Below, in pieces: positions 1-64,000 of a DNA stretch of 64,000 bases. This DNA is from Spizellomyces punctatus DAOM BR117 (Eukaryota): the NCBI GenBank assembly GCA_000182565.2, contig KQ257459.1. One strand, given 5' to 3'. The position numbers were made by a program, and so were the translations under genes. The notes under the pieces are model-generated. The model saw only the letters and a list, made by a program, of their open reading frames with translations, was not told the origin of the DNA and made no database searches. Every line of letters begins with the position of its first letter. Position 1 is the stretch's first letter.

Positions 1-1153
1 TGAGAACAGCGTTTTAGTCGATATATGGCAGTTACTGAACTCGAGCATATGCCAGGAACCGCCCTCGACATGCTGTGTACGGAGTAACGACGGGTGCTAC
101 TTCATTAGCCAGAAGCGTAGCAAGTGGGATCACCGGAGTGGTGGTAGGTGGAATTTAGAGTTGATTTGCCACAAACAATACTCATGGCATGTTTGTCTTC
201 CCAAAGTCCAAGCCGTTTGAAGGTGCTCAAGAAGAAGGTGTCGGCGGATTCTTCAAAGGTCTCGGCAAAGGCATAGTGGGGTGAGTAGCGACTTAATTGC
301 CCTCTGCTTCTGCACGTCGCTGATGAAATTGCAGTGTTGTTACGAAACCAGTTATTGGTGTGATTGATCTGGCAACGAATGTTGGCGAAGGTGAGGACTG
401 AATTCTCGCTTCATCTTTTTATCATCTGTTGATATCTAATAAGAAGCACTCTCTTGATTAGGAATTCGCAACACAACCACCGTTTTCGACACTGACCTCG
501 ACAGGCAAAGACTGCCCCGACATATCGGCAAAGACATGATCCTGACGGTACGAACGGAGCATCTGGTTTAACGATAGTACTTGTTTTCTAATTTGTAGCA
601 GCCTTACAACCCTAGGGAAGCTCTGGGATTGAACTGGCTGAAAGGATTAGAGAGCGGACGATACTTTCATGAAGACTATATTGCGCACTTGGGTAGGTGT
701 CCATTTCGTGTGCGCTTCTGGTGAATGGGCGGCAACCTAACCACTTATTCACACGCAGAATTGAGGATCGAGGACCTAGTGGCGATCGTAACAAATGTTC
801 GCATAATTATGACGCGAATCAAAAAGCTGAAGATGGACTGGGAGATTCCATTCGAGGGTAAGTTGCTCTGATCTGATCCGGCATGTAAGAGTGGGAGAAC
901 TCACTTGTTTGTCAGAACTGCAACTCGTTCGACCTGAAAGCGGGGGCATTACTCTTATCAAGAAGAGTCGGCAGCACGCGAGAGCCCGCGTTATTCCATG
1001 CCCCGACGCTGCTAGTGCACAGGTGCGTGTGCGAACTTGGCAGAACTTTGGTCGTGATTTTATGCTCAAAACCATCCTTTCACTTAGTGGTTTTGCGGTA
1101 TGCTGGAAGGCGCCTTCACCGACTTTATTGAGCAATACAAACCATATGAATAG
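1..1153 (+). CDS. VPS13: VPS13 lipid-transfer protein, 3' end (partial, about 6 introns in window)
   Basis: Spliced exons read RNRPRHAVYGVTTGATSLARSVASGITGVV / SKPFEGAQEEGVGGFFKGLGKGIVG / VVTKPVIGVIDLATNVGEG / IRNTTTVFDTDLDRQRLPRHIG, the typical Vps13 ATG2_C/PH-like C-terminus. Stop TAG at 1151-1153. Confidence 0.92.
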
Positions 1154-1299
1154 TCTCAACCATCACATATTATACATTTTGTACTTAGGGCGATATTTCA
1201 AATTGTAATGCAACTCTCATGTGTCCCATTTTAATGCGTTTGTGACTCGCGTGTCCCACCCAGCCCAACGTTTTGATCATCGTTTTCTTTTCCATCAGC

Positions 1300-2052
1300 A
1301 TGAGCCCAAAACGTGTAGCACTTTCTTTCACTGGTGGGAAGGACTGTACGCTCACTCTCCATATACTAGCCAGCAACTCTGAGCTGGTTGTTCCACTACT
1401 GGTGACTTTTGCGCCTACACCTAGCTCGTCGACGAAACCGTTCCTCAGTCATCCGATTCCTTTAATAAAGAGAATAGCACAGTCCTTGCAGATAGAGCAT
1501 AGAGTACTATATATAGATGGCCCGGACTATATGAGCTCGTACGTCTCCCATTTCATCGCGTTAAAGGATGAAGGAATAGAGGAATTCGCCACAGGTGACA
1601 TTGAGGACGTCTGTTCGGATTTCATGGTATTGTGCCAGTACGGTTCGAGTGAGTGAAGGTAGTGACGAGATTGATGCCCTAGTTATTGTTGTCAGGGTCG
1701 TGCAGCACGGCAAGCAGGACTTCCTCTCAACCGGCCACTTTGGCAGGTTCCGCGGGCGTCCCTTCTATCACAGCTCTACGATACTTATGCGCTTTCCTTT
1801 GTTGTCACATGTGTCAATACTGAATCAGTGCCCCTTGAACTTGCCCGCAGGATGGTAGGCAAAGTCTTGACCAAGGATCTCCTTGATGAAATCATGTCCC
1901 AAAAGGAGTGCGAAACGGTTGATGCTTGTGGGGAGTTTGGGGAATATCACACAATGTGTTTGGACGGACCACTGTTCAAACAGCGAATACAGCTAATGAA
2001 AGGTCAGCAAATGGTCGATGGAAACTTTTTGTACTGGAAATTATTCGAATAG
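1300..2052 (+). CDS. Stand-alone Dph6/MJ0570-like (DUF71) PP-loop ATP pyrophosphatase, one intron (1627-1695)
   Basis: Motifs SFTGGKDC (PP-loop), ATGDI, RPLWQ and DACGEFGEYHTMCLDGPLF. A GT..CAG intron joins the two track ORFs in frame. Confidence 0.85.
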
Positions 2053-2288
2053 ACCGAGATAGATGAACGAACGAGTGACTGTTCTAGTTGTAGACCCATG
2101 CTCATACATTGTGATCTCTGCTAAATACACTAGAACGGGCTGGAGGCGTTGAGTCGTCCTAGTGAATTTGATATACTCTCTGGATTAACTCCCCAAGTGG
2201 GATGAGTTCCCGCAAAACAACAAAAGGAACTTCCAATCCGTAGAGTTGAGGTGAGCGCATTTGCAAAAAAAAGGCGATAATTTGATTA

Positions 2289-5200
2289 CTACGTTGAGGG
2301 TTGGGGTATGTTTTGTGCAAAGGTATTCCAATCCATGGTAGGTACACCATGATCACTATACGCCAAGGATATGTCAGAGCAGTGCAAAACGAGGTCAAGT
2401 GAAGGCATAGCTTACGTTGCATCATTGTCCCCAATCAAAGCAATGTCGGCATTCTCTGAAGTTTCGACGACGATGCCGCCGGAAATCTCTAACAAGGTTC
2501 TTGCATAAGGTATACGAAATTGTTTGTTCTGGACGTTCCTCAGTTCCAGAAAAGATGGTGCCATGTAGAATCGTCGTCCTGTGGCACACAACAGTTGAGA
2601 AAGGTATTTTGGCAACGCAGTCAGCTGGTCACCTACCGGCAAAAGGTCGGTCAGTGCACAAGAATCCATACGCATTCTCAGGCTCCCAAGTTTTCCTGAA
2701 ACAGGTTACGGTAAATGCTCCTGTACAGAAGCGGTTCAGAGCACGAGAAATTACTTATTTGCAGATTCCAAGACCCATTTAGGATTTGTTATGATCCACT
2801 TCCCAGTCAAAGCTGCTGCGAATGTTTTCAGCGTACGAGAGCCTGGCGCAGATATTACGTGCGCTGTCGTAAATTTATTACATTAGATTAGTGGAGACCA
2901 CGGGAACCATGTTTGAAATACTTACTAATTCGTCCGTCCCATTCCGCCGCTGTTCAGAAAGACAAGACATTTCAGTATACGGTTGAGATTGTGAAAGGCT
3001 GCCGTCTCCTTACGGGCAACAGTGCAGGCGCTAGGTAACTTCTTGATTGCGCTGACAAGCTTTCGTTTCATCTCTGAATTGAATTCGGTTCCCTCTTTAA
3101 ATCCGCTGAAACATATGATGAAGCGATAGGTGGATCTGGATCTTGCCGTTGAAGCCGGCGTGCTGATCGAGGTCTTTGCGTCAGTTAGACAGATATTAGA
3201 CTGGCATTACCAGTTGCAGCGTCTCACCTGATGCGATGCACTCTGTGTCGGGGTTACTGCTGATGCCTTTCGAGATGCCTTAGGACCCGTGATTTCATGG
3301 CAGCCTCTCCAAATATACTCACCTGCGTACTAGCAAGTCTTCCTGGAGTTGTACTTGGTGAGATGCGTAACCTTTTGGCTGGTGAAGGACTATGGTCACC
3401 AGCTCGTTTGGGCGCGGAAGTTAATTCTACAAATGGTCGGGAGGGAGTTGAACTCTCTTTTCTCTGCACGTGGCGTGCTTCTAATTGTCCTTCTAACGCT
3501 TTGATACGGTCCTCCAGCGACTCGCAAAGTTTTGCACGACCAATACACAGGTCTTCAGCAGTCTGTCGCTGAATAGTTTCCGATGCCAACATGGCTCGTG
3601 ATTCAGCTAGTTCGTTCTCCACAGCTTTGCTGGCCAATATCAATTGATCCCGTTCCTTCTGGACAATCACGAGAGTCGATTCCAAATCGTTTAACTTTAT
3701 CTTGAGGGTCTCACATTCCTGTCGAAGACTATTCTCAATCTCTACGAGCGCCTCCTGAGAGTGCCTGAGTCGCCGCTCTGCTTCTGTTTTGTCTTCTGTT
3801 TCCTTGCGCAGAAGGTCCTGAAGGGATCGAGATTTAAGGTCCGCAGTGTCTATGCGAGCCCTCAATTCTTCTGTTGCCAGCGTTGTGTCAGTTAGCAAGC
3901 TTGTTTTCTCTGCTAAATCCCTGGTCAAGTCAACTATATTTTTCTTCAAGTTTTCCAACTCATCATTATTCTGCATTCGTGCTTGATCCAGTGCCAATGC
4001 CATCTCATCCAAATCGCCTTGGTAGCGCAGGCACTGTGATTTGAGAGTTTCCAATTCGTCATCCTTTGCAACAAGCAAGTCTTCATGTGTCCGTTTCAAC
4101 TCATTGGCGTGGAGTTGGGCTTTGTCCATAGCCGCTTGCAACTGTATGAAGTCGTCCGTTTTCTCTCGAAGGGCTATTCGGACGTCTTCTAGCTCTGCCT
4201 CTTTCGCACTGATAGTGCTCCGCAAGTGTTTCTCTAATCGATCTGTCTCCACACGTACTAACGCAAGCTCGCGGCTAGCAGACTCAAAACTGTCAGCTTT
4301 GTCCCGAAGTTCCGCACGCAGAGTATCGACGGTGGCTTGAAGGTCGCTGATGACCGCGACATGTGCATCCTGCTCTGTGTCCAGCTCATTCTGCAAATGT
4401 ATTTTCTCCTGCATGAGACGATCCGCAACTTCCTTGGCAGCACACACCGCCTCGGTAAGGGACTTGTTTTCATCATTTTTCTGCTGCAATTGGGTTCTCA
4501 ATTCTTCAATCAGACTTTCACACTGAGCGACAGCTGCGCGAAGCTCGCTAATCTCTTTTTCAAGTTTTTCGTGGGATTCTTCCAGCACACTCACTTGTGT
4601 CTGCAGACATGCGTTTTGGACACTCAGACTCTCCTTCTCCGACAGTACATTAACCAGCTTCTTTTCTGAGTCAGAAAGCGATTCCTGTAACTGAGCAATT
4701 CTGCTATCAGATTGTTCTTTGCCCATCCGAAACTCCGTCAGTTGTCCCTCAAGCAACTCGGCTGCAGCGGCGATATCTCTTCTACGTTCCTCAGTGACTT
4801 CCAGCGTGCGCTTGAGATTCTGTTCCATTTCGCGCAGTTCGCCCACAGTCTGCTGATGCTCAGCTATTAAGTTGTCCTTATCGACCTCAGCCTGACTGAT
4901 TTTTTCCTCGAGCAGTGTCACTATCCGTGTCTTTTCATCTCTTTCGATCTCAGTGGAGGCTAATGTTGCCGTCCATTCACTTCGGGCATGCTGATAGTCT
5001 TCGGCAATACGCTTGTTGGTTGCTGTACTTTCTGTGAGCTTCTCTTGCAGGTCTTTCAGGGCCAAGTGTAATTGGTCCCGCTCTGTCTGGACGGCATCCA
5101 GCTTTGAGGTCAATTCACTTAGGATATGCAGTTTCTCATTTAAAACCTGTGCATTGTCTGCACGTGTTGCTTCGAGCGTGTTCTCGAGAGTGTGCACCGT

Positions 5201-6964
5201 CGATTGCAGTTGCTCCTTAGTTGACTCTAGCTGCGCATTATCTGTACGTGTCGCTTCAAGCGTGTCCTCGAGAGTGCGTATCGTCGTTTGCATTTGCTCT
5301 TTAGTTTCCTGAATCTGCGAGTACTCACACTGCAACTCTTCCAGGGATCTTTTCGCGCACTGTTCGGCTGCGCGTAGGTCGTTCATGATAGAGTCCTTTT
5401 CTGCCTGTAGCTCTTTGTTCCTTTCGTCAAGGTTTTCGGCTTGTGAGCGCAGACCGTCCCTTTCGTGTTCCATAGCCTCCAAAGCGGATTTCAACTGCTG
5501 ATCAGCTGCCATCTTGTCCTTTGCCATTTGTTCTTTTTGGGCTTCTAAATGAACGATCTTTTCCTGGAGCCATGTTGTTGTCATACGAGCTTGCTCCAGA
5601 TCAGATTGTAATGTGCTCAATGTAGCTTCTCGAAGTGTGGATTCCGATCGTGAACGTTCTAGTTTTCCTGAGGTGGCTTCATTCAGAGCACGGAGTTCGG
5701 TGATGGTTCCTTCCAGTGACTCGATCTTTTGTCGTAAACCATCCACTTCGAGGTGAAGGGCCTCCATCATGCTCCCAGCTAGCTCTTTTTCCTTAATATA
5801 CGCTGCTACTTCGCTTTCCAACTTTTCAACCTTCACATCCATGTCCGCTTGCACTCGGGCAGCCTCCTCCTGACTAGTTTTGAGGGCGGACGTCAAATAT
5901 TTACGCTCGGCTTCCCACTGCTCCGAGACGCTTCGATGTTTCGTGTCGGACTCTTTGATTTGAATCTGCAACGCGTTGAGAATTGCCTCCATATCTGCAA
6001 TCGCGGTGTCATGTACGCTTCTCTCGGAGATATATGTTTCGCGCTCAGAGCGGAGGCTCTGAAGTTCCGCCTTGAGCTGTTGATTCTCTGTGTGCAGCGA
6101 TTCGGACAAGGTATCTCGCTCTTGCAATAATGTTTCTGCTGTAGCAAAAGCTTCCTGTTGTGTTTGCAGATGCTCATTTGTTCGTTTGAGCTCTGAATGG
6201 CACCGGTCGAAGTCCTCCTCTTTTTGAAGCAAATTCGCTTCTAATCTTGTTACTTTCTCTTCACTATAAATCAATTGTTTCTCCATTGCCTTCATCTCTG
6301 CGCGTATAGTAGTTTTTTCATCGTTATGTGTGCGGGCTAGTTGTAGAGATGACACTTCGTCACGAGACTCTCGCATTAGGTCACGATACGATTCTTCTGC
6401 TTCAACCTGCAATCTCTTTAGTTCGGATATTTCTGCATTGCGTTGGCTCAGCTCAAACTCCCTCTCCTGCTTCAGTTGGTCAATTCGCAATAACAGTACG
6501 CCCGTATCGTGCTTCCAGTCGGCACAAACAGAAGCCAAATGCTGATCGATGAAATACAGGGCAATTAAAAGATCACTCTCATCATCTTTAGATGATTCAA
6601 CAGATTGACGGAAGGAGTCAAACGCAGTCAGCAATCGTGTTCGCTCATCTTGTAAAGTCGCAACTTTGGCTTTCAAGGTCTCCACCTCCAAATTTGTTTG
6701 CGGAAGGGTAGAAGCAAGCCAGTGATAGCTTTTGCCAATGACATCGAGCATACGTGATACCTCATCGTACGAGGGTAGATGTGCCTGTTCGGAAGTTGCA
6801 TTTGTCTGAAGCTTTTCAATGCCCGACCGCCGTCTCTGAAGCTCATCCATCCTTTTCGCGTTCGACTCCATGTTGAGCAGTTCAGCAATTAAGTTTTGCC
6901 CAAGCGAGGTTAATCGCATGTCCTTATCGTCCTTAGGACGACGCTCTTCAGTCTCGAGGACCAT
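2289..6964 (-). CDS. Very long coiled-coil protein with C-terminal tandem BRCT domains
   Basis: A single exon of about 3.6 kb is E/K/Q/L-rich and heptad-like. About 6 small exons follow, reading ...FIICFSGFKEG...PAEWDGRITHVISAPGSRTLKTFAAALTGKWIITNPKWVLESA...GRRFYMAPSF...PTMDWNTF...PST*. Stop at 2289-2291; the ATG at 6964 is tentative. Confidence 0.8.
5147..5306 (-). repeat. Two-copy 84-bp tandem duplication inside the coiled-coil exon
   Basis: 5147-5222 matches 5231-5306 with synonymous or conservative changes: TKEQMQTTIRTLEDTLEATRTDNAQ versus TKEQLQSTVHTLENTLEATRADNAQ. Confidence 0.9.
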
Positions 6965-7116
6965 CTCCAATGGTGGGTTAAAGATCTAGCCAGACGGGAG
7001 GTGGGATTCAAGCTCCATATCCATATAGCCTTTTTGGGATTAATGAATAGACACGCCTCCTAGACGCACTCAGTCTAACGTTGCGTTGCTGCTGGCTTGC
7101 ATCCAGGCAAACTGTA

Positions 7117-10060
7117 ATGTCAAGTTACTCCAACTGGAATACTTTTGAGGAGGAGGAGGAGGAAGAGGAAGAGGAGCAGGATGCATCCATAGAGGTCAGT
7201 TTATTATGTGAATGTCCAGTGAAGTGTTACAGGCGTTGAGCGTCCGATGCCAGGTCGACATTGCCGAGAGGGACAATGTCATTTTTGCTGTTGATGTATG
7301 TACCAGCCAACAAGGAGGCAGCGCATGAAATTGCCCTCTTGCTGAAATTGGGACTCGATAGGCAACTCTACCAATGCATGAGACTGACGAAAATGGAATC
7401 TCGCACTTCAGTGGTGCCCTTCGGTGTGCGGCCCGTTTTCTCCAAAATAAGATTGTGCAAAGCGAGTCAGATCTGATGGGACTGGTCTTCTTTGGAACGG
7501 TAAGCGAAGCCTCAAGTATTTAATTTATCTTTGGGTTGGCTCACAGTCATCATCAGAACGAAAGTCACAACGAGCAAGGATTTAAACACATCTACGTCCA
7601 ATACGACTTGGATGTTCCAGATGTGGATCGCATTCTGGACCTGGAAAAACTTGCAAATAGTGCGTATTCAAATGCTTGCAAATTAAATAGGCAGCTAACT
7701 GAGACCTCTAATAGACAGAGATAAGGTCTCTACCGAAATCGGTAGCTCTGATGACTATTCGCTTGCTGAAGTCTTTTGGACGTGCTCCAATCTATTTTCT
7801 GCCGGGTTTGAGTCTATTGGCATTTGTATTTCAGATGTCGTACATATTATCTTATTCAAAGTGTTCCGCGTAGAGGGCAGAAGGTCAGCACGAAGCGCAT
7901 ATTCTTGATCACCCACAATGATAGTCCACATACCGGTAACCTAACCCTACAGCGAAATGCGAGGGTTCGTGCTCAGGTAAGGCGATGCTCAAGATGCATA
8001 ATGTTGAGCCTGAGGAACCCTGAAGTGGTACTGCAAGGACTTGCAAGATCTGGGCATCTCTATAGAATTATTTCCTGTGGAAATTGGGAACAATAGCTTC
8101 AAATTTGACGTCTTCTTCCAGGTAAGATAAGTTGAAGTTACGCAGGCTTTTGTGATTATTGAGACGCCGTCGTGCAGGATCTTCCAGGAGTAGTCGGTGC
8201 CGGTGAGGATAGCGCCGAAGTCCCCGCGTCAGCTTCGCGCAAGTACGAGGAAATGCAGAAGAAAATCCTAAGGCGGGAAACGAAGAAAAGAACCACCTTC
8301 CGGGTACCGTTACACTTGCACGAAGGACTGACAATAGGAGTAAAAGGGTGCGTGTTGTCAGATACAGTTGATAGCTCTAATGATTTCGTGGTAGTGCTGA
8401 TGTGTTTTCGCTGAAGATATAATTTGGTCCTGGAGCAGCGGAAAGGAAATTATACCTATCTGGATCGTCGAACGAATGCTGAAGTTAGAACAGTGACGAC
8501 TTGGGCGTGCTCGGTAACGTTTGCCCATGAACTGGTGGACGGCAATCTCCAATGTTAATGAGAGACTCGTCGATTCGAAAGGCGACAGCTCAATCCTTGC
8601 TCCCCACTGATATGAAATCATACTGGGTGTATGGTGGTCAAAAGGTTGGTAATCTTATCCGCATCACGCGCCACGCCTTTATGCCAATTGTTGTTACTGA
8701 ATCCATTCCGTTTCTAGGTGGTGTTCACCAAAAGTGAAGTGAATGGAATCAAGTACTTTGGCGATCCAGGTAGGGCGTATGCAACCTTGTGATACTTTTT
8801 TGTTACTTAAAGTGTCTTCAGGGCTAGTTCTGCTTGGATTTAAGGACAGGCATGCGCTCAAATTTAAGTATAATGTGAAGCATGCTGCTTTCATATATCC
8901 GGACGAATCGGTAGGAGATTGTAGTCACTGCCTTCTCTACCAAACTGCTCACAACCCTCTAGGAATACACGGGAAGTACAAGCGTTTTCGCGCACTTTTT
9001 GGAGAGATTGAGCATTCGAGGAAAGATCGCTATCTGTCGACTAATTGCTCGTCGTAATGCGGCGCCGCGATTGGTGGCTTTGTTGCCGCAGGTATGTCCG
9101 ATGGGTACTATGTATGTGTTCGCCGGCTCACCAGATCCGCTCCGTTATAGAAAGGATGCGTTGATAAGAATGGCGATGAGATTCCTTGCGGTTTTCACGT
9201 GATCTATCTCCCGTTTGAAGACGATAACCGCAGAATTCCAGCTTCCACGGCCTCTCAGAGTATGGATACCTGCCGTTTATCGGCATTTCCTGTGTGGACC
9301 CTCATATCTTTCCTTTGATGCAAAATACATAGTCTCTCCGGAACACACGGATTTGGCGAAAGAAGTTGTCCATAGCCTCGTCATTAAAAACTACGTAAGA
9401 ACCGAAGGTGGTGTCCGCCACGTAGCGCTGTCTAACCGAGCTCCCTCCCTGGGCATAGGATGCTGCAAACTACGAGAATCCAGGTGAGAGAATATCGATA
9501 GATGTTCATCAGTGATCATCCTTTAATGATGTGTTTCAGTCTTGCAGAAACATTATAACAACCTCCAGGCGATTGCTCTCCGGAGAGATTTTGCTGAAGA
9601 AATCGATGGTAGGAACGCTGGTCTGTTGTGTCACCTATCTACGCCTTTGCTTACTGCGTATCGAAACCAGATACTACCCTTCCTCGCACAGAAGCAATGC
9701 ATAAGCGAGCAGGTGACAGAATTCGTGATTTCAAGCAGGCGCTCGGTGAACAAGAAGAGGATGAGGTGGTAGTGGAACAACCGAAGACAAAACGGGTCAA
9801 AGCAGTTGACGGTGGCCAAAAGCGAAGTAAAAGCGACGTAGATCTGAGCGAATCAGCATTTAGAGCCAAATGCAAGGATGGAAAGGTAGATATATCATGT
9901 TCAATCTTGTTGCAGCAGCATAAGATATTTATTTGTCTTGCTACAGTTATCGTCCTTCACGGTTGCTCAACTGTCGGAATTTCTACTCAGCAAAGACCGC
10001 AAACCAGCAAAGAAGAAATCAGATCTAATCAGGCAAATCGAAGAATACTTTGAAGCCTGA
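7117..10060 (+). CDS. KU70: Ku70 NHEJ DNA end-binding protein (vWA, beta-barrel, SAP), about 18 introns
   Basis: Spliced exons include RDNVIFAVD, SESDLMGLVFFGT, KRIFLITHNDSPH, GLVLLGFK, AAFIYPDE, PRLVALLPQ, GFHVIYLPFEDD, YENPVLQKHY and a C-terminal SAP domain (FTVAQLSEFL...KKSDLI). Poly-Glu near the N-terminus. Confidence 0.93.
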
Positions 10061-10541
10061 ATTCTTTTGTCTGTATTGTCGACTCAATGCAGTAGTCTGT
10101 CGTAAATGCTGTTCTGATGGGTAATACAATCGCTTAGTCAGCAATATAAATCACGTGCATTGACATCCCCCCCGCGAACCAATTCAAGTAACGTTCGGAT
10201 TGAGGCAGCTTGATCGCGGATTGCCAGTAAACGTACTTGCCGCGCACGGGGGACAACTTCGCACCTGCGATCCTGTCACTGACTGCTGCATCTGTCTTCC
10301 TTCCATACAGGGCTGGTGTGAGATCGCTGCTCCGTCTGAAACAAAATAGAGGCACCGGCGCGTACTCTCCCAAATTGTCGTTTGCTCGCATCTGCACTTC
10401 AACAGTCTGCGCTTGCGTCAAGGCAGAGTTAAACAGCACACGGTTGCTGCTATCCTGTCGTTTCGTTGAGGGTGCGCTGGACACGACGCGGGCGTTTGGC
10501 GCGCCTGAAGAAACGTATTGATTGGTCGATCTATGTGGTGA

Positions 10542-13114
10542 ATGGAAATGGCGACGGGAGTGGATTCCAGGAAGCGAGCAGCGGATCAGGTGTTGGAAAC
10601 TGATGAGGGGTAGGAAGTGTACAGCGCTCTCTGTGTCATATGCTGAGTCTAAATACTAATGTTAGGCGCATTCAAAGTAGTGCCGATATTCATGACGAGA
10701 CTTCCGACTTCAAAGCGAAAAGACATAGATCCGCTGATTCCGACGAAATCGAGATGAATGACGCTCGTAATGGATATGAAAGCTCTGCACCATTAGTTAC
10801 AGAAACAGAGGAGCACTTGCACCAGGGGAAGCACAACAACGTCCACTCTTCGGAACTACATCCTTGTACAACGCCAACGGCAAGCAGTAATAGAGAATTA
10901 CACGGAAATGGCGATGAGGATGAAATGAAATTAGAGGGTGGGAAAATAAGCGACCCTTTGCCCTTTCGACCGTCGGATACTCCGAGCAGTGGTGGTCCAG
11001 TTCAATCTACGAACTCGTCCTCGCTGCCTTCCCCAGCTGCCATTTCCCGGCAAGGATCAAGGCAAGGAGAGGTAAGAATCTCTCGAAGCTTTCCCTCTTT
11101 CCCTCTTTCGCCTTGCTTATTATATCGGACTGGCTCGTATCGCATTTCAAAGGATGCATTCAATCCTACAGTGGGGGATGCATTGACTCGCGAACAGCTA
11201 AAATTCTGCGGCAACGTACTACGCAGTTTGAAGCGACTCAAAGACGCCCGACCATTCCTTGTACCTGTCGACCCAATCGCATTGAACATTCCGACTTATT
11301 TTGATATCGTCAAAACGCCTATGGATCTATCCACAGTTGAGAACAAGCTTCGGACTAACCAATACTCGAGTGCTCAAGAGTTCGTTGACGACGTACAATT
11401 GATGATTGACAACTGTTATGCTTTCAATGGTCGCGAAGCGCCAGTTGGGCAAAATGGTGTGAACTTGGAGCGATCGTTCCACAAATATATGGAGAAATTG
11501 CCGACTGAGGTTTGTTTTACCGTCCAAATTAAGACAACTGTCGTCTTAACATGCTACGATGTAGGTAAAACCCGAGAAGAATAAGAAGCGGTTATCCACC
11601 GCGGATTCGATGGTGGGGGTGAGTTCCTCTCTGTAGTGGAATGCCAGTAGTGTCTCGTGCTAATTTCGTGATCAGATTCATGTCGAGGGAGGAGGGGCAG
11701 CTACACCATCAGAAGCTGGGCGCCCTAAACGAGAAATACACGCTCCGTTGAAAGATATTCCGATTGTGACGTCAACTCCTTCTACGAAACACCCCTTAAG
11801 CAAGACTAAATTGGCAGACCGGGACATGAAGTTCTGTTCCGAAGTCCTTCGTGAACTGCATAAGAAGCAACACGCAGCGTATAACTTCCCTTTCCTCCAG
11901 CCTGTTGATCCACTTGCATTGGGTATCCCTCATTATACCGACATCATCAAAAATCCTATGGACTTATCAACAATCCGTCGGAAACTCGATGCCGGAGACT
12001 ACCATACGGCCGAGGAATTCGAAGCAGACGCAAGATTGATGTTCAACAACTGTTATACCTTCAATCCTCCAGGGACAGACGTGTATAACTTTGGGAAGAA
12101 ATTGGAGGAGGTCTTTGAACGGAAATGGAAGGAAAGGCCGCACGGTGGTTCTCCTGCTCCGCCGCGATCACAGCGTGCGTCGAAAGCGAAGATCAAGGCG
12201 CAGCCGGTAGCGGACGAGTATTCCTCATCCGACGATGATGATGAAGGTTGGTCAAGGTAGCTGTTTTGCCCCTCTACTTAACCAGACGGCCTTACTGTTT
12301 GTTCGGTTGCTTTAAGATACAGACGCTTTACAGCTCAAGCTACTCCAGCAGCAATTGCAAGCCATCACAACCCAAATGGCATGGCTGCAAGAAAAGCGGG
12401 CAAAGAAAAAACAAAAGCGCAAAAGCATGGCTACTATCACTCAAACGCCCTCGTCAGCCACCAAAGTCAAAGCTCCCAAATCGAAGACGAAATCTGCAAA
12501 TCCCGGCGCAACAAGTAGAAGACCGTCTTCAAAAAAATCGGGTGAGAAGGCCAAGCCGCGGCGGCGGGTGGAGTATAGTAGCGATGATGGGGAAAACGGC
12601 GAAAAACTGCCAGAGCTTACATACGAGCAAAAGACCGAATTGAGCGAGCTAGTTGCTGAACTCCCTCCGGAAAGAATTGATAAAGTAATGGAGATCATCA
12701 GGAGCGGGTCGGCGTTACCAGACGTAAGCATAATTATTGTCTCTATTCGATACTCAAATGCACTCATTCACAATGCGACATAACTACCTAGACGATGGAT
12801 CAAGGGGAAATTGAGTTGGACATAGAAGTTCTCAGTAAAAGTACTTTGTGGAGATTGTATAATTATGTCAAAGGGCATTCCGGAAGGGGAGTAGCAAGTC
12901 ATCGTGCGCATAAGCCTCCAAAGAGTGGAAAACCCAACTCCAAGTCAAAGGGCCCAGGTGAATTCGCGCATGGTAATGTTTAATAATATTCAGAAACTAA
13001 AGGAAATTACTTCTGCAATATCTTCCAGTTGGGCTGAGTAGAGCTACCGATTCCTCTAGTAATGAGAGCGATTCTGGATCAGGTTCGGTGGACTCGGGGG
13101 ATGACAGCAACTGA
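10542..13114 (+). CDS. BDF1: BET-family double-bromodomain protein with ET domain
   Basis: Two bromodomains (PFLVPVDPIALNIPTYFDIVKTPMDL..NCYAFN; PFLQPVDPLALGIPHYTDIIKNPMDL..NCYTFN), the linker GRPKREIHAP, an ET domain (LTYEQKTELS...EIELDIEVLSKSTLWRLY) and a Ser/Asp tail. Start tentative. Confidence 0.92.
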
Positions 13115-14276
13115 AGGATTTTTTAGCAGGCGGATTCCAGGCGAGACTGGTGAAGTGGACGCAGAAAGGATTTGCGTACGGATGGGCGCAGCGCGCTGGC
13201 AACAATGTATACCTGCTTCAACCAGTTCTTGGTACATCCATAATGGGATGCGGACCGAATATAGTGGGCGTACTTTTGAGATATCCGGAGCCGTCGTGTT
13301 GATCTTGTTGAGGATATCAGAGATTGTGTGTTATACTCATCGAGACACACAGAACGGCGCAGGTTCCAGTCACATGGCAGGGAACAATATTCCTTCCAGA
13401 CTTATATTATAGGGGTTATGTTGCAATCTCTCGCATTGCTTGCTCAAATCTTGTGGATACGATGGGTTTTTTACTGTCAGGATCGTAGAAGGGATTTGAA
13501 ACTAGATTGACGTAGGCGTTGTGTATTCTGCGGAACAACTGCGATAAGAAAGGTTACTTAGAAAGCACAACATGGAAAGCATATTGCCAACGCCAGCTGC
13601 TCACGTTTTTCATATCTTGGTCTTTGATGATGACGTCGGCCAGGCTAATCACAAGTATAAATTTGATCCGAGTGTTTGTTATGTACCCGAAGCTGATAGA
13701 TAACATAAAAACCGGTCCATAAAATGCAGAGGAGAGAGGTATCTATTACTTACACAGCCAAATCCTCCATGGCGTACAGAAGTCCCAGGTATTGGTCAGT
13801 ATGCTTTGCCGCTGCACTAACTTCAGTTGAAAAGCTCGGTCAGTAGTCAGTCTTCAAGTCGTATACGGCGTACACTATGCTCCATTACGCACTTCTTTCT
13901 TCAATTATATCAATAGAGGTATGTGCGATATAGTGGTACTTCAAGTCTTGGTGAGATTGGCTGAAGTTTTTTATGTACAAAGGATTATTCTGAACAACAA
14001 TCGAGCGATTAGTCGCGTGAGTTTGCAGAGCAGCGGGTATGGAGAGCTGCAAGGCAGCGAGTAGGTACCAATTTGCCTATGATTGCTATACAATTTACGC
14101 TGAAGTTCATTGTGATAAAATTGGACGACTGGCGAAGGATGGTCGCAAGCGAGAAGAGCAATGGATGGAACACGGCCACGCCAAAGGTCTGCGCCACTTG
14201 GTTACGTGATCCTCAAATTGGGCGAAACCAGCGACAAGGTTAACTCTAACCTTTTTCCCACGCATCTTCCTCCCGC

Positions 14277-15803
14277 ATGACTGCCTCTGCGGACGAGCGG
14301 CTAAAGTACCTACCCACGAAGATAAAGAAGCATAGATATGAGCGAAAACTAGCAAAGGCAAAGGCAGCGGCGAGGTCAGGTACGTGGTCCAAGAACGGTT
14401 AGGCATAGCGATACTTTACTCTTAGAATTCTGAATAAGTCCCACAACCCCAGAGCTGGACAGTTTTGGCTGGTCGAAACATTGTTTTTCCACTCGCAGCT
14501 TCTTAGTATGCTCTAGGGATTGCGTTGAGAGAATAAACTACGATGAAGTATCAGAGGAAGAATTTATACGACGCTTCGAAGAGCCTGCCATTCCCGTTGT
14601 CATCGAAGGAGCCACAAGGACTTGGCCTGCCGAGAAACGATGGTGCCCTGAATCGTTTTTAGACACGTACAGAGAAGAGAAGTTTAAGGTGGGAGAAGAT
14701 GACGACGGCGATCCGGTGTACCTACCGGTAAAGTACTTTATGCACTATGCTCTTGTGTCCGGAGAGGCAGCCAAGGACGATTCGCCACTCTATATCTTCG
14801 ACAGCACATTTGGAGAGCGGAAGTACAATAATTCTGGACGGTCTAAACGTAGACAAAAGAAACAAAAATCAAAGCGAGCATTAGAGGGTGAAGATTGGGA
14901 TAGCGAGAGGAAAGAATCACAACCTACGTGCAAACTTCTAGAAGATTATGAAGTTCCAAAATATTTTCGCGATGATCTTTTTCGATTATGCGGTGAGCGC
15001 CGCCGACCCCCGTACCGTTGGATGGTGGTCGGACCAGCGCGGTCTGGGACTGGTATACATGTGGTAGGTACCCCCCCCCCCCCCCCCGTGTTTAGCCAGT
15101 TCATTTGATTTGCGCCAACCTCTCAATTTGCAGGATCCACTAGGAACAAGTGCCTGGAATGCGATAGTATATGGTCACAAGCGCTGGGTGCTGTTTCCGC
15201 CGGGGACCCCCAGAGATATCATTGAACCCGCACATGTGCCAGATCATGAAGCAGCCAGCTGGTTTGCACACGTGTATCCAAGCATGGAGGCACGAACATC
15301 TGATGGAAAGACTTTAGGCGAACGTTTAGGAATGAGAGAAATTATTCAGAAGCCAGGAGAAACTGTCTTTGTACCAGGCGGCTGGCATCACGTTGTCATA
15401 AACTGTGGTAAGTGCTCTTATTCCATTTGCAAACGTGCAAATCTGCTGGGGACTAAGTATCTGTGAAGACTTTACGATTGCCGTTACGCAGAATTTCTGT
15501 TCAAGAACAAACTTGGAAACCGTTTGGCTACACACGAGGTATTCTCGTCCACGGTTGGCAAAAAAGTTTACAACTAGATTAGAAGAATTGTCTTCCTCTT
15601 CTGAATTCTATGCGAGACTGAGAGAGCGCATTCGTACCTTGGAGACTGTTCCCGCAGTGCCTCCCGATAGCAGTAGCTCTAGTGGCTCAAGTAGTAGTAG
15701 CAGTAGTGGAAGCGATGACACACTCTCTGAGAGTACGGATATGGATGGTAATTGCCTTTGCCGTTCATGCAAACGCAAGAGAAAGAAACCACTGCCAAGA
15801 TGA
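14277..15803 (+). CDS. JMJD6: JmjC-domain oxygenase JMJD6/PSR, 3 introns
   Basis: [47 protein letters not shown] (HxD), [23 protein letters not shown] and a C-terminal poly-Ser tract. Confidence 0.93.
15071..15087. repeat. Poly-C homopolymer (17 nt) in a JMJD6 intron
   Basis: Seen directly, just after the GTAGGTA donor. Confidence 0.9.
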
Positions 15804-15839
15804 CCATATAAATAAATTGTATATCAAAGAATAGTGAAA

Positions 15840-16862
15840 TTACTTTCGCGAATGTGATGACCACTCTTGCCAGCGCCGCCAACACCGCTTCGCCAAATGG
15901 ATAGGAGCCCCGCTCCCCACCACGACGATATATGTGCGTATCAGTTTGGCCTGGCTACCATTTGACCAGCTTTCAGCGTATTTTTTTGCCAGCTCCATCT
16001 GAGGTCTAAAGAGTGTTGCCATATACTCCTTTGCTGCGAATGCACGCGAGCCGATTGATTGCGTAAGATCAATCTGGACTGTTGTACTGGCAATGAATGA
16101 GTGAACGGTCTTTACTGAAAGACGATGGAAGATTCACCTTAATGTGGAGTCGCTTGTTTGTGGTGTTTCCTTCATATTCTGGTTCATCCCTTCGATATGC
16201 CGTGTTGTTTCCTCAAAATCGTGTGATAGTATGAGATGCAAGTGATCATTTTGCTGCATAAAGCGCCATACTATTAATGCTCGCCATCCATAAAAGGAGC
16301 ACTACAAGGTCATATCTCTACGCACGCTGTCATCTCCAGGAGGTCGTTTCGCAAAACATATCAACTGCACTTTGGGTTCCAGATTCTTTCTTCTCCTTTC
16401 GTTCGTCTGTAGGTGTGTGTTATTACGCATATGAAACCGGCAAGACAGCTTAGTTCTCACCTGCTTTAAAGTTACAAAGCACATTTCATCCCAGCGTTCT
16501 CTTGTGTTATTTGGCTGGTGGCCTCTACTGGATGAGAACAGCAGCCTGTGAAAAACACTCTGCATGCGAGTTGCTTGCGCTGCATCTTGCGGTTCGGATG
16601 GTTGGGATTCGACGGGAGGGGAATTTGAAGGCGGATTGGGGGAAGAGGATGGAAGGTCTATGTAACTTGATTCTGTTTGGGGTGGGGAGCTGTGGGGTGG
16701 TGAACGATCGGGAGACATGTTGCCTCGATGGTCGTCGGGGTTCGCATCATCTCCAGCAAAGCCAACCATCGACAAGCGTGACTCTTGCTGTGCCACGGAA
16801 CGTCTTTGTTTATCAACGAGGACGAGGCCGAGGGACGCCCTTTTTTTTGACGGGTGATGCAT
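15840..16862 (-). CDS. Hypothetical protein, Pro/Ser-rich N-terminus, about 3 introns
   Basis: The 186-aa ORF joins downstream exons in frame through GT-AG introns (..[38 protein letters not shown]). No family recognised. Confidence 0.55.
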
Positions 16863-19800
16863 GGGATCTGCTACCGGCTATTGCAGATAAATACATCGTT
16901 TCCGAGATCTCGCTACACCTGTTCTGTGATTCAGAGGAACGTGTCCTCTTCGCTATTCTGTGGATTTTTCATTAGGAGCTCACACAGCGCAACCAAGATG
17001 ACGGTGGATCTGGAATGGCCCGTCTCCAGAGTGCGACAGACGTATATCGAATTCTTCACCCAAAAGCACCAACACACCTTCGTTCCCTCCTCTGCCACAA
17101 TTCCGCACGATGACCCGACACTCCTGTTTGCCAACTCGGGTATGAACCAGGTTTGTCGAGTCGCGCTGCTAATCTGCTGTATTTCTGGATATTAACGAAT
17201 GGTTGCGTCCTTATAGTTCAAACCCATCTTTTTGGGTACTGTTGACCGGAACTCTGACTTGGGAAAGCTCAAGCGCGCTGCCAACACACAGAAATGCATA
17301 CGTGCTGGAGGAAAGCACAATGATCTCGAAGACGTAGGAAAGGACACTTACCACCATACCTTCTTCGAGATGCTTGGAAACTGGTCGTTTGGTGACTACT
17401 TTAAAAAGGAAGCCATTGCCATGGCCTGGGACCTTCTCACCAACGTGTACAAGTTGCCCTCGGATCGCCTGTATGTCACTTACTTTGGTGGAGATGAGAA
17501 AATGCGGTTGGCACCTGATGAGGAGGCCAGAAAATTGTGGCTGGACATTGGTGTTCCTGAGGACCACATCTTACCCGGTGATAGTAAAGATAATTTTTGG
17601 GGTAATAGAACATGTATATCCATGTCCGATTTTCAAAGCTTAACTGGTGGTCTATTTACAGAAATGGGTGATCAAGGTCCCTGCGGTCCATGCAGTGAAA
17701 TCCACTTTGATAGAATTGGCGGGCGAAATGCTTCACATTTGGTCAATCAGGACGATCCGGATGTCCTGGAGATTTGGAACCTCGTCTTCATGCAGTTCAA
17801 CCGTGAACCTGACCGATCCCTAAAACCTCTACCCAACAAACATATCGATACCGGCATGGGCCTGGAGCGACTCGTTTCAATTCTACAGAATAAGCGATCA
17901 AACTATGATACGGATGTCTTTGCAGGGATCTTTGCTGCTATTCAGAAGTTAACTGGTGCGAGACCGTATGCAGGACGGGTTGGGCCAGACGATGTGGATG
18001 GAATTGATACCGCTTACCGTGTCGTTGCTGATCATATTCGCACGCTCGCATTTGCCATCAGTGATGGAGGGGTCCCTTCCAATGAGGGCCGTGGGTACGT
18101 CCTGCGACGGATTATCCGACGTGCTGCTCGCTACGTCCGCAACAAATTTAATACACCGATTGACGGTTTTTTCTCCCGGTTGGTGGATACTGTGACCGCT
18201 GAGATGGTACGTGGCTTGTCTCAGTAGTTCTACAATGAGCCTAGTCACTGAACCCATTTTTCTTAGGGTGAAGCTTTCCCGGAAATCACAAAACGGATTG
18301 ATGATCTGAAGGAGATTCTTGACGAGGAAGAGCGAAGTTTTGCTAAGACTCTTGACCGTGGGGAGAAGCTCTTTGGAGAATACCTTGCAAAGGCTCGTTC
18401 TGAAAATGCTAGTACACTGAACGGGGCGGATGTCTGGCGGCTTTACGACACATATGGATTCCCTGTCGATCTGACCAGACTCATGGCCGAAGAAAGCGGA
18501 TTGCAGGTAGACGAGATGGAGTTTGAGAGGGCCCAACAGGCTGCCAAGGAACGATCAAAAGCGACGGGTTCCAAAGATAAAGGGGACGTGGTTGCACTGA
18601 ACATCCATGATTTGGGAGAGTTGGAGAAGAATCCTGACGTGCCGAGAACTGATGATCGTTACAAGTATGGTATGTAACTTTTGAGAACCGTGGCACTCTA
18701 TGATTCGCAATTTTGAAGCTCGGCAATTAGGCACTGATGACATTCAGGCCACCGTCAAAGCAATCTATGCCGATGGCAAATTTGTAAAGTCTGTTGCGAG
18801 CGAGTCATTCACCCGACGATTCGGTATTCTCCTGGATAAAACCAACTTTTACGCCGAGCAGGGTGGACAACAATACGACACTGGCTCCATCACTGTTGAC
18901 GGTCAAGCGGAATTCGCGGTAGACGATGTCCAACCGTTTGGAGGTTATGTACTTCACATTGGCTACCTCAAGTACGGTAGTCTGTCTGTGGGTACGGAGG
19001 TGGTCTGTTCTTATGATGAATTGCGAAGATGGCCCATTCGTAACAATCACACCGCAACCCATATCCTCAATTTCGCGCTAAAGAAGACACTGGGAGATGT
19101 TGTTGATCAGAAGGGCTCATTGGTTGCACCGGAGAAACTTCGTTTTGATTTCTCGGCAAAGAATGCACCAACGATAGAACAGTTGACTCAGATTGAAGAT
19201 ATTTCCAACGAATTTATCAAAAAGAACCACAAGATGTTTACAAAGGATGTGCCATTGCATTTGGGCAAATCTATTAATGGACTTCGTGCTGTGTTTGGAG
19301 AGGTAATCATCGTCTTTTCTGGTCTGCGCAAGCCTGGCTGTTTCTGGATGTTAACCCGACCAACCTATAGACGTATCCTGATCCTGTCCGAGTCGTATCA
19401 ATTGGCTTTGACGTTGATGAAATGCTCAAAGACTCTGCCAATCCAAAATGGTCGGAAACGTCCGTTGAGTTCTGTGGAGGAACACACGTCAAGCAAACTG
19501 GCGACATAAAACGCTTTGTTATTTTGGAAGAAAGTAGCATTTCGAAGGGAATCAGGCGAATTGTTGCAGTCACTGGAGAAGAAGCATTTGAGGTGCAACG
19601 ATTAGCCGACGAATTTGACCGGAAGATTGCGGATTTGAAAGGATTGCAAGGTTCAGCTTTGGAGACTGGGCTCAAGACGACTGGAAAGGATCTTGATGAG
19701 GCTGCGCTACCTGTATTGCGAAAGCACAAGCTCCGACAAACGTTTGCTGCGATCAAAAAGGAGTTTGATGATCAAGACAAGGCGCGGAAAGCAAAGGAGA

Positions 19801-20300
19801 TGAAGGAGGCTGCAGAGCGGGTGAAGACCTACTTTGACCAGAACCCCGACGTACCGTTTTTGGTTGAAGTTCTTCCATACGGTGGCAACACTAAGGTGAG
19901 ACATTGCAGCAGCGACTACCGAGTTGGATCGTCGGTACTAATATCTTGTTTTAGGCACTTGCCAAAGCCATTGAAGCTGTCAAGGGACTAAAGACAAAGG
20001 CTGCCATGCTACTGACAGTTGACGCTGAATCAAGCAAAGTATCGTACCAATGTATCGTGCCCAAGGTGAGATTTTTTAACATATCGAGTATCTCAAGTTT
20101 TGTTACTAACCCACTTCTCTTAGGAATATGTTGATAAAGGACTGAAAGCGACAGACTGGGCAGATGTGGTGAGCCAAAAGGTTGGTGGCCGAAAGGGTGG
20201 TAAAGATGAGTCCGCCGCAGGAGCCGGAACGGACCTTGCTGGCGTTGAAGAGGCCGTGTCTCTTTCCCTAGAGTTTGCCCGACTACGTCTCAGTGCCTAG
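16857..20300 (+). CDS. ALA1: Alanyl-tRNA synthetase; cytosolic start at 16998, upstream in-frame ATG at 16857 adds a putative mitochondrial presequence
   Basis: [64 protein letters not shown], editing motifs NHTATH and EFCGGTH, and C-Ala GGRKGG. Stop 20298-20300. Confidence 0.96.
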
Positions 20301-20508
20301 AGACCTTGTTAGAGGACTTGACCTGATACATATTGTTTTCTTAAGTACTATTTGATTTCTTGAATTGGCCATGCCTGCAGCAAACTGCACATATAATGTC
20401 ATTCCTCCAATCTTCAACTTTTTGCCTCTCAGCACTTTGTATCACGTGACTACATTCAGACTTGGTTCAAAATGCCAAGCGCGATGGTGTTCGAGTTTGA
20501 AGGGAATC

Positions 20509-21510
20509 ATGTCGTTTTTACGGAACCTCTTCCGAGGCGTTCAACATTCTCCAACACCCGTCTTCCCTTCTGCAAGCTACGTCTCGCTCGTTTGGAAAGC
20601 CAACGAGGAATGGCTCGCCCACTGCATCAAGCACCCGCTATTGGATGGACTAACCAACACAAGGGTGCACATACTTGGAACATCTCTCCTCAATCTCCCA
20701 TCACGAGATGTCCAGCGCGCGATATCAAATTTGAAGGGAAATCTTGGATGGATATGTGTCGATGAAGCGGAGGAGAGCGCAATGTGGCTCAACCGATATG
20801 CCGCTATACTCAAACAGGGACACTTTCAGGATCTGGAGGAGCGAGATGGGAATGTGGAAACGTCCCTGCAGGAGGTCCGAACGTGGGTCGAACGCAAGCG
20901 AGGTGAATTTATGGACGCAGGTGTACCGGACGAATGGATAGATGCATTGGAGTCGACTGGTCTCCGACCTGGCTGGGATACCATCGAGGCTGTCGAGCGA
21001 GGCCAGCAGGAAAGATTACCTGTAGAGTTCATTGGTATTGGTCATGCCGAGGAAACTTCACGGTACTTTTCGTCCTCTGCAAAGATGGCAAGTATGGATC
21101 CGAATATAACAGAAGAAGCACCCACCGTGGATCTCCAGTCGGAGCTTCGACAGTTGTTTCACAAAGTGGGAGTATCGCTTGGGGACATGAAAAATATCAA
21201 TACGGGTTCACCGTTAGCAGACAGTCGATTGCAATCTCTGGTGCTAGACCCAAAGGGACTGGCTGCATATCATAAGATTATCTCAAAGCATTTAATGGGC
21301 ATGCATGGAGAAGCGGGACGGCGTAGGCAGGAAGGGGAAGCAAGGAAAGCTATCAAATGTGAGCGTATTATTGAACGGCTAAAGGACGTATGTGAGGAAG
21401 TGGGAGCACAAAGGGAAGGCGTAAATGTGCTAGCTGTCATTGATAGAAATCATGTGGAAGGTGTAAGAAGGCTTTGGGAGGAAGGAGATGACAATGATGA
21501 TGTAGAATAG
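20509..21510 (+). CDS. Intronless protein, probably divergent TraB/TRABD-family
   Basis: RVHILGTS..S..V..AI...ICVDE resembles the TraB N-terminal motif. NVLAVIDRNHVEGVRRLWEE resembles the TraB C-terminal VVAVVGxGHxxGI motif. The family assignment is inference. Confidence 0.55.
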   Translation: MSFLRNLFRGVQHSPTPVFPSASYVSLVWKANEEWLAHCIKHPLLDGLTNTRVHILGTSLLNLPSRDVQRAISNLKGNLGWICVDEAEESAMWLNRYAAILKQGHFQDLEERDGNVETSLQEVRTWVERKRGEFMDAGVPDEWIDALESTGLRPGWDTIEAVERGQQERLPVEFIGIGHAEETSRYFSSSAKMASMDPNITEEAPTVDLQSELRQLFHKVGVSLGDMKNINTGSPLADSRLQSLVLDPKGLAAYHKIISKHLMGMHGEAGRRRQEGEARKAIKCERIIERLKDVCEEVGAQREGVNVLAVIDRNHVEGVRRLWEEGDDNDDVE

Positions 21511-21717
21511 TTTTATTGCATTTGTAGATAATTTTTCAAGGAAGACTGCATTAACAGCATTAGCAGACATTTGGCGAATAGCTTGCCAACGACAATGCCA
21601 TGGCTGATGCCTTGCGCCCCCCGTTGGCTTTGAACCAAAGGCGAGCTTCCACTTCCGCCCCACCCCTCCCCAGCAAAAGATCCCTAAACAAAAGAAAACA
21701 AAAAGGGCCATTGCAAA

Positions 21718-21723
21718 ACGCGT
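21718..21723. promoter_or_regulatory. MCB-like element (ACGCGT) upstream of TOP1
   Basis: Exact ACGCGT about 300 bp upstream of the TOP1 ATG, with further ACGCG cores near 21784 and 21965. Confidence 0.3.
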
Positions 21724-22023
21724 TGCCAAATTTGGACAAAAAAATCTAAGTCCCAAACTGTGTGGGCCTTTTGATGTGAGCGACGCGGGGACTTTGCCAT
21801 TTTGTTTTTGTTCTTTGCCCACACGCATTTACCTAGCACGAACTGCTGCTATTTAAAGAACGAATCTCAGTTCACGAGCGTTTCCCTCCAGTGAGAGACT
21901 TTTGGCAGTTCAAGTAAGATCTGCTCAATGCCCTTTTTTCAGCGATGATCTATAAGCTTATTTAACGCGACTGCAGTTGGTTCACACCTTACGCAGCAAG
22001 CCCGCAAAACGACTAGTGTCGTA

Positions 22024-25000
22024 ATGTCAGACAGCGAGGACGATGTACCATTGAGAGTTCGCCGAACAGTAGCCGTAAAAAAGGAACCTGGCTCACGACC
22101 GTCAACCATTGACGATGGTGACAGCGATTCAGACGTGCCTCTTGCGCGACGCAAAAAGACAAGCGGTGCAACTGCTGGAAAGGCTGCTTCAGACGCCAAG
22201 AATACCCAAAATGGAAGAGGTCAGGGTGAGTAGGTGCCAACCTTCAGCCATGCCAAGGCGAATGACAGAACCGTCCTTTATGTGGACGCGAGGTCGATTT
22301 ATTTACTTGACTTGGGAATAATTTTGGTGTCATCCCATAGCTGGCTCGAAAGCACCGCCGAAGAGATTAAGTAAGGAAGTGGGCTCAGACAGTGATTCCG
22401 ACGTGCCTCTGGTAAGTAGTAGCAAGCCAGGTATCAGAGGTGCGATAACCATGCGATGACTGACCGAGGCTCTCGCGTGTCTTCAATAGTCCAAAAGGGT
22501 AAAGACAGAACGTCCTGGGAAGAAAAGTCCTGCAGTAAAGCAGGAGAAGACAAATGGAAAGGTATAGCCATTTAACGAGGCTATCATCGTTTTCCGTTTC
22601 CCGTTACTTACGACAACCTTAGGTGACGCCGAAGCGTAAACGGGCCGCCCAGTCAGCAGATTCTGGTGCCGAGATGGACGACAAGAAAACACAGAAGAAA
22701 TCACGTAAGCGGGAAGCATCAGCCACCGCTTCGCCCGGAAAGAAGACCAAGGAAGAAGAGGAGGACGAAGAGGAAGAGTACAAATGGTGGCTTGACCAGG
22801 AGAAAGACAATTCAATAAAGTGGACGACATTAGATCACAATGGTCCTATGTTTCCACCTCCTTACGAGCCGCACGGTGTCAAGATGAAGTATAAGGGTGA
22901 GTTTTCCGTTTTCAACGGTCGCGTCGTCATTGGACTCTGTTGATTAATGGTTGGTTGAACAGGAAAACCCATCGATTTGGAACCGGAAGCTGAGGAGGTG
23001 GCCACTTTCTTTGCTGGAGTTCTCGGCACAGATTGGGGAGACAATCCAATATTCCAAAAGAACTTCTTTGCAGACTTCCTTACCATACTGAAGCGACAAA
23101 AGAAGGTATCGAGTCGGTTGGCTCCTCTATCCTACCTTTTGGGAGAAACTTACTGGCGTAAGACAGGCTTCCCCTATCAAAGAGTTCAGCGAATGCGATT
23201 TTTCGCCGATCGCAGAGCACTTGCAACAAGAAAAGGAAAAAAAGAAAGCCATGTCCAAGGAAGAGAAGCTGGTGGGTTTCCCGGGCATGCTTTTTTGTAT
23301 CACTTGCTTACTGAACAGGTGTGGCCTATAGAAACTAAAAGAAGAGAAGGCTAAGCTGGATGAAAAATATGGGTGGGCATATCTGGATGGACGCAAAGAG
23401 AAAGTTGGAAACTATCGAATAGAACCTCCTGGGCTCTTCCGTGGTCGTGGAGAGCATCCTAAGACTGGTACTCTCAAGGTATAGAAATTTTGACCTGTGG
23501 TCGTACGAATTCTATGCGAAAATAGCTTACTCAATATGCTTCCAGCTGCGCGTCCAACCCGAGCAAGTCACGATCAACATTGGGAAGGATGCACAAGTAC
23601 CAGAACCTCCCGCAGGGCATAAGTGGGCTGATGTCATTCACGACAATACAGTTACCTGGCTTGCCATGTGGAAGGAAAACGTCAATGAATCTATCAAATA
23701 CGTGTTCCTCGCAGCGACATCATCATTAAAAGGACAAAGCGATATGAAGAAGTTTGAGAAATCGCGAAATTTGAAGGTGAGCATGCGAAGGGTTGCGACT
23801 TACCACTTTACACAGGTACACTTATCCCTCTATACAGAGTCACATCCACAGAATCCGTAAAGACTATACTGCGGAACTTAAAGACAAGCAGATGGCGATC
23901 CGACAGAGGGCTACGGCCATGTACTTGATTGATCGTCTCGCTCTTAGGGCTGGTAACGAAAAGGGCGACGATGAGGCTGATACAGTCGGTTGCTGTTCGC
24001 TACGATTCGAACACATCAGTTTAGAGCCCCCAAACAAAGTCATCTTTGATTTCTTGGGTAAAGATTCTATCCGATACTACAACGAGGTTCAGGTGGATGA
24101 CCAAGTATTCAAGAATCTGAAGTTGTTCAAAAAGCCGCCAAAGACCGATGGTGATCAGCTGTTTGACAGGATTAACGTGAGTTTGCTCATTTTTCTGATC
24201 ATATCTTGTCCGTACACTGTGATGGACCCATTTCATCCATATGCAGACGGGAGTTCTCAACAAGCATTTGACCACCTATATGGCTGGACTCACAGCAAAA
24301 GTATTCCGTACATACAACGCGTCGCATACTTTCCAAGAAGAGCTGAAAAAGACTCCCGTGGACGGCACCGTAGCCGAGAAGGTCTTGGCGTATCAGCGCG
24401 CCAATCGACAGGTTGCCATTCTTTGTAACCATCAGCGCGCTGTATCCAAAGGACATCATGGCCAGATTGGTCGCATTCAAGACAAGGTATTTGCCGACTT
24501 TGACTGTTGCAATCCGGATGTGCAAGTGCTTACCTCATGCACAGATACGCGCAATCAAGTATGAGCGCTTGCTTGTAAAGCGAGAGATGCTAGATCTCGA
24601 TCCCAAACTCAAGAAAAAGCGCCCCGAACTCGCACAAGACGAAAGCGATATTGATGATGAATTCATTGAAAAGCATAAAGTATTCCTGGAAGAACAGGAG
24701 AAAGAGAAGGCTAGAAAGAAGCTAGAGAAAGAAAATGAGAAGCGGGCGGAGCAGGGTAAATCTCCTCTTACCGAAGCGCCGATACCAAGGAAGTCGGCAC
24801 TCACGATGGAGAAATTGGAAAAAAAATATGAGCAACTTACTGATCGCATCAAAACGCAAAAGATGTTGTTGATAGATAAGGTTTGAATAATGATGAATTG
24901 CGTGCGCTTGTGGGCTGGGACTAAAAGATTTCTTCCTTCAACAAGGACGAGAACAAGACAACTGCGCTCAGCACATCGAAAATTAACTATATAGACCCGC

Positions 25001-25179
25001 GTATATCGGCAGCGTGGTGTCACAAGTATGATGTGCCGTTGGAAAAAATTTTCAACAGAACTTTGAGAGAGAAGTTCAAATGGGCGCTGGATGTCGACAA
25101 GGACTGGGTTGGTATCTGCTTTTCTTGTATGGAATTACGTCAAAATCACTAATGGGTCTTTACTTCACAGCAATTTTAG
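22024..25179 (+). CDS. TOP1: DNA topoisomerase IB
   Basis: [82 protein letters not shown] and catalytic [10 protein letters not shown]. Last exon QF* at 25171-25179. Confidence 0.97.
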
Positions 25180-25266
25180 TATCTACCGACGTGTGACATT
25201 TCTTCAGTAAATACAATAGTAATGCTGGTGGATGCAAGGCAGAGAATGACGTCTCGTCGGTCATAT

Positions 25267-26653
25267 TTAAGTTGCGTGAAAACAGAAACATTTGGGAAAG
25301 GTTTCATCCCACGCTACAAAATCATAGCCCGAATGCACACGGAACCCTTCTTGAAAGTTTAACAACACATCCAAACAGTCAACTGGAAACGCTGCATGAA
25401 TCAAATCATCCCGGTGTTTATCCCACTCCGGCTTATGTTGGATAGCCGGCGCATTAGACAATAACTGTACAGCTGGTTCTTGTGGCGGCACTCCATTGAG
25501 AGCCTTGACACACCAAGCAACCGAAAATCCGATGCTCTCCAAGTCCTGCTATGCTTCGTCGTTGTTGCACGCCAGCATCCACGATGCTGCAAAGTCAATA
25601 TTGAGGGTCCGCTGGATTCCCGACAGTTGAAGTCTTTAACAGTTCCATGGTCCTGATTGGGGGTCTGTTGCACACAAGTGGAAGCTGGAAGTAAACAGGT
25701 ATATATAGGTCCCAATTTACCAGTTGCTGTGCAACATTTTCATTATCTATAACCAGTTGCCTGCATCTACTAGGGCCTTGCAATGGGCCTTGCAATACTA
25801 CAGCAATGCATTTAATCAAATTATTCAGTACAGGGTCTTCAATTCCTATGCATCCCATTTGCCTCCCCCAAATCCCAAAGATGTCATACCATGGAAGGAA
25901 GTCATACCTTGCCCACAGAAGCTGTACCTCAAACGATAGCACGGTGATGTGCAAACTCTGGCAGGAGCAGTTCGACGTTGCACGCGCATCGAATAGGAGT
26001 TGTAAAATGCATGTGTTTGTCTAGCTAATTCACAACCCACCATAAAACATATGTGAGCTTGGACTAAGAATGAAAGTTGAGATTCATATCTCTCCGCAGT
26101 TCATGTAATGCCAAAGTTGCCATAAAATTCACTTTGCTCAGGATTGTACGGGATTGTGAAGCAGACACATCATTCGCTTGCAAACTGCAATCTGCATAGG
26201 GTAGATCTGATCCGTGACAAATGCACGACAATTGGTACATCGAGAGGAGCGAGCGTTGGGCACACCGCCTTTCAAATCACAAGGCAGACTGTCAGGAACT
26301 TTGCTACCACAGAGTCAGAACTTTCTGACCCCGAAAATGAGACTCTTTGCGAGTCCTACTCCAAGCTGTACTTGTTCATCCGGCGCAGTGAATTCTCTGA
26401 CGAAGGCATAGAGCTTTGTTCGGGTCTTTTGATCAGTACTTCAAAGGTTAGGGGAGATTGGTCATAGTCCTGACACTTTTCCTCAAGTGGTTTTGCGAAA
26501 AGCCAATCTCGTCTCCTTTGAGTGCGGTAATTCCCGTCGCTTTCAAGCGTTGGAACCAACCTTGTCGTCCGCTCTGCGTTTCTCAAGCGGATTGGTCCAG
26601 ATGGAAGCCGAAAAGTTAAGGCGGACAAGACGAATGGAGTGTTCAAACACCAT
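25267..26653 (-). pseudogene. Possible decayed gene(s), family unknown
   Basis: Protein-like segments (MVFEHSIRLVRLN.. from ATG 26653; TKLYAFVREFT..; SRCTNCRAFVTDQ..; NIDFAASWMLACNNDEA*QDLESIGFSVAW..) with an in-frame TAG at 25549-25551 and apparent frame changes. Confidence 0.4.
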
Positions 26654-26780
26654 TTTGCTGACTAAATTTCGATCACGGACATGACGCGTGCCTTTCTCCC
26701 TGGTGCTCGTCACCTAGCATCTTTCCCAAACTTTCTAACGCACGGCTCACGCGCTCAGACGTTCCAAAAGCGGAGTAGAT

Positions 26781-28044
26781 ATGGAGAAGAGATTGTACGG
26801 ATGGCATAACGGTGTGCCTCAATTCCGGGGCGATGGCGGAATGGATGGGGTGGGACCTGAACAGCACAGTAACTTCAGTGGACCTCGATTCGTAGGAGAA
26901 TTCAGCGAAGGGTTCCAGAGGGCAAAGGATCTCCATCAGAGAGAGGATTTATGGGGCCGAGAAAGTATGCATGGAGAAGTCACAGCCCCGGTCTCTGCTT
27001 CGCGGTATCATTCTGCATATCCCTCAGAACAATTCCGTCCGTACGTGGGAGAATCTGCACAGAATCGGATGGCACCTCCAGAGTCTGCGGATTTCGTCCC
27101 AGGAGATGTACCGATGAATTATATGGAGCCTATGAATGTACCTATAGGAGTGACAGATACTCCAGAACCTATTAGTGTATATTCGTCACACGTTCCCAAT
27201 GCTGTACAACCAGTGCTCTTCAATAGGGAGTTACAGGATTCACCATTATGGGATTTTAGAGGATATAGTGAAGTGTCCAAAAGTTTCAGAGTACGCGGTA
27301 AGGCTGCGCTTTGAGTCTCTCAAGCTGGGATGGCGTTCAACGGTGACCTTATTTCAGCTGTGGAAGTCACGCCGACTACGCCAGGAGTATGGTTGAACTG
27401 ATGCGAATGGGTTGAATCAGGGCCAAAGCTGAGCCATACCTCATAGGATATTACTTGCCCAAAGGCGTCGCTTGTATTTGTCTGCCTCGACGGGCCTTGG
27501 ATTTGCAATTTGCCGGACGTCGAAATGGAAGCGTTTGTGGATAAACAAGTGGAGAGGTTGAAATTGATTTGGTAGCCTTGCGGAGACATATCAGATAACC
27601 ACAATGCCTCATTTAAGAATCCGAGCATGCAAAACTAAATTCGCGCATGTGCACACGCTGATTGCCCTTGAGCCCGATGGAGACCCGTCCCCATTTCTAC
27701 GATTACAGCATGCAATCGCATCCCATGTGGGAGCAAATACAGAGAACATTATTCAGTGTCATCCCGTACATTCCTCGCAAGAGACGTTTGAAGCAGTATC
27801 TCAATTAGCTCTACTGTTGGGACTTGATAGCGAAGCGCTTATTCAGGGGAAGATTGCACAGGTAGGAGTGATTAGGCTTAACGTTGCGGTACTACTAGAG
27901 CACGCTATCAACGAATGCGTGACTATAGTTGCTGGAAGGACTGCCAGAGATGAACATTACCGCGCAAGACACTTGGCTCCCGATGATAAACCTAATGTCT
28001 GGAAGCGCAGAAAAGTTGAAATTTCATGGTATCGTAGTTGGTGA
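26781..28044 (+). pseudogene. Possible decayed gene, family unknown
   Basis: A 177-aa ORF ends near a GTAAG donor. Downstream protein-like frames are interrupted by stops (TGA 27413-27415, TAG 27573-27575) before a 146-aa ORF. I found no clean splicing solution. Confidence 0.35.
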
Positions 28045-28638
28045 GATGACGGAAGCTTGTTCGTTGCTTCACTATTATCTACGCAGATTGTTTCGTGATT
28101 CAAGAAGGTCTTCGGACTTTTGCACGCATTGCAGCAGCCACCGTGGCCGAGCTACGGGATTGTTCCCTTGACAAGTCGACAGCCATCTCAGTACGGTCGT
28201 TTTTTGAGGAAGAGACGGTAGTGTAATTGTCATTTTAAAGACCTTGTCTTCATGAACTGCCTTTGTAGACCTGCATAATGCCTATATGTGTAAACTATTC
28301 ATCCTGGTCATGGAATTATATTTCATCTGTTGTTCGTTCTTTTATCCTACACACACACACAAAAACCATATGATGAAAAGCAAAGCAAACTGCAAGTGAG
28401 GCTTGACGTTCTTTGCTTAGCACAAAATGACGAGAGCGCGTCAGTCATTCCAAATCTCACCCCGCCCAGCACTGGCCATCTTGTTGCCCAATTTCTTTGG
28501 CGAATAGAATTTACGCTCTGCAGCCAACACATTTAGTACCGCCTGGTGGCATCATTCCTAAGCTACAAGCAAGACTGTAACTCTGCGCATACCCTTTTGC
28601 CGATAAGCTCCCACTTTTGGTTTCACTACAAAGGAGCA

Positions 28639-29945
28639 ATGAGTTGGTATGTTTTCCCCTCAGCTTACTGGAAGGCGTCAAAGAGCGCTCTGGGTTGGAC
28701 AAAAGTCTAGAACTGCAATAGGTGCCATATGTTCTATATTCTAGAGAAGGAGACTGATGTAGTCACTTCTTTTCAAGGCACGGTTTGAAAAAGGCGGTCA
28801 GTCGAGCGACTACCTCGGTAAGGCATACTAGTGTTTATCTGTCACTCTAGCATCAGACTCTAAGAATTGTTAACGTAACAGGTGATGCAGTCTACTGGGG
28901 CAATGGATAGAACGGTAGGGACCAGGGAGGGGAAATTGTTCAGCGGCGTTGGCTATAACGTTCCTAAGTGTCCTTACCTGATAACCAAAATATTCCGGTT
29001 ACAAGATTGATCGTGAATTCGAAGAAGAGGAACGCCGTCTGAGAACGTAATATACTCTATTGTATATATCCTGCGGTTTCCTTGTTTTAATCCATCCCTC
29101 CCTGTTAGTTTGGAGAATAAGGCGGAGAATTTGCATAGGGAAGCAAAAGGATACTTGGATGCGGTTCGTGGTATGTCATTTTACGTCTCTACCATAATAC
29201 CAGGAATTTGGGACGGTACTGACTCCTCGGCAAGGCATGACCCTGGCACAGCAAAGAATTGCGGAGACCATCAACTCATTCTACGAGGAGGGGTCACCAT
29301 TGGGATATGCAGGGGCACAGTATAAGTTGGCCGTGTCAAAGATGGACGAACAAGCAAGGTCAGAGCTGGTGAGTTGGACGGAAAGGAATGTTGTCGAAAT
29401 CGGCTCCTCTAACCACTTCCCCCATAGGATACAAATTACCGTGTGACGGTGCTCGATCCTCTTGGAAAACTTGTTGCGGTGTTCCCCGACTTCAATGACG
29501 CGCGAAAGATACGACAAAAGAAGTTACTCGATTATGATCGTCTTCGGAGCAACGTCAGGAAGCTGGTAGAAAAACCCTCTGATGACCCACAAAAACTGCC
29601 AAGGGTAAGGAAAACATTACTAAGCTACTGAGGATCTCATGTAAACCAACTCTGTCGTGACTACCCAACCAGGCGGAAGCAGAGGCTAATGCAGCGCGAG
29701 AAATTTATGAACATTACAATCAACAGCTCATCAACGAAATCCCGAAACTTATTGATCTACGGGTGCCATATCTCGATCCTTGTTTTGAAGCGCTAGTGAA
29801 ATCACAGCTACGATTCAACGAATCCGCATTTGATAAGCTCAATGCCATCAGAACTGCTTTCCCGAATGAGGGGCGCGGATTGGAAGGGCAGGTAGAAGGT
29901 GTTTTGCAGCAGATGCGGGAGCTGACGATTTGCGGTTCTCATTGA
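28639..29945 (+). CDS. RVS161: BAR-domain amphiphysin Rvs161/Hob3, about 7 introns
   Basis: MSW/HGLKKAVSRATTS/VMQSTG..DRT/IDREFEEEERR, REAKGYLDAVR, RIAETI, KKLLDYDR, KLVEKPSDDPQKLPR, LIDLRVPYLDPCFEALVKSQ, VLQQMRELTIC. No SH3 domain. Confidence 0.95.
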
Positions 29946-30176
29946 AAAATCCGGAGGAATACAGTACACCTTTTATCAAACAGCTCTCAAATTCAATAAT
30001 ATAAGTCACCACATGTTTTCAGTTTCCCGTAAAAGTCCATTGCTTAATGAACTACAGACTTGGTCAAGTGACGCTTACATAACGCCAGGTAGCGTTCAAA
30101 TGTCGCGTCACGTTTGCTGAAGCCCCTTTGCAGATGGAACGAAACCCGTGTTTTTCTCGCATAAAACGAGAATACT

Positions 30177-31119
30177 ATGGCGGATACTCTTTCTTTGCAA
30201 GAGTCTATTGCTAACCCAACGGCCTATCCAGTGACCGATCTCGGACAGACAATGTATTCTAATGCGGAACCTCTCCTCCGTACCCGCACTGGAGAAACAT
30301 CCGGACCCCCCTCAGCTCAAACCCCGACTTTCAGTCCCCTAAGCGGTGGACGCCATTTACTTGTGGGAGTAGATGACAGTGAATACAGCATTGAAGCTCT
30401 CAAATTTGCTTTTACTGGATATGCGAAAGAAGGAGATCGGATGACTGTTGTTAAGGTTAGGGTCTAAGGGTGTGCTTTGACGTTCATCAGGTGCGAGGTC
30501 ATCATGTGTCTCTGCGGTGAGTATAGGCAATTTCGCCGCTGCCCGGTCAATTTGGGCCAAACTTGCCTGGAGACTATAGGAGAGATGTAGGTACCGATGC
30601 ATACATACCAGGTTCCAGCGCAGGACGGAAATTGATGTCGCTTGCCTGATTCCTAGAAAATGATCGAACTCTACGAAGAAGTAGGCAAGATACGCATCGA
30701 AGTGGGCGCCGAGAGGATTCCTTACAGAGTGGACATTCGATATGGCGACCCACGAGAGATCTTGATTGAAGCGGTGAGGACTGCAAGTCATGGGATCCTC
30801 ATTGCTCCTGGGAGCTTGACAGATCTGCTTACCCAACTGTCGTCAGTCAAAACAGATCCACCCGACCTGTATCATTGTAGGGAGCCGCGGCAGATCCGGT
30901 TTGACTAGGTATCATTCGTGATCTTTCAGCTTCTCCACTCTTGACATTCGTCCTCATGCCCAATTGGTCATATGGAAAACTTGTGACAGTATGTTTTTGG
31001 GAAGCGTCAGTCTGTATGTTCTACAAAACGCAGACTACCCGGTTTTGATCGTTAAGAAAGGGGCATTTTCAACGCTAATCAAGCCTCCGCCAGGCAGGAG
31101 AGCGTCTGCCGTATTCTAG
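30177..31119 (+). CDS. Universal stress protein (Usp family)
   Basis: LLVGVDDSEYSIEALKFA, GDPREILIEA, IIVGSRGRSGL, FLGSVSLYVLQNADYPVLIVK. Confidence 0.9.
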
Positions 31120-31509
31120 CAATGCCGTAGCGTAACAGAATTCGCACATAGCAAATGGATTATGCTACGAATCGATTTGTACATAAGATGTAATATAGTT
31201 GCTGTATGCGTTGTCATTCTCTTATATCCGCGGTCGATTTTCTGGCAAGATCGTTTTGCTGTGAGATAGAAATCAACCGCCCGGCCTTTTATGAATAATC
31301 GGTAGCATCGCGATTGCACCCTTCTATGCTGAGCTGTCACGCGCACGCCGAAACTTTAAAAGCTAAAGACCAACGCAACCAGCCAACCAACCAAGCAGCA
31401 CCGCGAGTGCACGTTCCAGATACCTTAGTTTAAAGATAATTATATATACACAATGAAGCCATCACCTATATTGCCTGGCAAGTCCCACCAACATTTTCTA
31501 GAATCTGCT

Positions 31510-31972
31510 TCAACTCATCAAATCATCGTCAGCATCAAAACTCTCGTCTGTTTCCCCCAATATCTCTCCACCCATATCGCTGTGCTCGCCCATACTCGAC
31601 CCTGCAAAGCTATCATCGTCCATCTATGACACAGAGAAACAGGAGATCAGTCATATCACATCCGGAGGAAACGCATAGCCCAACATTGTGCTTACGCCGC
31701 GAGGATCCCTTTCTGGTACGTTAGAGACAAGCGTTGAGCGAAATCGTGGCCATTCAATGGTATCACGCTGTGTATTTTTGGGACAAATGAGTGCATGCGT
31801 TTCAAAGTACTACCAGAGTGTCATCACGCGCAACCTTGTCTCGCAATGCCTCCTCCCTTCGCAGTAGTGTTTCCATTTGCGCTTCTTTTGTGTACTTGGT
31901 ATACCACATGGGTTCCGTCTTTCGGGGTAGGAGGGAAGGGCCGTATAAACCCGGTTGAGTACGGTAAGACAT
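31510..31972 (-). CDS. ANAPC15: APC/C subunit APC15-like small acidic protein, 2 introns
   Basis: PSLLPRKTEPMWY resembles the animal APC15 N-terminal motif (PSLFPRVTETLWF, recalled), followed by a charged helix and a D/E-rich tail. Confidence 0.65.
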
Positions 31973-32106
31973 GATTGATCGCCTAGTATTCCACGAGGCC
32001 AAATCGATTCCACCAGCTTTGTGCAAGTCTGATGCTTACGTAATCACACAAGCACTGGGTTCAACAGTTGCAAAAGTTTCGTCTATTACCGATCTTTAAA
32101 ACATCA

Positions 32107-33948
32107 TTATGCTTCATCATAAGCTTCCTTTACACATCTAACCACATGTCCAAAGAATTCGGATATTCCAATGTCTCTAGGGGTATCTAATCCTCGAGAG
32201 TGGCGGCCTTTCATAACTTGGGCGTAAAATTCGTCGACATTCAAGTGTCTAGTGCAACGATTCATCAGTGACGTTTCCATATCCAGCGAACGCTTATGCA
32301 CATACCCATCTTTATTGATGTCAAAGAGATCAAAAATGACATCCACCTGCGTTTTTGTCAAATCCGTCTTGGTCACGGCTTTCACAACCCGATGAAAGTC
32401 CGTGCGATCAAGGCCGCTGGACATGGAATTGTAGAGCTTGTATGCCAGTCCCAGGTCATGCAGACGGGTTCGAATCATTTGGTCAAACTCTAAGGGTGGG
32501 GTAACAGATGAGAACATGGTCCTGACGCAATGGAAAATGTGGGGAAGGGCTGACCATAGAATTGCTGGAATGTCACTCGCTCTTCGTATTTGGGAATATG
32601 CTGCGCCTTCTCCACTAGCTTCTTCAAATGTTGCGGAGAAGCATAGCTGACGATAGACAGCGCAAAATCGGACATGCTGATACTGTCCGTCTGCGCATCA
32701 ACATCGAATTGATGGAACTCGAGTTTCAAGACCTCCAAATGCAGGCGTCGCATGGAAATCTTTAATGTCCAACGTAACAGGTGAGGTTCCTATCCGTTTC
32801 AGATCTCACTTGATGGCACATACCAATAAAAATCATCGTAAACNNNNNNNNNNNNNNNNNNNNNNNNNNNNNNNNNNNNNNNNNNNNNNNNNNNNNNNNN
32901 NNNNNNNNNNNNNNNNNNNNNNNNNNNNNNNNNNNNNNNNNNNNNNNNNNNNNNNNNNNNNNNNNNNNNNNNNNNNNNNNNNNNNNNNNNNNNNNNNNNN
33001 NNNNNNNNNNNNNNNNNNNNNNNNNNNNNNNNNNNNNNNNNNNNNNNNNNNNNNNNNNNNNNNNNNNNNNNNNNNNNNNNNNNNNNNNNNNNNNNNNNNN
33101 NNNNNNNNNNNNNNNNNNNNNNNNNNNNNNNNNNNNNNNNNNNNNNNNNNNNNNNNNNNNNNNNNNNNNNNNNNNNNNNNNNNNNNNNNNNNNNNNNNAA
33201 ACTAATGAGGCCATCTGGGTAGAGTGAAAGGTTAGGTGCCGTTCGCTCCATATCTATCCCGCGTGCTGAACTACCTCCATCAGTGTCAGCTAATGCAAAG
33301 AAAGCCTCTGCAGATGGCACACGTTTTGGATGTGCCTAGAACAGTGCCGCTACTCGTAGGCATGCATTTCACTTCCTTGTAGCCTGCAGCAGACAAAAAC
33401 CTACCGATCCGTAGTAACTTCGGTAGGGTACGAGCGACCGAATAAAATCTTCAGTAGTCATGTGCGGTTCGCCATGCTTTCGCTGAGTGCGGACAGTCAG
33501 CTACATAGAGCTGATATATATTTGACAATGCTGCGGACTCACCACTGATGCAAAGTAGTGGAAGACCTTTAGCGGGTGCGAGAATTTTCGCAAGCGGTTC
33601 TCATATTCCCCAATCCTATCCCGCTTCCAACTGTCATATGACTACATGACACCAAGGTAACTTATCAGAGTCAACCTCGTATGTGAAGTCCCGTCGTGAG
33701 CACGATTGAGCTGTTATTCTTACGTTGGTCTCTTTACCGTCGTCACAAACGACCGGGCTGCTGCTGCTGACGGCCCAAGTACATCCCGCAGCTACTGCTG
33801 TCACACCGAGCACCCATGCGGTTGACCAGCGCCATTGACGTGGTACGGTATGCCCTTGACTATGGCGAATAAATGGTGTCGATTGATAAGACCTGCCCCA
33901 CAAGGTTCGCCATGCATTTGGGCGATTCATGAATACTTGTCGTGCCAT
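32107..33948 (-). CDS. MICU1: Mitochondrial calcium uptake protein MICU (EF-hand gatekeeper of MCU), interrupted by an assembly gap
   Basis: Arg-rich presequence and hydrophobic stretch, RIGEYENRLRKFSHPLKVFHYFAS, MTTEDFIRSL, EF-hands DTDGDGLISF and DINKDGHLNVDE, EVLKLEF, VDVIFDLFD, RHSRGL. Confidence 0.92.
32844..33198. other. Assembly gap (355 N)
   Basis: Run of N inside MICU1. Confidence 0.99.
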
Positions 33949-34152
33949 TTTTCACCGGCTTCGCAGCCGTGCCTTCTTAGCGATACCGTCAGCAAACGTC
34001 CCATGCAATCATAACCCTAAAAACGCCGGCTAACTTACAGTTTGTTGCGTGCAGAGCGGACGGTCGAGGTGAACCAAAGATGCAGCAAGTCTGAAGCGCG
34101 TCGCCGGTGGTTGCTGACTCGCCACTCTTGCAGATCCCTCTCCACCGAAACA

Positions 34153-35500
34153 ATGAATGGACAGCAGAACATGTTACGACTCTTGAGAACGCCAGTGGCA
34201 AAATGCCGTTTCGTACAATGTTCCCGAACGCAGACTAGACGGTTTACAAAGGAATCGCCCGTGGATTTCGATCCTGTCAAGAACCTCCAGCTATCTACAG
34301 CCAGCCTTCCACCTTCACCTCCGTTGAAACAGAAATTTATTTCGCAAAGAATGTCTACAAAGGAGTTGGAGCAAGTAGAAATAGGCATTGGAAACCATAG
34401 AAGACCCGGTAAGTATTTGCCGCATGGTCTGTACTGGGGATGCTCACCGAAAATTGAGCGCAATGCACAAATATCTTTGCAGAACGGTTGAGTGATTGGA
34501 TAGCATTTTGGATGGCAAGTGGGTTGATTCATGGCCCCTTTCTGTGGGGCTTCAGGAGGAGATATATACATCCAGCTGTGAGTGCGTATCGTTAACATGA
34601 TAATGAATGTTCGCAGTCACGAATCAAACCTGACCGTTGTCTTGGATTGTTGAAGCATTTGAGACAATTTCCGGCGTGCCAGGTGACCGTCCGTCATGCT
34701 TACAGAATCCTGCAGGCCTACTGCCTCATCTTCCTATCCGGATTTAGGAATGGTAGGGGGGATGGCTCGGCATTTGAGAAGTTTACGAAAGATGCGTCAC
34801 GACTATGGGTGGATTCACCATCTGTTGGACGAAGCCGAAAATGAACGCACGCATCTGATGATTTGGATGGTACTGCTCAGGCCTTGGCTTGTTGTCTGTT
34901 AATCTCTGTCTAATCCGACTTCATTTTAGCGTGAAACATCACCGAGTTATCTGGAGCGGCTTTCTGTAACCTTCGCCCAAGCCGCATATTTTCTCGCGTA
35001 TGGATTATGCTATGAACTTTTACCTGGGATTGCGCATCGCACCACTGCATACTTGGGCGAAGAGGCTGTATGGCGCTACACGCTGCTTATCAATGACATT
35101 GACCATGGCAAATGCGAAAACAGAAAGGTAGGATGTACCCTCACCATGATAATCGCATTGCAAACGATACTGACGTTCTCTGCAGGCAGGTGACATTGCC
35201 CGAGAGTACTATAACCTTCCGGAGGATGCCACTCTGCGGGATGTGGCAGTCGCAGTGCGAATGGATAAAGGTACGATACGGAGCACCGTTTGCTTAGATT
35301 CTCCCGCGAGTTTTACGTAACTGTTCATTTCAGCATCTCATCGTGACATCAATCATCACTTTGCGGACCGTATTCATGCTGGTTGCGAGAACCTGCACGA
35401 GAATTACAGTCCTCGAAAACATTTCGTAGGACGGAAAGTCATTCCTGTTGGACCCCATGGCATGTCACTTGAAAGGACGGATTTTGTGATGGAACGCTGA
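34153..35500 (+). CDS. AOX: Alternative oxidase-like protein with degenerate active site, about 6 introns
   Basis: [90 protein letters not shown]. Arg-rich presequence; frame open to TGA 35498-35500. Confidence 0.9.
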
Positions 35501-35614
35501 CGTACGCTATATTACACCAAATTTGAACGTTGCGTGAAAGTGCCGAAATATTTTGTAAACTTCAACGTATTGGTAATTTTAATTACAAAATGAATTGGTA
35601 CATCCTCAGATTCC

Positions 35615-38600
35615 TCATCGTCCTCTCAGCAAACAAGCAATCCATATCCAAACACCGACCACCTCTCCTGCATATCCACAACACCAGACCGCACATGCAA
35701 ATTCGCACCATTCGTCCGCACATGCATGGACATCAGTGGCCTGTACGGCCGCGAGAATGTCATTTGTATCCGTATATGGCAAAGATATTGGGCTCCCTTT
35801 CAGCCTATATACGGCACGGAGACGGGATAAGTCCTGTAAACTCGATAAAGAACTGGACACCTGCTCATTGGATGTCTGAGTGCAAACCGCGGTCTCGAGT
35901 GTTGGCAAAGCACTGAATAATGTTCTGGATGCCAATCTGGCAATTAATGGAAGGGAATGTCAGTACATCCCCTACAACAGACTGCTATTCTGTCATTTTG
36001 TTTCGGAATCGGTCCGAATAGAACTCACCGGTTCCATCGTGTGGGCTTATTTCCTCTCCATGTCTCAATCCCCGCTATTATTGCACGCTCCAGACGACCT
36101 TCAATTTCATGGAGTTTCGCAAGGTCGGGAGTCTTGTAGATTGGCTCTTCGAGCTAGTTATCGTGTGTGTGCATATCCATGAGCTCGTGCTTGAAAATCG
36201 CTAAGTCTGCTATGTACTTACCTGCAGACTTGGACCCTCAGGTTTGGGAAACGCTCGGTGGAACAGTGGGCGCCAGCTGCGGTTATCTCGTAAGTTAAAT
36301 GACATTCGCGCTGGATCCGCTTGCTGCTGAATGTTGACCCAAACCTGAATAAGGAATTTTGCATTTAAACATTAATACCTTTCGCACGTTTAGATTCCTT
36401 TGACGTATGCTCACATTATCCTGGTCGAATAATTGTCCTATTTCGATCAGCGGGCAAAGTGCATCTTTCACGGTCCAAACTGTTCCATCCACTGGATCCC
36501 AGAGTTTCCACTCTTTCAAGATAGCCCGTTCGTGCTCTTCCCTGGTCAACACCCACGCGACACGCCCTTTGGCTACATCTCGTCCCAGGACCACCCAAGA
36601 GTCCACATCTTTTAAACACCATTTAAAATAATTACATAAGAGAATGGCATGCTCGGCGGCGCCCCCAGCTCCAAGGGTCATCATTTGCTCGGTAGTAGCC
36701 CAGCATGAGTGAGGGTATATCATTCTGGAAGGGAGATATGGCAGCAAAGTGACATAACGGAGAAGATGAACCGGTGTTGTTGGTAAGCCAGGGGGCGGGG
36801 CTTGCGGCCGTAGAAAACGACTTATAAGAGCTGTTTGTTGGGAGAGGGTGGTCGTCGTTATGCGAATGTGGCGGGATTGAACGTGAGCAGGTAACGTTGA
36901 AGGGAAACTGGAACAATAGCGGAGGAGATGCAGCGATTCGAGGGACTGAACCTTTGGGAAATTGTTAGCGACAGGCGGAACTTGAATGCGAGGAAATTTT
37001 CGCTTGGTCTGACGTAGGTACCTTTGTCTTTACTTCTGTCGGTTGAGCTAATGGTGGATCCAGCGTAATGAACATATAAAGCGAGGTCCCTTTGTTCGGC
37101 TCGATACCCACCGGCACAGCTGCTATAGGCATCGCCAGTGGGGCATGCTCATATCCTATTGACGCGCAAGGCAGTTTGACAGGGAAGTCGCCTGCAAGCT
37201 GTCCAAGGGAATGTAAGTAACTGAAATGAAATGTGATCAAAATTCACCTGAAACTCAGTTGCTTACACGAATCTGTTCGTGTATTGCAGAAAAGGGAATG
37301 GTTAGCGATCCAAGCCAGGTACGGTCTTTTCGACGGTGGATCTGGGTATCTCGGTCTCGTTCCTCCTATTGTGATAACGGGGTAAGCACCTACCGATCGG
37401 ATACCCGGTCACTATCAAAGCACCCACCTGCATTAAATCAACTAGCATTTCATCAAAGAGGTCAAACCGGACTTCCTCAGCATCCAGTTCTCCCTCGACG
37501 CCTGCTTGATCACCACGTGGAGGTGTCACTGGAAGCATTAACGTTTCGTTCCATTGAGGATTCGGGCCTTCCCCAGTTGTCGTGCGCGCGTGGCGATTTT
37601 GAAATGTCAGCTGTACATACGGCCGAACCCACTACCGTAATTGGATACATCATCTTTAGGTTAGTGGGCTAAAATGAATGATTAGCATGTTACCAACACT
37701 TACGACTGGTCCATCAGATTCGGTTTCCACAACATCATGAATGCTCTTTCTGTCCTTTCTGACAGGTATGTTGGAACCCCTCAATATTTGCACCATAAGC
37801 CTACAGCCCTCCGGCTGCAGCCCATTCGTCAGTGCCTCCCTTCTATCCTCCCGATACGGGCGGAGTGGTCTCCGTGGTCTGAACCACTCGGTGAGAAAAA
37901 ATCCTTTTTGTGGTCGGTCTGCGAGTTTCTCTTCACGGACATAATCACTATGCCGCTTAGGCTGTGGATGAATCGTACTGCGAAGCAGTTGGTGGCTACG
38001 TAGACGCTGGAGAAACGTTGTCTCGGGAGTTGATAGATCAGACTGAGCTGTAGGCGCAGAATTCAGAAGGGAGAGCGTAGAAGAATGTCGTGACAGCATT
38101 GGATATAGTTGGGGCTTCTCAAGCGAAACCATTTAGGTTTGTGCTGATTGTGCGAAGTGAATATGCTGGCGTTGTACTTACTGTTTTATCTGAATCTAGC
38201 ATTTCCTGCATCATACCCTCATCGATCTCCTCATCCAATAGCGGTATAGGGCTCAGATGTTCAGCTGTAATATGACCTCTTTTCGTCTCCCTATCTTTGA
38301 TTAAAGTAAACCTCTTCTCATTGAGTTCATTATCGACCTGAAAATTCATGAAATGAGCATGGTATGAGCAATACCGAGAAGTGGTGCGTGATATATACCG
38401 CAACATCTAACGCCATGGCTCGGATCCATGCCGGAATTTCAAGACGGCAAAACTTTTTTGATGACCAGTACTCCATTGCGGAGGTACCCTCTGAGCTCGA
38501 CGATGCCTCTGCCAATCTTTTCAAGCGAAGCGTGTCTTGTGAGCGGGGATCATTCGGATCAACAGGCAGAGATTGAACCCAGTCCTTAATAAATATATGG

Positions 38601-41600
38601 AATAGTATGAGAGAACTCGTCGTTACAGGATTCATAGGCCACTCTCACCATTAATTTGCGCATGTTGATGGCACCATTGGGTCCCATCATTGCAGCTAAA
38701 TGATTAGGTTCTCGGACATTACGACGGGCATCAAGGTCGTTGCTATGTACATTCACGACAAGAATGATGTGAGTTACTTATCGTTCAATGCTTGCAGCTC
38801 CTTGGTTCTTTGGAAAACGTACGATTGGATAAGAGGTCCCAAGGATTTGCCCCCGTCATCCACCCCCCAGGCACATCCAAGTGTTACCACTCCCGAAAGC
38901 CACCTTTCATCTCCTCTGCCAACCGTTGCGTCATAACTAGATTTGCCCGTAAAATGCAATGCATGCGGTGTCCGGTCAATGGCGTTGGTAGTTTCGGTAG
39001 CAGAGGGAATAGGGATAGGAATTCGGCAAAGGAGAGTTTCGCCAAAGGCTGTCTGAACCAAGGGATGTTATAGGCTATCCATTGGGCGTCGTTTTACAAA
39101 ACAGGGCAGAATACCTTTTCGTAGACTTCAGCCTCAAGGCATTCAGGAACTTCTTTGACCCGAGCACCAACCCTGATCGCTGTCTTCCGTCCTAACGTCC
39201 CTAATGCTTTTGAGCTTGCGACTATGTTAGACCCACGTTGATCGATGTTGTTGAATTGAACACTGAACGTGGACATGTCAAGGGTGTGTGCCGTCGTTCG
39301 GGTCATTTCTTTGCGATTATAGAGCAAGCGCAAACAGAAGGTAGGAGGGGTGGTTTGACGACGGTTTTGTTCGAACTGTACGGAATGGAGTGAGTAGATT
39401 TTACTTCAGCCACGCCGCTTCATTTGGGGTTTACCTTGGGGCATTCAGCTATGGGAGTGATGACACTCGTGTGGTTGCAGGCAAACGACAAAATGGGAAA
39501 GCCGGGTTGTCGATGGCTTGATTCCAGCCTCTGAATAAGAGTGTCAGGCTACTATAACGACCATCTGATTAACATAAGCATAATATGACATACCTTGCTG
39601 ATTTGCGATTTAAGCCGTTTTGCATTGAATCCGCCCATCTTCGTCTGGCCAGTCTGAAGGGCTGGATCTGATCGCTTCTTTCTGTCCTTACGAAGCTTCC
39701 CTTGACTGCCATGTGTACTTGCGTTGTCCGTATCTTGTTCGGCGCCAAGCTGATCTTTCGTGTCCTGTCGCTCCAATCCGGATTCTTCTTCGGTTACGCT
39801 AGTAGTATCAAGCTTTTCGAGCTCGTGCATATCTGACAGTTCCGATAGCTCGTTCGCAATTTCAACCCTAAGCGCCTTTGTATCCTTTCACATTTTGGCG
39901 GTTAGCCACGGATGATTGAATCTTGAAAAATAAAGATTTACCTCATCTTCAATAGTTTCACTGCTCCGCACAATCACTTTGAGAGAGGTAGACGCGAATC
40001 CTTCTGTTTCGCGTATCTGCTTCAACTGAGACCATCCTTGCAGAATCTTAAACTCCAGTAACCGATCGGTTTGAGCTTCAGCATCCTGAGAATAAGCATT
40101 AATGACATGCAGTCTTTCAATGAACAGGGCGCCCGACGCTCAATACCCGTAATAATCTTGTCTCACGGATTTCTTCCAACATCGCCTTCCTTCGGTTGAT
40201 ATTCTTCTGTTTGGCTTCCTTCTGCACTTGCTTCGGATCGTGATACCTAGAATAACGGGCGGGACGTTCTGGAAAGATATCATTTGCTGGTTCTGTTGCG
40301 TCGGCTGCGGGTGAATCAGGCAGAGGTTGCGATTGTTTATACTCGTTGTACGCATCGCGCAGCGCCTTTATGGCAAAGAGATTAGTACGCGATGCCTCAT
40401 GGGCTCAGGACTTGAATATAAGCATACCATTAGCCGCTGATCCAGGAAATGTACTACCCCTTTTTTCTTCCTCTGACCCAAAGTGGTCACCCATTCCTCT
40501 ATGTTTCTCGCCAATTTCATCTCCTCTGTCATCAGCGGATGATCGACCATTGCCATACCGTACAGGTCGACGGCAAGCAGATAGGTCCCACTTGGAGAAT
40601 CTGTTATTAGCGTGTAGGGCGAGGGGGCGGCAATTGGAAGGCGGATAAGTGCCAGATCGTCGTGTGGGGAATCTGCTAGCGAAAGTTCTGGGTCTGAAGA
40701 TGGATGGGTGCGGGTATCCTGCCATAAAAGCGTTGGCAATTCACGAAATGGGCGTTGTGGCTCGGTTGAAATTGGGATTGGAATAGTGTTAAGGCGAAGG
40801 GAGGAGCCGAACCACTGTATTCCGCTGATAGAAAGCAAAGTGAATGAGCGGCGCGGACATGTGCTATGTGGTAAAATGTAGCTTTTGCTCACTCTTCTGG
40901 CTCGCTCCATCGTAGACGCTTCTCCAATTTTTGTAAATTCCAGAAAGCGACAGGTGGTAAGTCCCCGACATAGAAGCCATCGTCCTCCGGAGTCGCCGGC
41001 ATGGTCTTGAAACACCGTCAGAGTCGAACGTTAACAACAAATAATTGTGTGTTTACCTCGTACAAAGTTCTCCATGTTGCCAAAGTAGACGGACAAACGT
41101 TCTCTGGGCAAAACAAGATTTTGGCGACCTGGACAAGATACCGTCATTTGGGGCATGAACTGCCACGCTAGACGTTACTTCCGATCGAACGTACCTGCTC
41201 CAAGTAGGTCTTCCCTATGTTCTCCCATGGCTGCTTGACTACGTGTGATCCTAGCATTTGCAGCTCTGCTTTTTCTTTTAACTCGTTGAATGCTTATAAT
41301 AGATGAATTTAGAATGACTGATGCTGTTAATGACAGATGAGAAACCGGGTTCCAGCGCAGACTATGTACCTTTTTCCGCCCATTTACCCTCTTCGTCCAT
41401 GTCAATCTCTTCATCATCCGGCGCCTTACTTTCTACCTTCTTTTTTGGCTTGCTTCGTTTCTTTTTCTTTTGCCCGCTTTGGTCAGGTTCGCTGGCATGG
41501 CCGGTTGTCGTCGATAACTCGACATTTGCATCGTAATCTTCTTGCAGGGGCTCTTGGTAAAGTCTCGAATGAAGGATGTTTGGAGAACTTTTTTGAAACT

Positions 41601-41810
41601 GCAGCAACAAAATATTTACAGCGATCGTCGTCTCCTCATATCTCAGCTGAAATTAAACTATACCTTTGCCCCTCCCAATCTCTCCCTACGTCTTCCTCCA
41701 CTCTGTTCACCATCAGTCAAAGATAATGTTGATGCCCCCCTAACCAGGAGCTGACTTTGAGCATGTCTTAGACGAGACCGATTTCTCGGGACATTGGTCG
41801 GCAACGACAT
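35615..41810 (-). CDS. CC2D2A: Ciliary transition-zone protein CC2D2A/MKS6, many introns
   Basis: N-terminal RLENRL(L)QV..WF, LLYNRKEMTRT C2 region, DPNDPR, RRPLRP, VQILRGSNIPVR, FDLFDE, GGAAEHAILLCNYF, WDPVDG, CPLIEIGQLFDQDN and the C-terminus GVWIWIACL. Start tentative. Confidence 0.9.
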
Positions 41811-42429
41811 TATTGGACAACTGGACGTTGATATCAAACACTTAGGCAAACTGACACCTATGCATCGCCAACTGCACCAGCTTTGTTGACTGCTTGAAAC
41901 TTGTCGAATGAGTCATACGTCAGATCGGAATATAATCAAATGCTTCTTGTGAGTTTGCCCAAGGTGGGCCTGCTGGACGATAGCCTGGGGAGATCGGAGA
42001 CGCGCTGAGTAAGCTCCAGCAACAGCAACGAGGCCGATTTTTAACTTTTGGCACAAACTTACTGGCACTTTTTCTGCAGATACTTGTTATCATTATCAAG
42101 ACATGAATGAAAGAGCCACATCGTGTGCCCATGTCGAGTCCTCTGAGAACAATAAATGTTGAATGTTGGTCGATTTGCCTCGATTTATCGGAAAACGACA
42201 ATTGATTCCACATGTAAGCGTGCATGTAGGTATGGTATGCTGGGAAAGCAACAGGAGGTTGTATGAGTTTGCTAACTGCTTTTGCCTGAGTGAGATGATA
42301 ATTTTGTCTTTGCAATTTGTAAATGTCCATGTCCAAAACAGCCAAGCCGCCCACGTCAGGAACGCGCGCCGAGGGTGTTTTTGTCAGTTACTCTACCCGT
42401 CCATCATCTACAAAGGAGGGTCCACAGAC

Positions 42430-43416
42430 ATGGGAAAGCCCCTTTACCCGCCGGTACCAGCAAAGGACAATGGCGCACCTCTGCGTCCGTACATGCTCGA
42501 CCAGGAGTCTGCTTCAAGTGATGACAGCGACTTTTACCAGGTATCGGCATCTGAGGCCAATGCAACCGAGACGTCAAAACCGGAGGCATCCAGCGAAGAC
42601 TCTGGAAAGAGCTCAATCGATAGCTCCTCCTCTGTAACCAGTGCAGGTCAAGCGGTCACAGGCGTGTGGGATCATGTATACGCTCTCCTAGCCCTTGGCG
42701 CCCTGATTGCTGTCTGCATAGCAGCCGCGGCAGCCCCACACTTGTCGAGCGTTTCCATATCAGACGCTTTCTTTGCCAAGATTTGGTCTTTTATGAGTCC
42801 CCATGTTGATGCTCATGTGAAGGACATCAAGGAAAGTTTAAATTTGTCGACTGCTTGGGGCAACGTTCTGGAAGTAGGACCGGGCACAGGTGCCAACCTT
42901 GGCTACTACTCCAGCAAGGCGGTCACATCGCTAACCTTGCTTGAGCCTAACACCGCCATGCACGCTGAGCTGCTGCATACTGCATCCATGGCAGGATGGA
43001 ACCCTGATATGTTCACACTACGCCTGTCGGCGAACACGATTGAATCTGCGTCTTTTCAACCGGCCTCATTTGACTTTATTGTGTCTACCTTTGTTCTCTG
43101 TTCTGTTGATGACTTACCCGCTGCAGTAGAAAGGCTGTACGATTGGCTGAAACCAGGGGGCACATTTGTGTTTTTGGAGCACATTGGGGATGAGAAGGGG
43201 AAATGGGCGCGGTGGGGACAGGATATGATGTCTTTGTTTCTCTGGCCGGCAGTGGCGGGGGGATGTCGATTGAATCACGATACCGTGACTGTCATTCAAA
43301 ATCTCGATTGGAAAGTCGACATTTCAGGAAAAGGTCGAATGGCGGTCGGAGCCCTGCCTATCGTATGGGGAAGAGCAACAAAGAAGAAGGGATGGTTTGG
43401 GTCTATCTGGCAGTGA
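42430..43416 (+). CDS. Intronless class I SAM-dependent methyltransferase (METTL7/TMT1-like) with N-terminal TM segment
   Basis: VLEVGPGTGAN, LEPN, FDFIVSTFVLCSV, LKPGGTFVFLEH, GGCRLN and the hydrophobic stretch VYALLALGALIAVCIAAAAA. Confidence 0.88.
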   Translation: MGKPLYPPVPAKDNGAPLRPYMLDQESASSDDSDFYQVSASEANATETSKPEASSEDSGKSSIDSSSSVTSAGQAVTGVWDHVYALLALGALIAVCIAAAAAPHLSSVSISDAFFAKIWSFMSPHVDAHVKDIKESLNLSTAWGNVLEVGPGTGANLGYYSSKAVTSLTLLEPNTAMHAELLHTASMAGWNPDMFTLRLSANTIESASFQPASFDFIVSTFVLCSVDDLPAAVERLYDWLKPGGTFVFLEHIGDEKGKWARWGQDMMSLFLWPAVAGGCRLNHDTVTVIQNLDWKVDISGKGRMAVGALPIVWGRATKKKGWFGSIWQ

Positions 43417-44100
43417 TCGCAAGTGGCGTATGTATACTGTGCAGAGTGTAAAGCTTGGTTTATAGGGGCATTCCTGAAAGCTTAATGTAAATATAGTTGC
43501 ATGTAGGTCATTTCCTGTAATGTAGTAACAAGGCATTTTTTGCGCAAAAGTTCCTTTTCATGCTGTGGATCGACAAGTGTATTCTGGGGAGAAAACAAAA
43601 AGTCTAGCTGCATTGGCGCGAAAATCCATCATCGTTCTTTGGACATTCAAAAACTCACGGAACGTGGATGAAAGCATGTTACATCTTGGGCACTAAAAAG
43701 TACTGAGGGTCCTGCAGGTCTTGCAACGCCAGACAATACCTTGGACTTCAACGGCAGCTGAAGCAAGTTACAAGCGGTAGCTCTGCGCTCTGCACTTCCT
43801 CTTGTACATTTCAATACCTGTGTGGTTAGACGGGCAGCATCCGCTCGTCCGGGCGCTGAAGGGAAAGTCGTTGGAGTCGCTTGCTGACGTAAAGCATATG
43901 GTCATGTGACTAATACTAAGGTTAAAACACCAAGCTAAGCCTCCAAAACCATTAAGCCTAAAAAGGTAAATGAATCCACAAATTTGAAGCCGTTAAGTTC
44001 AAGGCCGTCGGCTCTTCTCTTGGCGAGCAAATTGAAGGTTTTTTTCAAGCGTTTGTTCAAGATTTGAAGGGCAATCGACCCGCAAGGAATCTCATAGTGG

Positions 44101-47100
44101 ATGGAACATGGCGAGGTGAGTTGCGCTGGAAGGGATGGTGGCCACGACTTGAGGGACCTTGAACGTCTTTTGTTTGGCAGACCACACTCGCAATACGCAT
44201 TTGACGACTATGACATACAAGACAACCTCGACGAATATATGGAAGGTTATGACCATGACACATATGGCGAGACACCCGTCAGTGCCTCCCGCCGTATAAG
44301 TCCGACTACCAGAATGGCCTTGGGTCCTTTGCAACTAAATCCTCATGAAGACGGAACACCAAGCTACAATGCGGCAACTCAGTCCTTGTTGGACCAAGCC
44401 GACGGCGCCATGGCGTCGTTGATGCACCTCTCCCGTGATACCGACAACTGGAAACCTGTTCTAACACATAAGAATGGTGGGGCGGTAGTGTATCGTACAG
44501 CAAAGCACGCAAGAGGGCAGATCCCTGTTTTCAAAGGTGTTGCTATACTGCACGGCTTTGCCCCAGAAGCCATTTTTGCCTTGGTGAGAAACAGGCAGTT
44601 GTGTAAGTGGCCTCATTCTTCTCCTGGTGCATTCTGAGAACTGACGCAGCAACTTGTAACAAAGGGGATGACTGGTATTTGGAGGGACACATTGTCGAGC
44701 ACATCAATGAAAGCACCTCTCTCAGCTACATGGTAATGAAGCCCCAAAACGCCTTATCACAGGCAGTAGCAAGGTAAAATCTCTGCAGAATTCATCCCTC
44801 CATACATGTTGCGAGTACACTAATGCTCGTACTACCGTCAAACACTAGTCAAAGAGACTTGGCTCTTATTGATCGAAAGGACTTTGATCCGGCCACCGGG
44901 GCCATTGCTTACGCTAGTACATCGGTGGAAACAACCAAAGTGCCAAAACATCCTGGCCGTGTTCGTGCTTTACTGAAACTGAATGGATGGCTTTTGGAAC
45001 CTCATATTGCATCAGATGGAGTAACCATCAGCACCAAAGTCAGCTACTACATCCAAACTGATGTTGGAGGGCTGTTGCCCAACTCGGTAGTTAAGCGCTA
45101 CCTTGCCCGTCGTGCGCTGGTCGTCGTGGGTGTGGAACAGTACCTTCGAAAGAATGGCCCTCCCCCTGTTCCAGAATCAGAGGTTGTAGCGGTCAGAAGA
45201 GCGCGCACAATGAGCATTCTCAGTACTTCGTCAGATGGAGAGAATACACCGTACCAGTTTCCCCCACCTCCTGAACGTTCCTCTTCTTTCCACGGGTCGC
45301 GACTTATGCGCGGGTAAGCTGGTTTATTTACGTTTCCTTTCTTTCTAATGTCAATCACCGCTAAACGTGTGCTGCAGAGGCGCAGGGCCTGAGCAACCAC
45401 CTTCTCGAATGTCATACCAGGGACATAACATGACGGAAGGAAGAAAGATGCCTTCACACGTGGCTCCTAGCTATGACCGCCAGTCCCGTCAGCATGGGAA
45501 TCCTCCTCCACCCCGCTCTGTTGTCAACACCGTAGAGGAATCTGTGCAAGATGATGACGATGATGAGGTATGGTCGACTTACTGGATTGCAGGTTGGGAT
45601 GTGCGAGCACCAAGATTTTGGTTAACCGCGACATTGGCGTGTTTAGGTCATTGTGTATGATGAACATGAAGTCCCAGAGGAAACAGATGATTACGACGAG
45701 GTAGATGACGTGGAACTCGAGGAGGAGGACGAACAAGAAGGAGCCGAGGCGACATCGCCCGCACCTGTAGAGATTGATGATGGTGGTCCGTCAACTAATC
45801 CTCATAACGAAGCTGCCCTGCTATCTCTGCGTCTTCTACAAAGCCTTGAACCAGAAGACGCTGGGTGGGAGTTTCATTCACAAACAAGTGGAGTGCGTAT
45901 CTCTCAAAGAGCAGTCGCTGGAGCTCAAATGCCTATGGTGCGTGGAGATGCGATTATTCAAGGCCCCTGGACCGCACAGGAGATCTTGAGTGTCGTCAAA
46001 AGCGCGACTGCCAGACGCTCATGTGAGTATCATGCATGTCAAGTGTATCTCTACTGACCAGAGTTGCTAATATCGCGATTTACAGGGGACGCACGTTTTG
46101 AAGACGGACGCGCACTGGTTAACTACAACTTGGATGAGGCATTAACCTATAGTCAGCAGAAGGGAACGTTCCCTGTCTCTGGTCGGGACTTTGTTACCAC
46201 TAATATGACACACTTTGATCCCAAAACGGGTGCCGTTTATTACACTGCTACCAGTGTAGTTGACCAGTCCGCCCCAAGCGATCCCAAGCGGGTTCGTGCC
46301 CATCTCACAGTTGCTGGGTGGATCCTTAAACCCGTAAATGGGGGGATCTCTGTGAGCTACATTGTACAAGTGGATGTTAAAGGATCTATTCCTAGCTGTA
46401 AGTGACCTTGAGCCATTCAATAGGCCCTTGGCTTAACGTCAAATTGCTTACTCCCGTTCCTCTCCAGCGATTATCAAAGTAATCCAGACTCAAACACCTC
46501 TCTGCATTGCAGAAGTGTTCAAATACATTGAACACAAGGGGTTCATCCCTTTTATTATCCGCAGAGTTCCCGGAGTGGACCCTGGCCGCGGACTGGGACT
46601 CCGCAGTGAAAGTTTTGAAGCGAAAGGCAGTGTTTATGGCTTGGAATACAGGACGACAGAGGCTCATGGGAAAATCTTGGCTGTTGCCTTACCTAGGTCA
46701 GCTTATTCTGATGGTGCTGATGTGCAGGTCACACCTACCGATGGCAGCGTTAAAGTATATAGGGTGCCCGACGATGCGATGGGAAGATTAAAGGATGCGG
46801 CGAGCGCAGACAATTCGATTGTCCTCAATGTTATCGTTGAGAAGGAGGCGGACCTGGACGTGAAATTCCGGGTTTCGCCTAGCAATCGCGGTTACATGTG
46901 TAACGGTAAAATAATTGAGACCGCCCCGGCGAAACCTGTCATTGCTGCACATCCGAAACCCGTAGCCGAGCCTGTACCAGTTAGGGAAGCCGATACTACC
47001 CGGCCTCCTGCTGCGAAAGCCACCTCTGAAGTAAACACGAAGTCCGTTCCCCCCACGAAGACAGAAGGGTCACCGAGCTCAAGCTCAAATACGCCACCGC

Positions 47101-48860
47101 CCGCAGCTCGACCTACATACATTCCGCACCGGCATACTGAATCCGGCGTCAAAGCGTTGAAGTACTTGAAGCAACTCATGCAAGATGAAGACGCATGGAA
47201 GCTCCACTCAGAACAACAGGGCGTAAAGATTTCCACCATCGAAGACGGATCACCGATGCCTGTTGTTCGTGGTGATTCCGTGTTCCCACCAGAGTTCACA
47301 GTGGATGAAATTGTCAATGTACTCAGATCATCTGGGGCGCGCAAGATTTGTGAGTATGCAATGCAAGGATGTGTTATACAGACATCGCCGTTAACGCAAT
47401 TTCCTTTTCAGGGGATGCTCGGTTTGAAGATGGTGATACAGTGGAATGGTTGAACCCGAACGAGCAGGTATTCCGGTCACTCCAAAAGGGACAGTTCCCC
47501 GTTAGTGGCCGGGATATTTGCGGTCTGCAGGTTACCGTTTTCGACGCCAGATCATCCACCACCTACATTGTTGCGACAAGTGTGAATGACCCACTTGTTC
47601 CGGTTGACCCCAAGCGCGTCCGCGCTGATTTGAAGGTCGCTGGATGGATTTTACAGCCAGTACCGAACGGAGGCGGTGTTAGTATCACTTACATTGTGAA
47701 CATCGATCCGAAAGGGTCAATTCCAAGCGCCATTGTAAAGGCTGTTTCAGCACAGACTCCGTTATGCGTTGCAGAAGTCCTCAAGTACCTGCGTACGTAC
47801 GGATCTCCTGTTGCCGGCAAAGTGTTGGGTAACACTGGCGAGGGTATCAAAATTGTAGTCACCAAAGATAAATTCGACCACAAAACATCGACATTGGAGT
47901 TTGAGTACACAGCAAATGCAACTCAAGACGGCGATGGAACTCCCGGAACTGGACTTGCTGGGCTCGTCGAATTCCAGATTGACCCGAAAATGTATCCTTC
48001 AGGTGTTGATCTGGAAATTCCGGCCAAAACAGTGCAAGATTACTTGATAGTAAAATCGAGTCCAGACGGTCGATTCTTGAGATTGTACATGCGCTTTGAC
48101 GCTGTAAAGGAGAATGGCTCTGGCAAGATTCAAGTGAAAGTTATCAAGAAGAAGAAGGGAACCGGCAGCAAGGACTTTTCAGTCAATGGGGTGCCTGGCA
48201 GTGTCGTGAACGACAAATCTAATAAGGTCATGATCCCGGTCAGAAAGGCTACAACTGCACCTGGGGCAAGTAAGCCCGCCACGGCGACTGGTAAGTGACC
48301 CTCGTTATACATTTTTCTTGCAGATACGTTAAACCTGACATTATCACGTAGCTGCCACGCGTCCGCCTCGTCAGGCCCCAGCTGGCGTACCCTCTGAGCC
48401 ACTCCCCACATCCGAAGCAGTGCCCAAGGTTCCCGTTAAGCGGAGGCCGCCTCCTGCGACCGAGACTGCAGTGCAAGCGCAGCCAAGTACGGTTCCAGCG
48501 CCATCAATGTCAACAAGAAGTTTGACCCGGACAAATGAGAACCGTCTCTTCACATATCTGCTTGCACTCCTTTCCATGGCACTCCGTCTACTTCGTCCCT
48601 TCCTCGCACCCAACGGACCGGAGCTTCCTGATAGCGTTGATCCCCTCGACATCCGTGCACTGGTCGCGGACGCTGAACGTCTCCGCCTCGTTGGAGTGTC
48701 AGCTGTGTCCTTGTTGTTCTTCGGACTGGTTTTGAGGTGGTTCCTAGGTGCTGTATTCGGTGTCGTTGGTGGTGTGTTTAGCATGTTTAGCTTGGGACAA
48801 TGGGTCTTATTGACTGCTCTGGGAGTTGGCGCATTTTGGATGGGTAAAGGACGACGTTGA
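44101..48860 (+). CDS. Protein with three START lipid-binding domains and C-terminal TM helices
   Basis: Three repeats of W..H....GV.I / P.VRG / WD..F / RD / TSV.....P....RVRA.L...GW.L.P / SY...D..G..P. Hydrophobic C-terminus. Confidence 0.88.
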
Positions 48861-49077
48861 GATGACAATCAAATAGAACTAATGTAGGGTTAGGTTTACT
48901 TCATAGACACATCTCATAGGTATATAATTCTTCGTTTAGAGATAGTTGTCATGTTTCATACATAAGATAATAAGGGTTCTTGGGATGGCCGATCCTTATT
49001 TCCATTCCTCGGGTATTTTTCTGATTAATTATATGCTAAGGTTTTGTATCTCACGGCTCATTTTGAAAGACTCAAAC

Positions 49078-50324
49078 ATGGACGGAGAATTCCCTGAAGG
49101 GTTTCCAGCGGAAAGATGGAATAACATTCTCCTGTATGCCCATCAACGAATATTGGAGGCAGGCGGGATGGATGCCGTCCTGCCTGCCTGCAATGGTAGC
49201 AAGGAACAAGAAGAAGGTTCTGTTGAGGAGAGTGCGGGATTCGAGAGGTTGGTCCGCCATGTCAAAAAAATGGCGGCTGCTGATATTGGTAGCACCATCC
49301 CAAAACCTCCCCAACTTCAAAATGACCGGAATGTGGCAGCGAGGTTGAAATCTGTTCGTATGTATTTCAATTAATACTCCCACTGGTCGCCCTGCATCAT
49401 TGCTCTAAAATATTTCCCCAGAAACATACCTGAACCGTCTAGAATACAATCACCTCGGTACACCATTCTTTGTCATTCGCAAATCCGCCTCCGTCCGCTC
49501 TCTGATGCGAACTGCCCAAGAGATTGTGCGGTATGGTCTACCGATAAAATGCCTAGAAGCAGCTGTGGTTGGGATGTTGTTGACGGCGGGGATAGATGGT
49601 ATCGATCGGATTACGTGTAGTTTTAAATCTCAGGTCGGGTCTGAAGTATATCGACATATCGTTTTGTTGATTCGACATGGGGATCGCTGGGGTGCCCTCG
49701 GGCTGTCGAGAAGAAGAGATTTAATGGATAAACCTTTAACTTTTCAGGTAAAAGATTTTCTGGAAAACGATTGGATTATGAGAAGAGGAGTGTGATTGCT
49801 GACAGTCATTTGTTGCAGTCTCTGCCAGAAATTCTGATGGAATATCGAACGGCATATGAGAGAAGTATGTTTGAAGAATTGAATGTATGGTATAGGCATG
49901 TTATAAACAATGAATATGCTTTGCAGACCAGCACTGTCTCATAAAGGCAAAACTTGGTAAGGCCATTGGAGTTTCTCGTAGCTGCGAAATATTAGTAACT
50001 CGGATTTGCAGGTCTCCCTGTCCCCCATGATACCTCCAGTAATGAGCGGATCGCCTGGAAGGTGTGTTGCAATTTGTGACGATCACCTATGCTGGCTACT
50101 TTTATCTGAACGCTTGAATTCGTTGCTCTCATTTCCAAGTATCTTTCCTTGCGCTTTCCAACAAGTTCGTACCATTCGTTTACTCCCCAAGCGACACACT
50201 CTATGGATCGCTTTATCCGCGGTATTCGCGGAGGGTAGGTGGCCGGAGTTTCCCCCTAACCAACGGAAAAGCTGATCTGATGCGTGTTTCCGCCAGATTT
50301 AAGCCCATTTTGGTAGATGTATGA
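49078..50324 (+). CDS. VASH: Vasohibin (tubulin carboxypeptidase family)
   Basis: YLNRLEYNHLGTPFFVIRK, LPIKCLEA (catalytic Cys), SFKS, YRHIVL (His), WGALGLSRRRDLMDKPL, GLPVPHD. Confidence 0.92.
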
Positions 50325-50667
50325 ACAGACGAATTCTGGTAATTCAATTAACAAGTAGGCTTAGAGCTATAGAATGATTACGCTAGTGTAAACTAGAAAG
50401 TATCGAGATATAATGCCGTTTGCCATCGCATGGCGGAGAAGGCACTACCATTCAAATAGAGTCGGTGGACACAGTAGTATCCACTAGTATCGATTAACAA
50501 ATCATATAGCCGTCTTATTCCCACCTCATAAATATCTTTCATGTGTGCAAAGGGCACCTCAGCCAAGATTTCAAGTCCCACAAATCCAAGACGTTCCTGC
50601 ACTCCATTCGATATGCAACGTTATCCACTGGTACTATCTGCTATCTGCTATATACAATAATAGTAGG

Positions 50668-52538
50668 TCAACGCCGCACATCCCGGATAAGATGGCTCAC
50701 CGCAGCTTGGTAGAATTCCTCATTGATGTCGACTAATGCCTTGTTATGATCCGCCAAGCGCTCAACCTCCCCGCGTAATCTAGACATCTCCGCCTCTATG
50801 CTGTTGCCGCCATTCGACAGTTCCATTTGACGAACCCGTTCTTCCACAGATCTAGTAAATGCGTGTTCTAGAGCCCCGTGTTTAGTGCAAATTCTTGAAT
50901 AAGACTCCTCATTTAGCAATTTACCTGCTGTCAACGTTTCTTTTTGGAAGACTTCCAGCGGCTATCAAACAGATTCGTAAAATGATTGAGTCCTTGGTGG
51001 ATCAAGTGAATCGCCGCAAGAAACTGCGCTTACATCGTCCACAATGCCACTACACGCTGGCAATGTCCATTCCTCGCGATCTCTATCCAGTGTGTCCACA
51101 TCCTCCGCAATCTCATGACGCTTCCAAGGTCTCAAAGCAGGCAAATAATCATTTGATACCCCGGGATCCATCAAATGTGGTGGTCTGAGCAGAATCTTAA
51201 CGTCCGTCACAGGTGCTAGAGCGAGGTTAGAGCCTAGTCAATTCCGGTGTTGGGGTGGCCCCTTACCCTTATGATTCGAAAGAGTGCGCAAACACTGACG
51301 ACTAGTAGTATCCCAGACGATCGCTGTGCAATCCTCGGATCCTGACAATAAGAGAGATCCATCAAGCGACAAAGCTAGGCTGGTAACGTTTTGACTAAGA
51401 ACTGGAATAAGCATGGGTGCAAAACTATATTAAAGCTACCTTTCTCACCTGTGACCCAGTAGGGTACCGCCATCTGCATCTGCATCCTCCACTGCACCTT
51501 TCCGCAACCCCACCGTATCACCATCAGCGTTTCGGCTGTACAAATTGGTCTGATATATTGTCCCTTCGGTCGCTCCTGCATATAACCTTGTCTCAGTCAC
51601 GTCCACTACCAGGCTGCTTATCGCTTTTGGAAAGACGATGGTTGCTAGCAGCTCTCCCGAAGCTCCCTCCCATATCTGACATTGATTAGCTAACCGGGTC
51701 AGTATGAGTATAGATTGCATCAAACACCTTGAGTGGTACAAACCTTGCACGTTCTATCTATTGATGTTGTGAATATTCTCGAATTCGCAAAGAGTCCAAC
51801 CCCAAAGACGATGTCGGAAATTGGCAATGCATGACCAGAAAGAGAACGGTGGGGACTTGAAACTGACTCGCTATTTGGATCTAACACGCTGCGTGACGGA
51901 TCATGTTAAACGTGCCGATCATCCGTTACGTAGGATGCAGTGATTCCCACCGTGAAAGAAGCCAGACATTTGCCACCGCATCTTCACCTCCTGTGATGAA
52001 AGCAACGTCGTCGCTTGAAAAGCGGACGACACGTACAGCCTTATAATGTGCATCGAACATTCGAACGAGGCGTCCACTATTGAGCTACATCACAGGCGTA
52101 AATTGAACAGCCAAAGATAAAGCCTAGGTCTGGTGAGGAATGCCCACCTGCCATACGTAGACTCTCCCGGAATAACCGCCGCCCACACAATACTCCCCTG
52201 AATGCGATACTGCCATGGAACACAGCTTTTCAGGCAGGACAAACTTTGTATGAAGCTGTCCCTAAAACGAAAAATTTGAGTACACCAAGCCCTTCAAAAC
52301 AATTATGTGAAGCTACCTTTGCCCAGCTCCAAAGGTGAACAAGTGCCCTATCATTTTGTGCCGCCAAGAAGCTTGAGCTGAACAAAGTACCTCCCGCGGC
52401 AGACATTGGCAAAGTTGCGGTGGTTTTCGGATCTGACTTGTTCCCTTTCAAAGAGCCAAGTACCACCCCTGAACGTAGGTCACATATTTGAACGGCTGTG
52501 TCCGAGGACGAAGCCGTTACCGCTATCTCTGAAAGCAT
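50668..52538 (-). CDS. IPI3: WD40 pre-rRNA processing protein Ipi3/WDR18
   Basis: VHLWSWAK, LPEKL..AVSHSGEYCVGGGYSGRVYVWQ, SGRLVRMFDAHYKAV, ITGGEDA, LSGHALPISDI, TSIDRTCK and a C-terminal coiled coil. Confidence 0.9.
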
Positions 52539-52622
52539 TTCCAAGGGCAATGGGTAAGGAAGAACTGTCGGACTTACAAAATCAGATTGGGTCAAGTAAG
52601 TACTTGTTGCTATGACAACAAA

Positions 52623-52635
52623 TGAGTCACGTGAC
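52623..52635. promoter_or_regulatory. Overlapping AP-1/Gcn4-like TGAGTCA and palindromic E-box GTCACGTGAC in the IPI3/PWWP divergent promoter
   Basis: Sequence TGAGTCACGTGAC seen directly; function is inferred. Confidence 0.35.
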
Positions 52636-52961
52636 AGCACATTACCCAAAGGTGGTTGCGTTTGTGTCGTCTGCTGGTGCTGGAGATCAGGGTCCTTGTG
52701 TTCATCATCTGGGTTCTGGAGTGCGAGTATAGAATAAGAAGTTTGACGTAAGAGAATATAGGTGGAAGATAGGGGACTAGGACGTTCGTTGCTCTGGACA
52801 GTTTTCTGCACGCAACGGTGATCTTGTTTGGTGCGCTCGCGTTTGTTACATCGTAGAAAGAAAACACGCAAGCAACTTTGTTTGGTGAGTGCTGGCTTGT
52901 AGTTCACGCGAGAGCTGGGGATACCTTATTGATCAGGTTACTCCACCAGCCCAGATTAGCT

Positions 52962-54670
52962 ATGAGTGACGTCGAGGAACCCAAATCGCCCGCAGTGCCT
53001 ACATCGCCCAAATCACCCAAATCGCCCAAGTCGTCAGGTCCTACCTCTATATACACCCCAGGAACCGCAGTTTGGGCTAGATTGAAAGGATACCCCTGGT
53101 GGCCTGGTCGGGTAGGCATTTAATCTAACGTCGCATATTTGTTCAGCCCTCCATGTGCTAAATATGTTTAATGGTCGACAGATCGAACGAGAAGACGAGT
53201 TGCCCGAGGATGTACTTGCCCAGAAAAAATCCAAAACCATAGCAGTGTTCTTCTTTGGTTCGAGAAACTAGTAAGCATAATTGTAGCTATCTGGATTCAT
53301 TCGCACACATTTGAACGGGCTCTTCAGTTCATGGTTAGCGCAAGATGCATTAAGACCATACAAGGAGCACAAGGAAGAATTTTGTAGCAAGAATAAAACT
53401 GCGGCATTCTTGAAAGCCGTTAGAGAGGCGGATGATCCGTCCATACTCGAAAGAGAAGCTGAGGAATTCGCTGCTAAGGCGGAGAGGAAGAGACAAAAGA
53501 AATTGGCTACCCCGAGCCGACGCCGGTCGAGTGTGAATGAGACGGGTACTGGCAAGAAAAAGTCTCGACCAGATGCAAATGGAGCGGACACGAAAAAGCG
53601 AAGAGTAAGCGAACCGGCGCCAGGCAAGAAAAGCAAGAAGCGTGCAATCGAAGAGTCCGATGAAGAGGAGAAAGAGGTGTGTTAGTTTGTGTGAGGCCAT
53701 CTTGAATGAGAAGGTGAAGTAAACATCAAAGTAAAGCCCATAGCGGAAAGGAAGCGTCGTAAGCGCGAAGTTCAAGCCGCTGTTGATGACGACGAGGAGA
53801 ACGAAGGCGCGCATGATACACAGAAGGAAGACGAATCTGGAAATGAATCGGAAGGTACTAAATCGAAAAAGGCCAAGAGAAATGACGAGGAAGGTCACAA
53901 ATTGCTGAGTATGGCTTGCGAAGGCTTGCGAAATTTGTCATCAACAGGTGAAACCCAGAACTCACTGCTTCTCACATTTAGAGAAACTGTGGAGGATTCG
54001 GCTTAAGCTTCAAGGCTTTATCAAGGATGTCAAGGAACAGGGGGATAAACTTAAGGTACTAAAGCATCTCTCATTATGCTATCATAGCGCGATTTCAGCA
54101 TCTGACCATATGCCCTCAGGCGGAACAATACGAGGAAGCCGAGGCCAAGCTGCGTGAACTGGAGAGTTTCCCACTTACAGTCGACCTATTAAAAGTGCGT
54201 TACTTCATGCTGCGAAGCTTGTTAATCACTACCACTAACGTGACTGGGTTGTGTCCAAAAAGGAAACCAAGGTCGGAAAATTGGTGAAACACATGAGCAG
54301 ACTCCAGATTCCGAACGATAAGCACAACCTTGTACCGCGCTCGAATGACTTGATGGCAAAACTCAAATTGCAACTCCCTGAAGCGTCTGCTGCTGGTGAT
54401 GAGAAAGAACCCAAGGAGCCCTCTCATAAGGAGGCCGATGCAGAAGGTGAAATCGCCGAGGCTCCTCAAAAAGCTGATGAGGAGATAGTTGACAAGGAGG
54501 AACACGACATGGACATTGATAATGGCGATCAGGTCTCGGAACAAGCTCAGGCTGACGATACGCCCTCCCAGAACGAGGACGACTCTAACGGCAAGGTCAC
54601 AAGGAATGCGAATGGATCGGAGAAGCAGGAAACTGACGATCCTGAAACTGCAGCCATGGACAAAGAATAA
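52962..54670 (+). CDS. PWWP-domain chromatin protein with a C-terminal TFIIS-N/IBD-like helical domain
   Basis: GTAVWARLKGYPWWPGR, VFFFGSRNYSW, a K/R- and acid-rich linker, LTVDLLK/ETKVGKLVKH. Confidence 0.85.
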
Positions 54671-55459
54671 TTATGTTGCCATATTGGCGACTCATGGTCG
54701 CAGATAGCTTTGGCTTTTTGTATCTTTGATATTTTGGGCAAGAATTGACTGTTGGATGATACATAGTGCGTGGGAAAATACAAATGTCAATGTCATTACG
54801 TTGCAGTCAACTTGAATGAACCACATTTATTGTGACATTATCATCTCATCATGAAGATAAACAATGACGATGGTCGCGACCATGAATGATAGCAACGATT
54901 GCCGCTGCAGGCATCTGATGAGTCGAACAGTCTGCGATTGTATTCCGTTTTTTTCTATAAGGCCCCTCTTCTCCTTTATCCTTGACTCCCAGCAAGGAAG
55001 CATGCGAAGAATCTCCCTCTGGCTACGAGAACCTCACCTTCCTGACAGCAACAATGAGCAAGGATTGCCTTGCAATGCTACTATTAATATGCTGCTACGA
55101 GCGCAGGTATGCAATGTCCTTGTGCGGTTTCCCATGCTCACGATCCAGTCGAAAGTTTGGTTTACTAGTATCTGAATATCCTCCGACTAAATCGCTTCGA
55201 AACAAAGGCCCCGCTCGTAGTAGTAAGTTAGCTTCATGCGGGAGGTTGTCACTGGAGCCAAATGGTTCAATCCGCTTTTCACGTGACTAGCGGCTGCGCC
55301 ATTATCGTAAGCAAGCGGAGAACTGTGCCAGGGAGATCAGCATCATAGCATTCAGCAAGTGAGGACCGATCTGCCCAACGAGTACAACGCATGAGACATT
55401 CTTTATCTTTTTTGCAAGGCTTTTCGTTGAGTGCATAGATCGGTGCACTATAGTTGGAG

Positions 55460-58400
55460 ATGCAGGGGTCGTCGCCTCACCAGAGCGTTGGGAAACAGAA
55501 GGTTCGTCGTCCGGAGGTCGAGTCTAACAAGAGCTACATCTCACATGGTTCTCAGAGAGATCTTTTGCCCACTGGTACAAGAGGTAGATCATGGCAAACA
55601 GAATCTTCATACATCCCGAGGCAAGCCCTCGGCGACCCTCCATTGTCTACCTTCGAGCAAATAGAATCAACCTTTATCAAGACAATTAAGCCAGGTTCAA
55701 CAAGTATAATGAGCAGCCCACTAGTTTCTTTTTGCTAAAAGGAACTACCTTGAAGACTCTATAGATTCAAGTTACCACCCGGCACGAACAAAACAACCAA
55801 CGCAAAGACTCGCCGATGCTGCCCCCAAGAGTGAGATTGTGGCATCTCCCCAAGTAATAGCTCCAGAAAAACAACACTTGTCACCGGGGCTACGGCCAGA
55901 TAAGGGCTCAAAGAAAGATAGAGAGTCATTCCGAACAGCTCTTGTGAATATCGTGATGTGAGGCCTAGGGACGAATTCCAACTGATAAAGGGGCCAATGC
56001 TAATAGGGAGCATCTTCGACTTTAGGCAAGCCGCGCCTGGTTCTCTTACACCAGTGCTTCCCCAAATCGATGTAGAGGTCAATGAAGATCTGCCATCTGC
56101 ATCTTTGCAAGATAAAGATATGATGGTTAGTATCATGTCAAGGGTAGAGTATAATTGCGTAGTTATTGATTTTTTCAGATATTTTAGCAACGATATTATT
56201 ACTATATTACGAACGGAATAGATACACATCACGTTGCGAAAATGGAAGACGAATGGCTTGCAAATGTTTTGAAGTTGCTCCCGCAATCTTTAAAAGTATG
56301 GCACCAAAATACGTTGCAGGCACTTTCTGGGGAAATGAGAGAAGATTACCACATGAGCGTGAAAAAGGCCATTGTAGATTTTGTTTTGAAGGTGCGGAAT
56401 GAGAACATGAGAACTAAGATCCTCTGTCTGATGCTAACTGGTGCCGTTTAAATTCAACAGGATCCTCGACAAAAGGTTGAGTATGGTGGCCCAGAAAAGG
56501 CTGGAAATGAAAGCTTTGTTATGTAGGTAACTTGTGTGCTCTTTAGATTTAGGTATACTTGACCACTTATACTCCGCTGCCATTAAAAGGATCCGGCGTT
56601 CGACCCCAACGTGGCAGATGGCGTACGTTCAAGCCTATCAAAGCATACAATCTTCGCTTTTTATTATCAACCCCACGATAGCGGAGATACAGGATCTTTG
56701 GCACAACTTTGAGGACATTCGGCTATTTGACATGGATGCAGTCTTCAGCAAAGGAGGTGCATTTGAACTGCGCGCCTTCAAAACTACTCTAACGCAGCGT
56801 TTTGAGAAGGCGCACGAAAAGCTCATGACCAGGTACCGAACATCCTTGAGTTGTCCCGCTTTCTTCATGGGCTCACGCACTTGAAAATTAACAGCTGGTA
56901 TCCGGCCATGTTGAATGTCTTCTATCAAGGCACCAAGCGCAATGAATGGTCCTCCATTCCAACAGAAAGAATGGAAACGTTCTTCCGAACCGTTTCATTT
57001 ATTCTCGCAAATCAATTACGTCTCATTGTATCGCGATCGCTTGAAGACTTCGTTTCTCTTTTCGACACTGACAACCGTCCAGCTGGCAAGAGTTTCGAAA
57101 ATTCTCAGCCGCTTTCTTTTGTCGTTCGCCTCGTTTTGGATGATACAAGGGTGGTTTTCGAGCCATCTGCGAAGGATATCTTGACGACTGTGGACAGCCT
57201 CCTGGATGCTCTACTTGTAGCGGCCGACAGAGTTCCGAAGATCGAGACGCAGCTTTTCTCCACCGGACAAGCCGTTACGAGTACACGGGCGGGAATCATG
57301 AACCTGAAGCCTGAACAATGTATCAAAGTGACATTTGCAGAGACTTTCCCGGTGGTAGTGGAAGAGGCACGGGAAAATCTCAAGAGTATTATCTCGAAGC
57401 GTTTACAGCTGCCGCAGGTCTATCTGCAGGAATTTGATAAGCACCGTGCATTGATAGGGAAAACTGCAGAGAAAGATGTCGCAGTATTCCTCACCACGGA
57501 GCCAACCTCGGATAAAATGATGGAGGTACGGTGGATTGTTCTGGCGTCTCACGAGCTCATCTCATCATTGAATTTTTTGCTGCATTTTAGGAAGTTAAGC
57601 GCTACCGTGAGCTTGCTTCGGCGAAGATCCACAGTGCATACCCCTTCATTGTGAACTTCCCATTAATCGAACTTCATTGCGAAGACTTCATCAATACCTT
57701 ATCGGAGCGTGCAATTACCTTGAGCAACAATATCCTAGACCACCTAAATTCCATCTACCGCACCGACTGCAATCAGATCATTGCGTCTTTCGAGGCCATC
57801 TCCAAGAAAATGCTTACGCCACCCAGTAACGTAGAAGAAATGGTTGCACTTCAGAAGTTTATTGACGAAACAAGAACGGTTACAATGCGCTCCCTTGAGG
57901 AATTGGTGGACGGAGCCAAGCGGAGGTATTTAAATGGGATCAAGAGCATTTGTCAACCATCCATAATAATGTGCGGCATCCTCTTTAGATTGAACTTCAT
58001 GTTGATTTATTCTAATTTAAATGCCGAGGATTACGAACTCAATACTGGCTTATTCACTTGGCCACAGAAAATGCAACCGACATTTGTTGAAGGAGAAAAC
58101 ATTCTCATGCGATCACGGTCCACTAATCAAGACGAGCTCAAAGCCCGCAGGGAAAAGTTGCTTGCCGAGCTCGACGGATACGCCAAGCAGATTGAAGAGT
58201 ATCATACATTTGGCAACTATGAGGAGCTTTCAAAGTATCTCAAAGCTGCCCAGAAACTGCAAGCGCGTTTGGATTCGATTGCAGAACGAATTGTTGCCTT
58301 TAATCGCGAGGAGGAACTTTTTGGTTGGGAAAGCACAAAGTTCAATGCTCTAAACACCGCGTTGGACGCATTGGCACCATTCCTTACACTGTATCAAACA

Positions 58401-61400
58401 TCAGTCGATTTCCAGCGATGCTACCACAGTTGGATGACAGGGCCGTTCCTAAAACTAGATCCAGAAGTTGTGGATGCCGAAGTGACGAACATGCGCAGAA
58501 ATATTTTCAAGCTTTCTTTGTCTTTTGAGAACAACCCAGCGCCCTCAGAAATCGCAGAGATCACCAAGGAGCAGATTGAGAGGTTCCAAGTGTCATTGCC
58601 CTTAATCAGCACCCTCTGCAATCCTGGTCTGAGAGAACGCCATTGGAAAGAGATCAGCCAGGTTGTTGGATTCAGATTCCAGCCTGATGAGACAACAAGC
58701 TTGTCGGGAGGTACTGCATTGCCATATAAAGCGTCAGATTTTTGTTTGATTTCTGATTACTGATTTTGGTCACGACCATTAGTCCTTGAGCGAAATTTGA
58801 GCGAACACATGGACCGACTGGAACAGATCAGCTCAGTGGCAACCAAAGAGTATTCCTTCGAAAAAGCTCTCCAGAAGATGTATGCCGAATGGCAGGCCAT
58901 GGAGTTTGGCACTGTAGAATATCGCGACACCGGAACCCATATTTTGTCATCCGTGGATGAGATACAGTCATTGTTCGATGATCACATTGTCAAAACGCAA
59001 ACCATGCGTAGTTCTCCATTCATTAAGGCATTTGATGAAGAAACCAGGGCTTGGGAGGAAAGGCTTCTTACAATGCAGGTATGCTATCAAAACGGCCCGA
59101 ATCTAAATTTGGCGAATGGAGCTGAAGGTCACATCGTAATGTAGGAAATTGTCGATGAGTGGCTGAAGGTACAGGCAACTTGGCTGTATCTGGAACCAAT
59201 TTTCAGTTCGGAAGACATCATGAGGCAAATGCCTACAGAAGGCAAACGGTTTGTCTCTGTCAATAAGACTTGGAAAGACATTATGGCTTTCTGCGTTGTG
59301 GATCAGCATGTGCTTCGCGTGTGTGCGATGCCGGATCTCCTCCACAAGGTTCGGCGAGGTACTTTGTTTGTTTCCTTTTCATTGAAAGCTAATGGGTCAA
59401 TTGTTCTGATGCTGAAGCTTACGGATAGTAACAATGAGCTGGAGCTAATCCAAAAAGGCTTAAACCAATATCTTGAGGTTAAGCGACTCTTCTTTCCTCG
59501 GTTCTTTTTCTTGTCGAACGATGAGATGCTCGAAATTCTCTCCGAGACTCGTGATCCAAAGAGAGTTCAACCCCACCTCAAAAAATGTTTTGAAGGAATC
59601 AACAGTCTTGAATTCGACGAAGATGTCGAAATTCTTGGCATGTACAGCAGCCAGAAAGAGTACATCAAATTCAGCCATCCCATATCTACGGCTGCAGCCG
59701 CTGGTGCAGTTGAGCGCTGGTTGTTGGATGTGGAGAGAGCGATGCTGGCAAGCATGCGCACTGTAACGGCGGCAGCATATGAAGACTACAAAGAGACACC
59801 TCGTGAAGAGTGGGTGTTGAAATGGCCTGGGCAGGTTGTACTTGGTGTCAGTCAGATTTTCTGGACGAGGGAGGTAGAGTTTGCTATTTTAGAGGGCAGA
59901 CAAAATGGCCTGGCAAAATACGTTGATCAGAGTACCGAGAGACTTTCAAAAGTTGTTGAGCTGGTCCGAGGGAATCTCTCCCGACTTGCTCGAACGACGC
60001 TGGAAGCACTCGTCGTGGTGAGTTCGCAATGATGCAGAAATGCTTCCGACCTGTGCACGCACATTAATAAGCTTGCCTCGCTTGGCAGATTGATGTTCAT
60101 GCTCGCGACGTTGTAAGCAAGCTGGATGAAGATAAGGTCAGCAGTACCACGGACTTTGGATGGCTGAGTCAATTGCGATACTATCTACCTGATAAAGACA
60201 CTGGGGTATTGGTGAAGATGATTAATTCTGTTCAAAAGTAAGTCGAACGTTATTGAGCTGCTTTCTAGCTACAATTGACATATTCCCATGTCAATACAGG
60301 TACGGTTACGAGTACTTGGGAAACACTGGAAGACTGGTCATTACTCCGTTGACGGTATGATTGTGCTGCAACGTAGATCTCTCTGGCCGGAAGTATAATA
60401 CTTTTCTTTCGTAAAGGACCGGTGTTATCGGACGCTTTTTGGAGCGTTACAGCTCAATTTGGGGGGCGCACCAGAGGGTCCGGCTGGAACGGGAAAGACC
60501 GAAACGGTCAAGGATCTTGCAAAGGCTTTGGCAATGTTCTGTGTTGTTTACAACTGCTCTGACGGTCTCGATTACATTGCAATGGGCAAATTCTTCAAGG
60601 GCCTTGCTTCGGCAGGTGCTTGGGCATGCTTTGACGAATTCAATCGAATAGATTTGGAGGTCTTGTCAGTCGTGGCTCAACAGATTCTCACGATTCAGAG
60701 AGCTAAGGCGGCGAAGCTGGAAATATTCACCTTTGAAGGAACAGAGTTAACTCTGAACCCAGTCTGCAACTGCTTTATCACCATGAATCCGGGATACGCC
60801 GGGCGTAGCGAACTTCCAGATAACTTGAAAGCTCTGTTCAGGTGCGCCCACTTTAGCCCTCTCGCTAACAGGATGAATGATTAACTTCATTACTTTGTCC
60901 TTATAGACCTGTCGCTATGATGGTGTGTTCTTTGCTTTGGTGCACTGTTTTCCTTGGGAACTCTGTCATCTAATGCTTTAATGGTTGGCAGGTGCCCGAT
61001 TACACTCTAATTGCAGAGATCAGTTTATACAGCTTTGGCTTCGTCAATGCCCGTAGCTTAGCGGTGAAGATCACAGCTACCTACCGACTATGCTCGGAGC
61101 AACTCAGTTCTCAGGATCACTACGATTACGGCATGAGAGCTGTGAAGTCCGTTTTGAATGCAGCTGGAGCCTTAAAGTTGAAGTATCCAAATGAAAATGA
61201 GGTAGCTACGTTTTGATTGTACCAGTAAGACTGGTTTTACCCTTCTAAACTCTGACTTGGCTTTGCGAAAGAATATCCTTGTTCTCCGGTCCATCATTGA
61301 TGTTAATCTGGCAAAATTCCTGGTTCAGGATATTCCATTGTTCAAAGGCATTGCGGCGGATCTATTCCCGGGGGTCTCGTTGCCTACACCAGACTACGAG

Positions 61401-64000
61401 AAGCTTATCAAAGCCATTCAGGCCAACTGTGCACGTTCAAATCTGCAACTGGTTCCAGCTTTCCTAGAAAAGATCTTACAGATCTACGAGATGATGTTGG
61501 TGCGGCATGGTAGGTGGTAGCAATATGGCTTATCGTCATAGCCTGTGCTAATAAGTACTTTAGGTTTCATGTTGGTGGGAGAGTCATTTTCTGGAAAGAC
61601 TGCTGCTTACAGAGTCCTGCAAGGTGCACTCAGCGATATGAACAAAGAAAACGCAGAACTGGAGGCCAAGGTCCTGACCTACGTTTTGAATCCGAAGTCG
61701 ATCACCATGGGTCAGCTGTACGGGCAATTTGATCCGGTTACGCATGAATGGTCTGATGGAGTTCTGGCAGTGGGCTTCCGCGGTTTTGCTTCTTCCCAAA
61801 GTCCCGAACGCAAATGGATCATATTTGACGGTCCCGTGGATGCGGTTTGGATTGAAAATATGAATACGGTGCTTGATGACAACAAAAAGCTCTGCCTAAA
61901 CAGTGGTGAAATCATTCAGCTTTCGTCGACAATGAGCATGATTTTCGAAGTCCGCGACTTGGCGGTTGCGTCTCCAGGTACGTTGAAATCGTGGGTTCTT
62001 TACTTGCAGCACTACTTAACCCAAGCACTGTAGCGACTGTCAGTCGATGTGGTATGATATACATGGAACCAAGTCGCCTAGGCTGGCGAGACACAATATT
62101 TGTGTCCTGGTTAGCTCGAAGTCAGCTGGATGAAGGCCAGAAAAAGGTGATGGTAGCCATGATTGATTGGCTTGTGAGCTCATGCTTGTCCTTCGTGAGA
62201 AGGGAATGCGTTGAGCTGTCTGAGACCAGTGATATCAACATGGTCACCTCACTTCTCAATATCTTTGAAAGCTTGCTGGACGACTTTGCACAAGACAAAT
62301 CAGCTGAACTTACTACTCGATGCATTCAAGGAGCGTTCATCTTCTCGCTGGTTTGGTCTGTCGGCGCGAGCGTTAATGAAAACGGCAGAGCAAAGTTTTC
62401 CCAGCACCTGCGTACACTCTGCAGCGGCGCTTTGCCCAACGGGTTTTCCTTTGATGCCCAATTCCCGGAAGGAGCCGTATATGACTTCGTTTTTGAAAAA
62501 ACTGACGGGGGATCTTGGCGACCTTGGGTGGACACAATTCCTACTGACTGGGCTATTCCATCCAAGATGAAAGTGGACAACATCATGGTTCCAACGGTGG
62601 ATACAGCGCGGTATGGATTTTTGCTTCAGCTCTTGGTCCGGCATCAGAAGCATGTTCTGTTTGTTGGACCGACAGGAACTGGAAAGTCGATGTACATACG
62701 CGACGGTTTAGTCAATCGTCTGCCCAAAGATGTCTACATACCTGCTTTCATAAATTTTTCGGCTCAAACTACAGCGAATCAGACTCAGGAGATAATAGAG
62801 TCAAAGCTTGATAAACGCCGCAAAGGAGTTTATGGACCACCTATGGGGAAAAGGTCGGTGATCTTTGTGGATGATCTAAACATGCCGGCCCGTGAAGTGT
62901 ATGGAGCGCAGCCGCCGATTGAGTTGTTGAGACAATGGATGGACCATGAAGGTAAGCCTTCAATTCCATTCCCTCTCTTGAATCCGGCATTTATCAATGT
63001 ATTGGCAGGATGGTACAATCAAAATGTTATGACGGTAAGAAGCCCCGATTGTTAAAGCGCCCAGATGGTTTTACTTATGACCCTACCAGAAATTTGAGGC
63101 TATCCAATTTGTTGGTGCCATGGGACCTCCGGGTGGTAAGTGCGATTAAGCCCGGGTTTATTCCTTCGAGGCACCGGGGCTAACTTTCGCTCTCTTGCTT
63201 TCATCAAGGGGGCCGTAACCCTGTGACTTCCCGGGTGCGTTCTGCTTTCACGCTTCTCTTTGCTAGTATCTAGTCTGACAGCATGCACTTTCCAGTTTCT
63301 TCGACACTTCAACACAATTACTATGACCTCTTTCGATGATACGGCCTTGCACCGAATTTTTGAAACCATCTTGGTATGGCATTTGACGTCCAATAATTTC
63401 CCAAAGGAGATTATCGATATGTCGAAGTCAGTTGTCGATGCCACCCGACAGATTTACAGAGGGGCAATGTCAAATCTCCTGCCAACTCCTAAGAAATCTC
63501 ATTACACTTTCAATTTGCGCGACTTTTCCAGGGTTATACAGGGAGTTTTATTAGCTCGTCCGGAAACGGTCAGCAACAAAGAAAAGATGGTCCGACTGTG
63601 GCTACACGAAGCGTATCGTGTTTTTTATGATCGGTTGATTGATGATGATGATAGAAAATGGTTCTTCACCTTCAGCAAAACGGAAATTGTCAAAGCCGCC
63701 TTTAATCTCGAATTCGATAAAGTCTTCCGCATGTACGATTCAAATGCTGATGGAATTGTAGAAATCGATGATCTACGAAGTCTCATTTTTGGAACATACC
63801 TATCTCCTCGGGATGCAGCCGGCAGAGCTTATGATGAAATAACAGATCTCAATGCACTGACCGAATTTATGGAGAAAAGCTTGGGAGAATTTAATCAAGT
63901 TAGCAAGAAGCCCATGGATTTAGGTATCCTAATGCTTCAATCCCTGTTTTTCATATTTTTTGAATCTAACGCAGATTTTCTGGCAGTAATGTTTCGGTTT
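55460..64000 (+). CDS. DNAH7: Axonemal inner-arm dynein heavy chain, DNAH7-like (5' part, runs off the window)
   Basis: [45 protein letters not shown] (DNAH7-like tail), [29 protein letters not shown]1 [10 protein letters not shown] and [13 protein letters not shown]2 [11 protein letters not shown]3 [20 protein letters not shown]. Confidence 0.93.

What the first reader, a model, noticed from the sequence alone, without database searches (positions are those of the whole stretch)
34153..35500. Intact alternative-oxidase gene missing two of six di-iron ligands and quinol-site residues: candidate pseudo-enzyme
Seen: after splicing, the gene is open from presequence to stop. The universal YLEEEA..TY reads [10 protein letters not shown] (GGC at 35056-58) and RADEAHH reads RMDKASH (AAA at 35267-69). 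The Arg of HRA/CRA before LET is Pro (CCA 34572-74), and the LR...D upstream is absent. Established (trypanosome AOX numbering, recalled): the ligands are E123, E162, H165, E213, E266 and H269, and R96, D100, R118 and T219 line the quinol site. E213 and E266 are lost here while E123, E162, H165, H269 and Y220 remain. GAR to GGC needs two base changes, so a single sequencing error is unlikely. Inference: a non-catalytic or re-purposed AOX (regulatory heterodimer partner, or one-metal site), or a young pseudogene with no stops yet.
Basis: partly seen in the sequence, partly recalled or inferred. Interest (0 to 1): 0.78.

Follow-up and report, generated by a model that had tools for sequence, protein, structure and literature searches.

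The report
Conserved iron-ligand-deficient alternative oxidase in chytrids
A soil chytrid fungus expresses an intact alternative-oxidase gene that lacks two of the six residues that hold its iron pair; a distant chytrid relative lacks the same two, so it is an old, maintained, probably non-oxidase variant rather than a dying gene.

Summary
The locus is a 7-exon, 317-aa AOX-family gene, identical to annotated SPPG_05947 of Spizellomyces punctatus. Tool alignment to trypanosome AOX (TAO) puts Gly211 at E213, Lys262 at E266, Pro116 at R118 and Arg217 at T219. E123, E162, H165, H269 and Y220 are kept.

It is not a young pseudogene. RNA reads show a spliced, polyadenylated transcript. The Borealophlyctis (Rhizophlyctidales) orthologue also has Lys at E266 and Pro at R118, with Asn at E213. 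The two, plus an unnamed fragment, form a 100/99-supported, fast-evolving clade inside chytrid AOX. Changes are concentrated at active-site positions, and simulated neutral drift almost never leaves the frame open.

No canonical AOX of either species appeared in two protein searches, so a role as heterodimer partner is unlikely.

Best reading: an AOX-derived mitochondrial protein that cannot build the canonical di-iron quinol-oxidase site. This parallels trypanosomatid AOX-L and wheat AOX-like isoforms but arose independently. Its function is untested. No whole genome, dN/dS or biochemistry was available.

The parts
34153..35500 (+). AOX-family gene SPPG_05947, start codon to stop codon (317 aa)
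   Evidence: Gene model. Identical to P0001. Pfam PF01786 matched on exons 4, 5 and 6.
34153..34408 (+). Exon 1: basic presequence and N-terminal arm. Residues 1-33 hold 8 K+R and no D/E.
   Evidence: Residues 36-85 align with the Borealophlyctis orthologue.
34483..34581 (+). Exon 2: remodelled helix alpha-1. Residues 97-109 (34515-34553) lack the canonical Arg/Asp (TAO R96, D100). Pro116 (CCA 34572-74) replaces TAO R118.
34656..34682 (+). Exon 3: FETISGVPG motif with the retained ligand Glu121 (GAG 34661-63 = TAO E123). L122 is Phe and A126 is Ser.
34748..34869 (+). Exon 4: first ExxH motif (NERTH), with retained Glu160 (34843-45 = E162) and His163 (34852-54 = H165)
34930..35127 (+). Exon 5: [10 protein letters not shown]. 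Gly211 (GGC 35056-58) replaces E213, Arg217 (35074-76) replaces T219, and Tyr218 (35077-79 = Y220) is kept.
35186..35270 (+). Exon 6: ends in RMDK, with Lys262 (AAA 35267-69) replacing the ligand E266
   Evidence: RNA reads spliced across 35270/35334.
35334..35500 (+). Exon 7: ASHRDINHH with the retained His265 (35339-41 = H269). Residues 279-317 (35381-35497) are a clade-specific C-terminal tail, followed by stop TGA 35498-500.
   Evidence: The tail aligns with Borealophlyctis. It has low pLDDT in the model.
35271..35333 (+). Intron 6 (63 nt, GT..AG), with splicing seen in RNA
   Evidence: a joint skipping 63 nt, in 3 reads from 3 starts
35128..35185 (+). Intron 5 (58 nt), with splicing inferred from RNA loose ends
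   Evidence: 3 reads with loose letters after 35132. By my reading these letters equal exon 6 from 35191.
35501..35610 (+). 3' UTR, with poly(A) addition near 35610
   Evidence: a loose end of A's behind 35610 (3 reads). Depth reaches 24-30 over 35388-35511.

Best explanation
SPPG_05947 is a real, expressed, nuclear gene for a mitochondrially targeted protein with the alternative-oxidase fold. It belongs to an old, fast-evolving but selectively maintained clade of chytrid AOX descendants, found in Spizellomycetales and Rhizophlyctidales.

In this clade the active site has been specifically remodelled:
- One carboxylate ligand (TAO E266) is Lys.
- A second ligand (E213) is Gly or Asn.
- The quinol and proton-path residues R118, D100 and T219 (and R96 in Spizellomyces) are gone.
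- The rest of the four-helix bundle, the other four ligands and Tyr220 are kept.

Shown: the residues, the expression, the conservation, the fold and the clade.

Inferred:
- The protein cannot assemble the canonical di-iron centre and so is not a ubiquinol:O2 oxidoreductase.
- The Lys262 ammonium sits in the emptied metal position and balances the remaining buried carboxylates (Glu121, Glu160), giving a stable metal-poor bundle.
- The protein now serves a non-oxidase role at the inner membrane (structural, regulatory or binding).
- Because no canonical AOX of these species was found, it appears to have replaced the ancestral enzyme rather than partnering with it.
For: Residues. These were mapped by tool to TAO 3vv9. 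The ligand set and the mutational importance of R118, T219, R96, D100 and E215 come from passages of PMC9246349, PMC6213860, PMC6204527 and PMC10955580.

Expression. 197 RNA reads were laid from about 6 in 100 of run X6, on the gene's strand, with depth up to about 30 at the 3' end. The intron 6 joint is seen in 3 reads, an intron 5 junction is inferred from 3 reads, there is a poly(A) end near 35610, and no base differences were listed.

Conservation.
- The Borealophlyctis orthologue P0002 is 51% identical over 278 aa, including the N-arm and C-tail.
- It shares R118P, A126S, V125I and E266K ('DKASH') and has Asn at E213.
- Fragment P0223 shares R118P, V125I, A126S and loss of the canonical Leu-Arg (it has Val-Lys) and Asp of the R96/D100 stretch.

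Phylogeny. The clade has support 100/99, a stem of 0.94 and tips of 1.38-1.59 against a median of 0.47. It nests with canonical chytrid AOX.

Retention of the fold. P0001 keeps 66 and P0002 keeps 71 of the 86 columns that are at least 85% conserved.

Targeted change. Changes are enriched at 20 literature-defined active-site positions: 9/20 against 10/65 for P0001 (p=0.009), and 9/20 against 6/65 for P0002 (p=0.0009).

Neutral drift. Only 1 of 500 simulated replicates stayed open at 71% identity, and 0 of 500 at 51%.

Structure. The AF2 model has mean pLDDT 81.6 with a core above 90. The best structural matches are TAO chains, E 3e-13, TM about 0.74.

No canonical partner. No S. punctatus or Borealophlyctis canonical AOX was in the best 120 hits, and none lies in the window.
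Against: - No activity, metal content or localisation was measured.
- Four of six ligands, Tyr220 and second-sphere N161, D265 and Y246 are retained. That is more than expected for a purely structural protein and could mean residual or new chemistry.
- The whole genome could not be searched, so a canonical AOX that is unannotated or fragmented is not excluded.
- dN/dS could not be computed because no orthologue DNA was available.
- RNA coverage over the Gly211 codon is thin (depth 0.19).
- The active-site position list for the Fisher test was assembled during the analysis, not pre-registered.
- The placement of Lys262 in the metal position is inference.
Confidence: 0.6

Rival explanations
1. 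It is still an oxidase or other redox enzyme with a re-engineered centre. Options are a mononuclear or hetero-metal site on E121/E160/H163(/H265), a di-metal site bridged by a carbamylated Lys262, or a metal-independent Tyr218-based cofactor like class Ie ribonucleotide reductase R2e.
For: Four of six ligands, Tyr220 and second-sphere N161, D265 and Y246 are kept in both orthologues. Glu-to-Lys is the shared change, and Lys is the commonest replacement at this column: 3 of the 5 non-Glu residues among 264 sequences, counting P0001, P0002 and the separately placed P0222. In R2e, three metal-binding glutamates are replaced (QSK or VPK, the last being Lys) and the enzyme works with a DOPA radical (PMC11846895, passages). 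It is apparently the only AOX homologue in two species. That carbamylated Lys bridges metals in urease and phosphotriesterase is recalled, not checked.
Against: The quinol-site residues R118, T219 and D100 are also lost. The replacements at E213 and T219 differ between the orthologues (G/N and R/G), which looks like relaxation rather than a new precise site. No activating partner comparable to NrdI is known. No structural or biochemical test was possible.
Confidence: 0.2
2. It is a non-catalytic regulatory subunit that heterodimerises with a canonical AOX (a prozyme-like model).
For: The aligned counterparts of residues I recall as the universally conserved TAO dimer-interface set (H138, L142, R143, R163, L166, Q187) are all kept (the list is recalled, and one search found no mention of them). 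A regulatory role has been suggested for trypanosomatid AOX-L (bioRxiv 10.64898/2026.09.27.754813, abstract and passages).
Against: No canonical AOX of S. punctatus or Borealophlyctis was in the best 120 hits of two searches that did list canonical AOX of many other chytrids. None lies in the window.
Confidence: 0.06
3. It is a pseudogene in decay that happens to have no stop codon yet.
For: It has long branches, about three times the median tip length, and has lost catalytic residues.
Against: It is transcribed, spliced and polyadenylated. All six introns keep GT-AG. An intact orthologue in another order shares the derived residues. P0001 keeps 66 of 86 conserved columns. In the drift simulation 1 of 500 replicates stayed open at 71% identity and 0 of 500 at 51%.
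Confidence: 0.03
4. It is a sequencing, assembly or annotation artefact at the two codons.
For: RNA depth over codon 211 is only 0.19. The two DNA-like contig sets come from one sample that may be the assembly's own source. A 354-N gap lies about 950 bp upstream.
Against: Zero differences in contigs over 34122-35388, and none in RNA reads, three of which span codon 262. The orthologue independently carries Lys at E266 and a non-Glu at E213. GAR to GGC needs two changes.
Confidence: 0.01

Closest known systems
Canonical mitochondrial alternative oxidase (Pfam PF01786; TAO structure 3vv9; fungal AOX)
   Same: - Pfam match, with exon scores of 60, 56 and 26 bits against a cutoff of 22.7.
- 35-54% identity to fungal AOX, and E 2e-40 to TAO.
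- Predicted fold matches TAO, TM about 0.74.
- Basic presequence.
- E123, E162, H165, H269, Y220, N161 and D265 are kept.
- It nests within chytrid AOX in the tree.
   Different: - Lacks ligands E213 (Gly) and E266 (Lys).
- Lacks R118 (Pro), T219 (Arg), R96 and D100.
- L122F and A126S lie next to the metal site.
- One extra residue in helix alpha-1.
- A clade-specific C-terminal tail.
- Tip branch about three times the median length.
Trypanosomatid AOX-like protein (AOX-L / AOX2 / TAO-like)
   Same: A conserved AOX-fold protein that lacks catalytic and quinol-binding residues and is judged catalytically inactive but maintained (bioRxiv 10.64898/2026.09.27.754813, abstract and passages).
   Different: AOX-L lacks five residues (E123, E162, E213, Y220, H269) and is reported as a lineage separate from AOX. 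The chytrid protein lacks only E213 and E266, keeps Y220, and branches inside fungal AOX. In the chytrids no canonical AOX was seen alongside it. AOX-L sequences were not in my alignments, so the relationship was not tested directly.
Wheat 'AOX-like' isoforms and grass AOX1d variants
   Same: AOX paralogues that lack R96 and T219 or carry R118H, discussed as possibly altered in function (PMC6213860, passages).
   Different: These are plant paralogues that sit beside functional AOX genes. The passages I read did not report loss of di-iron ligands.
Class Ie ribonucleotide reductase R2e (QSK/VPK)
   Same: A ferritin-like four-helix-bundle di-metal protein in which metal-binding glutamates are replaced, one of them by Lys, with an adjacent Tyr kept (PMC11846895, passages).
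   Different: It is a different family. Three carboxylates are replaced there, not two. Activity needs NrdI and a DOPA radical. Nothing here shows a modified Tyr. This is an analogy only.

Membership tests
Alternative oxidase family (PF01786), sequence and fold | Significant match to the AOX profile above the gathering score | tested here: met
   exons 4, 5 and 6 score 60, 56.4 and 26.1 bits against a cutoff of 22.7. The other 3 of the 6 exon pieces tested had no match. PF01786 is precomputed for P0001.
Alternative oxidase family (PF01786), sequence and fold | Four-helix-bundle AOX fold | tested here: met
   AF2 mean pLDDT 81.6, pTM 0.75. Foldseek ranks 1-10 are TAO chains, E 3e-13 to 2e-12.
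Catalytically competent AOX (ubiquinol:O2 oxidoreductase) | Four Glu and two His di-iron ligands (TAO E123, E162, H165, E213, E266, H269) | tested here: not met
   4 of 6 are present. E213 is Gly211 and E266 is Lys262. The ligand list is from PMC9246349.
Catalytically competent AOX (ubiquinol:O2 oxidoreductase) | Quinol, inhibitor and proton-path residues R96, D100, R118, E215, T219 | tested here: not met
   Only E215 (Glu213) is kept. R118 is Pro, T219 is Arg, and there is no Arg or Asp in residues 97-109.
Catalytically competent AOX (ubiquinol:O2 oxidoreductase) | Conserved Tyr220 and second-sphere N161, D265, Y246, W247 | tested here: met
   Y218, N159, D261 and Y242 are kept. W247 is Tyr, as it also is in the canonical relative P0003.
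Catalytically competent AOX (ubiquinol:O2 oxidoreductase) | Cyanide-insensitive, SHAM-sensitive quinol oxidase activity; two Fe per monomer | not testable with these tools
   Needs biochemistry.
Trypanosomatid AOX-L | Loss of E123, E162, E213, Y220 and H269; a separate phylogenetic lineage from AOX | tested here: not met
   Only E213 is lost in common (against the passage). The chytrid clade nests in fungal AOX. AOX-L sequences themselves were not aligned.
Chytrid ligand-deficient AOX clade (defined here) | Shared derived R118P, V125I, A126S, E266K, non-Glu at E213, and a C-terminal VG..GP.G..ER.D tail | tested here: met
   P0001 and P0002 share all of these. P0223 shares the three changes it covers. 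Clade support is 100/99.

The most novel reading that the evidence does not exclude
The Spizellomycetales/Rhizophlyctidales clade is not a dead enzyme. It is a re-invented ferritin-like active site that has given up the second iron. Lys262, either free as in metal-free class Ie ribonucleotide reductase or carbamylated as a CO2-dependent bridging ligand, would work with the retained Glu121, Glu160, His163, His265 and Tyr218 to carry out O2- or radical-dependent chemistry. That would make it the sole 'alternative oxidase' of these fungi, working by a mechanism not known for any AOX.
Probability: 0.1. Interest if true: 0.85.

Novelty: new variant of a known kind. Interest (0 to 1): 0.56.

Why it matters
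AOX is treated as having an invariant six-residue di-iron site and is a drug and fungicide target. Conserved ligand-deficient relatives have so far been discussed mainly for trypanosomatids (AOX-L).

This locus shows an independent fungal case with four notable features:
- It has a milder, defined pattern, with two ligands lost and one replaced by Lys.
- It is shared across two chytrid orders.
- It is expressed.
- It is apparently not accompanied by a canonical AOX.

This gives a clean test of what an AOX fold does without its iron pair. S. punctatus is, as far as I recall, genetically tractable. It also warns that 'AOX present' calls from domain annotation (this protein is named 'Alternative oxidase' in UniRef) may not mean cyanide-resistant respiration.

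In the searchable library I found no paper describing this: by listings only except where passages are cited.

Tried and rejected
- Whole-genome search for a second AOX: no genome is held for this window.
- RNA holder search: no RNA holder was listed by the index. Expression evidence comes only from laying the raw-read run X6. Run X7 laid nothing.
- Metagenome scan with P0001: 44 pattern matches and 1 tblastn-confirmed locus, L001. On inspection it is a chance match to one 9-residue word, with stops in the frame. No orthologue DNA was obtained, so no dN/dS.
- Homodimer prediction: no verdict (scores 0.18 and 0.13, mark 0.32). The alignment was not used by the tool. This is not evidence either way.
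- Whether the strongly degenerate environmental protein P0125 (ligand columns QQLGQH) belongs to the chytrid clade: the free tree leaves it unresolved, and the AU test neither rejects nor shows it (p 0.26).
- P0232, which aligns into the C-tail, has canonical E213 and E266 and only weak tail similarity. It is not a clade member.
- An alternative exon that could restore the Glu residues: tblastn of canonical AOX against the window finds only the same exons.
- The recalled TAO dimer-interface residue list could not be confirmed in the review searched.
- Supplementary files of papers were closed. The supplements of the AOX-L preprint and of PMC6213860 may list further ligand-deficient AOX that I could not see.

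Full report
**What is there**

The stretch 34153-35500 (+) holds a seven-exon gene. The exons are 34153-34408, 34483-34581, 34656-34682, 34748-34869, 34930-35127, 35186-35270 and 35334-35500. The six introns are all GT-AG and 58-74 nt long.

The spliced product is 317 aa. It is identical to database protein P0001, annotated by NCBI as 'uncharacterized protein SPPG_05947 [Spizellomyces punctatus DAOM BR117]' and by UniRef as an alternative oxidase.

Three of six exon pieces tested match Pfam AOX PF01786 above its cutoff, at 60, 56.4 and 26.1 bits; the three others match nothing. The first 33 residues hold 8 Lys/Arg and no acidic residue, as expected for a mitochondrial presequence. That last point is inference.

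**Check of the observation**

HMMER alignments to the solved trypanosome enzyme (3vv9, full-length numbering) give the correspondences directly.

| This protein | TAO residue | Status |
|---|---|---|
| Glu121 | E123 | kept |
| Glu160 | E162 | kept |
| His163 | H165 | kept |
| Gly211 | E213 | lost |
| Arg217 | T219 | lost |
| Tyr218 | Y220 | kept |
| Lys262 | E266 | lost |
| His265 | H269 | kept |
| Pro116 | R118 | lost |

The canonical fungal V-K-x-L-R-x-P-x-D stretch contains TAO R96 and D100. Here it reads A-S-G-L-I-H-G-P-F, with one extra residue and no Arg or Asp. The register differs by one between alignments, but the absence does not depend on it.

The ligand set, and the functional weight of R96, D100, R118, E215 and T219, come from passages of PMC9246349, PMC6213860, PMC6204527 and PMC10955580.

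Among 264 aligned homologues, 255 carry Glu at each of the two columns. Only 10 of 264, this protein included, deviate at any ligand column.

**Is the sequence right, and is the gene used?**

Contigs from two other runs of the organism cover 34122-35388 without a difference. They come from one sample, which may be the assembly's source.

A raw-read RNA run of the same species label gave these results:
- 197 reads were laid from about 6 in 100 of the run.
- The reads lie on the gene's strand and are strongly 3'-biased, with depth 24-30 over 35388-35511.
- A 63-nt GT..AG joint is seen in 3 reads. With the stated offset it is exactly intron 6, so these reads cross codon 262.
- Three loose ends after 35132 have letters equal to exon 6 from 35191. 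I read this as intron 5 splicing.
- A poly(A) end lies near 35610.
- No base differences were listed.

Coverage over codon 211 is thin (0.19), and bins 34644-34953 have no reads.

**Relatives**

A word-indexed search with P0001 found 3545 proteins at E <= 0.001 among 7997 scored candidates. An exhaustive HMMER search of cluster representatives found 1747.

The best hit after P0001 itself is P0002, from Borealophlyctis nickersoniae (Rhizophlyctidales). It is 51% identical over 278 aa, a span that includes the N-terminal arm and a C-terminal tail not shared with other AOX.

P0002 has Lys at E266 in the same 'DKASH' context. It also has Pro at R118, Ser at A126, Ile at V125, Asn at E213, Gly at T219 and Tyr at D100.

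An unnamed 170-aa fragment, P0223, is 67% identical over residues 69-168. It shares Pro at R118, Ile at V125 and Ser at A126. It also lacks the canonical Leu-Arg (it has Val-Lys) and the Asp of the R96/D100 stretch. It ends before the E213 region.

A careful maximum-likelihood tree of 44 rows joins (Borealophlyctis, (Spizellomyces, P0223)) with support 100/99 and a stem of 0.94. Tips in this clade are 1.38-1.59, against a median of 0.47. The clade sits next to canonical P0003 and the Cladochytriales AOX, with support 93/88. I chose the rows by hand from about 325 fetched proteins.

**Selection**

I could not obtain orthologue DNA, so no dN/dS was computed. Three indirect results argue for maintenance with a targeted change.

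1. Of 86 columns at least 85% conserved in 82 canonical sequences, P0001 keeps 66 and P0002 keeps 71.
2. Changes are enriched at 20 conserved positions taken from the literature as ligand, near-metal, second-sphere or quinol-site residues. The counts are 9/20 against 10/65 elsewhere for P0001 (one-sided Fisher p 0.009), and 9/20 against 6/65 for P0002 (p 0.0009). The list was compiled during this analysis.
3. Random point substitution of the CDS, without indels, leaves the frame open in 31 of 500 replicates at 85% identity to the start. It does so in 1 of 500 at 71% and 0 of 500 at 51%. Two intact orthologues at 51% identity are therefore not neutral relics.

**Is there a canonical AOX beside it?**

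- None lies in the 64-kb window.
- No S. punctatus or Borealophlyctis protein other than P0001 and P0002 is in the best 120 hits of the search with P0001.
- The same holds for the search with the canonical relative P0003. That search did list canonical AOX of Batrachochytrium, Cladochytrium, Polyrhizophydium, Entophlyctis, Nowakowskiella, Gonapodya and others at 56-72% identity.

This is evidence from annotated proteins only. The genome itself could not be searched.

**Structure**

The AlphaFold2 model, built with an 88-row alignment, has mean pLDDT 81.6 and pTM 0.75. The helical core is mostly above 90. The remodelled alpha-1 segment (residues 101-120) is at 75-78, and the tail after residue 290 is low. 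Foldseek's first ten PDB matches are all TAO chains, with E 3e-13 to 2e-12 and target TM 0.71-0.74. The next matches are bacterioferritins at E about 1. I had no access to model coordinates, so the position of Lys262 is inferred.

**Interpretation**

From recall of the TAO structure paper, which I did not read here, E213 is a terminal bidentate ligand of one iron and E266 is one of the two bridging carboxylates. The review passage confirms only that two Glu bridge and two are bidentate.

Losing both residues leaves one iron position with at most E162 and H269, so a canonical di-iron centre is very unlikely. Together with the loss of R118, T219 and D100 (and of R96 in Spizellomyces), I conclude the protein is most likely not a ubiquinol oxidase (confidence about 0.6).

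The shared Lys, in a buried site that keeps two carboxylates, most simply acts as a built-in counter-charge. The retention of four ligands and Tyr220 keeps open a re-engineered centre. That could be mononuclear, carbamyl-Lys bridged, or metal-free like class Ie R2e, with a combined confidence of about 0.2.

The pseudogene, artefact and heterodimer-partner readings are weak, for the reasons above.

**Comparison with the known**

Conserved AOX-fold proteins without catalytic residues are already described. Trypanosomatid AOX-L lacks E123, E162, E213, Y220 and H269 and is regarded as inactive but maintained (preprint 10.64898/2026.09.27.754813, abstract and passages). 'AOX-like' isoforms lacking R96 and T219 are noted in wheat (PMC6213860).

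The chytrid clade differs in four ways:
- It has a different, milder loss pattern.
- It carries a Glu-to-Lys replacement.
- It originated inside fungal AOX.
- It apparently lacks a canonical partner.

I therefore rate it a new variant of a known kind.

Six literature searches found no description of this protein or clade. Supplements were closed.

**Other ligand-deficient AOX in the set**

One search showed several, named where a name exists:
- Two Selaginella proteins with Arg at E213.
- A Vitrella protein with Asn at E213.
- An environmental protein, P0222, with Lys at E266 and Ala at H269.
- P0125, which lacks five of six ligands.

Loss of ligands in this family therefore recurs.

Noticed in passing
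window 32845-33198: A run of 354 N (a scaffold gap) about 950 bp upstream of the AOX start codon. It produces spurious long ORFs in all frames and an apparent GC dip. It does not touch the gene.
   Followed up: yes
window 35551-37029 (-): The downstream convergent gene matches the CEP76 peptidase-like and CEP76 C-terminal domains (ORFs 36295-37029 and 35615-35959). Its RNA reads end in a poly(A) signal at about 35551, while the AOX transcript ends at about 35610. The two 3' ends therefore overlap by roughly 60 nt.
   Followed up: partly
window 32107-32697 (-): An upstream ORF with an EF-hand pair match (PF13833, E 4e-7). No gene model was built.
   Followed up: no
proteins P0098 and P0109 (Selaginella moellendorffii), P0216 (Vitrella brassicaformis): Named AOX homologues with a single ligand loss at the E213 column: Arg in the two nearly identical Selaginella proteins, Asn in Vitrella.
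   Followed up: no
proteins P0125 and P0007 (unnamed, ENA): P0125 has lost five of six ligand residues (QQLGQH), with Gly at E213. Both P0125 and the canonical-looking P0007 list a longest contig of 6229 bp, so they might be neighbours on one contig.
   Followed up: partly
protein P0222 (unnamed, ENA): A second Glu-to-Lys change at the E266 column, together with Ala at H269. It sits on a long basal branch away from the chytrid clade, which suggests an independent origin.
   Followed up: no
protein P0121 (Actinostola sp.): This sea-anemone protein of 363 aa matches the AOX core in two stretches and looks like a partial internal duplication or a mis-joined gene model.
   Followed up: no
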